DNA of 64,000 nt from Candidatus Magasanikbacteria bacterium GW2011_GWC2_37_14 (GTDB taxonomy: Bacteria; Patescibacteriota; Patescibacteriia; Magasanikbacterales; UBA922). Below, one piece after another: positions 1 to 64,000 of this stretch. Under the pieces are notes generated by a model. The model had not been told where the DNA came from. It saw only the letters and a program-made list of their open reading frames with translations, and searched no databases. Location of the stretch: contig LBSX01000002.1 in assembly GCA_000990355.1 (NCBI GenBank), forward strand, positions 6,000-69,999, read 5' to 3'. The position numbers were made by a program, and so were the translations under genes. The first letter of the stretch is position 1. Each line of letters opens with the position of its first letter.

Positions 1-2
1 CT

Positions 3-572
3 TTGTTAAAAAAAGAATTCGATATTCATCGAGCCAAAAATCAACAACATCCTTTGCAAGAAAAATATGGCATAGATGCTGTACCAGCACAACACGAAAA
101 ATTAAATGAATGGCGCGAGAATTTTGTAGGTATTCAGTATGAACATCCGGAATTAGGAATCACTATTACTGGGGCAATTGATGATTTATGGGTAAATTCA
201 GCTGGTGAATATATTGTGGTAGATTATAAATCTACTTCCAAGGCCGAAAAAATTGAAGCCTTGGATCAAGAGTGGCAAAATGGTTACAAAAGACAAATGG
301 AAGTTTACCAATGGCTTTTGCGAAAAAATGGTTACCAGGTTTCTAATACTGGATATTTTGTGTATTGTAATGGCGATACCGACAAAGAAGCTTTTGATGG
401 TAAATTAGAATTTGAAATTACTTTAATTGTTCACGAAGGTAATGATAGTTGGGTAGAACAAAGAATTAAAGAAGCTCATGAATGTTTAAAAATTGATAGT
501 TTGCCTAACCCGGGCAAAGCTTGTGATTATTGCGCTTATCGCCAGGGAGTGAAAGAAGTTTTGAGTGTTTAA
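3..572 (+). CDS. C-terminal fragment of a PD-(D/E)XK nuclease (RecB/Cas4-like), 5'-partial
   Basis: Motif IDDLWV...EYIVVDYKSTSK resembles the D...(D/E)XK core. C-terminal cysteines (CDYCAY) resemble the Fe-S/Zn cluster of Cas4/AddB nucleases. The ORF runs off the window start. Confidence 0.5.
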   Translation: MLKKEFDIHRAKNQQHPLQEKYGIDAVPAQHEKLNEWRENFVGIQYEHPELGITITGAIDDLWVNSAGEYIVVDYKSTSKAEKIEALDQEWQNGYKRQMEVYQWLLRKNGYQVSNTGYFVYCNGDTDKEAFDGKLEFEITLIVHEGNDSWVEQRIKEAHECLKIDSLPNPGKACDYCAYRQGVKEVLSV

Positions 573-574
573 TT

Positions 575-1072
575 ATGCAGTTACCATATAGAAAACCAGG
601 AAAATATAGTCAAATAAAAATTGATCTTCTTTTAACAGAAGAGAAATTTAATGAACTTAAAAAAGATTTAGAAAAATTAAAAAGAAAACAACCTCAGGCA
701 GCTGCCGAAGTGGTTCGTTTGGCGGAGCTTGGTGATTTTTCGGAAAATGTAGAGTACCAATTAGCCAAGGGTAAGTTAAGGGGGATAAATAATGCTATTC
801 TAAAATTGGAATATCAAATAGATCATGCAGAAATAATTAAACCAGAAAAACAAAAAAATACAGTGCAAATTGGTCACGAGGTTTGGGTGCTCGTGAGTGG
901 CCAAGAAAAAAGATTCCAAATTTTGGGTTCAAGCGAGACTAATCCCGAAAAAGGGATTGTGTCTTATTCATCACCACTTGGTTTGGCGCTTTTGGGGCAT
1001 AGAGTCGGGGAGCATGTAAGAGTGAGTTTAGGTGAGCGGGAAATAGAGTACCAGATTTTAAAAATTGAGTAA
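575..1072 (+). CDS. greA: Transcription elongation factor GreA
   Basis: N-terminal coiled coil followed by an FKBP-like C-terminal domain (VSYSSPLGLALLGHRVGEHV). Length is about 165 aa from the internal ATG at 575. Confidence 0.8.
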   Translation: MQLPYRKPGKYSQIKIDLLLTEEKFNELKKDLEKLKRKQPQAAAEVVRLAELGDFSENVEYQLAKGKLRGINNAILKLEYQIDHAEIIKPEKQKNTVQIGHEVWVLVSGQEKRFQILGSSETNPEKGIVSYSSPLGLALLGHRVGEHVRVSLGEREIEYQILKIE

Positions 1073-1075
1073 ATC

Positions 1076-1104
1076 TTGACAATTCTTTGTAAATAGTGTA
1101 TACT
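1076..1104 (+). promoter_or_regulatory. Sigma70-like promoter, TTGACA-17-TATACT, upstream of cspA with a long 5' UTR
   Basis: Consensus -35 at 1076-1081 and -10 at 1099-1104. An AT-rich leader of about 85 nt follows, typical of csp genes. Confidence 0.5.
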
Positions 1105-1188
1105 AAAAATCTACAAAATATCCTTAGAAAACTAGTCGACCTTCTTCAGTGATATATAATTTGTATTTTATTCATTACATTTCATACT

Positions 1189-1389
1189 ATGAAAGGTGCA
1201 ATTAAGACCATCGTTGCTGAAAAGCATTTTGGTTTCATCACCCCTGAGGATGGTTCTAAAGACGTTTTCTTCCATGAATCCGGTTTAGTAGACCTTCAAT
1301 TTGGTGACTTAAAAGCTGGTGATATGGTAAGTTTCGACGTTGAGCAGTCCGACAAAGGACCACGCGCTATCAACGTTGTTCGCGCTTAA
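1189..1389 (+). CDS. cspA: Cold-shock protein (CspA family, S1-like OB fold)
   Basis: 66 aa. Motifs KHFGFITPEDGSKDVFFH and RGPRAINV match RNP1/RNP2 of the Csp family. Confidence 0.9.
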   Translation: MKGAIKTIVAEKHFGFITPEDGSKDVFFHESGLVDLQFGDLKAGDMVSFDVEQSDKGPRAINVVRA

Positions 1390-1403
1390 TCATTCAGATT
1401 AAA

Positions 1404-1434
1404 AACACCCCGCATTTTGCGGGGTGTTTTTTTT
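1404..1434 (+). terminator. Rho-independent terminator after cspA
   Basis: Hairpin ACACCCCGC/GCGGGGTGT followed by a run of 8 T. Confidence 0.7.
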
Positions 1435-1442
1435 AATATTTT

Positions 1443-1497
1443 CCCTCCCCTATGAGGGGAGGGGTAGCCTGCCTGCCGGTAGGCAGGGGTGGGGTTT
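1443..1497. repeat. GC-rich palindromic element, composite of family B: CCCTCCCC/GGGGAGGG hairpin, GCCTGCC/GGCAGG hairpin, GGGGTGGGG tail
   Basis: Two perfect hairpins in an AT-rich intergenic gap. The same modules recur at 37913-37949, 38421-38447 and 61331-61340. Confidence 0.6.
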
Positions 1498-1499
1498 GT

Positions 1500-2129
1500 T
1501 TATTTCTTCTTTTTTGCAACAACTTTTTTTACAGCTGCTTTTGTTTTAGTTTTCTTTTCTTTTGTAGCTTCTTTTTCAACTACTTCTTTAACAACAGTTT
1601 CTTTGGTTTTTTTTGTTTCAGGTTTGCTTTCAGTAACAACTCCCAAAAACTTCATTAATTTATCAATTTTTACATGAAGTTGCTTGATTTGTTCTGTTAC
1701 GTCGCCATTATCTCTACTACCTCTGTTTTCGTCTTTTTTAAAGCAATTACTACAATATACAGGTTTATCAGTTGGTCGAAAAGGCACTTGGCAATTGTCG
1801 CCACATTTAGCGCAAGTAGCATCATGCATCTGGCGATCAGCACCAAAGTTTGGTCTTTCGCGACGGTCGCTGGCAAAATTACTTGGTCTACTGCCGCCAC
1901 CATTGTCTTGCTGTTTGCCAAAGCAATTACTGCAAAACACTGGACGTTCACCAGATGGTCTAAATGGTAATTCACAGTTGTCTCCACATTCACTGCAAAC
2001 AGCCTTAAAACGAGCTGGTTTATCTCCATCACGGTCAAATCTACCTCCACCGCCAAATGATTTACCGCCACCAAATTTACGGCCAAAACCACCACTAGAT
2101 TTTCGATCGTCTCTATTAAAATTTTTCAT
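1500..2129 (-). CDS. Putative nucleic-acid-binding protein: N-terminal RGG/Gly-Arg-rich region, two tandem CxxC-x-CxxC zinc ribbons (CxxCGDNCxxPFRP...PV(F/Y)CSNCF), C-terminal lysine-rich tail
   Basis: Two near-identical zinc-ribbon repeats. The GGFGRKFGGGKSFGGGGRF segment is RGG-like. The tail KKTKTKAAVKKVVAKKKK is histone H1-like. The gene is convergent with cspA. Confidence 0.6.
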   Translation of the reverse strand: MKNFNRDDRKSSGGFGRKFGGGKSFGGGGRFDRDGDKPARFKAVCSECGDNCELPFRPSGERPVFCSNCFGKQQDNGGGSRPSNFASDRRERPNFGADRQMHDATCAKCGDNCQVPFRPTDKPVYCSNCFKKDENRGSRDNGDVTEQIKQLHVKIDKLMKFLGVVTESKPETKKTKETVVKEVVEKEATKEKKTKTKAAVKKVVAKKKK

Positions 2130-2207
2130 ATTTCAATATTTTATATTAATTAAACAACAAGTGACCTAAGCTTACCACAGAATGGTATAAAAAACAAGGG
2201 GCGTGGT

Positions 2208-3380
2208 CTAAAAATGATTTGTTTGAGCTTCTTGATATAATTTTTCAAAAGCAAGAATAGTGGTAGAGACATCGTGTTTTTTAATAATTTCCAAACTTTC
2301 TTGGCCAAATTTTTGGCGTAAGTCACTATTTTCTAGTAATTGTTTAAGATAATTAGCCAATTCCAAATAGTTATTATCATTAAACAAAAAACCATTTTCA
2401 TTAGGGTAAACTAATTCTGGTAAAGCCAAAGCATTGGCAGCTACCACAGGTAAACTAGTAGCCATAGCTTCCATTGTTACCAAACTTTGTAATTCTGCAG
2501 TGCCAGCCATTACAAAAATATTTGCCAAAGGATAAACAAAAGGTAAGTCTTCGTCACTTACATATCCCAAAAATGTTACATTATTACTAATATTTAAATT
2601 TTTAGCCAAATTTTCCAAATTTTGTCTTTCATTACCATTGCCAGCAACTATAAAATGTATATCAATATTTTTTTTCAATTCTGCAACAGCGCGTAATACT
2701 GTATCAACATGTTTTTCTGGGGATAGACGATTAACTACTAAAATAGTTGGTTTGTTTGGTAAATTATGGCGTTTTTTTAAATAATCACTATTATTATTTG
2801 GATTAAATTTTTTCATGTCTATACCACAAGAGAGAGGAATAATTTCTTGAGTTAGGCCAATTTTTTTTAAAACATTAGCTGCTGTTTTGGTAGGTGTAGT
2901 AATAATGGGTAACTTGGAAAAATTTCTTTTAAAATGCCACCAGAGTAAATTATTTAAAAGTTTTTTTATTTTTTTTGGTAAAGCCACATAATGGGTTAAA
3001 TTATCTGGCATGAAGTGGTTGGTGGCCACAATTGGCAAATGATTTTTTTTGGCAATTTGTATTAAAGCATTTTCCACGAAAAAATGTCCTTGTACGTGAA
3101 TTACGTCAGGTTTAAAGTTTAAGACAACTGGTTCTAGATGTTTTAACAAACCAAAGGGTAAACTAAAACAATAATCTTTATGAAAGCCCGAGGGCCAAGA
3201 ACTAACCCCTAAAATATTAACTTGATTATGCGTAGAGTAAATGTCATTAAAACTTTTGCCAGGGGCAATTACTAGCACTTCGTGGCCTCGCAATACTAAT
3301 TGTTCGGCCAAGCGTTGCGTAAAATAAGAAGCACCGTCGATGTTTGGATAATAAGTATCTGCGCCGATAATAATTTTCAT
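2208..3380 (-). CDS. Glycosyltransferase family 4 (GT-B, group 1)
   Basis: N-terminal start MKIIIGADTYYPNIDGAS. C-terminal EAMATSLPVVAANALALPELV motif with E-x7-E-like region. 390 aa. Confidence 0.8.
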   Translation of the reverse strand: MKIIIGADTYYPNIDGASYFTQRLAEQLVLRGHEVLVIAPGKSFNDIYSTHNQVNILGVSSWPSGFHKDYCFSLPFGLLKHLEPVVLNFKPDVIHVQGHFFVENALIQIAKKNHLPIVATNHFMPDNLTHYVALPKKIKKLLNNLLWWHFKRNFSKLPIITTPTKTAANVLKKIGLTQEIIPLSCGIDMKKFNPNNNSDYLKKRHNLPNKPTILVVNRLSPEKHVDTVLRAVAELKKNIDIHFIVAGNGNERQNLENLAKNLNISNNVTFLGYVSDEDLPFVYPLANIFVMAGTAELQSLVTMEAMATSLPVVAANALALPELVYPNENGFLFNDNNYLELANYLKQLLENSDLRQKFGQESLEIIKKHDVSTTILAFEKLYQEAQTNHF

Positions 3381-3383
3381 AAT

Positions 3384-3977
3384 TTATTTGATAAGTTTTT
3401 TCTCTAAATAATTACCAATAAATAAATAGCCAATAAAGATTAAAATAATTATAACCGAAAAAATAATTGTGCCATAAGTTAAATAAGAATTAATTTTTTC
3501 TGAAAGTTGGCCAAGGTAATATCCAATGATTAAAAAAAATAAGGTTTTGGGTATGGTAGCCATTAAATCATATAAGAAAAAAAGCCACCAGTTTATTTTA
3601 ATTATACCAGCGGCTATAAGTATTGGTACTCCGGCCATGTGGGTGATTTTTCCAATGATTAGGGTTTTTCTAGGATGATTGTGAAAAATGTGTTTTAAAA
3701 AATTTAGACGTTTTTCTGACAATTTAGTAAAATTAGCATATTTTTCTGCGAGTTTTTTTCCACCCCAATAACCAGCTAAATAATAAAGACTGTCACTTAC
3801 CATTTCTGCGGCTATAATAATTACAAAAGCCAATAACCAATTAAACAAATCGTGAGCTAATAAAAAACCCACAAACATAGTTATTAGTGGGCCCTCAATA
3901 ATTACAAAAATAAAAACCAGCAAATAACGGTATATAGGTAAAAGTGTGGCAATTGTTGTTAGAGTTAAGAGGTCCAT
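3384..3977 (-). CDS. DedA/VTT-domain family membrane protein
   Basis: Multi-TM protein with the FVIIEGPLITMFVGF motif typical of DedA. Start moved to the internal Met at 3977 to limit overlap with the upstream gene. Confidence 0.55.
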   Translation of the reverse strand: MDLLTLTTIATLLPIYRYLLVFIFVIIEGPLITMFVGFLLAHDLFNWLLAFVIIIAAEMVSDSLYYLAGYWGGKKLAEKYANFTKLSEKRLNFLKHIFHNHPRKTLIIGKITHMAGVPILIAAGIIKINWWLFFLYDLMATIPKTLFFLIIGYYLGQLSEKINSYLTYGTIIFSVIIILIFIGYLFIGNYLEKKLIK

Positions 3978-3991
3978 TTTAATGTTATACA

Positions 3992-6583
3992 TTATATAGC
4001 AAATAAAAACCCATAACTCAAAGAAGTATAGGCCATATCTTGCCAAACAGTAAATTCATTCATATCCGGCATGCGGGCCCAAGGAGCATATTGTCGAAGG
4101 GCAGGAATATTTTTTGGGGTGGGATAAAAATTATTATACACCAAACAACCCCAAGCATCGGTAGGTTCACAATCGCCGTCATAATCTCGTGCATGGGGAC
4201 CATAAATAGGTAATCCAGGGACTGGTTTTTCTTGTTGGTCATACATAGAATTCAAATGTAGTGGAAATTCGGGATTTCTAATTCCTAATCCAGTTATCCA
4301 AGAAAGACCCAAAGGATTTTCTCCTAATTGATAATCAGCATTTAAAGAAATTGCGTCGATATATTTTTGATCTTTGGTAAAATAATATGCCATTGCAGTG
4401 CCAACAATACTTCTCATAGAGTTTGATCCCGAGCCCCAAGCAATTGCGTAATTAAAATTAGTAGAATTTTTATATTTATTTTCCATAATTTGTTCTACTT
4501 CGTCATTGCCAATTTCAATAATTCTATTTTTTACTTGTTCTTGAAAATCTCTGTCAACGTTGGTGCCATTGGCATTGCTATAACCCCAAAAAGAATAAAT
4601 ATTTGCAAACCAAGTAGGACCACGATAGGTTGGGTACAATTGTTTAAATACATTTTGATATTTTGTTTCATTGGTTAAAGCAAATAATTCTCCGGCGGCG
4701 TACATTTTTTCTCTTTCTAGTTCATTCAGTTTGTCTTCGTTACTTCTTTCTACAGGCGCTGTCGTGCCAAGGCTAGTTTGTTTTTCTGCCCAATCCCAAG
4801 CTTTCAAGGCTTTATTTTTTAAATCAGTGGCTTTGTTTTTTCCGGCGGGATAATTTTCCAAAATTCTCGCTAAATGTGCAGCTGCTCCGGCAAATTTATA
4901 AGAAGTCCATCTGTTTGGAGCATATGTCCAGTAGGGAAGTGTGTCACCCTCACATGTAGAAGAACCTGGGTGAGCATAACTCTCAACGCCAGCTCTTACT
5001 CCGCCGTCTGATTCTTGTAAAGTTTCCCATAATTTTATTCCCCATAAAGCTTCATCCAAAACATCTGGAATTTGGTTTCCACTTTCCGGAATATTTAATT
5101 GATTGTCTGTAAATTTATTAGGAAACATTTCTTGTAAGGTTGTTAAATCTTCGACAATTAGTAAATGCATTGGTCTTAAATCAAAATCACCAGCATCAAA
5201 CCAACCACCACTAATATTTATCGGGTTATTTTTGGAAGTATTTTTAGAAAATTTTTCACCAAAATCTTCCAATATATTTGTTTCAAATACTTGGTTCAGG
5301 CACATTTTATGAATCCAGTTGGTATATTTTGATTCTAGGGCTGTGCCAGCCCGTTGGTGGTACAAACCGCGAATTGCTGTATAAAAGGCTGTAAAAGCAG
5401 AATCTAGCCCTACGCTAAAGACAAGAGATCGACCAATTCCTTCTACCTCAAGATAATAATTACCTTCGTTTAAATCACTTAAATCTAATTCATATAAAAT
5501 TTCTCCACTTAGATTGTCCGATCCTAAGTTTGTTGATTTTCCCGAACTGACCAATTGTTTGGAACTGGCATTATACACTTGATAATTTAATTGTGTCGGC
5601 AATATTAAAGCACCGCCAGAACCTAACCAATAACCAACATAAGCATAGCGTTCTTTTGCTTTTAAAGAAAAACCATGTTGATTAATTTTAATAGCTTTGG
5701 CAATTTGCAAATCTTTGCCAGGCATTAAATTCCAAGAAGAAAATTGTTCATTGGAAAAATAACCAATTGTTCCGTTATAAACATATTTTTTACCTGTTGG
5801 GTTAATAAGTTCTACTGTATAATTTTGATCATTTTTTAATTCTTTAGGTAAAGTTAAATACAAAGTATGTCTTAAAACAACGTCGGCTTGGTTTTGGCCG
5901 TTATAATCTCTGTCTTCAGCATCTAATACTGCCGAAAATCGATCAATTTTTGTAGGATGAACAATATTTTTGTAATTTATATCACTAGTAGAAATAATAT
6001 TCCAATTGTTTGCATTCATTATAAAATTTAAATCAATTTCACCATCAAAAATTACTTCCGCTATTTTATTAGTAATTAGTCCAATTGAATTATTTTTTAT
6101 TACGACTTCAGAAGTAGTAAATTCACTGTCTGGATATATTTCCGAGTTGTTTATGGTTAATATTCTGTCCCAGCGATAGCCCAAATTATTAAAAGCAGTT
6201 TCATTAGCAATGTGTTTTTTTAATAAAATTCCTTTTTCACTGTATTCTAAGCGATAAACTTTATTACTATTAGCATATTTTATAATTGTAAATTCTGGGT
6301 GATGGTCAGTGTAATTTATTTCACCGGCAGTTTCGTATTTATTTAATAATTCGACATCAATATTTTCAATCCAATTCCAAGGGTATTTTAAAGAGTTAAA
6401 AATATTTTCAGATTTTATCCAATATTTTTTATTGTTCAATAATATATACACCTTTGGGTCGTTGGGAATTTTTACCAAAGCGCCATGCAGGGTGTTATTA
6501 ATAGAAAATGCTTTTGGCACAAACAATACAAAGGCAAAAACTAAGTTTAAAACAATTAAACTAAATATTTTTCTTTTATTCAT
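3992..6583 (-). CDS. Secreted glycoside hydrolase, GH9-like (alpha/alpha)6 catalytic domain, with N-terminal signal peptide and Ig-like/beta-sandwich region
   Basis: Signal peptide MNKRKIFSLIVLNLVFAFVLFVPKAFS. The GGWFDAGDFDLRP motif matches the GH9 signature GGWYDAGD. C-terminal YQLGENPLGLSWITGLG matches the GH9 C-terminal region. Confidence 0.6.
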   Translation of the reverse strand: MNKRKIFSLIVLNLVFAFVLFVPKAFSINNTLHGALVKIPNDPKVYILLNNKKYWIKSENIFNSLKYPWNWIENIDVELLNKYETAGEINYTDHHPEFTIIKYANSNKVYRLEYSEKGILLKKHIANETAFNNLGYRWDRILTINNSEIYPDSEFTTSEVVIKNNSIGLITNKIAEVIFDGEIDLNFIMNANNWNIISTSDINYKNIVHPTKIDRFSAVLDAEDRDYNGQNQADVVLRHTLYLTLPKELKNDQNYTVELINPTGKKYVYNGTIGYFSNEQFSSWNLMPGKDLQIAKAIKINQHGFSLKAKERYAYVGYWLGSGGALILPTQLNYQVYNASSKQLVSSGKSTNLGSDNLSGEILYELDLSDLNEGNYYLEVEGIGRSLVFSVGLDSAFTAFYTAIRGLYHQRAGTALESKYTNWIHKMCLNQVFETNILEDFGEKFSKNTSKNNPINISGGWFDAGDFDLRPMHLLIVEDLTTLQEMFPNKFTDNQLNIPESGNQIPDVLDEALWGIKLWETLQESDGGVRAGVESYAHPGSSTCEGDTLPYWTYAPNRWTSYKFAGAAAHLARILENYPAGKNKATDLKNKALKAWDWAEKQTSLGTTAPVERSNEDKLNELEREKMYAAGELFALTNETKYQNVFKQLYPTYRGPTWFANIYSFWGYSNANGTNVDRDFQEQVKNRIIEIGNDEVEQIMENKYKNSTNFNYAIAWGSGSNSMRSIVGTAMAYYFTKDQKYIDAISLNADYQLGENPLGLSWITGLGIRNPEFPLHLNSMYDQQEKPVPGLPIYGPHARDYDGDCEPTDAWGCLVYNNFYPTPKNIPALRQYAPWARMPDMNEFTVWQDMAYTSLSYGFLFAI

Positions 6584-6631
6584 ATCTTTTATTTTACTCT
6601 AATAAGTGAGTAAAAACAATTTATTTATAAG

Positions 6632-6672
6632 ATATAAAAAAATAATGGCCCAATAAAGCCATTATTTCATTT
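6632..6672 (-). terminator. Hairpin terminator (AATAATGGC/GCCATTATT) with a downstream T-run on the minus strand
   Basis: 9-bp perfect stem flanked by an A-run on + (a T-run on -). Confidence 0.4.
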
Positions 6673-6693
6673 ATTTTACAATTTTTGTAAAAT

Positions 6694-6806
6694 TATGCTT
6701 GAGGTTCAACTGGAGTTTCTTCTGGGGTAGGTTCTACTGGAGTTGCTGTTTCCTCGACTGGAGTAGTGGCTGTAGTTTCGTCTGTAGTAGGTTCGTCTTG
6801 CATCAT
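6694..6806 (-). CDS. Possible 37-aa acidic Thr/Pro/Glu-rich small protein
   Basis: ORF MMQDEPTTDETTATTPVEETATPVEPTPEETPVEPQA is followed by the hairpin terminator. It is low complexity and could be spurious. Confidence 0.2.
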
Positions 6807-6945
6807 ATGTGTGATACTTATGTATAAAGGCCAACTAGTGTTAGTCAGTGGAATCAATTATATCACGTTTTGATTATCTTGTCAATGATAAATTTTACCT
6901 TACACTACTTGGCTCGGGGTCACGAACGACGTTCGAACCAGCTTG

Positions 6946-7404
6946 TTAGAATTTTAAAAGACTGGCAATACACAAAACTACCCCAGCACCAAAAAGACAA
7001 CCAGCCATTTTACCAACCGCGGATTTAAGCATTGTCCTTTCTTCAGACACAAATTGAAGTCTTAATTTTTCGGCAGAATAGCCCTCAAAGATCCCCGCTA
7101 TTCCGTCTGTTATGGCATTTCCGACAACACCGCCAAGGATAGCCCCTGTTACCCCACCAAAATGACCGCCAAAGATTGCCATTATCGCTAGAATACCATT
7201 ATCTATCAATCCGAAGTATATATCCGGCAAAACGGATTTTATATTTATTTTAAAAGGTAAAAGAGAGAGAAGACAAAGTATGGACAATAAAATCAACACA
7301 AGACCTATCCAGTGACCGTCGTTAACAAGATATATGCTAACCGCACCGATTATAATACAAAGTGCAAGTATGTTAACGATAGCTAAAAAGAACTTCTTAT
7401 TCAT
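6946..7404 (-). CDS. Small membrane protein with glycine-zipper region
   Basis: TM helices plus GGHFGGVTGAILGGVVGNAITDGIAGIFEG. Separated by 2 nt from the upstream GT4 gene (operon). Confidence 0.5.
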   Translation of the reverse strand: MNKKFFLAIVNILALCIIIGAVSIYLVNDGHWIGLVLILLSILCLLSLLPFKINIKSVLPDIYFGLIDNGILAIMAIFGGHFGGVTGAILGGVVGNAITDGIAGIFEGYSAEKLRLQFVSEERTMLKSAVGKMAGCLFGAGVVLCIASLLKF

Positions 7405-7406
7405 AT

Positions 7407-8585
7407 TTATTTATTAATGTTTAATCTTTTTTTGTACTTGTTTGGCTTATTAGCAACAATCTCCTTGTATATCGTCATCAATTTTGTTGTCATGTTTTTT
7501 GAACTAAATTGTTTTGAGCTTGCAAGCGCTCCTGCGGACAGTTTTTTCCGCAGAACATCATCACTTAAAATAAGCTGAATTTTTTCAACCATTTCTTTTT
7601 CAGAATTAACCAAATACCCATTAACGCCATCCTTAATGATTTCCGGAGCTACTCCGACAGGGAACGTTACGGGAATAATTCCTTGTGACATGCCTTCAAC
7701 CATACTCAAACAAAACCCTTCATAACGGGAAGTAACCAATAATATACTACCACAGAGGGCACTCAATTTTTCTTTAATTTCTGGTTTATACAGGTTTGTA
7801 TAAACAGTGTGAAGATTTATAGACGATCTTAACCAAGAACTAATGTTTTTATTAGCCGTCATTAGAATGCTAAGTTTGGGCACATCTCTAAACGCTCGAT
7901 AAGCATAAATAAGACGATCTAGCCCTTTTAATTTGAGGGTAAACACATTTTGGCCGATACGTCCCAAATAAACAAGAAAAGGGGCTGTTGTGGTCGTTGT
8001 TGGACTGTTTTCAAACCAAAAATCTTCTATCGCATTATGGACTACATGAATTTTTGTTTCATCAATTCCGCTGTTTATCAAATCGTTCTTTACTATCTCC
8101 GAGGTTGCCACAATAGCCGTGACTCGTTTAGCGACTAAATTTTCGATATCCGCTATATCTCTTAGTGGTCTTCTGGTTTTTATATTAAGTTCATTAATAA
8201 TTTTGGCTTGTTTTAATTCGTTCCAAATTTTTCTTAATTTTGGTTCAGTTTGGTTTGTGTGAGGTGTTGCGTGGATAAAACCACTCGTTGTTGAACCAAA
8301 ATGAGAAACGATAGGGGTTGAAAAAGATAAGAATGCAATCGTTGTGTATGTAGTTCCTTGGATAATATCACAGCTCAAAACTTTATTTCTATGTTCTAAC
8401 AAACTAAAAAAGAATAATATATTGTTGAAACCTTTCATGTGGTGTGGAGCGTCTACCAATTTTACTTTAGGATAAAAATGTATCATTTCGACGCCCTCTC
8501 CTTCTAATTTGCAAGAAATCAGGCTGTTTATACAACCTGCCCCAGTTTTTAATTTTTTATCTTGGTGAATAAAGGCGATTTTCAT
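7407..8585 (-). CDS. Glycosyltransferase family 4
   Basis: C-terminal EGFCLSMVEGMSQGIIPVTFPVGVAPEIIKDGVNGYLV is the GT1/GT4 nucleotide-sugar-binding motif. Confidence 0.75.
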   Translation of the reverse strand: MKIAFIHQDKKLKTGAGCINSLISCKLEGEGVEMIHFYPKVKLVDAPHHMKGFNNILFFFSLLEHRNKVLSCDIIQGTTYTTIAFLSFSTPIVSHFGSTTSGFIHATPHTNQTEPKLRKIWNELKQAKIINELNIKTRRPLRDIADIENLVAKRVTAIVATSEIVKNDLINSGIDETKIHVVHNAIEDFWFENSPTTTTTAPFLVYLGRIGQNVFTLKLKGLDRLIYAYRAFRDVPKLSILMTANKNISSWLRSSINLHTVYTNLYKPEIKEKLSALCGSILLVTSRYEGFCLSMVEGMSQGIIPVTFPVGVAPEIIKDGVNGYLVNSEKEMVEKIQLILSDDVLRKKLSAGALASSKQFSSKNMTTKLMTIYKEIVANKPNKYKKRLNINK

Positions 8586-8690
8586 ATGGTAAGTCTATCA
8601 TAAAATATGATATACAACTAGGTACATTATGCCATGCAGTTTATTTTCCAGTTCAAACGTCTTGCCTCCACCTAAGGCAACTTGCATAAA

Positions 8691-9737
8691 TCAATTAGCC
8701 TTGATTTCTCCCACAATCGCTTCCAAAATATCATGAAAAGTAATAATCCCCATAATTACATCTTTATTTTTACTATTTTTATCTGTAACCAGAGCCATAT
8801 TTAGTGATGAACGTTTAAGACGTTCAATAGCCACTAATGCAGGAGTGTCAACATCAATTTTTATTGCGGGTTGGGATAAATTTCTAAGATTAATTTTTTC
8901 TTCCACATTGCCTTTAAAATAATGAGACAAAATATCTTTTACTTCTAAAATACCAATAAAATTGTCTAGAGTGTTTTCACACAGTAAAAAGATAGAACGG
9001 TCACTGGTGGATATTTTACGTTTAATCTCATCATAGGAATCATTGGTGTCTAACCATATTATCGCGTTTCGTAATGTCATAAAATCTTTAATCGGGCGAT
9101 TACCTAAATGAAAAATACTTTCCACCATTTTTTGTTCGGCTCTTTCAAATACCCCACTTTCTGCACCCTCAGCTATTAGAAGTTTAATTTCATCTTCTGT
9201 AACAATCTGTTCAGGAGCTGGCTTAATATGAAGTAACTTAAGCAATATCGTAGTTGATGAACTTAGCAGATTCACTAAAGGGGTGGCAATTTTCATTATT
9301 ATTTTTATTGGTCCAGCAACTCTTAATGATAATTTTTCAGGATTTGATAGAGCAATTTGTTTTGGCACAAGCTCGCCAATTATTAATGATAAATATGTAA
9401 TAACTATAACCACTACTGCCACGCTGATTAGCTCGCTATATCCAGTAATAGGAGGAAATACTGACAAAAATTTTTCCAAGTGTTCAGCCACAGTCGCCCC
9501 GCCAAAAGCACCAGCGAATATTCCGATAACTGTAATGCCTATTTGGATTGTAGAAAGCATTTCAGGAGATTTACGTGTCAAAAATAATGCATTTTGTGCT
9601 TTTTTGCTTCCTTGTTTAGACAAGTGTCTAAGACGGCTTTTTTTAACGCTTAACAAGGCTATTTCTGACATGGAGAAATAACCATTTAAAATAATCAAAG
9701 CAATTATTAAGAGAATTTCAATTAAGACATTTGGCAT
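8691..9737 (-). CDS. CNNM/HlyC/CorC-family transporter (DUF21 TM domain plus CBS pair)
   Basis: N-terminal ILNGYFSMSEIALLSVKKSRLRHL is the DUF21 signature. CBS-like segments follow in the C-terminal half. Confidence 0.8.
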   Translation of the reverse strand: MPNVLIEILLIIALIILNGYFSMSEIALLSVKKSRLRHLSKQGSKKAQNALFLTRKSPEMLSTIQIGITVIGIFAGAFGGATVAEHLEKFLSVFPPITGYSELISVAVVVIVITYLSLIIGELVPKQIALSNPEKLSLRVAGPIKIIMKIATPLVNLLSSSTTILLKLLHIKPAPEQIVTEDEIKLLIAEGAESGVFERAEQKMVESIFHLGNRPIKDFMTLRNAIIWLDTNDSYDEIKRKISTSDRSIFLLCENTLDNFIGILEVKDILSHYFKGNVEEKINLRNLSQPAIKIDVDTPALVAIERLKRSSLNMALVTDKNSKNKDVIMGIITFHDILEAIVGEIKAN

Positions 9738-9828
9738 ATTAATAAGTTTACCATTTACAACAAAATATAACAATTGATTTTATATTGTATCGAACTTAAT
9801 GAATTAATTTGAATCTCAGCTGTAGTCA

Positions 9829-9858
9829 ACAAAAATAAGGCTTTAATTAGGCCTTATT
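9829..9858 (-). terminator. Hairpin terminator downstream of tRNA-Asn
   Basis: AAATAAGGC/GCCTTATTT stem with a T-rich tail on the minus strand. Confidence 0.5.
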
Positions 9859-9865
9859 TTATAAG

Positions 9866-9937
9866 CTCGGGAGGTGGGGATCGAACCCACGACCATCACG
9901 TTAACAGCGTGCCGCTCTACCGCTGAGCTACTCCCGA
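9866..9937 (-). tRNA. tRNA-Asn (anticodon GTT)
   Basis: Manually folded cloverleaf. Acceptor stem TCGGGAG/CTCCCGA. D-arm GCTC-AGCGGTA-GAGC. Anticodon loop CTGTTAA (U33, GTT, A37). T-arm GTGGG-TTCGATC-CCCAC. Discriminator G. U1-A72 as in E. coli tRNA-Asn. CCA is not encoded. Confidence 0.85.
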
Positions 9938-10095
9938 ATATAAAATGTCTGTGTATTCACAGAAACTATGAACACATTAAATACCTTATACTTAAAGTGC
10001 GAAGCGGTACCACTGCCTGCCCGCCAAGCTTGCTGGTGATTGCGCCGGATGGTTGTGGTGTGAACCGAGAGGCGGGGGCTACTCCCGAATATAAA
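9927..10095. repeat. 18-bp direct repeat (GCTACTCCCGAATATAAA at 9927-9944 and 10078-10095) bracketing an insert of about 133 bp that includes a GC-rich palindromic block (9999-10077)
   Basis: Exact duplication of the tRNA-Asn 5' end plus upstream flank. Internal stem CCCGCC/GGCGGG and an AAGCTT palindrome. Confidence 0.6.
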
Positions 10096-10220
10096 TTGTT
10101 GGTATACTGTAAAATTGTGGTGAAATTATAACAAATAAAAAAACCAGTGTCAATAAGGATTATTAACAAGACGGCCAAAATTTTTGATTTATTTAAATTT
10201 AATGCTAAAATATATCTACT

Positions 10221-10778
10221 ATGTCAGACAATAAATATTTAAACATCGTAAACGAAGCTGGCCAAATTATTGGTGAAGATTCTCGGGAAAATATTCATAA
10301 AAATGGTTTGCTACATCGCGAAGTTCATGTTTGGTTTTATACCCCTCAAGGTGAGATTATTTTGCAACACCGTGGTAAAAATGCCGAGACTTTTCCTGAT
10401 TTGTTATATGTTACTGTGGGTGGTCATGTAGAAATAGGAGAGGATTTCGAGCAAGCCGCTCTAAAAGAAGTACAAGAAGAAACAGGTGTAAAATTAAAAA
10501 TTAGTGATTTAGTTTTGGTATATAAAGCTCACGCGCCAATTGATACTGACACTGTTACTCATAAAATAAATAATACCATAAGAGCAGTTTACGTTTATTG
10601 TTATCGAGGAGCAATCAAAGATTTACAAACAGAAAAAGGTGTAGGGCAAGGTTTTGAAGTATGGCCTTTGACAAGAATATTAAATATTTCAAATGAAGAC
10701 CGAATAAAATTAATTTTTAGTATTTTAAAAGAACCAGCTTTGGGAATTTTAAAAAAGATTCAAACAATGATAAAATAG
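10221..10778 (+). CDS. Nudix hydrolase (IDI/YfcD-like)
   Basis: Nudix box GGHVEIGEDFEQAALKEVQEETGV. Confidence 0.8.
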   Translation: MSDNKYLNIVNEAGQIIGEDSRENIHKNGLLHREVHVWFYTPQGEIILQHRGKNAETFPDLLYVTVGGHVEIGEDFEQAALKEVQEETGVKLKISDLVLVYKAHAPIDTDTVTHKINNTIRAVYVYCYRGAIKDLQTEKGVGQGFEVWPLTRILNISNEDRIKLIFSILKEPALGILKKIQTMIK

Positions 10779-10806
10779 ATTTAATTTAATTCATAAGTAT
10801 AAAACT

Positions 10807-11205
10807 ATGAAAGGCTACAAAAACAATATCGAAAAATTAACTCTAGAAAATGAAAATTTTCGCCAAGTGCTTTATACTGGCAAAAATTGTCAATTAGTCT
10901 TAATGACTTTAAAACCAAATGAGGAAATTGGTATGGAAGTGCATAGTGAAAACGACCAGTTTTTTCGTTTTGAAAGTGGAACTGGTAAAGTAGTAATTGA
11001 TGGCAATGAACAAGTAGTGGGCGATGGTGACGCGGTAATTGTACCAATGGGTGCAGAACACAATATTATAAATACCTCAACGACAGAAGCCTTAAAACTT
11101 TACACTATTTATGCTCCACCACACCATGCCGATGGTACAATACACCCTACCAAAGAAATAGCTTTGGCCGATGATGAAGAATTTGACGGTGTTACAACTG
11201 AGTAG
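10807..11205 (+). CDS. Cupin-domain protein
   Basis: Cupin_2-like motifs (HSENDQFFRFESGTG...GDAVIVPMGAEHNIIN). Confidence 0.65.
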   Translation: MKGYKNNIEKLTLENENFRQVLYTGKNCQLVLMTLKPNEEIGMEVHSENDQFFRFESGTGKVVIDGNEQVVGDGDAVIVPMGAEHNIINTSTTEALKLYTIYAPPHHADGTIHPTKEIALADDEEFDGVTTE

Positions 11206-11207
11206 TT

Positions 11208-11402
11208 ATGAATGGACAAAATCGTGCTGACATAAAAATTGGCTTGGCAGTGGAAATAGTTTTGAAAGCTGATCAAAGAACTGGTAAACTGACCAAGGGG
11301 ATTGTTGCAGAAATTTTAACGAGTTCAAGTTTTCACCCACATGGCATAAAAGTGAGATTGGCAGACGGTCAAGTGGGTAGGGTGGCCAAGATAATTGATT
11401 AA
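11208..11402 (+). CDS. YwbE-family small protein (DUF2196-like)
   Basis: 64 aa with the GIVAEILTSSSFHPHGIKVRLADGQVGRV pattern typical of the YwbE family. Confidence 0.55.
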   Translation: MNGQNRADIKIGLAVEIVLKADQRTGKLTKGIVAEILTSSSFHPHGIKVRLADGQVGRVAKIID

Positions 11403-11410
11403 TAATATTT

Positions 11411-12049
11411 ATGATTTATTTAATTGGCGCACCGCCCAGATGTGGCAAGACCACTTTGGCCAAAAAAATGTCTAAGCAAATGAGAATTCCTTGGCTGTCT
11501 TCTGATACTCTGGATTCCATAACCCAAGTATTAACAACAAAAGGAAAATTTGCTAAAAAATTTCCTTATTCTTTTTTGCGAAAAAAAGGCAGTGCCAAAA
11601 ACAATGATTCGTTTTATAATGTCTACTCACCAGAAAAAATAGTTAGTGTTTTAAAAAAAGAAGCCGAGGCAGTTCATTTAGCGATTGATACTGTAATTGC
11701 TTGTGAAATAGCCGACGGCAATGATTATATTATTGAAGGTTATCATTTATTGCCTGGTTTTGTTAATAAAATGATTAAAAAGTATGGTAAACAAAATATT
11801 CGGGCAGTTTTCTTAACTAAGTTTGATGCGAATAAATTTGCCGTAGATGTTCACAAAAGTACCACGCCCAATGATTGGTTACTGGTTTTAACTAAAAAGC
11901 CAGAAACTTTTATTAAAGTTGGCAAAATGGTTTCTGCTTTTAGTAAATATTTTGAGCAGGAGGCAAAAAAGTTTGGTTTACAGACTTTTAATACTGATAT
12001 AAATTTTATTAGACAGATTTTTGAAGCTATAAAATGTTTAAAAGCTTAA
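11411..12049 (+). CDS. P-loop NTPase/small-molecule kinase-like protein
   Basis: Walker A GAPPRCGKTT at the N-terminus. Size and layout resemble nucleotide/2-phosphoglycerate/chloramphenicol-type kinases. Confidence 0.5.
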   Translation: MIYLIGAPPRCGKTTLAKKMSKQMRIPWLSSDTLDSITQVLTTKGKFAKKFPYSFLRKKGSAKNNDSFYNVYSPEKIVSVLKKEAEAVHLAIDTVIACEIADGNDYIIEGYHLLPGFVNKMIKKYGKQNIRAVFLTKFDANKFAVDVHKSTTPNDWLLVLTKKPETFIKVGKMVSAFSKYFEQEAKKFGLQTFNTDINFIRQIFEAIKCLKA

Positions 12050-12052
12050 TGT

Positions 12053-12493
12053 ATGAGCGATATTATATATTCAACAATGAAAAATTCAGAAGAAATTGAA
12101 TTTTTACGAGACAGAAGATCATTTAATTATTCATTCAACAAAGTTACAATGGATTCGCTAGAAAAGCATTTTAGACTAAAAGACAGCTTGTATTTGTTGG
12201 CTAAAAAAGAAGAAAGATTTGTGGCTTTTTGCTCTATTGATCGAGGGTGGTGGGAAGAAAATTTCTTTTTTATTCGTGAAATTTTGGTAGATCCAGACTT
12301 CCATAAGAGAGGAATAGGTGAAAAATTAATGAGTATGTGTATAGAACATGCAAAAAACTGTGGTACCGTGGGCGTTGTGACTGAAACAGATTTTGTAAAT
12401 ATTCCCATGCAAAAACTTTGTGAAAAACTAGGTTTTACGAAATGGGAAAATCCGCAATGGAAAGAGGGGATAACTTATAAATTGATTTTTTAG
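12053..12493 (+). CDS. GNAT-family N-acetyltransferase
   Basis: Acetyl-CoA binding motif HKRGIGEKLM. Confidence 0.7.
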   Translation: MSDIIYSTMKNSEEIEFLRDRRSFNYSFNKVTMDSLEKHFRLKDSLYLLAKKEERFVAFCSIDRGWWEENFFFIREILVDPDFHKRGIGEKLMSMCIEHAKNCGTVGVVTETDFVNIPMQKLCEKLGFTKWENPQWKEGITYKLIF

Positions 12494-12494
12494 T

Positions 12495-13460
12495 ATGAAA
12501 ATGAACAGCAATACAATAAAAATTATCAAAGCCGAACCAAAAGATGTGTTGGGTATTGCAGAAGTAAAAAAAGTTACCTGGCTTGCAACATATCCCAATA
12601 AAAAAGCTGGGATAACAATTGAGGATTTACAAAAAAGTAATTTTTTTGATATAGAAAAAATTAAACGGCGACAAAAAGAGATAAGAGAAAATATAAATCG
12701 TCAATTTTGGGTTGCCAAAGATGATAAAAAGACAGTTGGTTTTTGTGGGGCAATGAGAGAAAAAGAAAAATATGAAATTGGTGCTATCTATGTTTTACCA
12801 GAATATCAGGGTCAGGGGATTGGTAAGATGTTCATTGATAAGGCATTTGTCTGGCTTGGTGGTAATAGAGATATTATCGTTAAAGTGGTAAGCTATAATA
12901 AACAGGCGATTAATTTTTATAAAACAGTAGGCTTTAAGTTGGCTAAAGGAGTTAAAAAGTCTGAATGGCATAAATTGGCGTGTGGCAAATTACTTCCCGA
13001 GATTGAGATGTTAAGAAAGGGTGTAAAATGCAAACTTGCAACAATAAATGATACAAAAATACTTTTGAAACTAAACAGCCTTCTTGACCTAGAAGAAAAA
13101 AATAAAAAGGAAAAAATAAGTGAAGCAGTTAAAAAGAAATTAATTTGGGTTGCTGAGTGTGATAAAAAAATTGTCGGGTATGTTCTTGTTAGACTGTTTG
13201 ATAAAATGCACGAACAACTACCAAATTCTGTTTTTCTTTCTGATTTGTGTGTGCTAGATAACTATCGCGGGCAGGGTATTGGTAGAATGTTGGTACAGAA
13301 AACATTGGATAAAAAATATCCTAAACAATATCATTATTTTTCATTAACACACGATCCAAAAGAAAAAGATTTAACTAATTTTTATAAAACTTTTGGTTTT
13401 AAAGTGAAAGGAAAAACTAAAGCTGGGAATGTTAAGTTGGTTAAAAATATAATTGTATGA
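12495..13460 (+). CDS. Tandem GNAT acetyltransferase (two GNAT domains)
   Basis: Two Q/RGQGIG motifs (QGQGIGKMF and RGQGIGRML), each in a domain of about 150 aa. Confidence 0.7.
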   Translation: MKMNSNTIKIIKAEPKDVLGIAEVKKVTWLATYPNKKAGITIEDLQKSNFFDIEKIKRRQKEIRENINRQFWVAKDDKKTVGFCGAMREKEKYEIGAIYVLPEYQGQGIGKMFIDKAFVWLGGNRDIIVKVVSYNKQAINFYKTVGFKLAKGVKKSEWHKLACGKLLPEIEMLRKGVKCKLATINDTKILLKLNSLLDLEEKNKKEKISEAVKKKLIWVAECDKKIVGYVLVRLFDKMHEQLPNSVFLSDLCVLDNYRGQGIGRMLVQKTLDKKYPKQYHYFSLTHDPKEKDLTNFYKTFGFKVKGKTKAGNVKLVKNIIV

Positions 13461-13870
13461 AAAATAATTACGACTGGGAAAGTGTTGGTTTGGATTTTGG
13501 AAATTGGGATGAAGAAAAAATATGGGCGTTAAATTTGACTGTTGTAGAAATAGACATTAATGAATTGTTGTGGCATTTTGATGCTCCTTGGTGGCCAAAT
13601 GATACCGATGAACGGTGGACTGTTACTCCTTGGGATGTGTTGAATAAAACAGTAGATAGTAAAAAACAACAAGATATTACAGATCAAGTTGATCTTTCTT
13701 ATCCTATTGATATCTTTAAGAATAAAGGTAAGTGGCTTATTTTGGATGGGATTCACCGTCTGGTAAAATCATATAAACAGGGTTTAAAGAAAGTTAAGGT
13801 ACATATCATTCCACCAGAGAGGCTTCCTGAAATTTTGTCCGGTTTACCAATTGAGTTACCTAATAGTTAA
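13457..13870 (+). CDS. Hypothetical protein with possible ParB/sulfiredoxin-like DGxHR motif
   Basis: WLILDGIHRLVKSY resembles the ParB/Srx DGHHR motif. ATGA overlap with the upstream gene. Confidence 0.35.
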   Translation: MKNNYDWESVGLDFGNWDEEKIWALNLTVVEIDINELLWHFDAPWWPNDTDERWTVTPWDVLNKTVDSKKQQDITDQVDLSYPIDIFKNKGKWLILDGIHRLVKSYKQGLKKVKVHIIPPERLPEILSGLPIELPNS

Positions 13871-13879
13871 TTTCTTTTT

Positions 13880-14464
13880 ATGAAAAAAATAATTCCAATA
13901 ATAAATTGCGCCACCCGACTGGCATTAGTAAATAGAACGGTTGGTTATCGTGACGGCCATTTTGAGAATGACGCCGAACATAGTTATCAACTAGCCTTGG
14001 CTTGTTGGGCGGCAAATAAACAATATAATCTTGGCCTAAATGATGAATTAATACTTAAATTTGCGTTGATACATGATTTGGTTGAGGTGTATGCCGGTGA
14101 TGTAGATGCTTTTGGCGATCCACAACAAATTGTTTTGAAAAAGGAAAATGAGAAAAAAGCCTTCGCGAAATTAAAAACAGAATTTGGTCAATTTGAGGAC
14201 ATCATAGGTATGATTGAAAAGTATGAAGAAAGAAAAGAAATTGAAGCCGAGCTGGTTTATGTATTTGATAAGCTGATCACGGATGTTAATATTTATAATA
14301 GCAAAGGAGATTATTATAAGAGTAGAAAAATTGGCGTAGACGGGTGGAAAAGTTGGTTTTTAAATAAAATAAATTACGATTCATTAGATCTGAAGCTTAA
14401 GCCACTAGTAGATGAATCAATAAAAGAAGTAGAGGAAAATTTTAAGAGTAGTTTTTATGGATAA
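13880..14464 (+). CDS. HD-domain phosphohydrolase (YfbR-like 5'-deoxynucleotidase family)
   Basis: H...HD motif (EHSYQLALACWAA...LIHDLVEVYAGD). Confidence 0.7.
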   Translation: MKKIIPIINCATRLALVNRTVGYRDGHFENDAEHSYQLALACWAANKQYNLGLNDELILKFALIHDLVEVYAGDVDAFGDPQQIVLKKENEKKAFAKLKTEFGQFEDIIGMIEKYEERKEIEAELVYVFDKLITDVNIYNSKGDYYKSRKIGVDGWKSWFLNKINYDSLDLKLKPLVDESIKEVEENFKSSFYG

Positions 14465-14499
14465 TACTATAATAAATGAAATTTTTTAAATAATTAACT

Positions 14500-15159
14500 A
14501 TGAAACTACTTCTTACATCCGCTGGTTGGGGAGAGAGCCCGGTGATTGGTCAGAAATTTTTGAAATTGGTTGGAAAAAAGCCTTCTGAAATTAGGATATT
14601 TTTAGTGGTGACCCCAATTAAATATCTTAAACGAAATAAATATATTTTGAACCAACTGTTGCAGTTCAAAGGAATTAAGATACCAGAGAAAAATATTACT
14701 TTTTTCAAATTAGATAGAAAACTCGCACCAGATGATTTGAAAAATATAGATGTTGTTTTTGTCTTTGGGGGAAACACTTTTGAATACTTAGACAGAATTA
14801 AAAAAACTGGCTTAGATAAAATTATTAAAAGTTTTGTTAAAAAAGGTGGTGTTTATTTGGGATTAAGTGCTGGCAGTTATGTTGCTTGTCCCACAATTGA
14901 AATGGCGACTTGGAAAAATGCTGACCCTAATTTGATTGGTCTTAAAAATTTAAAAGGTTTGGATATCGTGCCTTTTTTGGTTACCGCTCACTTTGAAGAA
15001 AAATGGCGTGAGGTCATTGAGCAGAGTGCTAAGAAAACAAAATACCAAACTATTGCCTTAACAGACAAACAAGCAATTTTGGTAAAAGGGAAAAGCATAA
15101 AGATAATTGGTAGTGGCAAGAAAAATATTTTTAATGGTAAAAAATACCAAAGTAATTAA
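14500..15159 (+). CDS. Peptidase S51 (dipeptidase E / cyanophycinase-like) family protein
   Basis: VVFVFGGNTFEYL...GVYLGLSAGSYVACPTIE (nucleophile Ser in the GLSAGS motif). Confidence 0.6.
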   Translation: MKLLLTSAGWGESPVIGQKFLKLVGKKPSEIRIFLVVTPIKYLKRNKYILNQLLQFKGIKIPEKNITFFKLDRKLAPDDLKNIDVVFVFGGNTFEYLDRIKKTGLDKIIKSFVKKGGVYLGLSAGSYVACPTIEMATWKNADPNLIGLKNLKGLDIVPFLVTAHFEEKWREVIEQSAKKTKYQTIALTDKQAILVKGKSIKIIGSGKKNIFNGKKYQSN

Positions 15160-15241
15160 AATGAAATTAATTTTATAAATTCCTTCTATCGTGCTATAAT
15201 TTATTAAACACAGTTTATTAATATAAATTAAACTAATATTT

Positions 15242-16564
15242 ATGTTAGAATCAATCGCTTTTAAACTATTTTTGTCAATACTAATTGGTGCCGCTATTGG
15301 TCTAGAAAGACAAAGTGGAGCTACACAAGAAGCACCTGGTGGTATTAGAACTTTTTCCATTGTCTCATTAATGGGTGCTTTAGGAGGAGTACTCCTTACT
15401 TCGGGTGCTAATGTGTTGTTTGCCATAATGAGCGCATTTGTGGCACTGTTAATTTTGGCTTATTATGTTATTTATTCATTAAAATCAAACAAACTTGGTT
15501 TTACCAACGAACTGGCAGTATTTTTTGCATATCTTTTGGGCTTTTTAGTAACTGCCTCTAGTCTATCATTACAAGTTGTGATTGCAATTTTTGTAGTTGT
15601 GCTTTTAATTTTATCTTTTAAACACAAAGTTAAGCACTTCATGGCTAGAGTTTCTCGGAGTGAAACAGAGTCTTTTATTAGTTATGCTATTATTGCTTTG
15701 GTAGTTATGCCATTTTTACCGAATACCGCTATTCATGTTAGTGATATTCCACTTTTACAAACTATTCTAAATGGTTATCAAATAAATTTAGGCGCTTTTG
15801 GTAGTATGGAAATATTTAATCCTCGAAATATTTGGTATATTGTAGTTTTGGTAACTGGTATTGATGTTTTTGGTTATTTATTGGGTAAATTATTTGGCAA
15901 CAAACGTAGTTTTGTTCTTACTAGTTTAATTGGTGGCTTTATTTCTTCTACTTCTACAACTATAGCGATGGCCAATAAAAGTAAAAAAGGTGGTGTGGTT
16001 AATCATTTGGTAGGGGCGACGTTAATTGCCAATATGGCCAGTATTTTTCCAATTTTTTTATTGGTTGGGCCAATAAATGGAGCCTGGTTAGCGACAATTG
16101 TTCCGACATTGGTTTTAGTTATTTTAAGTGCAGCTATTTTAGGAGCTGTTTTTCTCTTAAAAAAGACTGAAAAAAAAGATGAGGCAAATAAATTGGATAC
16201 TTCTGCAGAAAAGAAGGGTAAAGTGTTTTCATTAATGCCAGCTTTAAAATTTGCTCTTATTTTAATTGCAGTAAAATTTGTTACCAAAATTTGTTTAGTG
16301 GTTTTTGGTAACTCAGGATTTATAATTAGTTCAATGATTGCTTCGCTCGCTGGTTTAGATGCCATAGTTATAAATTTGGCAGACATGGCGGGTAAGACTA
16401 TTACTTTTCATACAGCTTTATTCACTCTTATCTTGGTAAGTGCTACCAACATGGTTGGCAAAATGGTCTATTCATTTATTCAAGGAAAAGGCTCATTTGC
16501 TCTCAAATTATCACTCTCCTTAGCTGTGGTTATTGGTGTAAGTTTTATAGGTCTATTTATTTAA
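15242..16564 (+). CDS. MgtC/SapB-family membrane protein with C-terminal DUF4010-like domain
   Basis: N-terminal ILIGAAIGLERQ MgtC signature, then a polytopic TM region. Confidence 0.6.
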   Translation: MLESIAFKLFLSILIGAAIGLERQSGATQEAPGGIRTFSIVSLMGALGGVLLTSGANVLFAIMSAFVALLILAYYVIYSLKSNKLGFTNELAVFFAYLLGFLVTASSLSLQVVIAIFVVVLLILSFKHKVKHFMARVSRSETESFISYAIIALVVMPFLPNTAIHVSDIPLLQTILNGYQINLGAFGSMEIFNPRNIWYIVVLVTGIDVFGYLLGKLFGNKRSFVLTSLIGGFISSTSTTIAMANKSKKGGVVNHLVGATLIANMASIFPIFLLVGPINGAWLATIVPTLVLVILSAAILGAVFLLKKTEKKDEANKLDTSAEKKGKVFSLMPALKFALILIAVKFVTKICLVVFGNSGFIISSMIASLAGLDAIVINLADMAGKTITFHTALFTLILVSATNMVGKMVYSFIQGKGSFALKLSLSLAVVIGVSFIGLFI

Positions 16565-16589
16565 TTGACTTTGCATTTATAAGAAAAAA

Positions 16590-16626
16590 TATTTAAACAT
16601 CTCAACCTAACTGAGATGTTTTTTAA
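16590..16626 (+). terminator. Rho-independent terminator
   Basis: AACATCTCA/TGAGATGTT stem followed by TTTTTT. Confidence 0.6.
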
Positions 16627-16654
16627 CCCTTTTATTTTCAATTAGTGCTGGGGG

Positions 16655-16683
16655 TTGACAAACAATTAAATTTTCGCTATAAT
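16655..16683 (+). promoter_or_regulatory. Sigma70-like promoter TTGACA-17-TATAAT upstream of typA
   Basis: Perfect consensus hexamers at 16655-16660 and 16678-16683, 15 nt before the typA ATG. Confidence 0.6.
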
Positions 16684-16697
16684 TAGGCAATTCTTAT

Positions 16698-18512
16698 ATG
16701 CAGATTAGAAATATTGCCATTATTGCCCACGTAGACCACGGTAAAACCAAATTAACCGATGGTTTGTTGCGTTTTACTGGCATGGTTACGGACGAAAGTG
16801 TAAGTATGGATTCTAATGCTTTGGAGCAAGAACGTGGCATTACAATTTATTCCAAAAATACTTCTGTTTTTTATAAAGGAACAAAAATTAATATTGTGGA
16901 CACTCCTGGTCACGCTGATTTTGGCTCCGAAGTAGAACGTGTACTTCGTTCCATTGATTCAGTATTATTGGTTGTTGATGCACAAGAAGGTCCGATGCCT
17001 CAAACAAAATTTGTCTTAAAAAAATCATTAGATTTGGGTTTAAAGCCGATTGTGGTGATTAACAAAATAGATAAAGCCGCCGCTCGACCCGAATGGACTC
17101 ATGATAAGGTTTTGGAATTATTTATGGATTTGGGTGCCAATGATGCACAATTAAATTTTACTACTGTTTATGCCATTGCAAAAAATGGCATTGCCAAAAG
17201 AAATTTAGCCGATGAAAGTAATGATTTAGCACCTTTACTTGATACAATTTTAGAAGTTGTTGAACCAGCCAAGGTAGACACCACATTGCCATTTACTTTT
17301 CAACCTTTTAATTTGGCTTATGATAATTACTTGGGTCGTTTAGGTATTGGCCGTATTTATCAAGGCACTTTAAAAGCTAATGACCGAGTGTTTGATAAAA
17401 AAGTTGACGGTGAAATAATTTCTGGTAGTGTAAATAAAATTTTTACTTTTGAAGGCATGGCTCGCAAAGAGGTAAGTGAAGTGATTGCTGGCGACATTGT
17501 CATGGTTGCCGGTCTTCCCGAAATTTATATTGGTGATACTGTTTGTGCCAACAAAGATCAAGAAACTTTACCAGCGATTAGTGTAGATGAACCAACCATT
17601 TGTCTTAATTTTTTGGTAAATAATTCTCCTTTTGCCGGACGTGAAGGTAAATATGTAACCAGTCGCCAAATTAAAGAACGTTTGGAAAAAGAATTAGAGG
17701 TAAATGTAGGTTTAAAAATTGATTTTTCGGCTACTGACTACTATAAAGTTTATGGTCGTGGTGAATTGCATATTGCAATTTTATTAGAAAATATGCGCCG
17801 CGAAGGTTTTGAAGTACAAGTTTCGCAACCACAGGTAATTATTAAGGAAATTCCTTCGGCAAGCTCAGGACAAGTAATTAAATGTGAACCTTTTGAAGAA
17901 ATTACCGTAGATATTCCCGATAATTGTGTGGGTGGAGTAATTGAAAAATTATCCAAACGTAAAGCGGTAATGACAGAAATGCGTCCTGAAGGTAATCATA
18001 CTCGTTTACTCTTTATTATTCCTACTCGCGGACTCTTGGGTTATCGCAATGAATTTATTGTGGATACTCGTGGTGAAGGAATTTTATGTAGTGAAATGAT
18101 TGGATTTCAACCCTATGTTGGTGAAATAGAAAAACGCGATGTAGGTTCCATGATTTCTGGTGAAACTGGTAAAGTGTTGGCTTATTCATTGGCCAATTTA
18201 CAAGATCGCGGTGTATTGTATGTAGCACCAAATGTAGATGTTTATACTGGACAAGTAATTGGCAATACTGCCAAGGGTCAAGATATGACCGTTAACCCTA
18301 TTAAAGGTAAGCATCTCACCAATATGCGTTCTTCCAATTCAGATATGGCAGTGCAATTAACTCCGCCAATGGATTTATCACTAGAAAGAGCCATGGAAGT
18401 AATGGCTGAAGATGAATTTTTGGAAATTACTCCCAAAAGTATTCGCTTGCGTAAACAATTTTTAACCGAAAATGATCGGATTCGGCAAGAAAGAAAAGAA
18501 GCTAAAGAATAA
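16698..18512 (+). CDS. typA: Translational GTPase TypA/BipA
   Basis: G1 [11 protein letters not shown]3 DTPGH, NKID. 604 aa, EF-G-like architecture. Confidence 0.9.
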
Positions 18513-18513
18513 A

Positions 18514-18542
18514 TCGCCAAAACTGGCGATTTTTTTTTATTT
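18514..18542 (+). terminator. Rho-independent terminator after typA
   Basis: ATCGCCA/TGGCGAT hairpin followed by T9. Confidence 0.7.
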
Positions 18543-18578
18543 ATGCTAAACTGTGCTAGTTATAACTAAATTTATTTT

Positions 18579-19163
18579 ATGTCAAAAGAAATCGTTTTGG
18601 ATATTGAAACCATTGGCGATATTCGTGATTTTAATAGTTTAAAAGTTACTGTTGTTTCTATTTATGAATATGAAACCGATAAATATACTAGTTTTGTAGA
18701 ATCTGAATTAGGAAATTTGTGGCCAATTTTGGAAAAAAGCGAACGGATAATTGGTTACAATAGTGAACATTTTGATTTGCCAATATTAAATAAATATTAT
18801 GCTGGGGATCTTTTAAAATTTCCCCAATTAGATATATTAAAAGTAATCAAAGAAACTAGTGGTTCACGTTTTAAATTAAATGATATTGCTAAAGCTACCT
18901 TGCAAATCGAAAAAAGTGCCGATGGTTTACAAGCCATGAAATGGTGGGAAGAGGGGAAAGTGGATGAAATCAAAAAATATTGTGAGCAAGATGTAAAAGT
19001 TACCAAAGAGATTTATGAATATGGTCGCAAAAATAAAATGTTGTATTTCTTTACTCTCACCGGCGACCTTACACCAATTGCGGTGAATTTTGAGCCAATA
19101 CCACAATCCACAACAAAAAATGGTAGTACCGTCTCCAATATCAATTTAACCCTGCCCTTGTAG
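18579..19163 (+). CDS. DEDDy-type 3'-5' exonuclease-like protein (RNase H fold, PolB-exonuclease related)
   Basis: Exo I LDIETIG, Exo II IGYNSEHFDLPIL, Exo III YCEQDVKVTKEIY. Confidence 0.5.
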   Translation: MSKEIVLDIETIGDIRDFNSLKVTVVSIYEYETDKYTSFVESELGNLWPILEKSERIIGYNSEHFDLPILNKYYAGDLLKFPQLDILKVIKETSGSRFKLNDIAKATLQIEKSADGLQAMKWWEEGKVDEIKKYCEQDVKVTKEIYEYGRKNKMLYFFTLTGDLTPIAVNFEPIPQSTTKNGSTVSNINLTLPL

Positions 19164-19193
19164 TTGACATCTCATACTTAGATAGTATATAAT
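19164..19193 (+). promoter_or_regulatory. Sigma70-like promoter (TTGACA ... TATAAT) upstream of the Rrf2/Fe-S operon
   Basis: TTGACA at 19164-19169, TATAAT at 19188-19193 (18-nt spacer). Confidence 0.4.
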
Positions 19194-19219
19194 GAATTTA
19201 CTTTTATATACTTATTTAT

Positions 19220-19630
19220 ATGTTACAATTCAACAAAGAAGTAGACTATGCTTTGCAACTGCTTTTGGCATTAAAAAGTTTACCCGAAGGCCAGCTTTTG
19301 AGTTTAAGAAATTTTTCTAAAGGTAGTAAAATTTCTTTTTTATTTTTACAGCGTATCGCCTTTAAATTAAAAAATTCAGGAATTGTTAAGTCCGTAAAGG
19401 GGGCGCAAGGGGGTTATTATTTAGCCCAAAAACCACAAAAAATTACTTTTAAGAATGTGGTTGATTCTTTGGAAGGGGAATGTGTGGTAGCCAATTGTTT
19501 GCGAGCAGGTTTTTGTTGTGAAAAACAAAAGACTTGCAAGGTGCACGATGTTTTTTTCAATATCAACACCAAAATTTTGGAATATTTAAGTGCTATAAAT
19601 CTAGGTACAATTGCTAATTATGACAAATAA
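19220..19630 (+). CDS. Rrf2-family transcriptional regulator (IscR-like)
   Basis: N-terminal wHTH (VDYALQLLLALKS) and a C-terminal Cys cluster (CLRAGFCCEKQKTC). Confidence 0.7.
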   Translation: MLQFNKEVDYALQLLLALKSLPEGQLLSLRNFSKGSKISFLFLQRIAFKLKNSGIVKSVKGAQGGYYLAQKPQKITFKNVVDSLEGECVVANCLRAGFCCEKQKTCKVHDVFFNINTKILEYLSAINLGTIANYDK

Positions 19631-20927
19631 TTTACCTAAAAAACCAAAAACAAAAAAATTAGTATATTTGGATCATGCCGCTACTACATATGTAAGTCAA
19701 GAGGTAGAAAAAGCCACAAAGCCTTTTATAACCAAGATTTTTGGGAACCCCAGTAGTTTGTATGAACTAGGTAGAATTGCTAATGGTGAATTAAATGATT
19801 GCCGACGTAAAGTGGCGGAGATTTTACACGCCCTGCCTGACAATATTATTTTTACGGGTGGTGGTAGTGAATCAGATAACTTGGCTATTTTTGGTGTTTG
19901 TAGAAAAATTGGTAAAGGTCATATTATTGCTACCAGGATAGAACATCACGCAGTGCTTTATCCTTGCCAACAATTAGAAAAAGAAGGTTTTACTGTTACT
20001 TACCTAGAACCAGATTCACAAGGTTTTATTTCACCCAAAAAAGTTTTAGCGGCAATTAAACCAGACACAATTTTGATTTCTATAATGTATGCTAATAATG
20101 AAATTGGTACTGTAGAACCAATTGCTGATATTGGTCGCGAGATTTTAAAATATCGTAAAGCCAACAATCCTTCGGCAGGCTCAGGACAAGTTCAGTATCC
20201 TATTTTTCATACCGATGCTTGCCAAGCCGGTGGAGTGCTGGAATTAGATGTAGAAAAATTACATGTGGACCTAATGACACTTAATGGTAGTAAAATTTAT
20301 GGACCAAAAGGTGTGGGTTTGCTTTACAAACGTCGTGGAGTAAATATTCAACCACTTATTTTTGGTGGTGGTCAAGAAATGAATTTGCGTAGTGGTACTG
20401 AAAATTTAGCTGGCATTGTAGGTTTTACCAAAGCTTTGGAAATTGCTCAAGAAAATCGTCACGAAGAAAATATGCGTTTAGTAGATTTGCGCAATTATTT
20501 TTTTGATCAAATACAAAAGAATATTAAAAATATTAGACTCAATGGTCCCCAACTTCACTCTGATAAAAATCAGAGTTACACTGGGCAAGCTGGTTCTGAA
20601 GTTCTAAACAGATTACCTAACAATCTAAATATTACATTTATTGATGTAGAAGGTGAGGCAATGCTTCTTTATTTAGATGCTTACGGAATTTGTTGTTCTA
20701 CTGGTTCGGCTTGTACTTCAATGTCATTAGAACCTTCACATGTTCTTACCGCTTTAGGTTTGCCCTATGAATACGCTCATGGTAGTTTAAGATTTACTTT
20801 GGGTTATTGTAATACAAAACAAGATATTGATTATGTAATGAGATACTTACCAGCAATTGTAGAAAAATTACGGGAAATGAGTCCGGTGCAGATGGGGAAA
20901 GTTCAACATGCCAAATATAAAAAATGA
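19611..20927 (+). CDS. Cysteine desulfurase (class V aminotransferase, IscS/NifS-like)
   Basis: PLP motifs, SGSKIYGPKGVG lysine region, active-site CSTGSACTS. Confidence 0.85.
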   Translation: MLIMTNNLPKKPKTKKLVYLDHAATTYVSQEVEKATKPFITKIFGNPSSLYELGRIANGELNDCRRKVAEILHALPDNIIFTGGGSESDNLAIFGVCRKIGKGHIIATRIEHHAVLYPCQQLEKEGFTVTYLEPDSQGFISPKKVLAAIKPDTILISIMYANNEIGTVEPIADIGREILKYRKANNPSAGSGQVQYPIFHTDACQAGGVLELDVEKLHVDLMTLNGSKIYGPKGVGLLYKRRGVNIQPLIFGGGQEMNLRSGTENLAGIVGFTKALEIAQENRHEENMRLVDLRNYFFDQIQKNIKNIRLNGPQLHSDKNQSYTGQAGSEVLNRLPNNLNITFIDVEGEAMLLYLDAYGICCSTGSACTSMSLEPSHVLTALGLPYEYAHGSLRFTLGYCNTKQDIDYVMRYLPAIVEKLREMSPVQMGKVQHAKYKK

Positions 20928-21024
20928 CAAATTACTAATATCTAATACCTAATGAAATGACAAATTTTAAAATTTAACATTAAGAATTTCATTAGAAATT
21001 AGTAATTAGACATTAGAAATTATT

Positions 21025-21705
21025 ATGCTTAATAAATCAATCAAAAAAGAAAATTTGGAAAACCCAGTTGACATAAGAAACACTGACGGTTCTGGTTGGT
21101 TGTATTCTGATATTGTAAAAGACCATTTTTTCAACCCGCGCAATTTTATGCAATATGGTGAGGAAGAAAAGTTTAAGTTTAATGGTCTGGGCCGAGTTGG
21201 TTCACCAGCTTGTGGTGATGAAATGGTGTTGTGGATTTTGGTAGATGAAAAAAGTGAAAAAATTATTGATTGCCGTTGGCGTACTTTTGGTTGTGGTTCA
21301 GCGATTGCTTCTACTAGTGTTTTAAGCGAAATGATTATTGAAAATGACGGAATGAAACTAGAGGAGGCTTTGAAAATCAAGCCTCAAGACATTTTAGAGC
21401 GTTTAGGTGGTTTGCCAGCGAGAAAGGTACATTGTTCGGTTTTGGGGGATAAGGCCCTTCAAGAGGCAATTAATGACTATTTTAGGCAAACTGGACAACA
21501 CAATCGCATAATTACAGCGGGTAAAAAGGTTATTGACAAAGTTTTAAATATTACGGATAATGACATTGAAGAAGCAGTTTTGGAAGGGGCACGGACTTTG
21601 GAAGATTTACAAAAAAAATTAAAAGTTGGTGTTGGTGATCCAGAAGCCATTCCTCAAATTGAAGAATTATTAAAATTTTATTTTGAAAAATATTATGAAG
21701 TGTAA
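21025..21705 (+). CDS. IscU/NifU-like Fe-S scaffold with C-terminal extension
   Basis: Three scaffold cysteines in GSPACGDEM, GCGSAIAS and HCSVLG. The C-terminal extension is about 90 aa. Confidence 0.8.
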   Translation: MLNKSIKKENLENPVDIRNTDGSGWLYSDIVKDHFFNPRNFMQYGEEEKFKFNGLGRVGSPACGDEMVLWILVDEKSEKIIDCRWRTFGCGSAIASTSVLSEMIIENDGMKLEEALKIKPQDILERLGGLPARKVHCSVLGDKALQEAINDYFRQTGQHNRIITAGKKVIDKVLNITDNDIEEAVLEGARTLEDLQKKLKVGVGDPEAIPQIEELLKFYFEKYYEV

Positions 21706-21880
21706 AGTAGACAAAGACCTGTGTATTGGCTGTGCCACTTGTACAATTTTGGCTGCCAATAGTTTTAAAATGAATGACGACAACAAAGCTGTGGAAATTA
21801 ATCCTCCAGGTGATGACGCCGAAGCTTTAAAAGATGCCAAAGATAATTGTCCGGTTGCTGCCATTACTATAGAAGAATAA
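21683..21880 (+). CDS. Small ferredoxin (single Fe-S cluster type)
   Basis: 65 aa, CIGCATC ... CP motif. Overlaps the iscU-like 3' end. Confidence 0.6.
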   Translation: MKNIMKCKVDKDLCIGCATCTILAANSFKMNDDNKAVEINPPGDDAEALKDAKDNCPVAAITIEE

Positions 21881-21886
21881 ACAACA

Positions 21887-21916
21887 AAAACAGCTTGCAA
21901 AAAAGCTGTTTTTTTG
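21887..21916 (+). terminator. Rho-independent terminator
   Basis: AACAGCTT/AAGCTGTT hairpin followed by T7. Confidence 0.65.
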
Positions 21917-21929
21917 TTAAGCTTATTAT

Positions 21930-22649
21930 ATGGAAAATATTGGAAAACTTTATATTGTTGCCACCCCAATTGGCAATTTAGGCGACATTACTTTACGCGC
22001 TTTGGAAACATTAAAAAGTGTTGATTTTGTTTTGTGTGAAGATACCAGAGTTACCCAAAATTTACTAAATCATTTTGCTATTAAAACAAAAAGTATTTCC
22101 TACCACCAACATAGCGGTGTAGAAAAAATAAGTGAAATTATTAAATTATTAGAGACCGGTAAAAATTTAGCTCTTGTAACCGATGCTGGCACTCCCGGTA
22201 TCTCTGATCCTGGGAATTATTTGATAGCTGAAATTGTCAAAAAATGTCATGCTGAATTTATTTCAGCATCTCAGGGGATCCTGAAACCAGTTCAGGATGA
22301 CAGTATTGTACCAATCCCAGGTGCTTCGGCAGTCATTACTGCTTTATCAATTTCTGGTTTTTCAACAGATAAATTTTTATTTCTGGGTTTTCCGCCACAT
22401 AAAAAGGGTCGCAAGACGTTTTTTGAAGAATTAGCAAAAGTAGAACACACAGTTTGTTTTTATGAATCAAATCATCGAATTAAAAAATGTTTAGGAGAAT
22501 TAGCCGACGTTTTGGAAGAAGATAGACAAATGTGCGTGTGCCGTGAATTAACAAAAAAATTTGAAACTATTTATCGTGGAACAATAAAAGAAATATTAAC
22601 AAAAAATATTTCCGAAAAAGGCGAATTTGTAATAGTAATTAGTAATTAA
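21930..22649 (+). CDS. rsmI: 16S rRNA (cytidine1402-2'-O)-methyltransferase RsmI (tetrapyrrole methylase fold)
   Basis: LYIVATPIGNLGDITLRALETL...VLCEDTR. Carries an in-frame palindromic insertion at 22246-22301. Confidence 0.8.
   Translation: MENIGKLYIVATPIGNLGDITLRALETLKSVDFVLCEDTRVTQNLLNHFAIKTKSISYHQHSGVEKISEIIKLLETGKNLALVTDAGTPGISDPGNYLIAEIVKKCHAEFISASQGILKPVQDDSIVPIPGASAVITALSISGFSTDKFLFLGFPPHKKGRKTFFEELAKVEHTVCFYESNHRIKKCLGELADVLEEDRQMCVCRELTKKFETIYRGTIKEILTKNISEKGEFVIVISN
22246..22301. repeat. Family A double-hairpin element (GTCAT-hp1-hp2-ATGAC), short form, inside rsmI
   Basis: GTCATGCTGAATTTATTTCAGCATC ... GATCCTGAAACCAGTTCAGGATGAC. Translated in-frame as HAEFISASQGILKPVQDD. Confidence 0.65.
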
Positions 22650-22650
22650 T

Positions 22651-24135
22651 ATGAAAAATTTTTATTTAACAACTACACTTCCATATGTAAATGCCGAACC
22701 TCACATTGGTTTTGCTTTGGAAATTATTCAAGCTGATGTAATTGCTCGTTATCATAAGTTGCTAGGTGAAGAAGTAATTTTTAATACTGGTACTGATGAG
22801 CATGGTTTAAAAATATATCGTAAAGCAATAGAACTGGGTGTTGAACTACAAAAATATTGCGACGAATATGCTGCCAAGTTCGATGCTTTAAAGCAAGCCT
22901 TAAATTTAAGTTATACTCATTTTATTCGTACTACCGACCCACATCATCTCAAAGCTGCTCAGGAATTTTGGTTACGTTGTGAAAAAAATGGTGATATTTA
23001 TAAAAAGAATTATAAAGTAAAATATTGTGTAGGTTGTGAATTAGAAAAAACTGATTCCGAATTGGTAGACGATAAATGTCCAGTGCATCCAAATTTAAAT
23101 ATTGAATTAATTGAAGAAGAAAATTATTTTTTTAAATTTTCTAAATTTCAAAAGCCATTACTGGAACTTTATAAAAAGAATCCAAAATTTGTTATTCCAG
23201 CCAATCGTCAATTAGAAATAAAAAACTTTGTGGAAAAAGGTTTGGAAGATTTTAGTATTTCTAGATTAAAAGAAAAAATGCCTTGGGGTATTCCAGTGCC
23301 AAATGATGCTGATCATGTAATGTACGTTTGGTTTGATGCTCTTATAAACTATATATCTACATTAGGTTGGCCAGAAGATGAAAATAATTTTAATAATTTT
23401 TGGCCAGGAATTCAAGTAGCCGGAAAAGATAATTTACGCCAACAATCGGCAATGTGGCAAGCAATGCTGTTGTCTGCAGGGTTGCCAACGTCAAAACAGA
23501 TATTTATTCATGGTTTTATTACCTCCGAAGGACAAAAAATGAGTAAGAGTTTCGGTAATGTTGTTGAACCTTATAAAATTGTAGATAAATATGGCACTGA
23601 TGCCACGCGTTATTTCTTGCTTGGTGGTTTGCCTTCATATGAAGATGGTGATTTTTCTATTGAACGTTTTGAAGAATTTTATACTGCTCATCTTGTAAAT
23701 GGAGTAGGGAATTTATCAAGTCGAATTTTGACGATGATTGAAAAATATTCAGAATCAAAAATACCAGCTCAAATAGCAGATAACAAATATCAGTTAACAG
23801 AATTTTGGGCAAGTTATGATAAATTTATTAATGAATATAGATTTGAATCAATTGTTGAATTGGTGAATAGTCTTGTTGGCCAACTTGATGGAATGATTTC
23901 AACAGAAAAACCATGGGAAAAAGCGAAAAAAGGTGAAGATATTTCTGGTTTACTTTATCAACTAGCTGAAGGTTTGCGTCATATTGCTGTAGCACTTTTA
24001 CCAATTATTCCCGAAACTGCAGAAAAGATTTTAAAACAATTAGGCACAGAAGATACTTCGCGCGACTGGGGAAAATTAGAAGAAGGTGGTATAATAAAAA
24101 AAGGCGTGATACTTTTCCCAAGACTGGAAAAATAA
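22651..24135 (+). CDS. metG: Methionyl-tRNA synthetase (short form without C-terminal tRNA-binding domain)
   Basis: HIGH-type motif PYVNAEPHIGF, KMSKS, zinc knuckle CVGCE...CPVH. Confidence 0.9.
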   Translation: MKNFYLTTTLPYVNAEPHIGFALEIIQADVIARYHKLLGEEVIFNTGTDEHGLKIYRKAIELGVELQKYCDEYAAKFDALKQALNLSYTHFIRTTDPHHLKAAQEFWLRCEKNGDIYKKNYKVKYCVGCELEKTDSELVDDKCPVHPNLNIELIEEENYFFKFSKFQKPLLELYKKNPKFVIPANRQLEIKNFVEKGLEDFSISRLKEKMPWGIPVPNDADHVMYVWFDALINYISTLGWPEDENNFNNFWPGIQVAGKDNLRQQSAMWQAMLLSAGLPTSKQIFIHGFITSEGQKMSKSFGNVVEPYKIVDKYGTDATRYFLLGGLPSYEDGDFSIERFEEFYTAHLVNGVGNLSSRILTMIEKYSESKIPAQIADNKYQLTEFWASYDKFINEYRFESIVELVNSLVGQLDGMISTEKPWEKAKKGEDISGLLYQLAEGLRHIAVALLPIIPETAEKILKQLGTEDTSRDWGKLEEGGIIKKGVILFPRLEK

Positions 24136-24240
24136 TTTTCATTTTACAATTTACAATTTTCAATAAATTATCAATTTTCAATTACCAATTTGGAAATTGT
24201 TTCATTGAAAATTTATTGTAAATTGATTATTGATAATTGT
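24136..24240. repeat. AT-rich intergenic repeat module (TTTACAATT / TTTTCAATAAATT units plus the 22-mer TTGAAAATTTATTGTAAATTGA)
   Basis: The 22-bp exact match and the flanking motifs recur at 31040-31172. Confidence 0.55.
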
Positions 24241-24267
24241 AAATTTTATTTTTTAATTTTTTATGTT

Positions 24268-24810
24268 ATGAGTTTATTCGACATAATATTATTAATCATC
24301 ATTGGTGGTTTTACCATGTTTGGTTTTTGGTTTGGTTTGATTCACACTCTTGGTTCACTCTTGGGTACAGTGTTTGGGGCTTATTTGGCTGCCAGATTTT
24401 ATGAACCAATGGCTGGGTGGCTGATGAATATTACCGGTTGGGGTGGTAATATTTCCAAAGTTTTAATGTTTATTATCGCCTTTATAATTATCAACCGTTT
24501 GGTTGGTTTTGCTTTTTGGATTGTGGAAAAAATTACCAATGTTATTACTTATCTACCATTTATTCAAGGAATTAATAGACTTCTTGGCATGATTTTGGGT
24601 TTGGCCGAAGGTTTAATTACTTTGGGTTTAATTTTTTATTTTATTGAACGTTTTCCTCTTTCCGATACTTTTATGCAATGGATGGCTAATTCGGTAGTAG
24701 TACCATACACACTCTCTATTGCCGCTGTTTTAATTCCACTACTCCCTGAAGCCTTAAAAATGCTAAAATCTACAGTGGATTATGTAGAGCATACGCTGAT
24801 TAAATTGTAA
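24268..24810 (+). CDS. CvpA-family membrane protein
   Basis: Four TM helices. N-terminal LFDIILLIIIGGFTMFGFWFGL is typical of CvpA. Start placed at the internal Met after the repeat. Confidence 0.6.
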   Translation: MSLFDIILLIIIGGFTMFGFWFGLIHTLGSLLGTVFGAYLAARFYEPMAGWLMNITGWGGNISKVLMFIIAFIIINRLVGFAFWIVEKITNVITYLPFIQGINRLLGMILGLAEGLITLGLIFYFIERFPLSDTFMQWMANSVVVPYTLSIAAVLIPLLPEALKMLKSTVDYVEHTLIKL

Positions 24811-24811
24811 A

Positions 24812-24840
24812 ACAAAGCTCCGTTCGCGGAGCTTTTAAAA
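24812..24840 (+). terminator. Rho-independent terminator
   Basis: AAAGCTCCG/CGGAGCTTT hairpin followed by a T-run. Confidence 0.6.
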
Positions 24841-24842
24841 TT

Positions 24843-26696
24843 ATGAGGAAATATTTACTAATGTTTATTTTATTATTTATTACTGGTTGTACCGGTGTTT
24901 CTTTAGTTAACGAACAAAACACAACAACAAATAATAAAATAAATTATCAATACAGCAAACCTTGGGATAAAGAATTGTTTGATAATTTTTATAAAAATAA
25001 ATTATCACCAACCTCAACTTTACCAAGTATTAAAGGTGGAATTATTCCTCATCATTTATTGGCAGGTAACTATATTGCCAGTTTTTTGGCTACCTTGGAA
25101 AAACAAAAACCCAGTGTCGTAGTTCTAATTGGTCCTAATCATTTTAGCGAAGGTCGGGGACAAGTAATTTCTTCAGTTTGGGATTGGCAAACTCCTTATG
25201 GTGTTTTGAAAACAAATGAAGAATTATTGAATAAATTGCACGACGAAAAATTTATAACTTTTGAAAATAATGTTTTTAAAACCGAACATAGTATTAATGG
25301 ACCAATAGCATTAATTAAAAAAATTCTACCCAAGACAACTATTATACCGCTTATTTTAAAAAATAATTTAAGCAACAAAGAATTGGATAATTTATCAATC
25401 AAATTAAAAGAAATTTTACCGGCTGACGCAGTAATTATTTCTTCCATAGATTTTTCACATTATCAAACATTAAACGCGGCTAATCTCCATGATGAATTTA
25501 GCGAAAGTGTAATCGCTAGTTTTGATTATACACGATTAAAAACTTTGGAAATTGATTCTGTACCTTCGTTATATGTGCTTTTAAAATTAATGGATAGTTA
25601 TGGTACTAAGAAAATTGTTCAGGCTTGGCACAGTAATAGTGCCGAAATTACTGGTCAACCAGATTTAGCACAATCTACTAGTTATTATTTACCACTATTT
25701 GGTAAAGGAGAAGCGAATACAGAAAAAGTTGCTAGTTTGTTATTTTTTGGCGACATGATGTTGGATAGGAACGTGGCCAAAAGAATAAGTGAAAATGGAG
25801 CAGATTATATTTTTACAAAATTAGCTGGTGAAGAAAATCGCTTTTTAAAAGGCGTGGATATTATTCATGCAAATTTGGAGGGGCCATTTGCCAATTATCG
25901 TCGACCCACGACCAAAGAAATTGCTTTTCAATTTAATCCGGAATTAATAAGTACTTTGAAAAAATATAATTTTAATTTGTTTTCAGTTGCCAATAATCAT
26001 ACTTTGGATATGGGTAGTGCCGGTTTGGCAGAATCAAAAGAAAATTTAACTAATGCTGGTTTGGAATTTTATGGTGATGGCTATGATATTGGACAGGATG
26101 CAACTCTTTTTAAAGAAATTGGAGGAGTTAAAATTGGTTTTGTGGGTTTCAATGACACCTATTTCCCACTGAGCGAAGAAAAAATTATTAATAAAATTAA
26201 ATTAGCCAAAGCCCAAAGTGACCTGGTAGTGGTAAATATTCACTGGGGATCAGAATATAAAGTTTTAAAATCCAATCAACGCCAACAATCTTTGGCGCAT
26301 TTAATGATTGATAACGGGGCTGATATAATTATTGGTCATCACCCACATGTAGTACAAGAGATGGAGATTTATAAAGATAAACCCATATTTTATTCTTTGG
26401 GAAATTTTGTTTTTGATCAGTATTTTTCCCAAGAAACCCAAGAAGAAATGGGTGTCGGTTTAGTCTGTCATTGCGAGGACGAAGGACAAAGCAATCCCAA
26501 TGATGTAAAAATAAGTCAGTGTCAGAAAAAATCTTTATCAATTTATGTCTTTCCTTTACAAAGTGTTAACAGCCAAATCAGTCAAATGCCACCTGAAAAT
26601 GGCAAAATTTGGTTTAAAAATTTTGTTGACAGTAGTCGTTTGAACGGCTATAATTTTGATACTAATAAACATTTAAATTTAATTTATGAAAAATAA
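24843..26696 (+). CDS. Lipoprotein: Memo-like (AmmeMemoRadiSam B) N-terminal domain fused to CapA/PgsA-like metallophosphatase domain
   Basis: Lipobox LFITGCTG. GGIIPHHLLAGNYIASF...VVVLIGPNHF matches the Memo fold. GDMMLDRNV...NNHTLDMG...GHHPHVVQEM...GNFVFDQ matches the CapA fold. Confidence 0.6.
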   Translation: MRKYLLMFILLFITGCTGVSLVNEQNTTTNNKINYQYSKPWDKELFDNFYKNKLSPTSTLPSIKGGIIPHHLLAGNYIASFLATLEKQKPSVVVLIGPNHFSEGRGQVISSVWDWQTPYGVLKTNEELLNKLHDEKFITFENNVFKTEHSINGPIALIKKILPKTTIIPLILKNNLSNKELDNLSIKLKEILPADAVIISSIDFSHYQTLNAANLHDEFSESVIASFDYTRLKTLEIDSVPSLYVLLKLMDSYGTKKIVQAWHSNSAEITGQPDLAQSTSYYLPLFGKGEANTEKVASLLFFGDMMLDRNVAKRISENGADYIFTKLAGEENRFLKGVDIIHANLEGPFANYRRPTTKEIAFQFNPELISTLKKYNFNLFSVANNHTLDMGSAGLAESKENLTNAGLEFYGDGYDIGQDATLFKEIGGVKIGFVGFNDTYFPLSEEKIINKIKLAKAQSDLVVVNIHWGSEYKVLKSNQRQQSLAHLMIDNGADIIIGHHPHVVQEMEIYKDKPIFYSLGNFVFDQYFSQETQEEMGVGLVCHCEDEGQSNPNDVKISQCQKKSLSIYVFPLQSVNSQISQMPPENGKIWFKNFVDSSRLNGYNFDTNKHLNLIYEK

Positions 26697-28638
26697 AATT
26701 CTCTTGGTGGCATCTCTGCTTAGTGTTGCTTTAGTGTTTTCTGGTTGCCAATTTACTGACAATTTTAAAACTTTTTTTGCCAAAAAAGAAGCACCTGTGG
26801 TGGTAATACCTAACGATCCAAACACTAACTCTATCAATGAAGTAGCTGGTGAAAGTACTGAAATGGAAGTAGTAGAAGCTGTTTGGAGTGGTAAAGCAGA
26901 AAAAGTTTCTCTTGAAGAAACTAATACCTTATTAAATAAATTATATCCCAACTATCAAAAAACTGTTGAGTGGGTTAATAACTACAAAAAACTTTGTAGT
27001 AAAAATTTAAAAAATGAAATTTGTTCGCAAGCAGTTTCTCCAGATTCAATGACTAACCCAGAAATAGTTTTGTATAAAGTTGGTAAAACGAAAGTTGGTA
27101 ATTTTGATATTTATTACCTAACAGTACCAATTTTACCAATCATGGAAATGGGAACTCCCCAACAAAGTTGGCTGGCATATTTTGACAGTGTAAATAACAA
27201 AATGGTTGGTTTGCAGGCAAATAAAGAAATGGCCTTCAGTTACCCAACTTATGGAATTGATACTTTACCAAATTACGTAACAGGACCAAACAATTTCAAT
27301 TTAGGTCCAGAATATAAAAATGTGGAAATTTTTTCAGAAAATAAATTTTTAAGTTTACAAACAGAATTTTTAACTTTAGACGAGACTACCATCGAATTAC
27401 CTGGGGGCAATGTAAAGTTGACTCCCCTTGGTTTTTATAAGACAGGCTGGTCTAGTTGGTCAAATATTGAAATGCTGGGTGATTTTGGTTTAGATGATCC
27501 TTTGATTGGAAAAACTTACGAAGATAAAATAAATTCTTCAACTGATTTTATGGATGGTAAAATTTTACCAGGATTAAAATATCAAAATGGTTGTTTTTAT
27601 CGAGTTTTGACAAATGGTTCATTATTTTTTTATAAAGTCCAACCTTATTTCTTTAAACAAACATTGGAATCAATGGCATTGCAAACATACCCAGAAAGTT
27701 TTGTGGCAACAATTGAATGGAAAAATAAAAGTAATGAAAAAGATTTTTACTTTGCTTATGGCGAGTTAGGTGGTTGTGGATCTATTGTTTTTAACTGTAA
27801 AGAAATAGTAAATAATAAACCGTGGTTTAGTGAAAATGACTTGGTAGAAATTGGTAAAACTGCGAGCGCAGAAAAAGTTTATGAATTAAAAAACAAAAAG
27901 GATAATGAGTTCTACAAAGAATTTTTTCAAAATTACGGATCTGTAGTTTATGATAATTATGGAGAGTCTGAAAAAATACCCGAGGCAACTCGTTATGCTA
28001 ACTTTCTAAGTGATCAGCCAGTATTTTTTTGGAAAGATAACTGGGGAAATTGGCGTGTTTATCAAAAAATTAAATATAGGCCAATGGCAGAATGTGGTAA
28101 GCCAGTAATTTATTTATATCCAGAAGAAACTACTGATGTAAGCGTAAAAGTAGCACCAACTGGTGGATTAACGATTACCGAACCAATGTATAATAATGGT
28201 TGGTTGGTAAAAGCCACACCAAATAGTGAATTGTTTAATTATGCTAACCAAACTAATTATCCTTATTTATTTTGGGAAGGTAAAGCTAATGATTTTGTAA
28301 CTCCAGATTATGGCTATGTAATTAAACGTGAACAAGTTGCAATGAAAATGAAGGAAATCCTTGGTAAATTGGGTTTGAACACTAAAGAAACTGCTGATTT
28401 TCTAGAATTTTGGCAACCAAAGTTGGAAGTAAAACCATATGTGTTTGTAACCTTTGTACCACAAAGAGAGTTTGATAAAATGGCACCTCTAACAATTTCA
28501 CCAAAACCGGATAAAGTTATTCGTGTGTTTATGGATTATGAACCATTAGAAAAATTTATTAATGTTCCTGAGCCACAATTTAGCACTCCAATACGCACTG
28601 GGTTTACGGTTGTGGAATGGGGTGGTAGGTTGCACTAA
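26686..28638 (+). CDS. Large hypothetical lipoprotein (650 aa)
   Basis: Signal/lipobox ALVFSGCQF. No recognisable catalytic motifs. Co-oriented with and overlapping the Memo-CapA gene. Confidence 0.55.
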   Translation: MKNKILLVASLLSVALVFSGCQFTDNFKTFFAKKEAPVVVIPNDPNTNSINEVAGESTEMEVVEAVWSGKAEKVSLEETNTLLNKLYPNYQKTVEWVNNYKKLCSKNLKNEICSQAVSPDSMTNPEIVLYKVGKTKVGNFDIYYLTVPILPIMEMGTPQQSWLAYFDSVNNKMVGLQANKEMAFSYPTYGIDTLPNYVTGPNNFNLGPEYKNVEIFSENKFLSLQTEFLTLDETTIELPGGNVKLTPLGFYKTGWSSWSNIEMLGDFGLDDPLIGKTYEDKINSSTDFMDGKILPGLKYQNGCFYRVLTNGSLFFYKVQPYFFKQTLESMALQTYPESFVATIEWKNKSNEKDFYFAYGELGGCGSIVFNCKEIVNNKPWFSENDLVEIGKTASAEKVYELKNKKDNEFYKEFFQNYGSVVYDNYGESEKIPEATRYANFLSDQPVFFWKDNWGNWRVYQKIKYRPMAECGKPVIYLYPEETTDVSVKVAPTGGLTITEPMYNNGWLVKATPNSELFNYANQTNYPYLFWEGKANDFVTPDYGYVIKREQVAMKMKEILGKLGLNTKETADFLEFWQPKLEVKPYVFVTFVPQREFDKMAPLTISPKPDKVIRVFMDYEPLEKFINVPEPQFSTPIRTGFTVVEWGGRLH

Positions 28639-28640
28639 TT

Positions 28641-37399: not shown

Positions 37400-40384
37400 A
37401 TGAAAGATCTGAATTTAGAACAAAAACAAGCAGTAGAATACACCTCTGGTCCGCTTTTGATTGTCGCCGGAGCTGGTACTGGTAAAACTACAGTAATCAC
37501 CCAAAAGATTACTTTTTTGGTTAAGCAAAATTTGGCCAAACCCGAAGAAATTTTGGCTTTAACTTTTACAGAAAAGGCAGCCGGGGAGATGCAGGAGCGC
37601 GTGGATCAACTATTGGATTTGGGTTATTCAGACATGCAGATTTCAACTTTTCATGCTTTTTGTCAAAAACTTTTAGAATTTCATGGGCTAGACATTGGCT
37701 TGTCAAATCAATTTAAATTATTAACTCCCACTGATGCTTGGCTCTTGGTACGTAAAAATTTAGATAAATTTAATTTGGATTATTATCGACCCCTGGGTAA
37801 TCCTACGCGCCATATCCATGAATTAATTAAACATTTTTCTAAGTGTAAGGATGAATTAATTACGCCAGCAGAATATTTAAAATATGCGGAAGAAGTGAGT
37901 TTGGATGATGATGCCGACCCCACCCCATCCTCCCCTACAAGGGGAGGGGAACGTAAGCGTCTCACTGAAATAGCTAATGCTTATCATACTTATAATCAAC
38001 TTTTGCTGGATAATAATTGTCTGGACTTTGGTGATCTAATTTTTTATGGCCTTAAATTGTTAAAAGAACGGCCAAATATTTTAAAATTATTGCAAAATAA
38101 ATATAAATATATTTTGGTTGACGAGTTTCAAGATGTTAATTATGCACAGTATGAATTGGTAAAATTGTTTACGACTAATGGAAATCAGTTAACAGTTGTG
38201 GGAGACGATGACCAGTCAATTTACGCCTTCCGCGGAGCATCGGTTTCCAATATCTTACGTTTTAAAGATGATTTTCCTAATGCCAAAGAAATTGTTTTAA
38301 CAGAAAATTATCGTTCAGGCCAAGAAATATTAGATTTAGCCTATAAATCAATACAAAATAATAATCCCGATCGTCTAGAGATTAAATTAAATATCAATAA
38401 ACAATTAAAGTCAGTAGTTAGTAGCCTGCCTGCCGGCGAGGCAGGTCTAAAGTCTGAAGTCGAATACAAGCATTTTAATACTTCAACTGAAGAAATTAAT
38501 TTTGTAATTAATAAAATTTGTGAGATTTGTAAAGATGAATCTGTAGTTTTGTCAGATTTTGCAATTTTAATTCGCGCCAATAGTCAGGCCGAACCGTTTA
38601 TTAATGCTTTTGAAAAAGTTGGTCTGCCTTATGAGTATCTGGCTTCGTCTGGATTATATCGCCAGCCATTAATTTTAGATTGTATTAACTTTTTAAAAGT
38701 ATTGGACAACTATCACGAATCCAGTGCTATTTTTCGTTTATTACATTTACCTTTTTTAAAATTTAATCCAGATGATTTACAAAAAATAACCTATTTTTCT
38801 AAGAAAAAAAGCATTTCTTATTATGAAACTCTAAAACGTGGATTGGAAATTAATTTATCAAAAACAGGTATTGAAATAGTCAATAAATTGTTAAATATAA
38901 TAAACAGTGGCACACAAATGGCCAAGGAAAAAAAACCTATAATAATTTTATTAGATTTTTTAGAACAAAGTGGTTATTTTAAATATCTTGCCTTGGAAGA
39001 TGAACAAGGTAATAGAGAAATAATTAAACAAATTAAAGAGCTACGAAGTTTTTTTGAAGAAGTTAAACACTACGAAGAATCAGTGCCTCAAGCACGCGTG
39101 TCAGATTTTTTGGAACATTATAATTATATTTTAGAGTCTGGTGATGAAGGGCAAATGTTTAAAAATCTAGAAGAAACAGAAGCGATAAAAATTTTAACGA
39201 TTCATTCTGCCAAGGGCTTAGAATTTAAATATGTTTTTGTTGTTAACTTGGTGGAAGAACGTTTTCCTAGTCGTAAACGTGGAGAAGCTATTGAATTGCC
39301 TGTATCATTAATTAAAGAAAATCTATCAGAAGTGGATTACCATGTTAATGAAGAAAGACGTTTATTTTATGTGGCCTGTACCAGAGCCAAAGAAAAATTA
39401 TTTTTAACTAGCGCGGATGATTATGGTGGGGTGAGAAAGAAGAAAGTTAGTAGGTTTATTGATGAATTAAATTTAAGTATGGAAGCAAGGCAACAATATA
39501 ACAATGTAACTATTGACACATTGCCACATTGTCACACTGTTGACAAAAAAGATATTAATCAGTCTAAAAGTACTACAATTTTATCTGACACCTTTTCCTA
39601 CTCCCAAATCAATTCATATCTTCGCTGTCCTTATCAGTATAAATTAGCCCATGTATTAAAAATTCCTACCACAGGCAATGCTAGTTTTAGTTTTGGTTCA
39701 ACTATACATAATACTTTACAAAAATTTTATAACCAGGTTATTGAATTAAATAGTATTAAACAAGATTCGTTGTTTGTTCAACATACTACAACTAAACAAG
39801 TTGGAGAAATAAAAGTTCCAACATTGGATAATTTACTAAAATTTTATAAAGATTCTTGGCAAGATGACTGGTATCAAAATAAACAACAACGAGAGGAATT
39901 TTACAAAAAAGGACATAAAATATTGGAAATATTTTATTCTTCAGAGCAAAAAAATGGCTGGACTGTGCCAGTTTTTCTAGAGAGCGGTTTTAAAATTAAA
40001 ATAGGAGATTATTTTATAAATGGACGCATAGATCATATTGATAAATTATCGGCTGGTGCTTTAAAGATTATTGATTATAAAACCGGTAAAGCTAAAGAAA
40101 AAGTAGTTGGCGATGATAAAAATCAACTGCTAATTTATCAAATTGCCGCGGAAATTTTACCTGAATACAAAAATATTGGCCCAGTTAGTGAATTAACTTT
40201 TTATTATTTAGAAGAAAATCTTACAACGTCTTTTGTTGGCGACGATAAAGACAAAACAAAACTACAAGAAAAAATTATCAAAACAATTGGGGAAATAAAC
40301 GATTCTAATTTTGTTGCCACACCCAGTGAACACATTTGTCAGCATTGTGATTTTAGAGACATTTGTCAGTTTAGACAATTATAA
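37400..40384 (+). CDS. UvrD/PcrA-family superfamily-1 helicase fused to C-terminal PD-(D/E)XK (RecB/Cas4-like) nuclease with Cys cluster; AddA-like
   Basis: Walker A AGAGTGKTT, VDEFQD, GDDDQSIYAFRGA. C-terminal GRIDHIDKL...IIDYKTGK and CQHCDFRDICQF. Two in-frame GC-rich inserts. Confidence 0.8.
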   Translation: MKDLNLEQKQAVEYTSGPLLIVAGAGTGKTTVITQKITFLVKQNLAKPEEILALTFTEKAAGEMQERVDQLLDLGYSDMQISTFHAFCQKLLEFHGLDIGLSNQFKLLTPTDAWLLVRKNLDKFNLDYYRPLGNPTRHIHELIKHFSKCKDELITPAEYLKYAEEVSLDDDADPTPSSPTRGGERKRLTEIANAYHTYNQLLLDNNCLDFGDLIFYGLKLLKERPNILKLLQNKYKYILVDEFQDVNYAQYELVKLFTTNGNQLTVVGDDDQSIYAFRGASVSNILRFKDDFPNAKEIVLTENYRSGQEILDLAYKSIQNNNPDRLEIKLNINKQLKSVVSSLPAGEAGLKSEVEYKHFNTSTEEINFVINKICEICKDESVVLSDFAILIRANSQAEPFINAFEKVGLPYEYLASSGLYRQPLILDCINFLKVLDNYHESSAIFRLLHLPFLKFNPDDLQKITYFSKKKSISYYETLKRGLEINLSKTGIEIVNKLLNIINSGTQMAKEKKPIIILLDFLEQSGYFKYLALEDEQGNREIIKQIKELRSFFEEVKHYEESVPQARVSDFLEHYNYILESGDEGQMFKNLEETEAIKILTIHSAKGLEFKYVFVVNLVEERFPSRKRGEAIELPVSLIKENLSEVDYHVNEERRLFYVACTRAKEKLFLTSADDYGGVRKKKVSRFIDELNLSMEARQQYNNVTIDTLPHCHTVDKKDINQSKSTTILSDTFSYSQINSYLRCPYQYKLAHVLKIPTTGNASFSFGSTIHNTLQKFYNQVIELNSIKQDSLFVQHTTTKQVGEIKVPTLDNLLKFYKDSWQDDWYQNKQQREEFYKKGHKILEIFYSSEQKNGWTVPVFLESGFKIKIGDYFINGRIDHIDKLSAGALKIIDYKTGKAKEKVVGDDKNQLLIYQIAAEILPEYKNIGPVSELTFYYLEENLTTSFVGDDKDKTKLQEKIIKTIGEINDSNFVATPSEHICQHCDFRDICQFRQL
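37913..37949. repeat. Family B element (ACCCCACCCC plus CCTCCCCT/GGGGAGG hairpin) inside the helicase gene
   Basis: Translated as ADPTPSSPTRGGE. Same hairpin as 1443-1463. Confidence 0.6.
38421..38447. repeat. Family B element (GTAGCCTGCCTGCC-GGCGA-GGCAGG hairpin) inside the helicase gene
   Basis: Translated as SSLPAGEAGL. Same module as 1465-1487. Confidence 0.6.
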
Positions 40385-40418
40385 ATAATCGTGCTAAAAT
40401 AGCCTTATAACCAAATTT

Positions 40419-40673
40419 ATGAAACAATTGAAAAATAATGCCTCAGTAAATGACGAATTGATACTTTTAGCCGAAACAATTTTAGCCGAAGTTTTGGGTT
40501 TAGAAAATGCTATTTTTGTAAAACCTTTGTTTTTAAAAAATCGTACTCTTACGGTTGCGTGCACAAAAGTTGATTTAGCCCCTAGTATTAGAGAAAAACA
40601 GCAAATAATTGTCGAGAAAATTAATGAAAAATTAGGTAAAAACGAAGTAGACAGAATTCGTTATTTGTTGTAA
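40419..40673 (+). CDS. DUF721/DciA-like small protein
   Basis: 84 aa. The pattern ...NRTLTVACTKVDLAPSIREKQQIIVEKINEKLG...VDRIRY resembles DUF721. Confidence 0.4.
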   Translation: MKQLKNNASVNDELILLAETILAEVLGLENAIFVKPLFLKNRTLTVACTKVDLAPSIREKQQIIVEKINEKLGKNEVDRIRYLL

Positions 40674-40681
40674 GATAATCT

Positions 40682-41104
40682 ATGAATTTAAGGCAATATT
40701 TTATAACTATGCTCATTGGCACAATTTTGTGCTGGCTAGCTTGGAGTATAGTAATTATCAATGTAAATCCTGCTGTTGACAGCGGATTGGGTTTTTTCTT
40801 TTTCTATCTCAGTTTGGGATTAGCCTTGTTGGGAACAATCTCTCTGTTAATTTTTGTAATATATTATTTTTTTTCAAAAAAAGAATTACCTTTATTTCGT
40901 TTTGTAAAAAAAAGTTTTCAGACAGCATTGTTTTTAACTTTTTTATTAATTATAATTTTGTATTTACAAGGTAAAGGCTATTTAAGCTGGTGGAATATAT
41001 TATTATTATTTATTATTGTTATTTTATTAGTTATTTTTAAAAAACTGAGTAAAACTTATGAAACAGAGCCAATTATTTACGAAAACAACCAAAAACATTC
41101 CTAA
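40682..41104 (+). CDS. Hypothetical membrane protein (3-4 TM)
   Basis: Hydrophobic helices. Overlaps the proS start by 47 nt. Confidence 0.4.
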   Translation: MNLRQYFITMLIGTILCWLAWSIVIINVNPAVDSGLGFFFFYLSLGLALLGTISLLIFVIYYFFSKKELPLFRFVKKSFQTALFLTFLLIIILYLQGKGYLSWWNILLLFIIVILLVIFKKLSKTYETEPIIYENNQKHS

Positions 41105-42302
41105 AGATGAACTGGCCAAAAATGCCGAACTTTTAATTCGTGCTGGTTTTATTCACAAAGAAATGGCAGGGGTTTATTCTCTTATGCCATTGGGTTTTAG
41201 GGTAATCAAAAATATTAAAAATATAGTTGCCGAAGAAATGGAAAAAATTGGTTCTGAAGAAATAATAATGTCTACTTTACAAAATAAAGAAATTTGGCAA
41301 AAAACCGACAGATGGGATGATGAAAAAGTGGATGTTTGGTTTAAATCACAATTAAAAAATGGTAACGAAGTAGGCTTTGGTTGGTCTCACGAGGAACCAA
41401 TTACCGAAATGATGAAATCATTTATAGTTAGTTACAACGACTTACCAAGATTTGTACATCAATTTCAAAATAAATTAAGGAATGAAATAAGAGCAAAAAG
41501 TGGAATTATAAGATGTCGGGAATTTATTATGAAAGACATGTATGCTTTTTGTGCTACAGACGAAGAAAACATGAATTTTTATAATAAAACCACTGAGGCT
41601 TATCTAAAAGTCTTTAAAAGAGTAGGTTTAGGTGATATTACTTATGTAACTTCAGCATCGGGGGGGCTCTTTACCGATAAATTTAGTCATGAGTTTCAAA
41701 CTATTTGTGAAACTGGTGAAGACATTATTTATATAAATAAAGAAAAAAATATTGCTGTTAACAAAGAAATTTACAACAAAGAAAATCTAGAAAAAATGAA
41801 AATGGAGATGAAAGATTTTGAGGAAAAGAAAACAGCCGAGGTAGGAAACATTTTTAATTTCGGCACTAATAAGTGCGAACAAATGGGTCTTTATTTTAAT
41901 GATAAAGATGGAAGTAAAAAACCTGTATATTTAAGTTCCTATGGGATTGGTATTACTAGACTTATGGGAGTTTTGGTGGATGTTCACCATGATGATAAAG
42001 GTATAATTTGGCCAGGCGAAGTTGCTCCATTTGATTATCATCTTATTTCTTTGGCCAAAACTGATGAAGAAAAAAAAGAAGCAGAAAAAGTATACGAAAA
42101 ATTAAAACAAATTGGCAAGGAAGTATTATTTGATGATAGAACAAATAAAACCGCTGGAGAAAAATTTGCTGACAGTGATTTAATAGGTATCCCTGTGCGT
42201 TTAATATTAAGCACTAAAACGTTGGAAGCTGGTGGTTTAGAAATTAAAAATAGAAATGAAAATGAAAGTAAAATAATTAAAATTGGTGAACTACTCCATT
42301 AA
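41058..42302 (+). CDS. proS: Prolyl-tRNA synthetase (compact class II form)
   Basis: Motif 2 IRCREFIMKDMYAF. 414 aa, shorter than canonical ProRS. Confidence 0.8.
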   Translation: MKQSQLFTKTTKNIPKDELAKNAELLIRAGFIHKEMAGVYSLMPLGFRVIKNIKNIVAEEMEKIGSEEIIMSTLQNKEIWQKTDRWDDEKVDVWFKSQLKNGNEVGFGWSHEEPITEMMKSFIVSYNDLPRFVHQFQNKLRNEIRAKSGIIRCREFIMKDMYAFCATDEENMNFYNKTTEAYLKVFKRVGLGDITYVTSASGGLFTDKFSHEFQTICETGEDIIYINKEKNIAVNKEIYNKENLEKMKMEMKDFEEKKTAEVGNIFNFGTNKCEQMGLYFNDKDGSKKPVYLSSYGIGITRLMGVLVDVHHDDKGIIWPGEVAPFDYHLISLAKTDEEKKEAEKVYEKLKQIGKEVLFDDRTNKTAGEKFADSDLIGIPVRLILSTKTLEAGGLEIKNRNENESKIIKIGELLH

Positions 42303-42305
42303 AAT

Positions 42306-43358
42306 ATGTTTTTAAATAATTTATTTAAAAAATTTAACAAAGAAATTGGAATTGATTTGGGTACTGCAAATACTTTGGTGTTTGTAAAAGACAAGGGAAT
42401 TATAATCAATGAACCCTCGGTAGTAGCTATAAATACTCGCACCGAACAAATTTTGGCCGTTGGTAATGAAGCCAAGAGTATGTTGGGTAAAACTCCACCT
42501 CATATTACAGTTACCAAACCACTAACCAATGGTATTATTTCTGATTATGAAGTAACTGAAAAAATGCTTAAATATTTTTTGGATAAGGCCAATGAAGGAA
42601 ATTATTCGTTTTTTAATCGGCCAAGAGTAATCATTTGTGTTCCTTTAGAAGTAACAGAGGTAGAAATTAAGGCTGTTGAAGATGCTACATTAGCAGCAGG
42701 TGCAGGAGAAGTGTTTGTTGTTCAGGAACCTATGGCAGCTGCTATTGGAGCACGCATGCCAATTCAAGATCCTGTGGGTAATATGATAGTTGATATTGGT
42801 GGAGGAAACTGTGAAGTAGCAGTAATTTCATTAAACGGTGTGGTAGCTTGGAAATCAATTATTATCGCTGGTGATGAAATGAATAGAAACATTACACAGT
42901 ATGCACGTGAAGTATTCAATTTATTTATTGGAGAAACACAAGCAGAACAAATAAAAATTAAAATAGGTTCTGCTATTGATGATGGAAATCCAACAGAGTT
43001 TGCTATGCGTGGTCGCGATGTTGTTACTGGATTACCAAGAGAAATAATGGTGACCGACACTCATATTCGCGAAGCTTTATCTCGCTCAGTAAACAGTATT
43101 GTTGAATCTATAAAAATGACATTGGAAATTACCCCACCAGAACTTACCGCCGATATACATGAAAGAGGCTTACTTTTAACGGGAGGTGGTTCATTATTAA
43201 AAGGTTTGGACAGAGTCATTGCCGAATCAACAGAAATACCAGTTAGAATTGCTGATGATCCATTGAGCGCTGTGGTTAGAGGTACAGGAATACTTCTAGA
43301 AGAAAAAGAATTACTAAAAGAAATTGCTTTACCTTCGGCCAGAATTAGTAAAAAATAG
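42306..43358 (+). CDS. mreB: Rod-shape protein MreB (actin homologue)
   Basis: IGIDLGTANTLVF phosphate-1 motif, 350 aa. Confidence 0.9.
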   Translation: MFLNNLFKKFNKEIGIDLGTANTLVFVKDKGIIINEPSVVAINTRTEQILAVGNEAKSMLGKTPPHITVTKPLTNGIISDYEVTEKMLKYFLDKANEGNYSFFNRPRVIICVPLEVTEVEIKAVEDATLAAGAGEVFVVQEPMAAAIGARMPIQDPVGNMIVDIGGGNCEVAVISLNGVVAWKSIIIAGDEMNRNITQYAREVFNLFIGETQAEQIKIKIGSAIDDGNPTEFAMRGRDVVTGLPREIMVTDTHIREALSRSVNSIVESIKMTLEITPPELTADIHERGLLLTGGGSLLKGLDRVIAESTEIPVRIADDPLSAVVRGTGILLEEKELLKEIALPSARISKK

Positions 43359-43363
43359 TTTTT

Positions 43364-44158
43364 ATGAAAAATAAATCTAAAACTTTTTTGGCTATAAGTG
43401 TTGTTATATTGTTAACAACATTTTTTCATTATATTGGTTTGTTAAAACCTTTGGAAAATTTAATTAGAAGTTTTATAAGTCCAGTATCCAAAGTAATGTA
43501 TGATTTAAGTTTAGAAATAAAAGGACAAAATCAAAATTTTTCAACAGTAGAAGAATTAAAAAATGCTTATATAATTTCCGAGGAGAAATTATTAGAAAAA
43601 GAAATTTTTGACTCTCAAATTAAATTAGTCTCAGCCGAAAATGAGGAGTTACGCAAAGAACTTAATTTTCTTAAAAAGAATAGTTATCAAACATTGGGAG
43701 CAGATGTAATTGGTAAAAATATTGATTCATTGGGTAATACTATCATTATAAACAGAGGGGAAGATTCAAATTTAAAAGTTGGGCAATCAGTTGTTGTTAG
43801 TGAAGGAGTTTTGATTGGAAAAATAATTAAAGTAGAAAAAAGTAATTCTGTAATACGTCTTATAAATGATAATCAAAGTAAAATTGCTGCCACAATATTA
43901 AATGAAAATAAAAGCATTGGTTTAGTTGAGGGCGGTTATGGTATAAGTATTTATCTTAATTTTGTGCCCCAAACCGAAAAAATTATTATTGGTGATGTTG
44001 TCGTTACTTCGGGGTTAGAAACCAATATACCAAAAGGATTACTGTTGGGTAAAGTAGAGGCAGTTGAAAAGGAAGCTTATCAACCTTTTCAAAAAGCTAT
44101 ACTTACACCTTTTGTTGATTTAGAAAAAATTTTTGTTGTTAGTGTTATTTTAATATAA
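43364..44158 (+). CDS. mreC: Rod-shape protein MreC
   Basis: N-terminal TM, coiled coil, beta domain (VVTSGLETNIPKGLLLGKV). Confidence 0.75.
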   Translation: MKNKSKTFLAISVVILLTTFFHYIGLLKPLENLIRSFISPVSKVMYDLSLEIKGQNQNFSTVEELKNAYIISEEKLLEKEIFDSQIKLVSAENEELRKELNFLKKNSYQTLGADVIGKNIDSLGNTIIINRGEDSNLKVGQSVVVSEGVLIGKIIKVEKSNSVIRLINDNQSKIAATILNENKSIGLVEGGYGISIYLNFVPQTEKIIIGDVVVTSGLETNIPKGLLLGKVEAVEKEAYQPFQKAILTPFVDLEKIFVVSVILI

Positions 44159-44163
44159 CAAAT

Positions 44164-44709
44164 ATGCCCAGTTGGTTAAGATTTATTTTCATAATTTTGT
44201 TTATTGTTTTTATCACAAGTTTGCACGTTGGAGCTGTTTATCTTTTACCATACCCACTATCAAAAATGAATGTTTTATTTTCTTTTTTTATTATAATGTT
44301 ATTATGGCAAAATTCTGGTAAAATTGTCTGGATGGTTTTTTTTTCACATTTTTTAATAGAACTTTTTACTGTCAGCCCTTTCGGTATAATATTGTTTTCT
44401 AGTGTAATCGCTTTTTTAATAAGTTATTGGCTGTACCAAAATGTGTTTACAAATCGATCATGGTATGCAGCTTTAGTTTTATCTGTTTTTACGTTATCTA
44501 TATACAGAATTTTATATATAACATTATTATTTTTAGGTCAATTGTTGGGATGGCAAAACAACACACCATTACGTTTGGTTTTGGTAACTTCTTTTTGGGA
44601 ATTATTAACTACAACCGGATTTTTAATAATTATTTACTTTATATTTTCTCGTTTTTCAAAAAAATTAAGTTCAGCTGTTGTAATTGAAAGTTCAATATAT
44701 GGTAGATAA
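44164..44709 (+). CDS. mreD: MreD-like polytopic membrane protein
   Basis: Position between mreC and PBP2. Five TM helices. Confidence 0.5.
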   Translation: MPSWLRFIFIILFIVFITSLHVGAVYLLPYPLSKMNVLFSFFIIMLLWQNSGKIVWMVFFSHFLIELFTVSPFGIILFSSVIAFLISYWLYQNVFTNRSWYAALVLSVFTLSIYRILYITLLFLGQLLGWQNNTPLRLVLVTSFWELLTTTGFLIIIYFIFSRFSKKLSSAVVIESSIYGR

Positions 44710-46687
44710 AAAATCATATTTTTTTGGTGAACCATTGTTTTCTGGTAAAAAATTAGAAGGTAAATTTAGAAATACATGGGTAGAAGAGTCTTTTTATTTT
44801 GAAAAGACTTTTGGTAAACAAAAAGAATTGGCTGGCACTACAAAAGAATATTTAGGAAATAACTTTACTAAAAATAAATATTTAATTAGTCTATTAACTA
44901 TAATTGCTGTATTTTTTTTAATTCTTTTCCGATTAATTTATTTACAAGTCTTTTCTGGTTCCGACTATAGAATTTTAGCAGAAAATAATCGTCAAAGAAT
45001 AATTCCTATTCCAGCTGAGAGGGGTTTAATCTACGATAGAAACAACATACCTCTTACAAAAAATATTCCAAATTTTGTTTTAACTCTTATTCCACAAACA
45101 TTACCAAAAGACGAAAACAAAAAAAATGAAATTATTAACAAATTAGCAGAATTAACAGCTATACCAAATGATGAAATTAAAATGATTATTGAAGAGTATG
45201 GTAATTATACATACGAATCTGTAGTAATAAAAGATAATATAGAATATGAAAAAGCCTTGTCAATCCTTATTGCTCTTGGAGATTTGCCTGGTATAGAAAT
45301 CAAGCAGGGTAGCAAACGTTTGTATATAAATAAAGAAGAAGTTATTTCTACCTCTACCCCAAGTTCTTTAGCCCATGTTTTGGGATATATTGGAAAATTA
45401 AACAAAAAAGAACTAGATAATTTGCACAGTAAAGGCTATTTACCATCAGATGTGATTGGAAAGGTAGGAATTGAAAAAACTTTTGAAACTTATTTACGAG
45501 GTATTTATGGTAAAAAAAGAATAGAAGTTAATGCCACGGGCAAAGAACAAAGCATTTTGGCGGAAGAAGCTCCAATACCAGGCAAACATTTAATTCTTAC
45601 CATAGACAAAAAAATTCAAAATAAACTAGAAGAAATAATTAGTAGTTATTTAAAAAATTTTCCATCCAAAAGGGCTGCTGCAGTAGCAATAAACCCACAA
45701 AATGGTGAAGTGTTAGCACTAATTAGTTTACCAGCGTTTGATAATAATGATTTTTCTGGTGGAATTAAATCAGTGGTTTATAATAATTACTTAAACGATA
45801 AAAATCAACCTCTTTACAATAGAGTAATTAGTGGTCTTTATCCATCGGGTTCTTCAATCAAGCCAGCAATCGCTGCTATAGCATTAGAAGAAGGAATTAT
45901 TACATCAGTAACTTCTTTTTTAAGTACCGGTGGTTTACAAGTGGGGGATTGGTTTTTCCCAGATTGGCAAGCCGGAGGTCATGGTAATACAAATGTTCGT
46001 AAGGCAATTGCTTGGTCAGTGAATACTTTCTTTTATTATATTGGGGGTGGTTACCGAGATTTTACTGGTTTAGGTGTAGAAAAAATTGTTGAATATTTAA
46101 AAAAGTTTGGATTTTCAACTCAAACAGGTATTGATTTACCAGCAGAAAATCAAGGTTTTTTACCTAGTAAAAAATGGAAGGAAGAAACCAAAAAAGAAAG
46201 GTGGTATGTTGGTGATACTTACAATGTTTCAATCGGACAAGGTGATATTTTAGTAACTCCATTACAAATTGCCAACATGACAGCTTTTTTTGCTAATGGT
46301 GGTGTTTTATACAAACCACAGATAATTAAATCCATTATTGACCCTGTAACAAATTTAGAAACAGAAAAAATTATTCCACAAATCATTAATAGAGATTTTA
46401 TTAAAAAAGAAAATATTAATACTGTAAAGTTAGGAATGAAAGATTGTGCCGATTATGGTTCTTGTCGTCGTTTAAGTTTGCTTCCTTTTTCGACTGCTGG
46501 AAAAACTGGCACAGCGCAATGGAACAAAAACAAACCAAACCATGCCTGGTTTACTTCCTTTGCTCCATACGAAAACCCACAAATTGTAGTAACTGTTTTA
46601 GTAGAAGAAGGTGGAGAGGGTAGTAGTATTGCTGTACCAATAGTTTATGATTTTTACAAATGGTGGGCAAACAATGGTTTAAAATAA
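44684..46687 (+). CDS. mrdA: Penicillin-binding protein 2 (class B transpeptidase)
   Basis: SxxK (SSIKPA), SxN (SVN), KTG (GKTGTA). Confidence 0.85.
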   Translation: MKVQYMVDKKSYFFGEPLFSGKKLEGKFRNTWVEESFYFEKTFGKQKELAGTTKEYLGNNFTKNKYLISLLTIIAVFFLILFRLIYLQVFSGSDYRILAENNRQRIIPIPAERGLIYDRNNIPLTKNIPNFVLTLIPQTLPKDENKKNEIINKLAELTAIPNDEIKMIIEEYGNYTYESVVIKDNIEYEKALSILIALGDLPGIEIKQGSKRLYINKEEVISTSTPSSLAHVLGYIGKLNKKELDNLHSKGYLPSDVIGKVGIEKTFETYLRGIYGKKRIEVNATGKEQSILAEEAPIPGKHLILTIDKKIQNKLEEIISSYLKNFPSKRAAAVAINPQNGEVLALISLPAFDNNDFSGGIKSVVYNNYLNDKNQPLYNRVISGLYPSGSSIKPAIAAIALEEGIITSVTSFLSTGGLQVGDWFFPDWQAGGHGNTNVRKAIAWSVNTFFYYIGGGYRDFTGLGVEKIVEYLKKFGFSTQTGIDLPAENQGFLPSKKWKEETKKERWYVGDTYNVSIGQGDILVTPLQIANMTAFFANGGVLYKPQIIKSIIDPVTNLETEKIIPQIINRDFIKKENINTVKLGMKDCADYGSCRRLSLLPFSTAGKTGTAQWNKNKPNHAWFTSFAPYENPQIVVTVLVEEGGEGSSIAVPIVYDFYKWWANNGLK

Positions 46688-46744
46688 AATGATATCCACA
46701 GTATTCTTTGCTCTTTTTTGTTTTTTTTTCTATACTACTCATTA

Positions 46745-46772
46745 TCCGCAAGTTGCGGTTTATTTTATTAAG
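46745..46772 (+). terminator. Hairpin terminator (CCGCAA/TTGCGG) followed by a T-run
   Basis: Sits between mrdA and greA-2. Confidence 0.4.
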
Positions 46773-46779
46773 ATTTTAT

Positions 46780-47244
46780 ATGCAAGATGATATTCAATAC
46801 ATGTCCGAAGAAAAATTAGCAGAATTAAAAAAAGAACTAATTTATTTAAAAAATGAAAAATCAATACAATTACGTAAACGTATAGATGAAGCTCGACAAA
46901 TGGGTGATTTATCAGAAAATGCTGAATATCACCAAGCTCGAGAAGATTTGTCTTGGGCATTATCACGAGTAAATGAAATCCAGTCAATTTTAGGTAATGC
47001 CCAGATCATTGTTAACACTGTTGGCAAGGGCGTTTCTCTTGGCTCTTTTGTAAAAGTAGAAGATAAAAGTGGTAAAGAAAAAGAATTTACTATTGTAGGT
47101 GCGCAAGAAGCAAACCCTTTAATTGGTAAAATTTCCAATGAATCACCACTTGGTAACGCTCTTTTAGGTAAGAACAAAGGTGACAAAGTAGAAATAAATA
47201 CTCCAGGTGGTATCCAGATATACAAAATCCTAAAAGTTGGCTAA
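46780..47244 (+). CDS. greA: Transcription elongation factor GreA (second paralog)
   Basis: MSEEKLAELKKEL...GDLSENAEYHQARE...SPLGNALLGKNKGD. Start at 46780 or 46801. Confidence 0.85.
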   Translation: MQDDIQYMSEEKLAELKKELIYLKNEKSIQLRKRIDEARQMGDLSENAEYHQAREDLSWALSRVNEIQSILGNAQIIVNTVGKGVSLGSFVKVEDKSGKEKEFTIVGAQEANPLIGKISNESPLGNALLGKNKGDKVEINTPGGIQIYKILKVG

Positions 47245-47396
47245 AATTAGTCTACCTACTGGCAGGCAGGCTAAATATTCTACAAATACCTCAAAAAAAT
47301 GGGGTATTTGTGTTTTTTGTGGTTTTTTGCTAAAATAAAAGATAATAAATCCCTGTAAAAAGGATCTTTTTTCACTACAAATAACTAGCTAATTTT

Positions 47397-49484
47397 ATGG
47401 AAAAAATAACAAACATCAACGACGAAAAAACTATTAGAATTGGTAAATTAAACGATTTAAAAAAACTTGGAGTAAATCCTTATCCAGCCAAAGCGCATAA
47501 AAAAAATACTTTAGAAGAAGCATTAAGCATGACCGATGGTGAGAAAGTTTGTTGTGCTGGTAGAATTATTACTTTTAGAGAAATGGGTAAATTAACTTTT
47601 TGTCATTTACAAGATGCTAGTGCAAAAATGCAAATTGCCTTAAAAGATGGTGAGATTGATAAAGAAAGTTATCATTTGTTTTTAAAGAAAATTGATTCTG
47701 GTGATATTATTCAAGTAGAAGGAGAAAGATTTACTACCCACAAAGGCGAAGCTTCTATTTTAGTTAAAAAATGGACCTTGCTTAGCAAATCACTTCTACC
47801 TTTACCAGATAAATTTCATGGATTACAAGATGAAGAGATTCGTTTGCGTAAACGATATTTAGAAATGATTGACAATCCCGAAGTAAAAGATATTTTTATT
47901 CGTAAAAGTAAATTTTGGAATAGTACTCGTCAATTTTTATTAAAAGAAGGATTTTTGGAAGTCGAAACCCCAGCCTTGGAAGTAACTGCTGGTGGAGCCA
48001 GTGCTACTCCATTTGTTACACATCACAATGCCCTAGATATTGATGTTTATTTACGAATTTCTATGGGTGAACTTTGGCAAAAAAGATTAATGGTTGCTGG
48101 TTTTGAAAAAACATTTGAAATTGGTAGACAATTTAGAAATGAAGGCATGAGTCGTGAGCATTTGCAAGATTATACACAAATGGAATTTTATTGGGCCTAT
48201 GCGGATTACAACATGGGTATGGAATTAGTAGAAAAATTAATTAAATATATTGCCAAAGAAACATATAACACACTAAAATTTACGATTGGTGATTTTGGTG
48301 AAATTGATTTAGGTGAAAAATGGGAGCGTTATGATTATGTTTCTATAATTAAAGAAAAAACTGGCGTAGATGTTTTAAAGACTAATGATAAGGAATTGAA
48401 AATTGAACTTAAAAAATTAAAAGTAGCCTATGAAGAAACCGAGGGTCGTAGTAGTTTAATTGATGCTTTATGGAAATTTTGTCGCCGGTCATTAAAAGGT
48501 CCTGGTTTTTTAATTAATGTACCTGTAGCTGTGTCTCCTTTAGCCAAAAGAAAAACCGATAACCCAGAATTAACCGAAAGATTTCAAATTATTATTGCTG
48601 GTTCTGAATTGGGCAATGGTTATTCCGAATTAAATGATCCAATCGATCAAGCAGAAAGATTTAAAGAGCAGGCCAGCATGCGTGAAGCCGGGGATAATGA
48701 AGCACAAATGCATGACACAGACTTTGTAGAAGCTTTGGAACATGGTATGCCACCAACCTGTGGTTTTGGTTTTTCCGAACGTTTATTTTCGTTTTTAGAG
48801 AACAAACCAATTCGCGAGTGTGTAATTTTTCCTTTGATGAGACCAGAAAAGGGTGATTTAGAAAAAATCAGTGTTGTCAGTAAAAAAAACAATGATGTTT
48901 TATTAAAACTTCCAATTACTCGTGAGGAGGCGTTATGTGCTATAAAAAAGTATACTAAAAAACCAGCAAATTTAAATCATTACCTAGAATCAGAAGTGGT
49001 AATGCGTGCTCTAGCAACACATTTAAAACAAAACGTGGAATATTGGGGTATGCTTGGGTTACTTCATGATATTGATTGGGAAATGACTGAGGATGACTCT
49101 ATAAAACATTTGACTAAAGCTCCAGAATTGTTAAAAGGATTAGGTTTTGATGATTATTTTATTGAAATTATTTTGTCTCATGGTTATGGTTGTAATTGTG
49201 CTGGGTTGAATGATAAAAAACGTTCAAAACAATTAGAATTTGCTTTGGCCTGTGCTGAGACAGTAACTGGGTTAATTTACAGTGTATCTTTAATGAGACC
49301 GGATAAAATTGCTACTTTAGATGCTAAATCGGTAATGAAGAAATTTAAGGATAAGAAATTTGCGGCTAAAGTAGATCGTGAGGTAATTAAAGAATGTGAA
49401 AAGATCGGTTTGGGTGTTGAGGAATTTTTACAATTATCAATCGAAGCTATTCGTTCGATTGCTGGTCAAATTGGTTTAAAATAA
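47397..49484 (+). CDS. lysS: Lysyl-tRNA synthetase (class II) fused to a C-terminal YqeK-like HD phosphohydrolase domain
   Basis: The LysRS core ends at the canonical ...CVIFPLMRP. A further 210 aa follow with the HD motifs H-x-LESEVVMRALATHL...GLLHDI, ILSHGYG and FALACAETV. Confidence 0.85.
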   Translation: MEKITNINDEKTIRIGKLNDLKKLGVNPYPAKAHKKNTLEEALSMTDGEKVCCAGRIITFREMGKLTFCHLQDASAKMQIALKDGEIDKESYHLFLKKIDSGDIIQVEGERFTTHKGEASILVKKWTLLSKSLLPLPDKFHGLQDEEIRLRKRYLEMIDNPEVKDIFIRKSKFWNSTRQFLLKEGFLEVETPALEVTAGGASATPFVTHHNALDIDVYLRISMGELWQKRLMVAGFEKTFEIGRQFRNEGMSREHLQDYTQMEFYWAYADYNMGMELVEKLIKYIAKETYNTLKFTIGDFGEIDLGEKWERYDYVSIIKEKTGVDVLKTNDKELKIELKKLKVAYEETEGRSSLIDALWKFCRRSLKGPGFLINVPVAVSPLAKRKTDNPELTERFQIIIAGSELGNGYSELNDPIDQAERFKEQASMREAGDNEAQMHDTDFVEALEHGMPPTCGFGFSERLFSFLENKPIRECVIFPLMRPEKGDLEKISVVSKKNNDVLLKLPITREEALCAIKKYTKKPANLNHYLESEVVMRALATHLKQNVEYWGMLGLLHDIDWEMTEDDSIKHLTKAPELLKGLGFDDYFIEIILSHGYGCNCAGLNDKKRSKQLEFALACAETVTGLIYSVSLMRPDKIATLDAKSVMKKFKDKKFAAKVDREVIKECEKIGLGVEEFLQLSIEAIRSIAGQIGLK

Positions 49485-49489
49485 AAATT

Positions 49490-49909
49490 ATGAAAACCGT
49501 AATGATCTTTGGCACTTTTGATATTGTCCATGCTGGACATTTGCATATGTTTAAAGAAGCCAAGAAATATGGTGATTTTTTAGTCGTTGTGGTTGCACGT
49601 GATCAAAATGTAGAAATAATTAAGGGTTTAGGGTCATTACATAGTGAAGAAGAAAGATTGTTGTTTTTAGAAAATATTAAATTAATTGATCAGGTTTTGT
49701 TGGGAGACAAAACTGATGTTTATAAAGTCGTAAATGAAATTAAACCAAATATAATTGCTTTAGGTTATGATCAAAAAATTTATGTAGACAATCTTGAAAA
49801 GGCTATCACCAATTTCGGGTTGAATACTAGAATAGTACGATTAGCACCTTATCAAGAAAATCGTTTAAAAAGTAATAAAATTCGTAAATATATTGAACGT
49901 TTAGTATAG
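49490..49909 (+). CDS. Cytidylyltransferase-like nucleotidyltransferase (RibL/TagD-like, HxGH superfamily)
   Basis: IFGTFDIVHAGHLHMFKEAKKYGDFLVVVVARDQNV. Confidence 0.65.
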   Translation: MKTVMIFGTFDIVHAGHLHMFKEAKKYGDFLVVVVARDQNVEIIKGLGSLHSEEERLLFLENIKLIDQVLLGDKTDVYKVVNEIKPNIIALGYDQKIYVDNLEKAITNFGLNTRIVRLAPYQENRLKSNKIRKYIERLV

Positions 49910-49912
49910 ATT

Positions 49913-50941
49913 ATGCAAAAAGTTTTAATTGCGACAACCAACCAAGGAAAATTTAATGAAACCAAGGAATTTTTGAGTGATTTGGCTTTTAATTTTATTA
50001 GTTTAAATGATTTGAACAAAAAAATTTCTCCACCAGAAGAAAACGAAGATAATTTGGAAAAAAATGCCATGTCTAAAGCGGTTTATTATGGAGAAAAAAC
50101 CGGTTTAATTACACTTTGTGATGATTCTGGTTTGTTTGTTAAAACTTTAAAAAACTTTCCCGGTATTTATTCAGCGCGAATTGCAAAAACCGATAAAGAG
50201 CGTTGTAAAATTATTTTAGAAAAATTAAAAAATAAAAAAAGCCGTTCTGCTATTTTTGCTTTAGTTTATGCACTCTATAACCCCAGCAATCAGGATCTAT
50301 ATTTAGCCAGTGGTATGACCAAGGGCAAAATTACCGAAAAGGAAATTGGCAAAAATGGTTTTGGTTATGACCAAATTTTTTATGTAAATGAAAAAAAGAA
50401 AACTTACGCTCAAATGAAAATTCAAGAAAAAAATTCTTGTTCGCATCGAGCTAAGGCCTTAAACAAAGTAAAATATTTTTTATTAAATCAGTTTGACCCA
50501 AAACATATTGTCGTTCCTTTTGGTATTATTGTAAAAGAAGGCAAAATGTTAATATCTCTACGTAATGATCCTCATCGTCCAAAATCCCACAAAAAATGGG
50601 AAATGCCTGGTGGGGGAGTAGATTTTGGAGATAATGTAGAATCTACATTATTAAAAGAAGTAAAAGAAGAAACAGGTTATAAAATAAAAATTATTAAGCA
50701 ATTGCAAGGAATTACTGTTAAAAGTGTTGCATACCCAAATTACAAATATCAAGTTTTTTTAGTTCCTTTTGTTTGTAAAATTATTAGTGGTAAATTAGCA
50801 TTGAACAGTAATGAAGTTTTGACTACAAAATGGATTAAACCAAATGATTACAAAAATTACAAATTTTTAGAAGGTAATAATATCATGTTAAAAAAATTAT
50901 TACCGCAATTAAAACAAGTTATTAAAGATTTTAAATTATAA
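49913..50941 (+). CDS. Ham1/RdgB-type dITP/XTP pyrophosphatase fused to a C-terminal Nudix hydrolase domain
   Basis: ATTNQGKFNE, DDSGL, FGYDQIF, SHR. C-terminal Nudix box GGGVDFGDNVESTLLKEVKEETGY. Confidence 0.75.
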   Translation: MQKVLIATTNQGKFNETKEFLSDLAFNFISLNDLNKKISPPEENEDNLEKNAMSKAVYYGEKTGLITLCDDSGLFVKTLKNFPGIYSARIAKTDKERCKIILEKLKNKKSRSAIFALVYALYNPSNQDLYLASGMTKGKITEKEIGKNGFGYDQIFYVNEKKKTYAQMKIQEKNSCSHRAKALNKVKYFLLNQFDPKHIVVPFGIIVKEGKMLISLRNDPHRPKSHKKWEMPGGGVDFGDNVESTLLKEVKEETGYKIKIIKQLQGITVKSVAYPNYKYQVFLVPFVCKIISGKLALNSNEVLTTKWIKPNDYKNYKFLEGNNIMLKKLLPQLKQVIKDFKL

Positions 50942-50944
50942 AAT

Positions 50945-52183
50945 ATGCTAGATATTAAATTCATTCGTGAAAATGTGGAATTAATCAAAACTAACTGCGC
51001 TAATCGACATGTAAAAGTTGATATTGAAAAATTAGTAGAATTTGACGACAAAAGACGAGGGATGCTAAAAAGAATTGAAGATTTAAGAGCTAGTAGAAAT
51101 CAAAATTCCAAGCAAAAACCAAGTGAAGAAGAAATTGCTAAAATGAAGATTGTTGGAGAAGGCATAAAAGCCTTGGAAGTGGAAATGCAGACAATTGACG
51201 CTGAATATTTAAATTTGTTAAAACAAATTCCAAATTTATCCCATCCAGAGAGTCCAATTGGCGGTGAAGCAGATTATAAAGTAATTTGTGAAAGTGGTAA
51301 GCCACCTAAATTTGACTTTGTACCCAAAGATCATGAAACCCTAATGACAAGTTTAGATTTAATTGATTTTGAACGAGGAGCTAAAGTGTCGGGTTCTAAG
51401 TTTTATTTCGTAAAAAATGACGCTGTACGGCTCAATTTTGCCCTTTTGAGCTATGGTATGGATATTGTGAATAAATATGGCTACACCCTAATGGAAACCC
51501 CGGATTTGGCCAAAAATGAGATTTTGAGCGGTACTGGTTATAACCCTAGGGGTAATGAAACAGCAATTTATTCTGTCGAAAATACTGACCTAAGTTTAAT
51601 AGCCACTGCCGAAATCACTGTTGGTGGTTATCATGCCAATGAAGTTTTGGATTTGTCTAGTGGACCAAAAAAATATGTTGCCTTATCACATTGTTTTCGT
51701 ACCGAAGCAGGGTCCTATGGCCAGGAATCCAAAGGCCTGTATCGCGTTCATCAATTTACTAAATTAGAAATGTTTGTTTTTTGTAAACCAGAAGAAAGTG
51801 AAAAATATCACGAAGAAATATTAAATATTGAAAAAGAAATTTGTGATGGCTTAAAATTAAATTATCGCGTGATTGATATTCCGACAGGCGATTTGGGCGG
51901 GCCCGCTTATCGCAAATTTGATCTAGAAGCTTGGATGGTGATGAAAGACGGCTATGGTGAAATTACTTCTACTTCCAATTGTACAGATTATCAAGCACGA
52001 CGATTAAATATTAAATACAAAAATGAACAAGGCAATAATGAATATGTTCATACTTTAAATGGTACTGCTGTAGTCTTGAGCCGTTTTCCTCTGTCAATAG
52101 TTGAACAATACCAGCAAGCTGATGGGAGTGTTAAAATTCCTGCAGTGTTGGTAAAATATTTGGGTAAAAAAATTATTAAATAA
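50945..52183 (+). CDS. serS: Seryl-tRNA synthetase
   Basis: N-terminal coiled-coil arm. Class II motifs (FRTEAGSYG, GGPAYRKFDLEAW). Confidence 0.9.
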   Translation: MLDIKFIRENVELIKTNCANRHVKVDIEKLVEFDDKRRGMLKRIEDLRASRNQNSKQKPSEEEIAKMKIVGEGIKALEVEMQTIDAEYLNLLKQIPNLSHPESPIGGEADYKVICESGKPPKFDFVPKDHETLMTSLDLIDFERGAKVSGSKFYFVKNDAVRLNFALLSYGMDIVNKYGYTLMETPDLAKNEILSGTGYNPRGNETAIYSVENTDLSLIATAEITVGGYHANEVLDLSSGPKKYVALSHCFRTEAGSYGQESKGLYRVHQFTKLEMFVFCKPEESEKYHEEILNIEKEICDGLKLNYRVIDIPTGDLGGPAYRKFDLEAWMVMKDGYGEITSTSNCTDYQARRLNIKYKNEQGNNEYVHTLNGTAVVLSRFPLSIVEQYQQADGSVKIPAVLVKYLGKKIIK

Positions 52184-52184
52184 A

Positions 52185-52955
52185 ATGACTAAAAAAACTT
52201 TGATAATTCTACCTGGATGGGGTGGAAACAAAGAAACGTGGAAAAATTTTGCAGAACTTGCGAGCAAAGATTTTGACGTACATATTATTGAATTGCCGTG
52301 TTTTGGCGATGAACCCTGCCCAAAAACAGTTTGGGATATTGAAGATTATGTTGAGTTTGTTAAAAATAAACTTCTTGAGCGTCATTCCCGCGAAGGCGGG
52401 AATCTTAAATTGGTGAAAGATCCCCGTTTTCACGGGGATGACGCAGTGCTATTAGGTCACTCATTTGGTGGACAAGTAGCCACGGTCTTTGCTTCCAAAT
52501 ACCCAGAGATGATTGAAAAACTTATTTTAACAGCACCGGCTGTTTTCCGCCCTAAAAAAACTTTTCGACGAGTAGTTTTCAATATTGGAGCAAAATTTGG
52601 TAAATTAATTTTTAAAATTCCTTGGATAGAAAATGGTTCCCTCTGGGCCGAAAAAATTTATCACCAAGCAATTGGTGCCAAAGATTATCATGATAGTTCG
52701 GGCATTAAACGAGAAATTTTTAAAAATATTATTCGTCAAGACAGGGGAGTGGAAGCTAGTAAAATTACTATACCAACTCTAATTGTTTGGGGTACAATGG
52801 ATGGTTATCTACCAGTTGCTGATGCTAATCAATTGAATAAATTAATAAAAAACTCTAAACTTGAAATAGTTAATGGTGGAAGACATGGATTACACCTACA
52901 AATACCAGAAAAACTTTTATATTTAATAAAATCTTTTCTTGAAAAAAATATATGA
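52185..52955 (+). CDS. Alpha/beta-hydrolase fold protein with in-frame palindromic insert
   Basis: Nucleophile elbow GHSFGG. C-terminal GGRHGLHLQ His. Confidence 0.6.
   Translation: MTKKTLIILPGWGGNKETWKNFAELASKDFDVHIIELPCFGDEPCPKTVWDIEDYVEFVKNKLLERHSREGGNLKLVKDPRFHGDDAVLLGHSFGGQVATVFASKYPEMIEKLILTAPAVFRPKKTFRRVVFNIGAKFGKLIFKIPWIENGSLWAEKIYHQAIGAKDYHDSSGIKREIFKNIIRQDRGVEASKITIPTLIVWGTMDGYLPVADANQLNKLIKNSKLEIVNGGRHGLHLQIPEKLLYLIKSFLEKNI
52380..52443. repeat. Family A-like element (CGTCAT-ATTCCCGC/GCGGGAAT hairpin-ATCCCCG/CGGGGAT hairpin-ATGACG) inside the hydrolase gene
   Basis: Translated as HSREGGNLKLVKDPRFHGDD. Placed just before the GHSFGG nucleophile motif. Confidence 0.65.
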
Positions 52956-54532
52956 TTAACACCATAAACATAATTATTCTTGTTTTTTGGTTGATTAGTG
53001 CATTAGCTGATTATTTACAACTCACTTATTATTGGCAATTGAAAGAATGGCGCTGGGACAGAGCCAAAGATTTTTTATCCACTATACAAGGAAGACAATT
53101 GATTTTTCAACGACGTATCTCATTACGTATTATTTTAATTATTGTTGCACTTTTTTTACCATTCAATTTATTAATTTTTAAATTTTCTATAATTTTTATT
53201 TTGACATTAGATTTTTTAAATGCGTTTTACAAATTTTACTCTAGAAAGTTACTACATCCTGTTTTTACAAAAAAAGCCTTGTTAATTTTATTATTCACTT
53301 TCTGTTTAGAAGGTGGACTTTTCTTAAAATCACATGATTGGGAGATTCTACTCTTCTTATTAATGATAAGAGCTTTTTTACTTGGTTTTGTTATCTATTT
53401 TGTCAATTTATTTACTATTTTGGTTAAAAAATATTATATTAAAAAAGCTACAAAAAAAATAGAGAAACAAAAAAACTTAATAGTAGTTGGCATAACTGGT
53501 AGCTATGGAAAAACTACAGTAAAAAATTTCTTATATCATGTTTTAGAAAAAAAATTTAAAGTTATAAAAACGCCACGCAATATTAATACTGAAATTGGTG
53601 TAGCTAAATTTATTTTAAAAAATGATTTTAAAAATTCAGAAATTTTTATTTGTGAAATGGGTGCTTACAACGAAGGTGATATTCAAGCTATTTGCGATAT
53701 GGTACATCCGAAAATTGGTATTTTAACGGCTATAAATGAACAGCATTTATCATTATTCGGCGATATCAAAATTACACAAAAAACCAAATATGAACTTTTA
53801 AAATCTTTACCAGGAAACGGTTTGGCAATAATTAATTCGGACAACAACCTTTGTCGTGGTTTAATTCATGAATTAAATTGCGAAGTACATACTTTTGGCT
53901 ATAACGAAGAATACAAACCAACCTTTCTTCTAAAGAATATTAAATCTACAAATCAAGGAATTCTTTGTGAAGGAATTTTTTCTAATCAAACCATAATTAT
54001 TGAAGCTTCTATTGTAGGAGAACACAACTTTATGAATATAGCGCCCTGTTATTTAGTAGCAAAATTTCTAAAAATGTCCGATGATGACATAATCAAAAGT
54101 TGCAAAATTTTATCAATGCCCGATGGATCATTTCATATAAAAAATTATGGTTTGGCAATTATTATAAATGATAGTTATAATTCTAACCCAGACGGTTTTA
54201 AGGCTGCTTTGGGTGTAATGCAAAAATATTCATCACAAAAAAGAAGAATCGTAATTACTAGAGGAATGTTGGAGCTAGGTGGAAACAGTGAAGAGCTTCA
54301 TGAGTGTATTGGTGAAGAGATTTCTTTGGTAGCTGAAGAGTTAGTAATTATTACTCGTGACAATGAAGAAGCCCTGCGAAAGGGAGTTGGCACTAAATAT
54401 AAAACAGAAATAAAAAGTATTTTTGATCCAACAGATCTATTATCTTATTTTAGATCATTAAAAGACAAGGAATGTGTAATTTTATTGGAAAATCGTATGC
54501 CCATAGATATTATTAAAGAATTGGAAAAATAA
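52952..54532 (+). CDS. murF: MurF-like Mur ligase with an N-terminal polytopic membrane domain of about 170 aa
   Basis: P-loop VGITGSYGKTTVK. C-terminal IINDSYNSNPDGFKAALGVM. N-terminal region with 4-5 TM helices instead of the usual MurF N-domain. Confidence 0.7.
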   Translation: MINTINIIILVFWLISALADYLQLTYYWQLKEWRWDRAKDFLSTIQGRQLIFQRRISLRIILIIVALFLPFNLLIFKFSIIFILTLDFLNAFYKFYSRKLLHPVFTKKALLILLFTFCLEGGLFLKSHDWEILLFLLMIRAFLLGFVIYFVNLFTILVKKYYIKKATKKIEKQKNLIVVGITGSYGKTTVKNFLYHVLEKKFKVIKTPRNINTEIGVAKFILKNDFKNSEIFICEMGAYNEGDIQAICDMVHPKIGILTAINEQHLSLFGDIKITQKTKYELLKSLPGNGLAIINSDNNLCRGLIHELNCEVHTFGYNEEYKPTFLLKNIKSTNQGILCEGIFSNQTIIIEASIVGEHNFMNIAPCYLVAKFLKMSDDDIIKSCKILSMPDGSFHIKNYGLAIIINDSYNSNPDGFKAALGVMQKYSSQKRRIVITRGMLELGGNSEELHECIGEEISLVAEELVIITRDNEEALRKGVGTKYKTEIKSIFDPTDLLSYFRSLKDKECVILLENRMPIDIIKELEK

Positions 54533-54534
54533 AT

Positions 54535-55782
54535 ATGTCTTTTTTACAAAAACAAATTTTTACTGGTTTTGCCCCTAATCTTACTAAAGACGATTTAATT
54601 TTGTCTTTAAAATATTTATTTTTACCTTGGTACTGGAAAAATATTCAAAAAGGTAATGAAACAAACAAGGCCGAAGAATATTTAGAAAAATATTTAAACG
54701 TAAACAAGATCATTACTTTTGATAGTGGTCGAACAGCACTTTATTTTGTTCTACAAACACTTGGCAGTACACGGAATAGTGAAATTCTAGTCCAGGCTTA
54801 TACTTGTATGGTAGTAATCAATGCTATTCGTTGGACTGGCGCTACTCCTGTTTATGTAGATGTGAATGATGATTTTAACATGAGTGAAGATGATTTAATA
54901 AAAAAAATAACACCCAAAACCAAAATATTAATTATCCAACATACTTTTGGTAAACCAGCTAATTTAGAAAAGTTATTAATTGTTGCTAAAGAACATAATA
55001 TAAAAATTATTGAAGACTGTGCACACTCACTTGGCGCTAAATATAATAATCAATATCTGGGTACTTTTGGTGAAGCAGCTATAATTAGTTTTGGACCAGA
55101 CAAAATTATCTCATGTATTCGAGGTGGGGGAGTAATTACCAATAATAAAATATTAACAGAGAGATTAATTGAAATTCAAAAACAATTACCAAAAACCCCG
55201 CTTAAAAAAGTTATTCAACATTTGGTTTATTATCCGATATTTTATTTTTGCAAACCATTGTATAATCTTTTGCTTGGTAAAATAATTTTAAAAATTGCTA
55301 AAACCTTAAAATTTTATGGAAGAATTATTTATAACGAAGAAAAAATAGGCTTGCCCGTAACTGCTTACCCAGCACAATTGCCAAACTGTTTAGCTCAAAT
55401 TTTAAATCAACAATTAGTAAATTTGGACAATAATTTAAAACATCGCCAAACTTTGGCTAAATATTATCACGATAATTTAATTAACAATTTATTTATTAAA
55501 CCAAATTGGGATAACGATTCTGTTTGGTTGCGTTATACAATTTTAACTAATAATCCTGACAAATTACACAAGTTTTCTAAAACAAATGATATTATTTTAG
55601 GTAATTGGTACGATGCCCCGGTGGCTCCCAAAGACATTGATCTATCAATCGCTGGCTATACATTAGGAAATTGCCCTAATGATGAAAAGCTTGCTCAAAT
55701 GTCTGTAAATTTACCAACTGACCCAACAATTAGTAAAAAAGATGCTAAACGTATAGTAGACTTGTTAAATAACTATGTATAA
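54535..55782 (+). CDS. DegT/DnrJ/EryC1/StrS-family PLP-dependent sugar aminotransferase
   Basis: ISFGPDKIISCIRGGGVITN lysine region, fold-type I layout. Confidence 0.7.
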   Translation: MSFLQKQIFTGFAPNLTKDDLILSLKYLFLPWYWKNIQKGNETNKAEEYLEKYLNVNKIITFDSGRTALYFVLQTLGSTRNSEILVQAYTCMVVINAIRWTGATPVYVDVNDDFNMSEDDLIKKITPKTKILIIQHTFGKPANLEKLLIVAKEHNIKIIEDCAHSLGAKYNNQYLGTFGEAAIISFGPDKIISCIRGGGVITNNKILTERLIEIQKQLPKTPLKKVIQHLVYYPIFYFCKPLYNLLLGKIILKIAKTLKFYGRIIYNEEKIGLPVTAYPAQLPNCLAQILNQQLVNLDNNLKHRQTLAKYYHDNLINNLFIKPNWDNDSVWLRYTILTNNPDKLHKFSKTNDIILGNWYDAPVAPKDIDLSIAGYTLGNCPNDEKLAQMSVNLPTDPTISKKDAKRIVDLLNNYV

Positions 55783-56776
55783 AATAGAAAAAATAACAAA
55801 TCATGAAATTTGGGAAAATTTCAATTTACAACAACTGAACACTTTGTTTGTCCAGTCTGTCCAATATGGTAAATTTTATGAAAAAATTGGTGAACAATTT
55901 TGGATTTTTGGTATTTTTGAAAATAATATTTTAATTGGGGGGTCGTTAGTAGTAACTGTCCATGCTAGACGAGGAAATTTTCTTTACTTACCCTATGGTC
56001 CAATTGGTGAAAGGGGATTAAAAGATTTTTTTTCTTATTTAAAAGAATTTGCTAAAAAAAATAATTATGACTTTATTAGAGTTAGTCCTTTTATAGAAGA
56101 TTCAATAAAAAATAAAGAATTATACAAAAATTTGGGTTTTAGATCATCCCCAATACACGTATTAGCCGAAACAACCTGGTTATTAGATTTAGCCACAACT
56201 CAAGAAGAATTATTACAGCAAATGGACAAAACCCATCGTTATTTAATTAAGCGTTGTGAAAAAGAAGGGGTAAAAATTGAAAAATCCGATGATATTAATA
56301 AATTTAATAAATTACATGATGAAACAGCCAAAAGACATAAATTTATTAGATTTTCTAATAAATACATAACTAATGAATTCAATTCTTTTACTTTAAAAGA
56401 TCAATGTTTAATATTTAATGGTTTTTTGTCAACAAACGAATTAGATTCTTCAGCTGTAATTATTTATTATGGTAATATGGCCGCCTACAGACATGGTGCT
56501 TCATTAAATTTAAATCACAAAATTTCAACCTCGTATTTACTCCAATGGGAAGCTATAAAAGAAGCAAAAAAAAGAGGAATAAAATATTATAATTTTTGGG
56601 GTATTGCCCCAGAAAATGCTAAAAAAAACCACCCATTTAAAGGTATCACTCATTTTAAAAAAGGTTTTGGTGGTTATCAGAAAGATCTGTTACACTGTCA
56701 AGATTTACCAATTTCTTATAAATATTGCTTTGCCTGGATTATAGAAACATTGCGAAGAATTAAAAGAAGATTTTAA
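55775..56776 (+). CDS. FemAB-family peptidyltransferase (peptidoglycan interpeptide bridge formation)
   Basis: Tandem GNAT-like FemABX architecture. YGNMAAYRHGASL...YNFWGI. Confidence 0.65.
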   Translation: MYKIEKITNHEIWENFNLQQLNTLFVQSVQYGKFYEKIGEQFWIFGIFENNILIGGSLVVTVHARRGNFLYLPYGPIGERGLKDFFSYLKEFAKKNNYDFIRVSPFIEDSIKNKELYKNLGFRSSPIHVLAETTWLLDLATTQEELLQQMDKTHRYLIKRCEKEGVKIEKSDDINKFNKLHDETAKRHKFIRFSNKYITNEFNSFTLKDQCLIFNGFLSTNELDSSAVIIYYGNMAAYRHGASLNLNHKISTSYLLQWEAIKEAKKRGIKYYNFWGIAPENAKKNHPFKGITHFKKGFGGYQKDLLHCQDLPISYKYCFAWIIETLRRIKRRF

Positions 56777-56781
56777 TATTT

Positions 56782-64000: not shown

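Follow-up and report, generated by a model that had tools for sequence, protein, structure and literature searches.

A single 342-aa polypeptide encoded in a genome of Candidatus Magasanikbacteria carries a complete Ham1/RdgB domain (residues 4–187) and a complete Nudix domain (residues 204–320), both with conserved catalytic sites and both with supported folds. This Ham1-Nudix fusion is genuine and clade-conserved; public databases already contain the proteins under partial names. We favor, with somewhat better than even confidence, the explanation that the fusion is a rigid bifunctional house-cleaning pyrophosphatase encoded beside a RibL-type FAD synthase in a housekeeping operon. In this scheme, the RdgB/Ham1 domain would cleave the deaminated purine nucleotides (d)ITP and XTP into PPi and the monophosphate, and the Nudix domain, as a member of the MutT/NudG/MutT2 type, would hydrolyze a second class of aberrant nucleotide. 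The substrates we infer are least certain for the Nudix half, for which oxidized or non-canonical (d)NTPs, e.g., 8-oxo-(d)GTP, are our best guess. The 139-aa nucleotidyltransferase would convert FMN to FAD, and, in an organism that scavenges nucleotides, both pyrophosphatase activities would safeguard replication and transcription as well as nucleotide-dependent cofactor synthesis. Parcubacteria were described as lacking nucleotide biosynthesis (PMC4508563). Ultra-small symbionts scavenge nucleotides and cannot make them, and therefore deaminated and oxidized nucleotides need to be removed. If our explanation is true, the fusion would be a compact, clade-specific answer to this need, with two clean-up chemistries on one polypeptide, and a new bifunctional architecture for two well-studied enzyme families. 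Rather than a new kind of system, it represents a modest variant of known enzymes. Current understanding is not overturned, as both the domains with their chemistry and the concept of pool sanitation are well established.

The window, i.e., the whole 64-kb stretch of DNA that was analyzed, comes from a member of the Patescibacteria/CPR, a groundwater bacterium with a tiny genome. The relevant features are as follows.

47281–47312, + strand: terminator-like hairpin with a 13-bp stem and a T-run, 3′ of greA
47397–49484, + strand: lysS, class II lysyl-tRNA synthetase (LysRS) with a C-terminal HD/HDIG extension (NF001756, TIGR00277)
49490–49909, + strand: HxGH nucleotidyltransferase, 139 aa (PF01467, PDB 3GLV)
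49913–50941, + strand: Ham1-Nudix fusion ORF, 342 aa (PF01725 and PF00293)
49913–50473, + strand: Ham1/RdgB domain of the fusion, residues 1–187, predicted (d)ITP/XTP pyrophosphatase
50474–50521, + strand: Ham1-to-Nudix junction, residues 188–203 (..YFLLNQFDPKHIVVPF)
50522–50872, + strand: Nudix domain of the fusion, residues 204–320, with the Nudix box at 50612–50680 (G234..Y256)
50873–50941, + strand: C-terminal helix of the Nudix domain, residues 321–342, with N322, and the stop codon
50945–52183, + strand: serS, seryl-tRNA synthetase, 3 nt 3′ of the fusion and included in the same conserved string of genes
52185–52955, + strand: alpha/beta-hydrolase, continuing the conserved co-directional block
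52952–54532, + strand: Mur ligase, likewise continuing the block

The two ORFs called in the sequence-only reading, of 139 and 342 aa, were recovered on the + strand with exactly these limits. All motifs it had quoted are present in the fusion protein, namely ATTNQGK (residues 7–13), DDSGL (70–74), FGYDQIF (150–156), SHR (177–179), and the Nudix box (G234..Y256). The intergenic distances between lysS, the nucleotidyltransferase gene, the fusion gene, and serS are only 5, 3, and 3 nt. The hairpin at 47281–47312 is the top terminator-like site between 44 and 58 kb, and a scan of this region revealed no comparable site between lysS and the Mur-ligase gene; it is likely the upstream limit of a transcription unit led by lysS. 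A search against Rfam detected no riboswitch or leader within the block, the sole match in the 64-kb window being a tRNA at 9866–9937. From its sequence context, the Ham1-Nudix gene appears to sit inside a long co-directional housekeeping operon that extends from lysS to cell-wall genes.

Domain searches with profile HMMs, suggested previously as a check, gave scores far past chance for PF01725 (Ham1p_like, E = 2.7e-53) and PF00293 (NUDIX, E = 6.6e-13) in the 342-aa protein and for PF01467 (CTP_transf_like, E = 7.2e-20) in the 139-aa protein. The distribution of the Ham1-Nudix architecture was also analyzed, and it was found in at least 120 clusters, nearly all of them from Magasanikbacteria or other Patescibacteria. 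The best-scoring 120 homologous clusters (340–367 aa, 41–85% identity) all contain both Pfam domains, and a look-up of cluster members gave names from Magasanikbacteria or the "Patescibacteria group" and none beyond. The fusion is no assembly artifact: exactly the same 342-aa protein is encoded by 10 contigs, among which are sequences from a JGI metagenome and from an independent Logan assembly. A single ORF that arose by an assembly or frameshift artifact joining two genes would fit a related locus (L089) in which Ham1 and Nudix are encoded by two genes (202 and 175 aa, respectively). The break in L089, however, falls on a masked/N run (translated as XXXX), the same fused ORF occurs on 10 contigs from independent projects, and more than 120 clusters have this fused organization and no indels at the junction, leaving the artifact a practically negligible probability. 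Because of the masked/N run at its break, L089 was also dropped as a natural split of the fusion.

Among 40 homologs, the mean pairwise identity was equal in both halves (0.49 for Ham1 and 0.49 for Nudix). The junction (residues 188–203) contained no indels in the 40 sequences, and K197, V200, V201, and P202 were highly conserved. In an AlphaFold model of the fusion (pLDDT 94.5, pTM 0.80, pLDDT of at least 90 at the junction), the last Ham1 helix continues directly into the first Nudix strand and a flexible linker is absent; according to this model, the two halves are rigidly joined. Known RdgB/Ham1/ITPA enzymes (PF01725, TIGR00042), such as E. coli RdgB (2Q16), S. aureus Ham1 (4BNQ), and the C. 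burnetii protein (3TQU), occur as stand-alone proteins with a length of about 200 aa, whereas the C-terminal helix of the Magasanikbacteria protein runs without a linker into the Nudix domain. A structure search yielded no solved structure that covers both domains, and literature searches found no account of any Ham1/RdgB-Nudix/MutT fusion.

The Ham1 half scored 181.1 bits with PF01725 (cut-off 22.5; residues 4–187) and 166.4 bits with the equivalog model TIGR00042, which is above the cut-off of 145.35. The active site of E. coli RdgB comprises the triphosphate-binding residues K13, K53, and R87, the acidic residues E41 and D68/D69, and the FGYD and SHR motifs (PMC3899018). All triphosphate-, metal-, and base-site residues were matched in the fusion protein (K13, E43, K55, D70/D71, R89, F150-G-Y-D153, and S177-H-R179). 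K13, E43, K55, D71, and R179 were invariant in the 40 homologs, and the other RdgB-site residues were invariant or nearly so. Structure comparison of the model confirmed the presence of a Ham1/Maf-type fold. In sequence and fold, the Ham1 half thus passed all tests for an ITP/XTP pyrophosphatase, which is its predicted activity.

Ham1-like proteins of the KomBC (Kongming) system were found among the structural neighbors of the Ham1 half, and the Nudix half matched the PADLOC candidate model PDC-S07 (E = 2.4e-19). These matches would fit a role of the Nudix half or of the whole fusion in anti-phage defense or nucleotide signaling. Against such a role, no catalytic residue has been lost from the Ham1 half, which is nearer to RdgB (35–37% identity) than to KomB/C (19–22%), and the gene context is a clade-conserved core housekeeping operon with aminoacyl-tRNA synthetase and cell-wall genes. 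PDC-S07 is an unvalidated candidate and a generic MutT-like Nudix model, and PADLOC returned nothing for the nucleotidyltransferase and the HD domain of LysRS, the two other proteins scanned. We set a defense function aside as highly improbable, since the sole PADLOC match was this generic Nudix candidate model.

Structure comparison of the model revealed an alpha/beta/alpha Nudix fold in the C-terminal half, in agreement with the PF00293 match to residues 204–320. The Nudix box of the window's protein (G234-x5-D240-x7-K248-E-V-x-E-E-x-G-Y256) deviates from the canonical Glu and Arg at D240 and K248, but the family consensus is canonical, with E240 in 36 and R248 in 34 of the 40 homologs. The catalytic glutamates E249, E252, and E253 and E301, the equivalent of MutT E98, were invariant in all 40 sequences. 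The domain also contains a family-specific motif (R217-N-D-P..H226..W229-E-x-P-G-G), and Q280 and C288 are invariant in the family. The substrate-site residues of E. coli MutT outside the box are K39, E98, and N119. In an alignment to the MutT sequence, which covered the full length of the Nudix half with a probability of 97.8%, the N119 equivalent (N322) was Asn in 31 and Asp in 7 of 40 homologs, and the K39 equivalent (residue 235) was variable among them. The best solved relatives by profile were MutT (3hhj, 1.5e-13), BdRppH, CTPase/NudG, MutT2, and NudI.

By sequence and modeled structure, the Nudix half falls among the small Nudix enzymes of MutT/NudG/MutT2/RppH-like type. It shares with MutT, NudG, NudI, mycobacterial MutT2, and BdRppH the Nudix fold, a WEFPGG-type motif before the box, and a size of about 140 aa, and with the MutT-clade enzymes the box that is canonical in most family members and the equivalents of E98, W104, and, mostly, N119. 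It differs from the latter by the RNDPHRP..H..W motif, the invariant Q280 and C288, the lack of conservation at the K39 position, and the fused Ham1 domain. It remained under the cut-offs of every curated equivalog model and is classed as MutT-like and not as MutT, because it scored below the cut-offs of TIGR00586 (34.0 versus 97.9 bits) and NF008044 (31.1 versus 148 bits). Comparison by eye with sub-family rules revealed no clean fit to the CoA-type motif upstream of the box or, downstream of the box, to the proline of the ADP-ribose rule or the tyrosine of the Ap4A rule. As none of them fitted cleanly, these signature rules were left out as evidence.

The sequence-only reading had proposed two non-canonical-NTP pyrophosphatases in one polypeptide. 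The proposal is supported by sequence and fold for the Ham1 half, and a Nudix fold is present, but such an activity of the Nudix half is not established: its MutT score is 34 bits against a cut-off of 97.9, and its nearest structures include an RNA pyrophosphohydrolase and Ap4A/Ap6A hydrolases in addition to MutT/MutT2/NudI. Alternatively, the Nudix half might act as an RppH-type RNA 5′-pyrophosphohydrolase that converts 5′-triphosphate RNA to monophosphate RNA and thereby triggers decay, so that the fusion would join pool cleaning to RNA turnover. BdRppH is a MutT-like protein that hydrolyzes GTP as well, and for this reason the similarity to BdRppH does not discriminate between the two functions. 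The RppH models of NCBIfam gave only 28–29 bits against cut-offs of 116–118, and it is not obvious why an enzyme acting on RNA ends should be rigidly joined to an NTPase for small molecules. We regard the RppH-type function as rather unlikely, and the consolidated role in nucleotide sanitation suggested earlier is the most parsimonious reading.

A functional precedent for pairing the Ham1 and Nudix families is provided by mammalian ITPA, a Ham1-family ITPase, and NUDT16, a Nudix enzyme, which jointly clear (d)ITP and (d)IDP from the pools (PMC2875033, PMC2919730). These are separate genes and proteins, whereas the domains are fused in Magasanikbacteria. NUDT16 was absent among the listed sequence and structure matches of the Nudix half, and no evidence pointed to IDP specificity.

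In one sublineage (P0242, P0247, and P0361; 233–235 aa), the Ham1 catalytic core is deleted and the Nudix half is intact, and in a related lineage (L091) a stand-alone Nudix gene alone is located between lysS and serS. Judged from these sequences, the two halves are not obligately coupled. Because the Ham1 core has been lost in one sublineage, this natural example lends itself to studying why enzymes of nucleotide house-cleaning become fused.

The sequence-only reading had further grouped the two ORFs with lysS into a coherent three-gene unit containing an Ap4A hydrolase domain. The pair of nucleotidyltransferase and fusion genes is indeed conserved and so is a co-directional block around it, but this block is much longer, comprising lysS, the nucleotidyltransferase gene, the Ham1-Nudix gene, serS, and the genes for the hydrolase, the Mur ligase, DegT, and FemAB, and lysS with an HD domain is not a constant part of it. 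LysRS consists of a class II core (residues 1–485; NF001756, 537 versus 468 bits) and an extension of about 210 aa encoded at about 48852–49481, which scored above the cut-off of the HDIG model TIGR00277. In 10 distinct syntenic loci, the extension is an HD domain in three (the window's own locus, L086, and L088) and a DUF2000 domain in L084, and it is missing in six (L003, L083, L085, L087, L089, and L091).

The similarity of this extension to Ap4A hydrolases is not significant. Comparison of a three-sequence HD profile with solved structures gave YqeK Ap4A hydrolases as the sole matches, with E-values of 0.044, 0.22, and 0.63 that are not significant. The YqeK family model did not match the LysRS HD domain at E ≤ 1, only the generic HDIG model did, and its longest NCBIfam match was to an HD domain fused to archaeal Trm56. 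Modeling of the domain from its sequence alone with AlphaFold gave a pLDDT of 40, too low for use. Like the YqeK HD symmetrical Ap4A hydrolases (2OGI, 8JJA, 8WMY), the extension is an HD/HDIG domain of about 200 aa; in contrast to YqeK, it is an optional add-on in the clade, with E-values of only 0.04–0.6 and no match to the family model.

The vicinity of two aminoacyl-tRNA synthetase genes also bears on the Nudix half, which might be an asymmetric Ap4A/ApnN hydrolase clearing the Ap4A formed as a by-product by LysRS and SerRS, with the LysRS HD domain, where present, as a second, YqeK-like enzyme. We consider this unlikely. The YqeK matches span only the generic H..HD region, the HD domain is missing from most syntenic loci, and the sequence profile of the Nudix half scores MutT-type proteins above Ap4A hydrolases. 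The gene order of one clade is weak evidence of function, and more remote stand-alone Nudix relatives are located in unrelated contexts.

The 139-aa protein had been described as a RibL/TagD-like HxGH nucleotidyltransferase. This assignment was confirmed and could be narrowed to RibL-like: the protein contains the HxGH motif as H14-A-G-H17 and matches PDB 3GLV end to end (residues 3–138, E = 1.7e-29), whereas the match to TagD covers residues 1–75 only (E = 1.2e-12) and the score with the TagD glycerol-3-phosphate cytidylyltransferase model TIGR01518 (55.3 bits) is below its cut-off (165.4). Entry 3GLV was deposited only as "lipopolysaccharide core biosynthesis protein". Homologs form 870 clusters, for which NCBI/UniRef use the name "FAD synthase", as they do for the identical protein. 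Gene callers place the start codon at 49502 (135 aa), but the family and 3GLV alignments favor the start at 49490 (139 aa).

On the basis of these similarities, the protein is probably an archaeal RibL-type FMN adenylyltransferase (FAD synthase). It resembles M. jannaschii RibL (MJ1179), the Entamoeba enzyme EhFADS, and 3GLV of T. volcanium in size and HxGH motif, and it has a degenerate ISSTxxR-like C-terminal motif as in the archaeal RibL group. The conserved cysteine pair of archaeal RibL is missing; like EhFADS, the 139-aa protein has no cysteine at all. The cysteine-free RibL-type enzyme of Entamoeba is an active, ATP-specific FAD synthase (PMC11423594). RibL has been called archaeal and "not in Bacteria" (PMC5397151); unlike RibL as described, the protein reported here occurs in a bacterium, and its FAD-synthase activity is predicted.

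In every complete fusion locus examined, the nucleotidyltransferase gene is located directly upstream of the fusion gene, with 3-nt gaps or 4-nt overlaps. The gene order is conserved in L001–L003 and L083–L088, and the nucleotidyltransferase gene is kept in L090, where the Ham1 core is deleted. A RibL-type nucleotidyltransferase was found near Ham1 in none of 78 Ham1 loci from other lineages. In a scan of species-representative genomes with the full fusion alignment, the patterns fell in the Ham1 half and the matches were mostly ordinary rdgB, which were reused as background control; two loci contained both domain types, one fused (L003) and one unfused (L004). The unfused Ham1-nucleotidyltransferase-Nudix cluster of L004 was ruled out as independent support for a module, as Ham1 was located within 500 nt in 0 of 80 metagenomic relatives of its nucleotidyltransferase (Nudix in 5 of 80). 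As far as can be read from these sequences, the linkage is an inherited gene order of one clade.

A putative functional coupling of the nucleotidyltransferase and the fusion might reflect flavin metabolism, in which the RibL-type enzyme makes FAD, the Ham1 half removes ITP and XTP to prevent wrong flavin dinucleotides, and the Nudix half acts as a pyrophosphatase that degrades FAD or mis-made dinucleotides to FMN. The adjacency of the genes in all fusion loci and the persistence of the nucleotidyltransferase gene despite the deletion of the Ham1 core in L090 are in line with such a function, as is the promiscuity of archaeal RibL for NTP donors (ATP, CTP 40%, GTP 10%; PMC11423594). Parcubacteria need FAD, as they retain the FAD-dependent enzymes MurB and TrxB, although they lack ribF/ribKL (PMC4508563), and pairings of FAD synthetase and FAD pyrophosphatase are reported from plants (PMC9678776). 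However, the Nudix half resembles the small NTP type and not the dinucleotide, ADP-ribose, or NADH types, its matches to NudC, ADPRase, and NadM-Nudix being much weaker. In addition, the linkage is limited to one clade and not reproduced elsewhere, and the FAD-synthase activity is itself a prediction. We therefore judge this explanation of the coupling distinctly unlikely, and we give even less credence to a full flavin-cofactor fidelity and salvage module in which the Nudix half returns scavenged FAD or mis-made dinucleotides to FMN. If true, such a module would explain how symbionts reported to be without FAD synthase or riboflavin kinase obtain both flavin cofactors. For the preferred explanation, a house-cleaning pyrophosphatase encoded next to a RibL-type FAD synthase, the latter enzyme bears on a smaller puzzle, namely the supply of FAD to MurB and TrxB in Parcubacteria-like organisms said to be without FAD synthase. 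The combination of an HxGH nucleotidyltransferase with a Nudix domain is also found in NadM-Nudix (NMN adenylyltransferase/ADP-ribose pyrophosphatase, PDB 2QJT).

The window derives from a Candidatus Magasanikbacteria (Patescibacteria/CPR) genome in the GW2011 groundwater set; the Ham1-Nudix fusion (P0001) and the nucleotidyltransferase (NTase, P0121) each share 100% identity with a protein of this organism. Both belong to a closely spaced series of forward-strand genes in the window, which were located in the ORF listing:

47281-47312: strong terminator-like hairpin, 3' of greA
47397-49484 (+): lysS
49490-49909 (+): NTase, 139 aa
49913-50941 (+): Ham1-Nudix fusion, 342 aa, between NTase and serS
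50945-52183 (+): serS

The intergenic distances from lysS to serS are 5, 3, and 3 nt. As a hairpin follows greA and no strong terminator-like hairpin was found between lysS and the Mur ligase gene, the block from lysS onward probably forms one operon starting at lysS. Rfam searches of the whole window at the gathering threshold revealed neither a riboswitch nor a T-box upstream of lysS or serS; the sole match in the 64 kb was a lone tRNA gene at 9866-9937 (-). GC skew is positive from ~10 kb to ~58 kb and negative beyond, with a cumulative maximum near 56-58 kb; this switch at ~56000-60000 may represent a coding-strand change or a replication landmark.

All motifs quoted in the sequence-only reading were present in the NTase and fusion ORFs, whose coordinates were confirmed, and its claim of a complete Ham1 and a complete Nudix domain in one polypeptide was borne out by Pfam matches to Ham1p_like (residues 4-187, E=2.7e-53) and NUDIX (residues 204-320, E=6.6e-13). 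The fusion is genuine and an assembly artefact is excluded. The possibility that the halves are separate ORFs fails, since the identical 342-aa product occurs on 10 contigs from independent projects, among them JGI 3300025308 and Logan SRR3309152. At the 90% identity level, 224 clusters match the fusion with E<=1e-5, and the best 120 of these all contain both Pfam domains (340-367 aa, 41-85% identity). In the 40-sequence fusion alignment, mean pairwise identity is equal in the Ham1 and Nudix halves (0.49 and 0.49), and the junction (residues 183-205) is free of indels, with K197, V200, V201, and P202 conserved. In an AlphaFold model based on this alignment (pLDDT 94.5, pTM 0.80), the final Ham1 helix (178-194) runs directly into the opening Nudix strand (197-208), and we infer from the model that the fusion is a rigid two-domain protein. 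Among solved structures, no chain spans both domains.

The fusion passed the RdgB/HAM1 equivalog TIGR00042 (166.4 versus a cut-off of 145.35 bits), but scored far below every curated cut-off of the MutT, NudI, NudG, RppH, NudC, and ADP-ribose-type equivalogs. Of the two non-canonical-NTP pyrophosphatases initially proposed, the Ham1 part was thus supported as a prediction and the Nudix part was not established. The Nudix box reads G234-x5-D240-x7-K248-E-V-x-E-E-x-G-Y256. The family consensus is canonical, with E in 36/40 sequences at the position of D240 and R in 34/40 at that of K248; E249, E252, and E253 are invariant, as are the family-specific residues R217, P220, H226, W229, E230, Q280, C288, and E301. 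A profile of the Nudix half aligned over the full length with E. coli MutT (probability 97.8%), pairing E301/E98, W307/W104, and N322/N119. Residue 322 is Asn in 31 and Asp in 7 of the 40 sequences; the position matching K39 varies. When the profile was compared with solved structures, MutT 3HHJ (1.5e-13) and BdRppH (5.3e-13) scored best, followed by CDP-Chase, a putative CTPase, MutT2, NudG, and NudI. At E<=1e-30, an exhaustive Nudix-only profile search over 1.84 billion representatives yielded no more than 37 clusters: ~20 are full-length fusions, some others measure 233-285 aa, and a few are stand-alone proteins. From these there is a continuum to thousands of typical Nudix proteins of ~140 aa. 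Together, the box, the MutT alignment, the nearest solved relatives, and the profile search place this half among the Nudix hydrolases, in the MutT-like group of small NTPases, a placement that does not by itself assign a substrate. An RppH-type RNA pyrophosphohydrolase, with BdRppH among the best relatives and the RppH equivalog far from reached, is unlikely, and a defence-related role, suggested by a PADLOC PDC-S07 match, appears far-fetched.

As natural variants demonstrate, selection acts on the Nudix function independently of Ham1. In three clusters of 233-235 aa (P0242, P0247, P0361), one common internal deletion has removed the Ham1 catalytic core; what remains is the first ~38 residues, the helix that connects the domains, and an intact Nudix half. 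This sublineage represents a natural domain-loss experiment. At L090 (P0242, 1111-1818), the sole such locus examined, the NTase gene is still immediately upstream. Locus L091 (Patescibacteria GCA_018971545.1) carries only a 144-aa Nudix gene with a similar pre-box motif (4001-4435) between lysS and serS, an arrangement without Ham1 and NTase genes that may be ancestral or derived. More distant stand-alone Nudix relatives have unrelated gene contexts. An apparent Ham1/Nudix split at locus L089 was discounted because the break falls on a masked run.

The NTase matched CTP_transf_like (E=7.2e-20), and none of the curated equivalog cut-offs for RfaE domain II, TagD, CoaD, NadR, and RibF was reached. 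Of the suggested RibL/TagD likeness, the RibL side was substantiated: PDB 3GLV of Thermoplasma volcanium aligned end to end (E=1.7e-29), whereas the TagD match was limited to residues 1-75 (E=1.2e-12). Archaeal RibL uses ATP, CTP (40%), and GTP (10%) as donors and has two conserved cysteines (PMC11423594); the window protein has none, like the Cys-free RibL-type enzyme of Entamoeba, an active, ATP-specific FAD synthase (PMC11423594). Homologues comprise 870 clusters, and source databases name the identical protein 'FAD synthase'. It is best read as a putative RibL-type FMN adenylyltransferase. According to published descriptions, RibL is missing from Bacteria (PMC5397151), and Parcubacteria have neither ribF/ribKL nor FAD synthase yet retain the FAD-dependent MurB and TrxB (PMC4508563); in contrast, every source name given among the best 120 of the 870 clusters is that of Magasanikbacteria, Parcubacteria, or other Patescibacteria. 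A FAD or dinucleotide pyrophosphatase linked to the RibL-type enzyme is a very unlikely identity for the Nudix half, given the low ADP-ribose-type scores.

We rather favour, with some reservation, a bifunctional house-cleaning pyrophosphatase whose gene would share a transcript with that of a RibL-type FAD synthase, in an organism that lives by scavenging. The Ham1 domain would clear (d)ITP/XTP, and the MutT-like Nudix domain would act on a second class of aberrant (d)NTP, which may be oxidised purines. Neither domain is new, nor is its chemistry, and the fusion and NTase proteins have been public since the release of the source genome under partial names, NCBI giving the fusion clusters no name beyond 'RdgB/HAM1 family non-canonical purine NTP pyrophosphatase'. 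The literature searched contained no description of a Ham1/RdgB-Nudix/MutT fusion; mammalian ITPA and NUDT16 offer a functional precedent for the pairing, but as separate proteins (PMC2875033, PMC2919730).

Nine related loci (41-54% protein identity) share, as far as each reaches, the order lysS, NTase (135-144 aa), Ham1-Nudix, serS, alpha/beta-hydrolase, Mur ligase, DegT, FemAB, a few having small extra ORFs flanking serS. In L083 and L086 the NTase and fusion genes overlap by 4 nt. Extra stand-alone Nudix genes lie inside the operon in L083 (8047-8523, after serS) and L089 (2411-2953, between lysS and NTase). A patescibacterial locus with a different context, L004, contains an unfused gene set resembling a nucleotide-hydrolase island, flanked by sufS-like and nifU genes:

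4627-7506 of JADFMT010000010.1: ASCH, Nudix (171 aa), Nudix (154 aa), Ham1 (205 aa), NTase (147 aa), Nudix (141 aa)

It was rejected as independent support for the module, being a one-off: in 80 metagenomic relatives, Ham1 was adjacent to the L004-type NTase in none and Nudix in five. Around 78 ordinary Ham1 loci of diverse bacteria and archaea, an NTase of the window's type occurred within 6 kb in none and any Nudix in two. Thus, the NTase/Ham1/Nudix linkage is documented for a single clade, in which NTase and fusion may be functionally coupled.

The LysRS add-on is interchangeable within the clade, being HD/HDIG (~210 aa), DUF2000 (PF09391), or absent (L003, L083, L085, L087, L089, L091):

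48852-49481 (+), window: HD/HDIG extension of LysRS
about 4110-4562, L084: DUF2000 (PF09391) extension of LysRS

A coherent three-gene unit including the HD domain did not hold up, since HD occurs only in the window locus, L086, and L088, and the conserved block is longer, from lysS to FemAB. The HD domain had no significant match among solved structures, and a three-sequence profile retrieved only YqeK Ap4A hydrolases, weakly (E=0.044-0.63) and in the generic H..HD stretch. NCBIfam gave only HDIG besides weak matches to RNase Y and the archaeal Trm56-attached HD. On these results, the Ap4A label is a guess. The longest NCBIfam match was PRK12703, the HD domain that in archaea is joined to the tRNA methyltransferase Trm56; it hints at a tRNA-related rather than an Ap4A-related role. 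An Ap4A hydrolase in the Nudix half, linked to the flanking synthetases, is quite unlikely compared with a MutT-like enzyme.

A second Nudix ORF of the window (10209-10775 (+), 189 aa, box GHVEIGEDFEQAALKEVQEETGV) matched isopentenyl-diphosphate isomerase type 1 and YfcD-like models best, both below cut-off (53.9 bits versus 127). The full Patescibacteria-typical string greA-lysS-NTase-Ham1Nudix-serS is also present at locus L003, whose contig (CAYIHE010000017.1) was assigned to an 'uncultured Gammaproteobacteria' MAG and is probably misbinned; the same may hold true for cluster P0065, labelled Candidatus Kapabacteria.
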